DNA from: an uncultured virus (IMG/VR IMGVR_UViG_3300008339_000033)
Lineage: Duplodnaviria > Heunggongvirae > Uroviricota > Caudoviricetes
Length of the DNA: 20,000 nt
IMG/VR virus record: IMGVR_UViG_3300008339_000033
Strand: one strand, 5' to 3'
Positions 1 through 20,000 of this stretch are shown here, piece after piece; positions within the stretch are counted from its first letter, which is position 1, and every line of letters starts with the position of its first letter. The notes below the pieces were generated by a model. That model saw only the letters and a program-made list of their open reading frames with translations, was not told where the DNA came from and searched no databases. Both the position numbers and the translations under genes were made by a program.

Positions 1-337
1 CAGCTGATTTTTGTTGAATTTTAGGATCTTGTTGAACTGAAGTTTCTTCTTCATTACTAGATGTAGCTATAATATCTATTGTTCCTTCAGATAAAGTTTC
101 AATAATAACTTCTTTAATATATTCTTTAAACTTAGATTTAGTCATTTTATTAGATTCATCTAAATTAAAACCTACATTAGCACCAGGAGAAGTTTTAACA
201 AATGATTTATAATGATTATATAATCTAATAACCTTTACAAGATCATCTTTTATTGATTCTAGTTCTTTCATTTGATCAGAATCCTCACCAAATTTTTTAA
301 CCAAATAAGATTTTAAATTTCCGTAATAATCTTTCAT
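1..337 (-). CDS. Hypothetical protein, 3' end outside the window; candidate virion-internal protein
   Basis: Not in the ORF track. Translated by hand from ATG at 337: MKDYYGNLKSYLVKKFGEDSDQ...FNLDESNKMTKSKFKEYIKEVIIETLSEGTIDII..., open to base 1. Preceded by ATATTTATAA (351-360); carries an internal copy of the shared leader motif starting at 145. Confidence 0.85.
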   Translation of the reverse strand, partial: MKDYYGNLKSYLVKKFGEDSDQMKELESIKDDLVKVIRLYNHYKSFVKTSPGANVGFNLDESNKMTKSKFKEYIKEVIIETLSEGTIDIIATSSNEEETSVQQDPKIQQKSA

Positions 338-350
338 ATAAAGTATTTTG

Positions 351-360
351 TTATAAATAT
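351..360 (-). promoter_or_regulatory. Putative phage late-promoter motif ATATTTATAA
   Basis: The same 10-mer or a one-base variant lies just upstream of seven start codons in the window. Confidence 0.6.
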
Positions 361-371
361 ATTAAAAGGAT

Positions 372-396
372 AAAAAAAGCCCACTTATGTGGGCTT
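372..396 (-). terminator. Rho-independent terminator
   Basis: Perfect 8-bp stem AAGCCCAC/GTGGGCTT (377-384, 389-396) with a 4-nt loop, followed on the minus strand by a T run; about 20 nt downstream of the 416..946 stop. Confidence 0.85.
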
Positions 397-415
397 AACT
401 AATAAATATATAAAC

Positions 416-946
416 TTAAATAAAATTTACTGGTAATTTTAATTTAATAGAATTAATACGTTCTTCAGTTGTACCTGAAATGGTATAATATGTATTTTGA
501 TTAATATCCAGTATTTCTCTTATTATATAATCAATATAATTTCTATATTCAACGTCTATGGTACGAACACCATTATCCTCGATTTCAAGACCATCAGGCG
601 CTATATAAAATATATAATCGTATTTTTCAATAAAATTACGAGCATAATTGGTAAAATTAATTTTATCAATAAAACTTATAGATTTAGCCGCTTGAGTAAA
701 AGCCATAACATCAATAACAGTTCTATCTGTTATAATATTAGGTTTCATAAGCTCAGAACAACGTTCAGCCAAAAATATAGTTTGACCTTCAATAGTACTA
801 TCTGTATTTAATGGAATACCTAAATCACGTAAATATTTACTGCGTTCAGTAGCAAACTCATAGTCTTTAAATTCAGGTAACTGTTTGAGAGCATTTACCA
901 ATGTAGTTTTACCTACAGACATTGTACCACAAAATCCTATCTTCAT
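416..946 (-). CDS. P-loop ATPase / nucleotide-kinase-like protein (NadR/AAA_28-type)
   Basis: N-terminal Walker A GTMSVGKTT after the KIGFC strand; IITDRTVID motif; YDYIFY...EDNGVR segment typical of AAA_28/NadR-like kinases. Confidence 0.8.
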   Translation of the reverse strand: MKIGFCGTMSVGKTTLVNALKQLPEFKDYEFATERSKYLRDLGIPLNTDSTIEGQTIFLAERCSELMKPNIITDRTVIDVMAFTQAAKSISFIDKINFTNYARNFIEKYDYIFYIAPDGLEIEDNGVRTIDVEYRNYIDYIIREILDINQNTYYTISGTTEERINSIKLKLPVNFI

Positions 947-961
947 AATTTTTTATTTAAT

Positions 962-1201
962 TTAAAAACGAGCCTTTGCAGAACCACCCTTATACCAAGG
1001 AAGTCCTTCTCTTGATTTTAAACGATCTTTAAACTGTTTTTCAGTGTACCTAATTCCATAAAGATACCATTCTTTAGTACCATCAGGATTAATCAATGCG
1101 GGTCCATCCCAATTATGGATTTTTCCATCCCAAATATACATTTGAGTACCATCGGGTTTAGTGGTTTTTTTAGATTGGGGAAAGGGGGTTTTTTGTTCCA
1201 T
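962..1201 (-). CDS. Small hypothetical protein with one GKxHxxDGPA...GxKEWY unit
   Basis: GKIHNWDGPALINPDGTKEWYLYG resembles a beta-hairpin repeat unit common in phage and giant-virus proteins. Confidence 0.7.
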   Translation of the reverse strand: MEQKTPFPQSKKTTKPDGTQMYIWDGKIHNWDGPALINPDGTKEWYLYGIRYTEKQFKDRLKSREGLPWYKGGSAKARF

Positions 1202-1206
1202 AGTTT

Positions 1207-1386
1207 TTAGTATAGTTCAGGGTGAAAAGTATAAATTTTTCCAGTTTGTACTTCTTCAAGATATATTACTTGTTCGTCTGTCCACTCAATAGTATCAATA
1301 TCTCTCATATCTTGGAGAATAAAGTTTTTGTTGTTAGTGGTTACAATCTCTGATGAACCATCTAAAAATGTTACGTAGAATTGCAT
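1207..1386 (-). CDS. Small acidic hypothetical protein (59 aa)
   Basis: Not in the ORF track. MQFYVTFLDGSSEIVTTNNKNFILQDMRDIDTIEWTDEQVIYLEEVQTGKIYTFHPELY*. Fills the gap exactly, has an A-rich start context and a promoter element directly upstream. Confidence 0.8.
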   Translation of the reverse strand: MQFYVTFLDGSSEIVTTNNKNFILQDMRDIDTIEWTDEQVIYLEEVQTGKIYTFHPELY

Positions 1387-1410
1387 GTTTTTGTGGTTTT
1401 AATTATGACG

Positions 1411-1442
1411 TAAAGATACGAATGGCCTCTTGCGAGGCCAAA
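1411..1442 (-). promoter_or_regulatory. Bacteroidota-type primary-sigma promoter (TTTG-N20-TATCTTTA)
   Basis: Minus strand reads TTTG gcctcgcaagaggccattcg TATCTTTA; matches the -33 TTTG / -7 TAnnTTTG consensus except at the last base. Confidence 0.75.
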
Positions 1443-1473
1443 CGTTTATATTACTTTAATATGACTTTTTTTC

Positions 1474-1713
1474 TTAAGCAACTGTTTCAGATACTTTTTT
1501 ACGGCGAAAAGACATATAATACATAACATCTGCAACTTCATCAGTAATCCTACGACGACCTGCAATCATGTTTGAAATATGAGACGTTGAATACCCAGTA
1601 CGTTCTGAAATGGTATTAATGTCTCCTTGACGAGTACGAGCTTTGTAAAATTGCAAAATTGCTGTACGGTTCATTCTGCGCTTGAGCGACTTTCTACGAT
1701 TTGTGTTTCTCAT
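1474..1713 (-). CDS. Basic helix-turn-helix DNA-binding protein (XRE/Cro-like)
   Basis: INTISERTGYSTSHISNMIAGRRRIT fits the HTH pattern; very Arg/Lys-rich. Confidence 0.7.
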   Translation of the reverse strand: MRNTNRRKSLKRRMNRTAILQFYKARTRQGDINTISERTGYSTSHISNMIAGRRRITDEVADVMYYMSFRRKKVSETVA

Positions 1714-1735
1714 AACATTTATTTTTTAATTTATA

Positions 1736-1767
1736 TAAAGATACGAATGATTTTTTTATAAACCAAC
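1736..1767 (-). promoter_or_regulatory. Bacteroidota-type promoter (GTTG-N20-TATCTTTA)
   Basis: Shares the exact 14-mer CATTCGTATCTTTA with the element at 1411-1424; same spacing to a (G/T)TTG box. Confidence 0.7.
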
Positions 1768-1768
1768 C

Positions 1769-3097
1769 TTAATTTAAAAGACTTTCTGCTACATAGATTC
1801 CTTGCGCACCTGATACTGTAATACCACGAGCACTTAAAGCATCACCTACAAAATGTACATTTGGATATTCAGTTAGTGCTAGATTTGTATAATCAACTAA
1901 TGGTTCAGGAGATAAATATTTTACCTCAGGTATATACATTCCCCAATCATCACCAAATTGAAATACCTCGTTCATTTGGTCAATAAAGTTAAGAATATAA
2001 TCTGCGTATTCACTAAATGCGTCTGTAAACCATGATAATTCAGCAATTTGATAACTATCAACAATATTACTTTCAGATGTTAATGATGGTTTACGTGTTA
2101 AATTAGGTGAATAGTATAAACCGCTTTTTTTAGTTACTGGTAGATCCATTTGACATTTTTTAACTACATCTCTACACCATTCAAATGGATTTTCAATACC
2201 TTTGATTTCCATCAGAATACCAAAATTGGTCATATCGTTTCTAAATTCTTCACCTTTTTTAGCATGACCGTTGTAACTAATATCTCCATATGTTTCCTCT
2301 ACTGCCACATAAGCTGCATTATTGTTAGTGCAGAATGAGCGTAATGATATATTATCAAACTTTTGATATAGTTTAAAATCATAACTAACATCAATTAATT
2401 TTTGAAAATATTTTTGTGGTGCTTCAAAACGTACACCTATTTGTACCGATTTTGGTTCAGTTGGTAGTTTATAATCGTCTGCTAGTTGTTTACCAAAGTC
2501 AATACCTGATTTACCTACCGCAAAGATTAGTTCATCATAAGTAAGACTTTTTACTTTACCCAATTTTATAGGAATATTTGAGTATCCTAAAGTATTTTTA
2601 TTAAAATTAATACTAATAACTTCTGTTTCCCAACTAAATTTAACACCTTTATCAACTAAATAGTCATACCAACGTTTTCCTATTTCGTGTAGATAATCTG
2701 TACCTATATGATATACGGGAAATAAACGGAGACCGAAGTGAGGTTTGATGAAGTCGGGTTCTGCTTGGGGGTTAGAATACATAATTTTAGAGGGATCAGG
2801 ATGAAAACGCTTCCACATTTCAATAGCCTGATCCATTAATTCATATGCTTTGTCTTCACCACAATATTTACTTAATTGGCCACCAATTGCAGTATGATAT
2901 GTTAATTTGCCATCAGAGAATCCTCCAGCTCCTGCGAAACCTGTCATAACTTCCTCAGGTTTACGAGTATAAGGATCTTTACCTTTATCAATTATTGTAA
3001 TAAGTTCACCTGGGTAGTTATTATCTACTAATTTTAGGGCAGCACTAATTCCAGCTACTCCACTTCCTACAATTATAATTTTATTTGTATTTTTCAT
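1769..3097 (-). CDS. NAD(P)/FAD-dependent oxidoreductase (COG2509-like uncharacterised FAD dehydrogenase)
   Basis: Rossmann motif IIIVGSGVAG, GFAGAGGFSDGKL, IGVRFE, RSFCTN, NGHA and C-terminal HFVGDALSARGITVSGAQG. Start moved from 3124 to ATG 3097, which lies 1 nt after the upstream stop. Confidence 0.88.
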   Translation of the reverse strand: MKNTNKIIIVGSGVAGISAALKLVDNNYPGELITIIDKGKDPYTRKPEEVMTGFAGAGGFSDGKLTYHTAIGGQLSKYCGEDKAYELMDQAIEMWKRFHPDPSKIMYSNPQAEPDFIKPHFGLRLFPVYHIGTDYLHEIGKRWYDYLVDKGVKFSWETEVISINFNKNTLGYSNIPIKLGKVKSLTYDELIFAVGKSGIDFGKQLADDYKLPTEPKSVQIGVRFEAPQKYFQKLIDVSYDFKLYQKFDNISLRSFCTNNNAAYVAVEETYGDISYNGHAKKGEEFRNDMTNFGILMEIKGIENPFEWCRDVVKKCQMDLPVTKKSGLYYSPNLTRKPSLTSESNIVDSYQIAELSWFTDAFSEYADYILNFIDQMNEVFQFGDDWGMYIPEVKYLSPEPLVDYTNLALTEYPNVHFVGDALSARGITVSGAQGIYVAESLLN

Positions 3098-3098
3098 A

Positions 3099-3716
3099 TT
3101 ATTTATATTTCCATTTAAATCCAAAGGCAGTTTTTTGTCTTCCTAATATACAATCCTTTATTTGAGACATCAAGTTACTTGTTTTGCCTGTTTGTTCTTT
3201 TATCCATAAAGCTGCTTGACCTTTACTTTCCCATTCTTTAATAATATTACCATTTAAATCACATTGTAAAACAGGTTTAGCTTGTTTACGTTTAGCTATA
3301 CCCATATTTTTTGTATGTTCTTCTGTAAAGGGTTTTGGTTTTCCTTTATTACTTTTACTTATTTTAGTTTTAACTTCATCTGTATAATACTGAGAGTGGT
3401 TTCTTTCTTTTAATGTTTTACTTATTTTTTCCCCAGAACCTGGTCTTGGTTTTCTCATTTTTTGTTTTTGTTCTTCAGTATAGCTTGAAGGACCACCCCC
3501 ACCATTATTTTTATTTTCTAATTTGAATCCCCAACATTTAAACTGCTCTATCCAATAACTTTCCCAAAATTTCCAATCTTCAACTTCATCAATTATTTCT
3601 AATTTAATATTAGTTCCATATGTATTATAATGTTTGTGTTTACGTCTGATTGGATTTTTAGCCTTTCCAACATAAAATGGAACACCATCTCTTTCTAATA
3701 TATAAATTTTAGTCAT
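3099..3716 (-). mobile_element. Free-standing GIY-YIG-type homing endonuclease gene with NUMOD3 and NUMOD1-like DNA-binding modules
   Basis: KIYIL...FYVGKA..R...H, later E and LENKN (GIY-YIG catalytic pattern); three (Y/F)T(E/D)ExxxK(M/I) NUMOD3-like units; C-terminal KPVLQCDLNGNIIKEWES...TAFGFKWKY (NUMOD1/IENR1-like). Confidence 0.85.
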
Positions 3717-3725
3717 ATTATTTTA

Positions 3726-3735
3726 TTATACATAT
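3726..3735 (-). promoter_or_regulatory. Putative late-promoter motif ATATGTATAA
   Basis: Variant of the recurring 10-mer, 9 nt upstream of the endonuclease ATG. Confidence 0.55.
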
Positions 3736-3760
3736 TCTAAAATTCCGTCAGACCATCCCC

Positions 3761-3792
3761 CTAATATACGATTTTTTATTTAATATTCCAAA
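3761..3792 (-). promoter_or_regulatory. Bacteroidota-type promoter (TTTG-N20-TATATTAG)
   Basis: TTTG gaatattaaataaaaaatcg TATATTAG; same spacing and the same TCG before the -7 box as the other three copies. Confidence 0.65.
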
Positions 3793-3794
3793 TT

Positions 3795-3822
3795 AAAAGT
3801 GGCACCCTTTTAGGGGTGCCAC
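3795..3822 (-). terminator. Rho-independent terminator downstream of the 914-aa gene
   Basis: 9-bp stem GTGGCACCC/GGGTGCCAC with a 6-nt loop, followed by TTTTAATTT on the minus strand. Confidence 0.8.
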
Positions 3823-3872
3823 AGCTACCATAATTTATCTCTTGTTAGAGCGACCAGCTATGAATTGGTCTG
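3820..3872 (-). ncRNA. Candidate structured cis-acting RNA (two hairpins plus a possible pseudoknot)
   Basis: GACCA-AUUCAUAGC-UGGUC hairpin, CUCU-AACA-AGAG hairpin, and downstream UAUGG and GCUGUG segments complementary to the first loop. No family recognised. Confidence 0.35.
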
Positions 3873-3876
3873 TATG

Positions 3877-6621
3877 TTATTTTTTAAGTCCTGCAATTTT
3901 TTGCATACGCAAAAATTCTTCAGATTTATTTTCTTTTAAATTATATTTGAAATTTGTTGTACCTGTAGAAGATGTGGTTCCTGAGGGTTTATTTTGAGGT
4001 GTTGTGGATGGGTTTTCTAAATTTTTATCTTTATTATATTCAGTAAATGCATCTCTTATAGCATTTTTTAATTTATTTGAATCTTTTTTTAAATTAGGTC
4101 CTAAAAAAGGAATTATTTCTCTTAATATTATTTGAATAGCACCTTCAGGTGTTTTTATATAACCAAATAAGGTTTTTAAATATCCATCTTTTACAATACT
4201 ATTAACAACATTTTGAGTATCTTTATTATCAATTTCTTGGATTCTATTTCTTAAACCTGTAAAAACAGATTGAATTTTTATATTATCTTGTTTTAAATCT
4301 TTATCAAGAGTATTAAAAATAGCTAATACTAATTCTTTAAATTCATCTTGAGTATCAATTTTAGACATATAATTTTTTAAACTTGTCCTTTGGGATATAG
4401 TGTCACCTATTTTATTAACAGCTGGTAAAGTTTTATTTTTATCTTGAAGTTTATCAAAATAACTTTTTTTAGTTTCACCTTTTCCTAAAAATACATAATT
4501 TCCTCCAGGTTGAGGATTAAATCCTATATCTTTAAGATCATTTTTTTCTTCATCAGATAATTCATCAGTATTTAATATACTTAAAGTATTATCTGCTTCA
4601 GAAGCATACATACTACCTAATAAAGCTAATAGTTGAACTTTTTTATTTTTTACATCATCATCTGATACCCCAAATTCATTAAATATATCATCAATCAGTG
4701 CTTCATTTAAGTAAAGTAATGTTTGATTTTTTATTTCTTGAAGTTTTTGAATTTGAGCTTGTGTGTCTTTACCTGGACGAGTTGATATTGCTTTGGCTCT
4801 AGGTTTTAATGTTACTCCTAAAATTCCTGAATATTTTTTGGTTAAACTATCAGGTGATTTTCTTAGGGTTATAATTAATTTAGCTAATTTTTTAGCTTTA
4901 TCTGATGTTTGATTACCTTTATAATCACCTTTAATAATATTATTTAAAGTAGTATCACTAAGATTAATAATATTTTTTTCACCTAATTCAGAATAAATAT
5001 TAAGTTCAGGACTAGTACGAGATAATACAAATCCTATTTGACCATTTCTATTAAATTTAGAAATATTTTCTACATCCTGTTTTATTTTACTAGGTTCAGG
5101 TGGAGGTATGTCAAGAATAATAGGTTTAGTTTCTTCTTCATCAGATTTAGGTTCATCAGATTTAGGTTTTTCTGGTTTTGGTTTTTCTCTAGGAGTTAAA
5201 TCAGGAGCTAAAAATTGATAATAAAGTAATTTTATTGGATCTCCTTGTTCAGAAGTTTCAATATCACTTTTTATTTTTTGAAATGAAGATTGGGTTTCTA
5301 AATTATCTTGAGCTTTTTGTATTTTTTGATCATCAATACCATCAGTAGTATTAACTTTCTTATATTTTATATTTACATCAAAATCTTCACCATATGTTTT
5401 TTTAATGAGTTTTTCTATTTTTTCACCAGCCGCTTTAGCTACTTTTTCAGATGAATCTAAACGTTTAGCATTTAAATCTCCTCCATCACCAGCTACATTA
5501 CTATCATCTCCTTGATTATGAGATACAGAAGAACCATAATCTATTTCTAAATCAATTTTAGATAATTTTTGACCTTTATTATCTTTAAATTTATTATTTA
5601 AGTCTTCTATTGTTTTTTTAACTAATTCATCTGATGCTTTATTTACATCATCTTCAGATAAATCTCCTTCACCAGTATCATATGTTTGAGCAGTAGTCGC
5701 ATTACTATCATCATCTGAAAAATCGATACCTTGAGTATCAACATTATTATTTTCAAGATTTTTTACTACTTGATCAGAATCTACAGTAATATCAACATCA
5801 CCCCCAGAAATTGGTTTAATAACTTCATCAGCATTTTGATCAAAATCTGAATCTTGGGATAAATCTAATACTCCTTGAATATCTTTATCAGCTAAAGCTC
5901 CACTAGGACCATATTCTCCTTCTACTGCTATATCGGCTGCTAAAGCTATAGTAGGAGCTGCTACTCCTTGTAATACAGAGGCCGCAGCTAAAATAGGCAT
6001 AAAAGTTTTAAAACCTTTAAGTAATCCTGGGAATTTTTTTCTTAGAAATTTTAAAACTCCTCCTTCTTGCGAATTGTCTGTGTATTTTTTATTTCTTAAT
6101 GAAACTATAGTAGGAGGAATTGATGCATCTTCAAGAGAATACCCTGACAATACTGTGTATGCTACTCCTGGTTGGAGACCTTGTTTCTTTTTTGATTTTT
6201 CATCAGCATTGATAAGTATTCCTTCATATTCAGCATCTGGAAGAGAATCTCCATCCCATTTAAATATATCTCCTGGTTCTAATTGATTTAATTGAGATAA
6301 TTCAGTAAATGAACCTTTATCTGCTTCTGATAAAGGTTTATTAGGTGTAATAATACTTTGAAAAGCTCTTAAAAAATCTTTAGAACTTTTAAAAACTTTT
6401 AATTTATTTAATTCTTTAAAAACTTCTTTAGGAGAATAACCAGCTTGTTTTATATCATCAAGAACATTTTTTATAAATTCTTTAGATTCAGGTTGAAGTT
6501 TTTGATAATTTTGTTGAATTTTATTATCTCCAGCAAATTCTAATAATATATCATTAGATTTAAATTCAATTCCTGCTAATTGTTGCATACGCAGAAATTC
6601 ACCATTTAAAGACTTCTCCAT
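3877..6621 (-). CDS. Large hypothetical protein (914 aa); candidate virion-internal/ejection protein with a hydrophobic segment and an OmpA-C-like region
   Basis: Long ORF; EFLRMQxxAG at both termini; hydrophobic FMPILAAASVLQGVAAPTIALAA; acidic region containing YDTGEGDLS...LNAKRL; late motif upstream. Confidence 0.8.
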   Translation of the reverse strand: MEKSLNGEFLRMQQLAGIEFKSNDILLEFAGDNKIQQNYQKLQPESKEFIKNVLDDIKQAGYSPKEVFKELNKLKVFKSSKDFLRAFQSIITPNKPLSEADKGSFTELSQLNQLEPGDIFKWDGDSLPDAEYEGILINADEKSKKKQGLQPGVAYTVLSGYSLEDASIPPTIVSLRNKKYTDNSQEGGVLKFLRKKFPGLLKGFKTFMPILAAASVLQGVAAPTIALAADIAVEGEYGPSGALADKDIQGVLDLSQDSDFDQNADEVIKPISGGDVDITVDSDQVVKNLENNNVDTQGIDFSDDDSNATTAQTYDTGEGDLSEDDVNKASDELVKKTIEDLNNKFKDNKGQKLSKIDLEIDYGSSVSHNQGDDSNVAGDGGDLNAKRLDSSEKVAKAAGEKIEKLIKKTYGEDFDVNIKYKKVNTTDGIDDQKIQKAQDNLETQSSFQKIKSDIETSEQGDPIKLLYYQFLAPDLTPREKPKPEKPKSDEPKSDEEETKPIILDIPPPEPSKIKQDVENISKFNRNGQIGFVLSRTSPELNIYSELGEKNIINLSDTTLNNIIKGDYKGNQTSDKAKKLAKLIITLRKSPDSLTKKYSGILGVTLKPRAKAISTRPGKDTQAQIQKLQEIKNQTLLYLNEALIDDIFNEFGVSDDDVKNKKVQLLALLGSMYASEADNTLSILNTDELSDEEKNDLKDIGFNPQPGGNYVFLGKGETKKSYFDKLQDKNKTLPAVNKIGDTISQRTSLKNYMSKIDTQDEFKELVLAIFNTLDKDLKQDNIKIQSVFTGLRNRIQEIDNKDTQNVVNSIVKDGYLKTLFGYIKTPEGAIQIILREIIPFLGPNLKKDSNKLKNAIRDAFTEYNKDKNLENPSTTPQNKPSGTTSSTGTTNFKYNLKENKSEEFLRMQKIAGLKK
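5137..5166. repeat. 15-bp perfect tandem duplication within the CDS (PKSDE x2)
   Basis: ttcatcagatttagg occurs at 5137-5151 and 5152-5166, in a Pro/Lys/Glu linker. Confidence 0.9.
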
Positions 6622-6634
6622 TATACTATTTTAT

Positions 6635-6644
6635 TTATACATAT
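6635..6644 (-). promoter_or_regulatory. Putative late-promoter motif ATATGTATAA
   Basis: Recurring motif upstream of ATG 6621. Confidence 0.55.
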
Positions 6645-7117
6645 TAACAAATCCATAAAGGTTTTTTGTCGGGTATTTTTTTCCACCCTAAACCCTTAAC
6701 AGCTATTTTATCGTTAATATAAAAGTTTCTATATCCTTCAATTACATCTGATTTTCTAAACTCCTCAGGCATACATTGAGGTGGTGGGGTAAAACCATTA
6801 TCAGGTAAATTAGGTTTATTATATTGTAACCAAACTAATATTTTTTTAGTGGCATGTTCTTTACCATATCGTAACTCAAATTCATTACATATTTCTAAGC
6901 CATGCTGTACCAACCAATCATAATGTTGTATTGATTCACGTACCCATTTTGTTGAAGGGTGATTAACATGAGCACGTTTATATGGGGCAGATGAACCAAT
7001 TTCCCAATGTGCTGTACAACACATTTGTGCTGATTCAATTTGCATTTTACGAATATGATCGTCTGCTAGTTGTTGTGCGGCCTTAATAGGGTCAGCATCA
7101 ATATAAAATATGTTCAT
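6644..7117 (-). CDS. Pyrimidine-dimer DNA glycosylase / endonuclease V family protein
   Basis: MNIFY.D.DP..AA....D.H..KM..ESAQM, YK.AH.NHPS..W.R.S, WL..HG...C.E...RYGK.H. Start set at ATG 7117 (MNIFY), downstream of a promoter element. Confidence 0.85.
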   Translation of the reverse strand: MNIFYIDADPIKAAQQLADDHIRKMQIESAQMCCTAHWEIGSSAPYKRAHVNHPSTKWVRESIQHYDWLVQHGLEICNEFELRYGKEHATKKILVWLQYNKPNLPDNGFTPPPQCMPEEFRKSDVIEGYRNFYINDKIAVKGLGWKKIPDKKPLWIC

Positions 7118-7129
7118 ATGTTTTTTTGG

Positions 7130-7161
7130 TAAATATACGAACAAATTTTTTGAATCCCAAA
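7130..7161 (-). promoter_or_regulatory. Bacteroidota-type promoter (TTTG-N20-TATATTTA)
   Basis: TTTG ggattcaaaaaatttgttcg TATATTTA immediately upstream of the glycosylase gene. Confidence 0.75.
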
Positions 7162-7163
7162 TT

Positions 7164-7352
7164 TTAACCCATAGAATCTTGAATCATTTCAATCTTTGAA
7201 ACTATAGATTCAAGTTCAGATCTCATTTCTGGGTGTTGTTTCTGTATTGCTCTTATATCTAAAATTAGATCTGATAGTTGGTCTAATGGACTTTCTGTTA
7301 GTCTTTTTTTAAGAGCCTCTTTAATTAGTTTGGTGATAAGTTGATTTTTCAT
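7164..7352 (-). CDS. Small hypothetical protein with the shared leader (LIKEALKKRLTE)
   Basis: TAATG coupling with the upstream ORF; leader motif; helical pattern. Confidence 0.75.
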   Translation of the reverse strand: MKNQLITKLIKEALKKRLTESPLDQLSDLILDIRAIQKQHPEMRSELESIVSKIEMIQDSMG

Positions 7353-7492
7353 TAGCCTTGTCCTACTGATAATTTTATATAATTTTTGGAGCTTTTCAAA
7401 CCAGAACTTCTTTTTTTGGAATGAACTCCTTTTCTTCTAACTTTTGGTTTTTCTATTCTTTTAGGTGTGGATTGTGTTTTTGCTTTTGCCAT
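7352..7492 (-). CDS. Small very basic protein (46 aa)
   Basis: Not in the ORF track. MAKAKTQSTPKRIEKPKVRRKGVHSKKRSSGLKSSKNYIKLSVGQG*. Starts 1 nt after the upstream stop, and its stop overlaps the next ATG. Confidence 0.8.
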   Translation of the reverse strand: MAKAKTQSTPKRIEKPKVRRKGVHSKKRSSGLKSSKNYIKLSVGQG

Positions 7493-7493
7493 T

Positions 7494-7760
7494 TTAGTAT
7501 TCTTCTATTTTTAATTTTAAATTAGTAGTTCCTTTTATAACTCGATGCCATTCTAATGCAGGTATAACTATTTGATCTCCAGGATTTAATTGTTTTGGTA
7601 AAGAATCTTCTTGTTGATAAGACCAACCTATACCTTCTAAAATTGTTATTTGCCTTGTTTTAAGATCTCTATGCCACATAAGTTCAATAGGATCTATATT
7701 TTCGTCAAATATACGAATTTTAGTATCTTCAGATATTATATTATCTTGGTATGGTTTCAT
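7494..7760 (-). CDS. Cupin-like small protein
   Basis: WHRD...ITILEG.GW and LNPGDQIVIPALEWHRVIKG resemble cupin motifs 1 and 2. Start set at ATG 7760 (ATGA overlap with the upstream gene). Confidence 0.65.
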   Translation of the reverse strand: MKPYQDNIISEDTKIRIFDENIDPIELMWHRDLKTRQITILEGIGWSYQQEDSLPKQLNPGDQIVIPALEWHRVIKGTTNLKLKIEEY

Positions 7761-8167
7761 TTTATAGGACCTCCAACAACCCAAGCATCACAAGTTCGAG
7801 CTGAGGCGCATTTGAATTTAAGCATTCTACAGTATCCTAATTTTCCAGCTTCAATAACATCAAATGGATCTTCTGTACCTTCATCATCTCCTATCCCTTT
7901 AGCAATACAATCTAATGTTTTAGTTGTAACATCAAATGCGGCACAATTACCACATAAAGATTTTTTTGCTTCTTCTACATTATCCAATTGCCACATTTCT
8001 GCTTTTTTAGCCCAAAACTTTTGATTTGGTTCATTTGGATTTAAAGGTCCATAACCATATTCATCAATAGCTTTTTGTCTATTTTGCAGATTCAATTCTA
8101 TGTTTTGAGTTGGAGCAGGACATTTATCCAATTCAGCTTCACTTAGTATGTTAATTAGTTTTATCAT
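7757..8167 (-). CDS. Cys-rich hypothetical protein with HiPIP-like cysteine spacing
   Basis: Leader MIKLINILSE; CGNCAAF...LGYCRMLKFKCASARTCDAW. Confidence 0.7.
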   Translation of the reverse strand: MIKLINILSEAELDKCPAPTQNIELNLQNRQKAIDEYGYGPLNPNEPNQKFWAKKAEMWQLDNVEEAKKSLCGNCAAFDVTTKTLDCIAKGIGDDEGTEDPFDVIEAGKLGYCRMLKFKCASARTCDAWVVGGPIK

Positions 8168-8934
8168 TTTGTTTTACCCCATTTTTTACCTTTACCAGGT
8201 GTTTTACATTGAGCGGGTGTAGGACGACATGAAGGATATTTAGCACGTTTTTCACCTTTTTGTCTACCACAAGGTTTACATTTACCATTGCGGCATGTAT
8301 TACAATCTACCCATCCACCTGTTTTACCAGGAGCACCTTTGCGTTTAAACCAGGTGCGCAGAGTTTCTTTTTGTGCTTCGGTTAATTCTTCTGTAACTAT
8401 TTTTTTATAACTATTTTTAATATTATTTATTCTTTTTAGCCATTCTTCTTTATAATTAATACCATTTGGAGCGGGTTTATCTGTTACAAATTGCTCAATT
8501 CTTGGTTCAATATAAATTAAAAAACCTCTTATTATACCTAATATAGATGAGAGCAGTTTTGGGTTGCTGGGAATATTATTGATATTATCTTTAAGAAAAT
8601 CAAAATAATTTTTACCATTTATTATTGGTTTTCTTAATTGTTGCATCATAAGAGTAAGTTCTTTAGTTGCATTTTCATCTTTTCCCATTTTAGTAATTTG
8701 ACTAAAATTAAGAGATATAAGTGTGCTAAAATCTACTAAAAAATCTTTAACCTCAGCAGGAGTAGATGCTTCTTTTAAATCTTTCCAGATTTTACCTTTA
8801 CGACACCTAACGATAGCACCTGATTTATAAGCAGAAGGTTTATCAAATTTGCGATCTGCAATACGTTTACAACGATCAGCTTTCTTTTTTTCTTCTAAAA
8901 GAATTTCATTTAATATATCAATAAGTTTTACCAT
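8164..8934 (-). CDS. Modular hypothetical protein with two basic Cys-containing modules
   Basis: Leader MVKLIDILNE; module DRCKRIADRKFDKPSAYKSGAIVRCRKG; helical middle region; module LRTWFK...GGWVDC..C...CKPCGR...YPSCRP. Confidence 0.8.
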   Translation of the reverse strand: MVKLIDILNEILLEEKKKADRCKRIADRKFDKPSAYKSGAIVRCRKGKIWKDLKEASTPAEVKDFLVDFSTLISLNFSQITKMGKDENATKELTLMMQQLRKPIINGKNYFDFLKDNINNIPSNPKLLSSILGIIRGFLIYIEPRIEQFVTDKPAPNGINYKEEWLKRINNIKNSYKKIVTEELTEAQKETLRTWFKRKGAPGKTGGWVDCNTCRNGKCKPCGRQKGEKRAKYPSCRPTPAQCKTPGKGKKWGKTK

Positions 8935-11900
8935 GATTTCTTTTGAGTAAAGAATTGAGTTAAATCTTTAGAAATTGTTTCTTTTAAATCACTTTCAACC
9001 ATTTTTAAATCATTCATACCATATACTCTTTGGTAAGATCTTTCTACATCAGCATATCCACCTTCAATACTATTATTATTTAATGTACTTTTTCCGGATA
9101 AGGTTTTAACTATTTTACCTTTATCATCAGATAATACCCATTTAGGATATAAAGTAGATCTTTCTTTATCAACAGGTAATAATGCATATGTGTTTGAACC
9201 ATCTTTTATAATAAAAGGTAATCCCCATATTAATGTAGCATATTCTGTATTTTGATCGTATTTTTCAGCTAATGTCATAATAGCTTTTCTTTCAGAATCG
9301 GATAAAGCAGTCCATTGAGAATATAACATTGGTCTAGGATCAATTTGCTGTTCAGGCATATCTGATAAATTTTCTAACTGTTCATCATCAATGTTAGTAT
9401 TGGCTTCATATTCCCAAGAATCAAATAATTTAGAATAAATTTCAAATAATTGCTTTAATTTAGGATCTTTAATATACTTGGATGCTTCTTTTGGTAAAAA
9501 GTCAAGATTTTTAATTTGTTTATTTACATAATCTGAGGTTACTTTTTCACCAAAGTATTTATCTAAATATTCATATGTTAAATATCCATCAAATGTATCA
9601 GCATACTTTTGTTTAGCGGCATCATCCAAATATTTTACATAAGGTAATGGAATTGGGTCTGCAGAATAATTAGTATGTCTAAATCTGAAAACTGCATATC
9701 GTTTTGCTAATGCTTCATTATCCTTTAAGGCAGAATATGAGAATTTTTGTCCACTATCGATAGCAACATTAGCTAATGTGGTTGATCTACCTTCTAAATT
9801 AATTTTATATTTAGGTAAGATAGCTAAAATATCAGGAGTAATTGCATTTTTAGAGGCTTTACCTTGAATATAGAGAATTTTTTCATCTTGAGTTAATTCT
9901 TTAAATTCATCTAAAGTTAAGTTTTTACCCGAAGCAAATTTTCTACCTCTTTCAACTGGTGATAAAGCAATTGGTTTAAAGTAATCTTTTAAATCTTTAA
10001 TTTTAGCCCATGTATCAGGAGGTACTATTTTTTCTATACCTTCCCAACCATTAGCACGTATATCACCTCTATTATTAGCTCCTGTAACAATATATGTTTT
10101 ACCATCTGCTGTTACTTGAATTACAAAAGCATGCCATTGATCATCAAAGCTTCCTTTAGGACCAGATGATGGTTTATTTCTATCAAATACAAAATAGAAT
10201 GTAGGTGATTGATCACCAAATCTATAATAATCATAATTTGTGTTTCCTATTTGAGTAACACACCACCCGTATTTTTTCGTACCTTTTTCTACTGGATTGT
10301 AAGAAATACATTTATGTACATCATCTCCTTTATAGATTTCTATTCCGTTTTTATCATAGATTTTATCAGCATCTGTAGATACTGTATTTTCTTCTCCTTC
10401 TACTGATTTTCCTGCTGCAGGAAATAATGCATCCATCATTTGTTCAAATGGTTCCCATGTCCAATTTCTAGGGTCTAGGTATGCATTGTTAATCATTAAA
10501 CGTTTAGGAACAAATTGATCTATATCTTCTTTTGATATGGTACTTCCTTCTTGTCCAGCAAATTTTAAATCATCTTTTTTGGTCATGAAGCGAGCTACAT
10601 AAGATTGAGCTGTATTTCTATCAATTCCTTCTTTTTCAACAAACTTTTTTATTGCTTCTTTTTTAGCTTTTTCTGGGTTTTCAGGGATTGAGGCAATTAA
10701 TTTAATCATATCCTCAAATGAGTATTGGTTAATATCTAAGTATTTGTTACTCTTTTTTAATTCATCTGGTAGAACAACTATATCTAATTTTTGTGCTAAT
10801 GAACCTTTAATTTGATCAAAACGTTGAATCAATTGTTTTGCAGCATTTTGATCATATCCTTTTTCATCTTTCCAACGATCAAGAGTAGCATTAATTACTT
10901 TATCACTATATTCATTTAATTGATCAGGTTCAGCATTATCATTAATTTTTAATGCTTGTAAAATTTGTTCTTTGGTAGCATTTCCATCAGCAAATATCTT
11001 ACTGTCATCTATATTTTTTTCATCAGGATCAGGTAATCTTAAAGCTTTTCCTGATTTAAAATACTTACTATAAATATATAGTTGACCAGCTTGTGGATTT
11101 TCTGTTTGAGTTTGAGCTATTAATATAGGTTCTCCTTTGTAATAAGATAATACAAAAGTAGATCTCATACTTCTAACATAATCACCATCACCTTTTATCC
11201 ATCCTACCCAAGTTTCTTTAGGTTCAATTCCTAATTTATTAAAAACACTTAAAACTCTTTGTCTAGTTCTATTATCAACATTTTTACCATAGAAAGAAAC
11301 TGAGGCTCCTACTCTTCCTTTAGAAACATCATATTTTCCTATTTTTAAATCTAAAACGGGGAATGAGCTAGGATCTTTAATTTTACTACTAGGTGCTTTT
11401 ACTCTAATTTCATCTAAACCTGTTGCGCTAAAGTCATCTGATTTTAAATCAACAGTAATATCTCTTAAAGTATCTTTAACCCATTTTTGTTGTGATGGAG
11501 TTAATTCTTCGTTTATTGCGTTTTCTATAAATAAAATAAATTCATCATCATCTAATTGATATACTTCTTGGAAAAAGAATTCTCTAGCTCTTAAATCATC
11601 AGAAAGTCCACTATCAATAAAAGCATTATTTAAAGCATCAAAAATGAATTTACCATAACGAATATCTGATGGTTCGTTTTTAAGTAAATCTACTTTATCA
11701 ACTACTGCTTGATTAGCTTCTTTATCTCCTTTAAATCCTTGTAATGAAATTAATTCATATAAACCTTTAATTAATTCGTGAACTAACATTGGAAAACAAA
11801 TTGCACGAGCTTTAATTGTAATACCTGAATCTGCTTCGATTATTTGGCTTTCAGTTAAAATATTTTTTATTTTATCTTCAATCTCATTTTTAAAATCTTC

Positions 11901-12644
11901 AAAACCTTCTTCATCATCACTAAAAAAGAATTTTTCCCAAACTAAATTATTTATTGCGTCTTCAGATTTAAGTTTAACAATAGTATTAATGATTTCATCA
12001 TAATATTCATTATTTTCATCATCATCCTCATCTTGCAATGATTTAAAATAATCTATAACTGCTTGTCTATAATATTTAAATCTATTAGGAACTAGAACTT
12101 CAATTTCTTTCATAATTACTTTAGAAGAACCACCAGCCATTTTTTGTCCTTGTGCTAACATAGACAAAAACATAGCTATTGCGTTTTCATCATCATAAAC
12201 ACCAAATACTTTTTTCATTATTTGGTTGTAATTTTCTACTAATGATGGATCTAAATCATCTAAATGTTCTTTAAATAAATAGAATGCAAATGCCCCACGC
12301 AATGCAGCACCTTGTGTAATTGCGTTAGTAATACGACGACGAGATTCTGGTGAAAGGGCTTCATCTAATTCTCTTCCTACCTCAGCCATATCCACTATTT
12401 TAGCATCTAAAACAATACCTTCTTGATCAATGATAGGGTAAAGTTCTTTAACCATATCTACAGCTAATTGTTCTAACTGTGCTTTATATGGTGCTTCTGC
12501 TCTAATGATTTGAGATAACAATCGTTGAGAAGACATCATAGCCTGCATGAGATTTTCATTACCTAACATATCTTTTAGGTTCTCTGAAGACTTTTTATTT
12601 AATTTTTGTAATGTTTTAGAGCTAAAAAAATCTTTGTATTCCAT
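8928..12644 (-). CDS. Large modular hypothetical protein (1238 aa); candidate processed head-internal polyprotein
   Basis: Long ORF; N-terminal region with IKARAICFPMLVHELIKGLYE; cassettes starting at MKE-IEVLVP and LDE-IRVKAP; C-terminal region with WCVT...YYRF...TFYFVFD. Confidence 0.85.
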   Translation of the reverse strand: MEYKDFFSSKTLQKLNKKSSENLKDMLGNENLMQAMMSSQRLLSQIIRAEAPYKAQLEQLAVDMVKELYPIIDQEGIVLDAKIVDMAEVGRELDEALSPESRRRITNAITQGAALRGAFAFYLFKEHLDDLDPSLVENYNQIMKKVFGVYDDENAIAMFLSMLAQGQKMAGGSSKVIMKEIEVLVPNRFKYYRQAVIDYFKSLQDEDDDENNEYYDEIINTIVKLKSEDAINNLVWEKFFFSDDEEGFEDFKNEIEDKIKNILTESQIIEADSGITIKARAICFPMLVHELIKGLYELISLQGFKGDKEANQAVVDKVDLLKNEPSDIRYGKFIFDALNNAFIDSGLSDDLRAREFFFQEVYQLDDDEFILFIENAINEELTPSQQKWVKDTLRDITVDLKSDDFSATGLDEIRVKAPSSKIKDPSSFPVLDLKIGKYDVSKGRVGASVSFYGKNVDNRTRQRVLSVFNKLGIEPKETWVGWIKGDGDYVRSMRSTFVLSYYKGEPILIAQTQTENPQAGQLYIYSKYFKSGKALRLPDPDEKNIDDSKIFADGNATKEQILQALKINDNAEPDQLNEYSDKVINATLDRWKDEKGYDQNAAKQLIQRFDQIKGSLAQKLDIVVLPDELKKSNKYLDINQYSFEDMIKLIASIPENPEKAKKEAIKKFVEKEGIDRNTAQSYVARFMTKKDDLKFAGQEGSTISKEDIDQFVPKRLMINNAYLDPRNWTWEPFEQMMDALFPAAGKSVEGEENTVSTDADKIYDKNGIEIYKGDDVHKCISYNPVEKGTKKYGWCVTQIGNTNYDYYRFGDQSPTFYFVFDRNKPSSGPKGSFDDQWHAFVIQVTADGKTYIVTGANNRGDIRANGWEGIEKIVPPDTWAKIKDLKDYFKPIALSPVERGRKFASGKNLTLDEFKELTQDEKILYIQGKASKNAITPDILAILPKYKINLEGRSTTLANVAIDSGQKFSYSALKDNEALAKRYAVFRFRHTNYSADPIPLPYVKYLDDAAKQKYADTFDGYLTYEYLDKYFGEKVTSDYVNKQIKNLDFLPKEASKYIKDPKLKQLFEIYSKLFDSWEYEANTNIDDEQLENLSDMPEQQIDPRPMLYSQWTALSDSERKAIMTLAEKYDQNTEYATLIWGLPFIIKDGSNTYALLPVDKERSTLYPKWVLSDDKGKIVKTLSGKSTLNNNSIEGGYADVERSYQRVYGMNDLKMVESDLKETISKDLTQFFTQKKSW

Positions 12645-12645
12645 A

Positions 12646-12930
12646 TTATCGTATAAATATTCTATTTAATGTAAATAAGAATTCTTCTTCACCATATCCC
12701 ATATCTTCATATATTTTAGATATTTCTACTAAACTATTAACATCATCTGGGACTTCGCTTAGTGCTTGTTTAAAATCAGCTATATATTCTTCAGGATCTT
12801 CAAATTCAAGCTCTTCTGCTGTATCTGCCATATCTTGTACTAGAGCTGCTTTTAATGTATCTAACGAAACAGGAATAATCCCACCTGGGGATTTTACCTT
12901 AATTTCATTTAAAAGATCAACTAGTTTCAT
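12646..12930 (-). CDS. Small acidic hypothetical protein with leader MKLVDLLNE-IKVKSP
   Basis: ATGA overlap with the upstream gene; Asp/Glu-rich; shared motif. Confidence 0.8.
   Translation of the reverse strand: MKLVDLLNEIKVKSPGGIIPVSLDTLKAALVQDMADTAEELEFEDPEEYIADFKQALSEVPDDVNSLVEISKIYEDMGYGEEEFLFTLNRIFIR
12651..12660 (-). promoter_or_regulatory. Putative late-promoter motif ATATTTATAC
   Basis: Variant motif 6 nt upstream of ATG 12644, embedded in the 3' end of the upstream gene. Confidence 0.45.
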
Positions 12931-13163
12931 TTTGATAATTTTTTAAAGCGAGCAGCAATTTTTTTAGCCATTTCTTCTTCCTTCATCATAGCCTTTGGTC
13001 TAGGATTAGGAGCTTTATCTTTATCAGGAACTAAGGATCTACGTTTAGGTTTAGTTCCAGTTTCTTCTTTTTCTTTGGTTCCTGGTTTAGTTATAGTTTC
13101 GTTTTCTTTTAAAGAATTTAAAAGTTCTTCTTTAATAATTCTACGGAGTTCTGAAAGATTCAT
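12927..13163 (-). CDS. Small hypothetical protein with leader MNLSELRRIIKEELLNSLKE
   Basis: ORF in the operon; leader followed by a Pro/Lys low-complexity region. Confidence 0.8.
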   Translation of the reverse strand: MNLSELRRIIKEELLNSLKENETITKPGTKEKEETGTKPKRRSLVPDKDKAPNPRPKAMMKEEEMAKKIAARFKKLSK

Positions 13164-13178
13164 AGTTTATTTGTTTTT

Positions 13179-13727
13179 TTATCCGAAATATTGATTTTCA
13201 AAATACAATACTTCAAAGTTATTAGATACGTTAATTAATTGGGCTGCGTTTAATAAATCAGCATATTCTGCTACTGATGTTTTTTGGATAATTCTTAATT
13301 CTTGTAAGAAATCAAAAGTAGCTAAATCTGCTGGAAATACTTCTGCTGAATTTGAGTTATATTTGGCAAATAGATCATATTCTAATTGATATGCTTTATT
13401 TACTACATCGATAAGATTAGAAAATACAGGAATCATTTTAACCGAAGGAATAACAGGCATTACATTCCAACTAGTTAAATAATTTTGTATTTTTTCAGCA
13501 TGAGTTAACTCATTATCTGCTTCTGCTTTAAAATAAGCTGCTGCTTTTTTATATGCTTTATCTTCACACCAGTTAGATGCGTTTCTATAGAAATAGTGAG
13601 CAGTATATTCGTCACCTATTCTTTCAATAAGCATTTTAGCTACTTCAGGTGATAAAGTTTTAGGAATTAAAACTTCTGATTGTGAAGCAGGTTGTATTTC
13701 GTTAAGTAAATTTAACTTATTATTCAT
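13179..13727 (-). CDS. Ferritin-like protein (non-haem ferritin type) with an N-terminal extension
   Basis: LIERIGDEYTAHYFY...W.....Y..AA.YF..EADNELTHAEKI..YL, AYQLE and FDFLQEL...Q follow the FtnA four-helix pattern. Confidence 0.85.
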   Translation of the reverse strand: MNNKLNLLNEIQPASQSEVLIPKTLSPEVAKMLIERIGDEYTAHYFYRNASNWCEDKAYKKAAAYFKAEADNELTHAEKIQNYLTSWNVMPVIPSVKMIPVFSNLIDVVNKAYQLEYDLFAKYNSNSAEVFPADLATFDFLQELRIIQKTSVAEYADLLNAAQLINVSNNFEVLYFENQYFG

Positions 13728-13739
13728 ATCAATTTATTT

Positions 13740-14642
13740 TTACCAGTAACCACTAAAGTTTTTAGAACCACCCAAAGATTTCCAATATCTACCTATTCGG
13801 CAAGACCAATATGAGGCTTTAGTTCTATCTGTCTTTTGTGCACATTTGTGTCGTTTAGCAAAAGCATTTCTAGCTTTAGGATCATTTATTTTTGTTGATA
13901 AACCACCTGAATCTCCAAAAGATACTTTTCTAACTTTACCTTTATCCATTACATAAACATAGAATTTCTTACCTGAAGATCCTCCACGTTTTGGTTTACC
14001 AATTTGTACTTTTTTGCCTTGATATTCTGCTTCATTTAAATCTAATAAATGTTTATAATCATCATAAACATCATAATCTATTAAAATAGACATAATATTA
14101 TTTAAATCAAATTTAGGAGCAGAATATGCATCTAATAAATCTTGATATAAATCTGAATCAGGGCCCCAATCATTACTAACATAAGTTAGAATTTTTTCAT
14201 AAGGTACAGCAGATACCATATCAGCCATTTCTATATCTTCCATTCCTCCTAATGTATCTCCAAAAATGTCAAGAGTTTCTTCAATCATAGGCATATCTAA
14301 GGGTACTAATTTACCCTCATATAAACCATATTGACCTAAATCAGTTTCTAATATAATTTCTTTATCTAATCCTGATAAACTAACGGCATTGCGAGAATAT
14401 AAATAACGAGCTTCAGCCCATAAATCTAAAAATGATTTAGAGCCATATCGGAATGTGTTTTCAGTAAGCGGTTTTTTATTGTCTATATGATATTTCATAT
14501 TTTCGGTCATAACCACTTGCGCTTTTAAACCTTCATTTAATATAGGCGCTTTAGAACAACCACCACCACATCCACAACCACAGTCATGTTTTACATTTTG
14601 TTTTAATAAAACTTCTCTAATGATTTTTTTGATGTTTTCCAT
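13740..14642 (-). CDS. Modular hypothetical protein with a basic C-terminal AEYQG...F..RH.C...YWSC module
   Basis: Leader MENIKKIIREVLL; CGCGCGGGC; YHIDNKKPL...VPLDMP module; acidic insert; then LNE followed by AEYQGKKV..GKP...VSFG...FAKRHKC...YWSC, a pattern I recall from T4-like phage hypothetical proteins. Confidence 0.8.
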   Translation of the reverse strand: MENIKKIIREVLLKQNVKHDCGCGCGGGCSKAPILNEGLKAQVVMTENMKYHIDNKKPLTENTFRYGSKSFLDLWAEARYLYSRNAVSLSGLDKEIILETDLGQYGLYEGKLVPLDMPMIEETLDIFGDTLGGMEDIEMADMVSAVPYEKILTYVSNDWGPDSDLYQDLLDAYSAPKFDLNNIMSILIDYDVYDDYKHLLDLNEAEYQGKKVQIGKPKRGGSSGKKFYVYVMDKGKVRKVSFGDSGGLSTKINDPKARNAFAKRHKCAQKTDRTKASYWSCRIGRYWKSLGGSKNFSGYW

Positions 14643-14644
14643 AA

Positions 14645-14654
14645 TTATAAATAT
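14645..14654 (-). promoter_or_regulatory. Putative late-promoter motif ATATTTATAA
   Basis: Fills almost the whole 11-nt gap between two genes. Confidence 0.6.
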
Positions 14655-15787
14655 TACTGTATTTTGACAAATTCTCCATCTATCAATTCATAAATATGGG
14701 TAGCTGAAGTTGCTATTTTTTTAGTTTGAACAATTGATTCATTGTGTTTTATTCCAAACATATTTCTATCATAACGATATGAAGCCACAAAATATGGATA
14801 GTAATCACCTTGAGGGATTTGTGGGGGTAATAAATAGTAAGGAGCAGATAAACTATATAAATTTTCTCCTTGAGGTATAAGTTGGATTTCTCCTTGTGTT
14901 ATAATGTTTACATTTTCTGATCCATAAGAATTACTTCCATATTCAGGACCATAAATTAATTTTCTGATTAAATTTTCATTCTTTACAGGAGCTATAAATT
15001 TTGTAGTATTAGGCATTCCTACTAAACCTTTATCAATAAGAAACTTTTTTAATTTTAAAATGAATTCTTCAACTTCAGGTTCATTTTCATATCTAGTAAA
15101 ACCACTCCATCTTATAAAATCACCTGCAGATGGTTCTGATCCTCCTGATTTTTTATGAGAGATAAAAATTTGAGGATTACTATCTTGATCAAATAAGAAA
15201 AAATCTGCTTTTGGTGTTTTAGGTTGAGTTGCAGCTCCTATAATATTATTATAAATTTGTCCTCCAACTATTATATTGATAGGTTCTCCATTATTTTGTT
15301 CAATACGAGTTTGAATTTTTTCTGAGAGTAATCTTAGATTATAATCTTCAACTTTTGTACCTGAGCCTTTGCCTTTACCTCCAAAATATGGATCTTTTAA
15401 TAAATCAGAAATACTATATTCTGTTCCTGAATCGTCTTTAAAAAACTTAAATAAATTTATATCTTTAGGGGAAAATAATTTTATTCTAGCATCTTCTGCT
15501 TTTTCAAAAGCCTCTTGATATTCAGGTTTTGAAAATTCTAAAGCAGTAGAACTTCCGTTAACTAATTCAAATGGAACTTTATTTTTAATTCTAGTGGCTA
15601 GATCTTTAAATCTATAACCTCCTCGTTTTTTTAAATCTCCAAATGATAGTTGCTTAAAAATTTCGTGTAAACCCATTTGTTCAAAAACTGATTCCAAAAT
15701 TAAGATATCCTGTTCATTATTCATGTCAGGATATCCTTTTGGAAATTTATATGCTATTTTATTTAAGAATGTATCTAAAATGTCCAT
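14654..15787 (-). CDS. Putative PD-(D/E)xK (restriction-endonuclease-fold) nuclease
   Basis: Helix GTKVED, then TPKADFFL...IFISHKK, i.e. an E...D...SxK variant of the catalytic motif. N-terminal region AYKFPKGYPD...GLHE. Confidence 0.55.
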   Translation of the reverse strand: MDILDTFLNKIAYKFPKGYPDMNNEQDILILESVFEQMGLHEIFKQLSFGDLKKRGGYRFKDLATRIKNKVPFELVNGSSTALEFSKPEYQEAFEKAEDARIKLFSPKDINLFKFFKDDSGTEYSISDLLKDPYFGGKGKGSGTKVEDYNLRLLSEKIQTRIEQNNGEPINIIVGGQIYNNIIGAATQPKTPKADFFLFDQDSNPQIFISHKKSGGSEPSAGDFIRWSGFTRYENEPEVEEFILKLKKFLIDKGLVGMPNTTKFIAPVKNENLIRKLIYGPEYGSNSYGSENVNIITQGEIQLIPQGENLYSLSAPYYLLPPQIPQGDYYPYFVASYRYDRNMFGIKHNESIVQTKKIATSATHIYELIDGEFVKIQ

Positions 15788-16299
15788 TATGCTGGTACTT
15801 CAGGTGTTTCTTCTTCTGGTGCTTCTTCTGGTGTTTCTGGTGGTGCTTCACCTGTTTCTTCTGGTGGTGTTTCACCTTCTCCTGGTTCTTTTTCAGGTTG
15901 TTCTGGGGCTGTAAAGTAAAGTAGTCTTGCTATTGCTTCGGCTGCTCTTTCTTCTTCATCTAAATTAAGTAAATAATATTTTTTACCTTCTACTTGAGCT
16001 ATCCAACTTCTATCAGTATGAATTATATAAAATAATTGGTTATTTTTTAATTCAATTTGAAAAGTGGTTGGTCTAGGAGCAATCCATGCTACATCTTCAA
16101 CAAATAAATTATAATTTGTGGTTAAAAGATCTATTAAAACTTGCTTTAATTCAGGAAACTTAGATAATATAGGTATAACATTATCATCTAGTGATATGTC
16201 TCCAGAATTTGGCATATCTAAATCTACGGACTTTTGTTTAGAAGACCAAACTTGCTTAACTAAAGTTTTAATTTTATCTTTTAATTCAGACTTAGTCAT
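15787..16299 (-). CDS. Hypothetical protein with leader MTKSELKDKIK and a Pro/Glu-rich tail
   Basis: TAATG coupling on both sides; globular core WIAPRPTTF...AQVEGKKYYL; tail of (T/A)P(P)EE repeats. Confidence 0.85.
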   Translation of the reverse strand: MTKSELKDKIKTLVKQVWSSKQKSVDLDMPNSGDISLDDNVIPILSKFPELKQVLIDLLTTNYNLFVEDVAWIAPRPTTFQIELKNNQLFYIIHTDRSWIAQVEGKKYYLLNLDEEERAAEAIARLLYFTAPEQPEKEPGEGETPPEETGEAPPETPEEAPEEETPEVPA

Positions 16300-17108
16300 T
16301 ACTTACCTTTTAATTTAGAAATTACTTTTTCAGCTAGTTTCTTTTTATATTCATTAAGTACTGGTTCTTCATCAGAGTAATCTACATATTCCATAATGTA
16401 ATGCATAGGTTCACCTTGAGGTTCATCTTCACTTTGTAGATAATCAGAAACAGATTGTAAATAATCTTGAGCTTTAGTTAATTTGGATTGAACCCATGCA
16501 TCTAATTGTTCCCCATCATCTATAAGATTAGCTAATTTATCAACATTTTGCTTAATAGATGTTAATTGAGAATCAGCCATGCTTGATTCATCATTTTGTT
16601 GCATCCAATCATCTTCTTTAAGCATAGCTTTTTTAATAGCTAAATCTCTTGCAGCTAAATAATCTTTAGAATCAATTTTTCCATCAGGTTTTCCTTCAGG
16701 TCCTGTTAAATCTTTACCTTTTTTTTCAGGAATTGGTTTCATTAAAGCAGATTTAACTGCTTCTTTAATTTTTGATTGAGTTTCTTTTTTCATTGTACTT
16801 TTAGCTCTTTTTATTGAAGAACCTTTAGCCATTTTTTCAGCATCTTTACCATATTTACTAACTAATGATCTTTTATTAGTGGCGATCATAGCATTAAAAT
16901 ATTCTTGGGCTAATTCTTCTTCTTTATCAGATAAACCTTCAGAAACTTTAAGTGCTTTTTTAAGAGGTTTAATTGCTTTTTCTCTTTTTTTCTCTAAAGA
17001 TTTAGTTAATTTAGCTTTTTTGGCACCAGGTTGAGTTTGAGGTTTTCCTGTTTTAGCTAAATTAGTAGCTAAAGCATATGCTAACCCTGTTTTCTCTTTT
17101 TTTGTCAT
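16299..17108 (-). CDS. Modular hypothetical protein with an EF-hand/dockerin-like loop
   Basis: Basic N-terminus; DLTGPEGKPDGKIDSKDY; MLKE followed by the helical module MADSQL...LDAWVQSKLTKAQDYL. Confidence 0.8.
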   Translation of the reverse strand: MTKKEKTGLAYALATNLAKTGKPQTQPGAKKAKLTKSLEKKREKAIKPLKKALKVSEGLSDKEEELAQEYFNAMIATNKRSLVSKYGKDAEKMAKGSSIKRAKSTMKKETQSKIKEAVKSALMKPIPEKKGKDLTGPEGKPDGKIDSKDYLAARDLAIKKAMLKEDDWMQQNDESSMADSQLTSIKQNVDKLANLIDDGEQLDAWVQSKLTKAQDYLQSVSDYLQSEDEPQGEPMHYIMEYVDYSDEEPVLNEYKKKLAEKVISKLKGK

Positions 17109-17530
17109 TACATTTCTTCGTCTGAGGAAATCTGAGTTCTGGTGAAATAAGTTAAAACATTACCTATTTGTCTAGTAAGTTTTTTATCTCCTAATTTTTT
17201 AGATGCTTTTAGAGCTTGCATTAACTCTTTTTGAACTTGTTCAGGAGTAGTTAATTCAGTATCTCCTTCATCATCCATAGGCATTTCATCAGCAGGCATT
17301 TCTTCTGGTGCTTCTTCAGCAGGCATTTCTTCTTCTGCTGGTACTTCTTCTTCTGCTTTTTTGGCCTCTTCTAATTCATCTTCAGGAGTTTCCATTTCCT
17401 TAAGAATCATTTCTTTAATTTTAGCTTTTAAAGAAGATTTAGTATATGTTTCTTGCATTTCTTCCTCAGGCATAAAACCTTCTGTTAATATACCTGCAAG
17501 TTTTTGCATTCTTTTAATATCTAAGCTCAT
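17108..17530 (-). CDS. Acidic hypothetical protein with RMQKLAGILTE and KSSLKAKIKE motifs
   Basis: Late motif upstream; EEMPAEE-type low-complexity repeats. Confidence 0.85.
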   Translation of the reverse strand: MSLDIKRMQKLAGILTEGFMPEEEMQETYTKSSLKAKIKEMILKEMETPEDELEEAKKAEEEVPAEEEMPAEEAPEEMPADEMPMDDEGDTELTTPEQVQKELMQALKASKKLGDKKLTRQIGNVLTYFTRTQISSDEEM

Positions 17531-17546
17531 AATATTTTTATTTTAT

Positions 17547-17556
17547 TTATAAATAT
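17547..17556 (-). promoter_or_regulatory. Putative late-promoter motif ATATTTATAA
   Basis: Intergenic, upstream of ATG 17530. Confidence 0.6.
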
Positions 17557-17557
17557 G

Positions 17558-18172
17558 TTATTTTTTTAAAAAAGTATCTAGTATAGTTCCAATAGAGCCT
17601 ACCTTTTGTCTAACAAATATAGATTCTTCATTATTTAATCGTCTGTGGGCTTTATTAAAGGAAATACCTAATAAAGCTACAAACCTTCCACTTAAATCAT
17701 CAATAGCATAAAAATATAGTGATTCACCAGGAATATCTGTAAATGAATGTAGATTATATTCTTCAGTAGCAGTTTTAGTTAAAATTTCTAAATTTCCCTC
17801 TTTATAAACTCTAGATAATAATTTAGGAAATAACGATACTGGAATATTATGAAATGTATCTGTTATAGAATGAGTTTGTGGAGAGGTTTTTTCAAAAAAT
17901 ATTGAGAATTTTTGAATTGATTTTCCTGTAGGGTAAAAATGACCTCCATTGTGGAATTGAGCTATCCATATTCTATCACACTCAATAATCTCCATTATAT
18001 TATGAAGTTGCTGATCAATTAAATTATTATTATCAATAGATTCTTTTAAAGGATCATATTTTTTAGCTATTTTTTCTCTAAACCAGGCTACTACCATAGG
18101 TCCAATAACAGCAGTTATTAGAGCAACAAATATAGTAACCCACTGTTGAGTAACTACAAATAAATTAATCAT
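17558..18172 (-). CDS. Single-TM membrane protein with a GAF-like soluble domain; possible T4 gpT-like holin
   Basis: N-terminal hydrophobic helix WVTIFVALITAVIGPMVVAWF; CDRIWIAQFHNGG and GRFVALLGISF...LNNEE follow the GAF secondary-structure pattern. T4 holin T has the same TM+GAF architecture. The function is an inference. Confidence 0.5.
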   Translation of the reverse strand: MINLFVVTQQWVTIFVALITAVIGPMVVAWFREKIAKKYDPLKESIDNNNLIDQQLHNIMEIIECDRIWIAQFHNGGHFYPTGKSIQKFSIFFEKTSPQTHSITDTFHNIPVSLFPKLLSRVYKEGNLEILTKTATEEYNLHSFTDIPGESLYFYAIDDLSGRFVALLGISFNKAHRRLNNEESIFVRQKVGSIGTILDTFLKK

Positions 18173-18178
18173 GTTAGG

Positions 18179-18751
18179 TTAGGTTTTTTTGAGGTTTTGT
18201 AAGTATTTGATTGTCTCTTCTTTACTTTCAAGTAACCTTTGTTTTGAAGAACCTATCCATCTTTCAACATCTCCAGCTTCGGTAATGTATGATTGATTAG
18301 ATTCATTTATTAAATCCTCCATCCAGGATTCAAAATCAACTATTAAATTATCAATGTCATTATTGATTATATTTTTTTCATATTCATCCCATAAACCTAG
18401 TCTTCTTAATTCTGTTTCAAACTCAATTTGACAACCATAACATCTTTTATACTGGATGTAAAATGGTTTATCGTATTTGTGTTTCATTAGCTTATTACAG
18501 CTAGTACAGAACAAGGGAAAAGAGGCAGATTTTTTAGCAGTATCTAATTTGGTAAAATTTTGTTTAATACCATTTTTAATGGTCCATTTTCTACCATCTT
18601 CTTCCCAAACATCACCTTCTTTATGAGATTCTTCTTTTTTTGTATAACCTACTCCAGAAGTAGAACGTTCCCCATATTTACCTTGAACTAAATTACGAAG
18701 GCGCTGGATGTCTTTCTTTTGGAATTCTTTCTTTAAAACTGATTCTGACAT
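18179..18751 (-). CDS. Hypothetical protein with a C4 zinc-binding motif
   Basis: EGDVWEEDGRKWTIKNGIKQ, then CTSC...CYGC. Confidence 0.8.
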   Translation of the reverse strand: MSESVLKKEFQKKDIQRLRNLVQGKYGERSTSGVGYTKKEESHKEGDVWEEDGRKWTIKNGIKQNFTKLDTAKKSASFPLFCTSCNKLMKHKYDKPFYIQYKRCYGCQIEFETELRRLGLWDEYEKNIINNDIDNLIVDFESWMEDLINESNQSYITEAGDVERWIGSSKQRLLESKEETIKYLQNLKKT

Positions 18752-18756
18752 TGGAG

Positions 18757-19137
18757 TTATTTTTTCTTATTCATTGGGGTTTCCCCTTTTAATTTAGCAA
18801 TTCTTTCCTTAGCGGCTTTAGCTTTTTCAGAAATTTCTTTTTTAGTACTTCTGTAGCTTTCCATTTCAGTTTCTAATTCATTTAATTGAGATTCAAACTC
18901 TTTGAGTAATTCATTAGCTGTTCTATTAGCTTCTGATCTATTTTTATATACTCCGTGAGTTTCATCTTTATTAATTTCATCAAAAACTGTAACTTCACAA
19001 ACCATATCTTCTTTAGCCATTCCCATTTTAGGACGTTTTACTTGATAAACCTTTCCAATATCATCATATACTTCATATTGGGGTTCGGTTTCTTCTAATA
19101 TTTCTAAAATAAGTGATTTTAATTGTGACAGTTTCAT
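18757..19137 (-). CDS. Hypothetical protein with leader MKLSQLKSLILEILEE and a C-terminal coiled coil
   Basis: Late motif upstream; heptad-like C-terminal half. Confidence 0.8.
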   Translation of the reverse strand: MKLSQLKSLILEILEETEPQYEVYDDIGKVYQVKRPKMGMAKEDMVCEVTVFDEINKDETHGVYKNRSEANRTANELLKEFESQLNELETEMESYRSTKKEISEKAKAAKERIAKLKGETPMNKKK

Positions 19138-19154
19138 AATTATTATATTTTTAT

Positions 19155-19164
19155 TTATAAATAT
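19155..19164 (-). promoter_or_regulatory. Putative late-promoter motif ATATTTATAA
   Basis: Intergenic, upstream of ATG 19137. Confidence 0.6.
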
Positions 19165-19170
19165 ATATTT

Positions 19171-20000
19171 TTAACGAGAAGGTTCGTTATATATTACATT
19201 TCCTTTATCATACAAATCTTTTAATACATTTAAATCTCGTTTTGAAAGTGAACCTATAAAAGGATAAAATTCATCTTTTACAACTTGATTTTTTGGTATT
19301 AAAATAATAAATGGTTGGTCTCCATAGGGTAGAAATGTATAATAAGGACCTAAATCAACCAATTCTAATGTATAATCTGCTTTAAAAACATCAGTATCTA
19401 TGATAGCTTTGCATCTATGAATTTTTCCTGTATCAAAATCAAGACTAGAGGGTTTGTTTATCTTAATTTCCTGTAAACCATCTATATCTTTAAGTAGATT
19501 TTTAGGATCTTCAATTGTAAAATATTCTTTTGTAAGTCTAGTAAAATACTCTCCAGATAAATTGTAAGAAAATCTATTTAACATTCCCGTAGGAGGACCA
19601 ACAACTAATTGTTGTGGTAATTCATTTTTTATTTTTTCAAATATTTCAGGTTTAAGAGTTACAAGAATATTTGGTCCTATAGATTGATATGTTTTAGAAC
19701 AACAAAGATCAGAAATAGAACGATCTGTTAATTTCATTCCTTTATAAGAAATAGTTCCTGAAAACATTCCTGGATATTTTTCAGGATTAACAGCATGTTC
19801 AACTGTATAAACTAATAATCCTGAGGGTCGTTTTATAGAAATTTCATCTATATTATATTTTTTATAGTATTTATCTAAGATAGGAGAATTAATATATTGT
19901 TTAAATATTTTTAGTAAAGTTACTTTTTTATTTCCAGGGGCTCGTTTTAAAGCATCTTTTATAACCTCATCATCGAATTTAGCAATAACATCTCCTGCTT
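19171..20000 (-). CDS. Modular hypothetical protein; 5' end lies outside the window
   Basis: The frame stays open upstream of the tracked ATG 19767 to the window edge (AGDVIAKFDDEVIKDALKRAPGNKKVTLLKIFKQYINSPILDKYYKKYNIDEISIKRPSGLLVYTVEHAVNPEKYPG-MFSG...). Contains two EIxIxxP junction motifs. Confidence 0.85.
   Translation of the reverse strand, partial: AGDVIAKFDDEVIKDALKRAPGNKKVTLLKIFKQYINSPILDKYYKKYNIDEISIKRPSGLLVYTVEHAVNPEKYPGMFSGTISYKGMKLTDRSISDLCCSKTYQSIGPNILVTLKPEIFEKIKNELPQQLVVGPPTGMLNRFSYNLSGEYFTRLTKEYFTIEDPKNLLKDIDGLQEIKINKPSSLDFDTGKIHRCKAIIDTDVFKADYTLELVDLGPYYTFLPYGDQPFIILIPKNQVVKDEFYPFIGSLSKRDLNVLKDLYDKGNVIYNEPSR

What the first reader, a model, noticed from the sequence alone, without database searches (positions are those of the whole stretch)
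3743..3764. Copy of a likely homing target (GGWSDG codons) in the endonuclease's own promoter region
Seen: the non-coding DNA between the host-type promoter and the late motif upstream of the GIY-YIG gene reads GGG GGA TGG TCT GAC GGA A (G-G-W-S-D-G). The adjacent oxidoreductase gene has GGA GGA TTC TCT GAT GGC A (G-G-F-S-D-G-K) at 2926-2908. They match at 14 of 19 bases, differing only at third codon positions and the W/F codon. Established: I-TevI represses its own gene by binding an operator that mimics its homing site and overlaps its late promoter, and free-standing homing endonucleases usually cut a neighbouring conserved gene in rival phages. Inference: the nuclease targets the GGWSDG allele of the oxidoreductase, the resident GGFSDG allele is immune, and this copy is an autoregulatory operator or the scar of an earlier insertion site.
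Basis: partly seen in the sequence, partly recalled or inferred. Interest (0 to 1): 0.8.

Follow-up and report, generated by a model that had tools for sequence, protein, structure and literature searches.

The report
Homing endonuclease carries target-site copy
A selfish nuclease gene in an uncultured phage keeps, just ahead of its own start, a short non-coding copy of the DNA site it most likely cuts in the neighbouring gene of rival phages, probably to bind it and throttle its own expression.

Summary
GGGGGATGGTCTGACGGAA (3761-3743, minus strand) matches the oxidoreductase (OXR) site at 2926-2908 at 14 of 19 bases. In this window alone that match is not significant (24 of 300 shuffles). Related phage contigs make it significant.

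- **Element and nuclease domain:** all 47 distinct endonuclease ORFs sharing this C-terminal DNA-binding domain carry the element about 25 nt before their ATG. None of 44 with another C-terminal domain does.
- **Where the consensus occurs:** in 1.28 Mb of loci it is found only upstream of these endonucleases (87) and at the OXR site (24).
- **Exact-core alleles:** OXR alleles with the core TGG TCN GAY GG occur in 13 of 41 endonuclease-less genes, against 2 of 52 endonuclease-bearing records.
- **Conversion tracts:** endonuclease-linked tracts in OXR end at this site.
- **Codon-like variation:** the element varies only at the target's wobble positions.

Best reading: a copy of the homing target, bound by the endonuclease as an I-TevI-like operator, derived from an OXR fragment. 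Binding, cleavage and repression are untested. A phylogeny-controlled test was underpowered. One lineage is an exception.

The parts
3743..3761 (-). Target-site copy (element) GGGGGATGGTCTGACGGAA. Across relatives the consensus is GG N K G W TGG N C N GAY GG R A, usually preceded by TAG.
2908..2926 (-). Resident OXR site GGAGGATTCTCTGATGGCA (G-G-F-S-D-G-K), matching the element at 14 of 19. It differs at two positions that never vary in the element (TGG to TTC). This is the likely immune allele of the homing target.
3099..3716 (-). Free-standing homing endonuclease gene (205 aa). It has an N-terminal GIY-YIG fold and a C-terminal NUMOD/I-HmuI-like DNA-binding domain (about residues 96-205).
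1769..3097 (-). FAD-dependent oxidoreductase gene (442 aa) with GxGxxG at residues 11-16. It is the presumed host gene of the homing target.
3725..3735 (-). ATATGTATAAT, a gene-start-associated motif and possible promoter, at fixed spacing from the element. The similarity to OXR (ACATAT) runs into its first bases.
3763..3791 (-). Sigma-70-like promoter TTGGAA-17-TATATT. It is homologous to the region upstream of OXR in endonuclease-less relatives. The element starts 2 nt after its -10.
3799..3822 (-). Intrinsic terminator of the upstream 914-aa gene. It is the left flank of the endonuclease cassette in this context.

Best explanation
The element is a conserved, untranslated copy of the cleavable allele of the endonuclease's homing target, which lies about 170-190 nt into the adjacent OXR gene. 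In naive phages the site reads GGN GGN TGG TCN GAY GGN A. The endonuclease most likely cuts there, and repair copies the endonuclease gene together with the first roughly 190 nt of the donor's OXR. The donor's OXR carries an uncleavable spelling: TTC TCN in this window, TGG AGY in others. The upstream copy sits at the 5' edge of the mobile cassette, right after the -10 of the old OXR promoter and abutting the gene-start motif. I infer that the endonuclease's own C-terminal DNA-binding domain binds it and represses its own gene, and probably read-through into OXR, as I-TevI does at its operator. The copy most likely began as a piece of an OXR gene.

Shown here: conservation, specificity, co-occurrence with the DNA-binding domain, allele distribution, and conversion tracts. 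Inferred: binding, absence of cleavage at the copy, and repression.
For: 1. Every intact orthologue directly upstream of OXR has the core TGGNCNGAYGG within 70 nt of its ATG (36 of 36 distinct rows). A pattern scan of IMG/VR gave 38 matches in 33 distinct contexts, all followed by the endonuclease.
2. The element tracks the DNA-binding domain, not the nuclease domain. It is present in 47 of 47 distinct ORFs whose C-domain is at least 49% identical, 2 of which have a foreign N-domain. It is present in 0 of 44 with another or no such C-domain, 13 of which have an N-domain at least 50% identical.
3. The element consensus hits only the OXR site elsewhere (24 hits, 0 other, in 1.28 Mb).
4. Exact-core OXR alleles occur in 0 of 38 distinct endonuclease-bearing rows against 13 of 41 endonuclease-less rows. 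Adding 14 further records gives 2 of 52. Fisher p = 4e-4, not corrected for phylogeny.
5. In sister pairs the endonuclease-linked divergent tract runs from the OXR start to the site and stops there (L054 versus L029/L035; L096 and L078 versus L025). L043 has a crossover about 15 nt before the site. L069 differs from its near-identical relatives by a 3-nt TCA-to-AGT patch at the site.
6. Non-wobble positions of the element have a mean pairwise identity of 0.918. Wobble-equivalent positions have 0.596, against 0.608 for codon third positions of the endonuclease gene. No consistent ORF covers the element.
7. Precedent: the I-TevI operator matches its homing site at 15 of 20, overlaps its promoter, is bound as tightly as the homing site and is cut about 100-fold less (PMC2988022, passages read).
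Against: - No binding, cleavage or expression data exist.
- In the window alone the match is within chance.
- With relatedness controlled, 11 independent pairs differ in endonuclease presence. The exact-core allele goes the predicted way in 1-3 of them, the other way in 0, and does not differ in 8-10. The sign test gives p 0.25-1.
- G001 and G011 have an intact endonuclease (221-aa ORF) and an exact-core allele TGGTCAGACGG in their own OXR.
- TCN/AGY switching at the site's Ser is the highest of 14 conserved Ser columns, but only just (22 against 20).
- Crossovers might cluster at the site merely because it is the most conserved stretch.
- Promoter function of ATATGTATAAT is not shown. In some contexts (L003, L004, L077) no promoter precedes the element, and an upstream gene ends inside it.
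Confidence: 0.5

Rival explanations
1. Recombination relic or homology arm without a regulatory role. The element is what is left of an OXR gene into which the cassette once inserted. Alternatively, it still serves as a short left-hand homology for the broken OXR end. It would persist because it moves with the cassette, not because the protein binds it to regulate transcription.
For: - G001 and G011 keep a 39-codon OXR 5' fragment, ending in a stop, directly upstream of the element and collinear with it. The fragment is 83% identical to their own OXR 5' end.
- Remnants of the old OXR start codon abut the element at different points in different lineages: ATGG|, ATGAA|, ATGGATAAAA|, ATGGATAAAAAAATAGTTG|.
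- The cassette's left edge lies 3-11 nt before the element in sister pairs.
- The preceding TAG fits OXR's TTA GGT if 6 nt are deleted.
Against: - A passive relic should have decayed. The flank upstream is unrelated between contexts and the spacer is at 0.558 identity, yet the element's non-wobble positions are at 0.918 across endonucleases down to about 50% identity.
- It is retained when the cassette sits downstream of a distant OXR (L100-L104, L129, L130, G005).
- It is degenerate where the DNA-binding domain has diverged (L116, L117).
- The recent acquisition in L054 shows a clean replacement with no duplicated OXR 5' end.
Confidence: 0.22
2. An ordinary promoter or activator-binding element of this gene, read by host or phage transcription proteins. 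Its likeness to the OXR site would be coincidental.
For: It has fixed spacing to the gene-start motif ATAT[GT]TAT. It also lies directly downstream of a sigma-70-like -10 in this window.
Against: - The motif occurs once in the 128-kb genome. Other genes with the same gene-start motif lack it.
- All 13 fixed positions match one site in the neighbouring gene and nothing else in 1.28 Mb.
- Codon-like periodicity.
- Perfect co-occurrence with one DNA-binding domain.
Confidence: 0.05
3. An RNA-level signal in the 5' leader, such as a hairpin that hides the start codon, as in T4 intron endonuclease transcripts.
For: It would be transcribed from the upstream promoter in this window. Regulation of T4 endonucleases by hairpins is known (PMC2988022, passages).
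Against: The consensus folding of 38 leaders predicts 0 pairs. The single-sequence fold has z = -0.80, with 39 of 200 shuffles folding as well. There is no Rfam match.
Confidence: 0.03

Closest known systems
[quoted passage not shown]
   Same: A GIY-YIG endonuclease with a modular C-terminal DNA-binding domain. A roughly 20-nt sequence just upstream of its ORF resembles its homing site (15 of 20 for I-TevI; 14 of 19 here against the resident allele, and all fixed positions against naive alleles). That sequence lies at the gene's promoter region (PMC2988022, passages read).
   Different: - This endonuclease is free-standing, with no intron. Its target is in the neighbouring gene, not at its own insertion point.
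- The copy marks the 5' edge of the mobile cassette and appears to descend from a fragment of the target gene.
- Binding and repression are not shown here.
- Two literature searches found no operator described for a free-standing endonuclease. That covers the held library only.
Intronless homing by T4 Seg endonucleases (SegF, SegG, SegB) and MobE
   Same: A free-standing endonuclease gene between conserved genes, with patchy presence among relatives. The inferred cleavage is inside a neighbouring gene some 200 nt from the insertion point. Flanking sequence is co-converted, so the donor's allele replaces the recipient's (review passages). The SegF and SegG cleavage distances are recalled, not read.
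   Different: No upstream copy of the target is described for these in the passages I read. Here the target was inferred from that copy and from natural conversion tracts, not from crosses or cleavage assays.
I-HmuI and T4 MobB DNA-binding modules (NUMOD)
   Same: The C-terminal half resembles T4 MobB (36-38% over residues 115-204, E about 3e-7). It also resembles the I-HmuI DNA-bound structure (Foldseek 1u3e_M, E 2.6e-3, probability 1.00, 71 columns).
   Different: Those enzymes have HNH nuclease domains. Here the module is joined to a GIY-YIG domain, and relatives show that the two halves are exchanged independently.

Membership tests
GIY-YIG homing endonuclease (I-TevI/Seg type) | GIY-YIG catalytic fold and motif | tested here: met
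   - KIY...FYVGK...R...E...N is present. Y5, Y15, G17 and N68 are invariant in 14 aligned relatives.
- The AF2 model (pLDDT 76, N-domain 83-90) matches the I-TevI catalytic domain 1mk0/1ln0 (probability 1.00, TM-target 0.51-0.53) and UvrC GIY-YIG.
- PHROG 314 'homing endonuclease', E 9.5e-10.
- By sequence against Pfam it is below the cut-off (16.4 versus 22.6 bits). Against PDB it is weak (E 0.2).
GIY-YIG homing endonuclease (I-TevI/Seg type) | Separate C-terminal DNA-binding domain joined by a linker | tested here: met
   - NUMOD3, NUMOD1 and I-HmuI_NUMOD-like hits in 6, 4 and 3 of 14 relatives, all below Pfam cut-offs.
- Foldseek hit to I-HmuI and MobB similarity.
- Low-confidence linker at residues 71-127.
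- The two domains recombine independently.
GIY-YIG homing endonuclease (I-TevI/Seg type) | Mobility: presence or absence at the same locus among close relatives, with clean insertion edges | tested here: met
   At least 15 changes of presence on the OXR tree. In L040 versus L043, a 640-nt insert replaces 27 nt. L054 versus L029 shows the same kind of edge.
GIY-YIG homing endonuclease (I-TevI/Seg type) | Site-specific cleavage of the endonuclease-less allele | not testable with these tools
   Only indirect evidence: conversion tracts end at the site and the allele distribution fits.
Free-standing (not intron- or intein-encoded) | No self-splicing intron around the ORF; separate ORF between genes | tested here: met
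   No Rfam family anywhere in the window at gathering score, and none in 3600-4000 at E up to 1. The ORF has its own start and stop, and OXR is intact downstream.
I-TevI-type autorepression operator | Sequence upstream of the endonuclease ORF resembling its homing site | tested here: met
   14 of 19 against the resident allele. All 13 fixed consensus positions match naive OXR alleles, with no other hit in 1.28 Mb. That the OXR site is the homing site is itself inferred.
I-TevI-type autorepression operator | Operator overlaps the promoter that drives the endonuclease gene | tested here: inconclusive
   The element starts 2 nt after a sigma-70-like -10 and ends 7 nt before ATATGTATAAT, a gene-start motif. 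That motif occurs 17 times on the coding strand against 2 on the other, and 13 of the 17 lie within 46 nt of an ORF start. No transcription start data exist. In other contexts the upstream promoter is absent.
I-TevI-type autorepression operator | Endonuclease binds the operator, cleaves it poorly, and represses transcription | not testable with these tools
   Indirect only: the element co-occurs with the DNA-binding domain in 47 of 47 against 0 of 44.
Intronless homing with co-conversion (SegF/SegG type) | Donor flanking markers replace the recipient's between the endonuclease gene and the cleavage site | tested here: met
   L054, L096 and L078 are 67-78% identical to their endonuclease-less sisters from the OXR start to the site, and 90-100% identical after it. 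L083 and L108 have the same backbone but different 5' tracts and different endonuclease variants.

The most novel reading that the evidence does not exclude
The cassette carries a portable copy of its own target as a left homology arm. After a naive OXR is cut, the broken end anneals to the element rather than to a homologous left flank. The endonuclease gene plus the donor's OXR 5' end would then be copied into the break, whatever lies upstream. This would leave a duplicated, dead OXR 5' fragment that is later deleted down to the element. G001 and G011 (old fragment retained) and the varied stumps of the old start codon next to the element would be footprints of this route. The same sequence would double as the operator.
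Probability: 0.15. Interest if true: 0.8.

Novelty: new variant of a known kind. Interest (0 to 1): 0.62.

Why it matters
Self-repression through a copy of the homing site is established for one intron-encoded enzyme, I-TevI. Here the same arrangement appears in a free-standing endonuclease of uncultured phages, conserved in about 50 natural variants. Natural domain swaps tie the DNA element to the DNA-binding half of the protein.

It also shows a method. An endonuclease's target, its immune alleles and its approximate break point can be read from metagenomic contigs alone, by pairing the upstream copy with conversion tracts. The wobble-patterned variation of a non-coding site gives a natural map of which target bases the enzyme probably reads. 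That is useful for anyone wishing to characterise or re-use this DNA-binding module.

Tried and rejected
- **Nucleotide search of GenBank phages:** the search with 1400-4400 found nothing. The relatives come from IMG/VR only.
- **Sequence searches of PDB:** single protein and profile gave only weak UvrC hits. The fold search was needed.
- **RNA structure:** no consensus pairs and z = -0.80. No Rfam match and no tRNA.
- **Independent-pairs test of endonuclease presence against the exact-core allele:** the direction is as predicted, but only 1-3 of 11 pairs are informative, so it is not significant.
- **Ser-codon class switching as a sign of selection at the site:** highest of 14 columns but not an outlier.
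- **A second endonuclease family at the same place:** I searched for a matching 'copy' upstream of it, using the motif TGCGACTCC. No convincing counterpart was found in neighbouring genes.
- **Simple -35/-10 reading of the element itself:** I considered this by eye and dropped it. The spacing to TATAAT is 15 or 20 nt and the relevant base varies C/T.
- **Translation of the element as a small ORF:** rejected. There is no start codon in frame in the window, and the upstream context and frame differ between loci.
- **Complex prediction, sequencing-run and metagenome scans:** not used.
- **Rows dropped:** five OXR rows (L037, L044, L045, L047, L073) were dropped from the codon alignment because my script found no start or GxGxxG. 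By eye they are 4 W alleles (2 AGT, 2 TCT/AGT mixed) and 1 F allele, all without an endonuclease hit upstream.

Full report
**What is in the window.** All genes lie on the minus strand.
- A 914-aa gene of unknown family ends at 3877. It is followed by a small hairpin and an intrinsic terminator at 3822-3799.
- Next comes a sigma-70-like promoter: TTGGAA at 3791-3786, a 17-nt spacer, and TATATT at 3768-3763.
- The element GGGGGATGGTCTGACGGAA lies at 3761-3743.
- The motif ATATGTATAAT lies at 3735-3725.
- A 205-aa ORF runs from 3716 to 3099.
- One base after its stop codon, a 442-aa FAD-dependent oxidoreductase (OXR) starts at 3097. It hits Pfam Pyr_redox_2 at E 9e-8 and PHROG 12409 'dehydrogenase'.
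- OXR reads GGAGGATTCTCTGATGGCA at 2926-2908, matching the element at 14 of 19 bases. This is the only place in the window with 13 or more of 19 matches.
- The window is the last 20 kb of a 128,411-base IMG/VR virus record, and the element is unique in that record.

**Is the match more than chance?** Not on the window alone. Shuffling the 160-nt intergenic region reaches the same composition-weighted score in 24 of 300 trials. A different, AT-rich pair has a higher raw identity of 16 of 19. The case rests on relatives.

**The endonuclease.**
- Sequence libraries give sub-threshold GIY-YIG and NUMOD hits and PHROG 314 'homing endonuclease' at E 9.5e-10.
- The C-terminal half resembles T4 MobB.
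- An AlphaFold model built on 14 relatives has a mean pLDDT of 76.
- By Foldseek the model matches the I-TevI catalytic domain and UvrC GIY-YIG in the N-terminal part. It also matches the DNA-bound I-HmuI structure.
- No intron or other Rfam family is present.
- I therefore read it as a free-standing GIY-YIG endonuclease with a NUMOD-type DNA-binding domain.

**Relatives with and without the endonuclease.**
- The OXR protein found 415 related stretches in IMG/VR, of which the best 80 were kept (69-100% identity).
- The endonuclease found 137, of which 80 were kept.
- GenBank phages hold nothing close.
- On a tree of the OXR 3' part, endonuclease presence changes at least 15 times.
- Sister pairs show clean edges. 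In L040 a 640-nt insert replaces 27 nt of L043. In L054 the insert begins 3 nt before the element.
- The element is therefore the first thing in the mobile cassette.
- In endonuclease-less genomes the region upstream of OXR carries the same TTGG...TATATT promoter-like sequence as the window, and no element.

**Conservation and specificity of the element.**
- All 36 distinct intact orthologues upstream of OXR have the core TGGNCNGAYGG within 70 nt of their ATG.
- A fixed-spacing pattern found 38 IMG/VR matches in 33 distinct contexts, each followed by the endonuclease.
- The sequence upstream of the element is unrelated between contexts. It can be a terminator, or the 3' end of a denV-like gene that may even stop inside the element.
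- The cassette with its element also occurs downstream of a distant OXR (L100-L104, L129, L130, G005).
- A consensus taken from the elements alone occurs 87 times upstream of the endonuclease, 24 times at the OXR site and nowhere else in 1.28 Mb. It occurs 0 times in 200 genome shuffles.

**The element goes with the DNA-binding domain.** Relatives include natural domain swaps.
- Among distinct endonuclease-like ORFs with enough upstream sequence, the element is present in 47 of 47 whose C-terminal domain is at least 49% identical to the window's. Two of these have an unrelated N-terminal nuclease domain.
- It is present in 0 of 44 others. Thirteen of those have an N-terminal domain that is at least 50% identical.
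- A second family with the same nuclease domain but a different, shorter C-terminus sits at the same place without the element (L057, L075, L128, L129).
- L116 and L117, with diverged C-domains, have only degenerate traces of the element.
- The C-domain lies further from the element than the N-domain does. Linkage therefore does not explain the pattern.

**The OXR site as the target.** Among 90 distinct OXR sequences the site has three spellings:
- TGG TCN GAY GG, the exact core of the element;
- TGG AGY GAY GG;
- TTY TCN GAY GG.

| Group | Records with the exact core | Source |
|---|---|---|
| Distinct endonuclease-bearing rows | 0 of 38 | |
| Endonuclease-less rows | 13 of 41 | |
| Further endonuclease-bearing records | 2 of 14 | |

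- The two exceptions are G001 and G011, which are one lineage.
- Fisher's test on 2 of 52 against 13 of 41 gives p = 4e-4, but related sequences are not independent.
- The independent-pairs test finds 11 pairs. The exact core goes the predicted way in 1-3, never the other way, and does not differ in the rest. That is not significant.

Mosaic structure gives stronger evidence.
- L054 (endonuclease-bearing) is 67-78% identical to its sisters L029 and L035 from the OXR start up to and including the Ser codon of the site. It is 90-100% identical afterwards.
- L096 and L078 behave the same way against L025.
- L043 (endonuclease-less) switches from L029-like to L040-like about 15 nt before the site.
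- L069 is near-identical to L029 apart from TCA to AGT at the site.
- L083 and L108 share a backbone but carry different endonuclease variants and different 5' tracts.

This is the pattern expected of a break at or just 5' of the site (about window 2941-2912), repaired from an endonuclease-bearing donor. A caveat applies: the site is also the most conserved stretch, which by itself could attract crossovers.

**Codon-like variation in a non-coding element.**
- Across 38 aligned leaders the five wobble-equivalent positions have a mean pairwise identity of 0.596. This is like the third codon positions of the endonuclease gene (0.608).
- The other 14 positions are at 0.918, above that gene's first and second positions (0.839).
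- By my own calculation from the values, all five wobble positions are among the seven most variable of the 19. That would occur by chance in about 0.2% of choices, or about 0.5% allowing for three frames.
- The Trp third base never varies.
- No consistent ORF covers the element.
- Two explanations fit. Either the protein reads only the bases that its coding target cannot change, or the element is now and then re-copied from OXR genes.

**Origin.**
- In G001 and G011, a 39-codon OXR 5' fragment ending in a stop lies directly upstream of the element and collinear with it. It is 83% identical to that genome's own OXR 5' end.
- In other lineages, stumps of the old OXR start codon abut the element at different points.
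- The usual TAG before the element fits OXR's TTA GGT if 6 nt are deleted.
- The element thus most likely began as a piece of OXR.
- Whether that reflects one old insertion or repeated recombination between the element and the site is open.

**Other readings tested.**
- RNA structure is not supported.
- A generic promoter element is unlikely given uniqueness, specificity and periodicity.
- ATAT[GT]TAT[AT][AG]T is a gene-start motif of this genome. It occurs 17 times on the coding strand against 2 on the other. Thirteen of the 17 lie within 46 nt of an ORF start. Nothing shows that it is 'late'.

**Comparison with known systems.**
- The review PMC2988022 (passages read) describes the I-TevI operator. 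It matches the homing site at 15 of 20, overlaps the late promoter, is bound as tightly as the homing site and is cut about 100-fold less because it lacks a cleavage motif at the right distance.
[quoted passage not shown] It also describes co-conversion and marker exclusion by free-standing Seg and Mob enzymes.
- Two full-text searches found no description of such an operator for a free-standing endonuclease. That covers the held library only.
- PMC13096335 (passages read) shows that SegB breaks can produce tandem amplification through microhomology. This makes a break-induced duplication of the OXR 5' end plausible, but does not show it.

**Verdict.** The refinement is that the target is defined by nucleotides (TGG TCN), not by W versus F. 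My estimates:
- that the OXR site is this enzyme's homing target: about 0.8;
- that the protein binds the upstream copy: about 0.7;
- that the copy's maintained role is self-repression: about 0.5.

It is a new variant of a known kind.

Noticed in passing
window 3799-3876 (minus strand); same place in L009, L029, L040, L043, L054: A conserved pair of hairpins follows the upstream gene: ACAGACCAATTCATAGCTGGTC, then the terminator GTGGCACCCCTAAAAGGGTGCCAC. The first hairpin motif occurs once in the 128-kb genome. It is conserved in relatives with and without the endonuclease. There is no Rfam match.
   Followed up: partly
L057 4420-, L075 1020-, L128 224-, L129 665-1138: A second endonuclease family (155-163 aa) occupies the same spot upstream of OXR. 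Its GIY-YIG domain is 56-60% identical to the window's, but its C-terminus is different and short. It lacks the element and instead has TGCGACTCC before the gene-start motif. L128, which carries it, has the exact-core OXR allele.
   Followed up: partly
whole genome G000; window 3725-3735 as one instance: The motif ATAT[GT]TAT[AT][AG]T occurs 17 times on the coding strand and 2 times on the other. Thirteen of the 17 lie 1-46 nt before a long ORF's ATG, some only 1-2 nt before it. That is too close for a classical -10 with a leader.
   Followed up: partly
window 6644-7144 and 3877-6621; L004 3877-4350; L129 1183-1659: In many relatives a denV-like gene (Pfam Pyr_excise, PHROG 624) directly precedes OXR and overlaps its start. 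In the window the 914-aa gene of unknown family lies between them. Gene order here is therefore variable apart from the endonuclease.
   Followed up: no
L005 6383-6940, L030 6450-6977, L069 6360-6929, L099 5009-5581, L105 3977-4513, L126, L127: The gap downstream of OXR, ahead of the 79-aa gene at window 1474-1713, is a second hot spot. It holds other, distantly related endonuclease genes (29-34% identity).
   Followed up: no
OXR codon alignment columns about 450-630 (roughly window 2650-2480): This is a hypervariable, indel-rich stretch inside OXR. Even otherwise near-identical genes fall to 26-60% identity there.
   Followed up: no
L112 3001-5673: The endonuclease appears frameshifted here (hits 1-75 and 74-205 in different frames). 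OXR is split by about 720 nt between residues 165 and 177.
   Followed up: no
L010, L012, L078, L096, G001, G004: An ATG inside the element (TCTGATGG) is in frame with the endonuclease ORF with no stop between them. This gives possible N-terminally extended ORFs of 212-222 aa. The same loci have a shorter spacer to the usual ATG.
   Followed up: no
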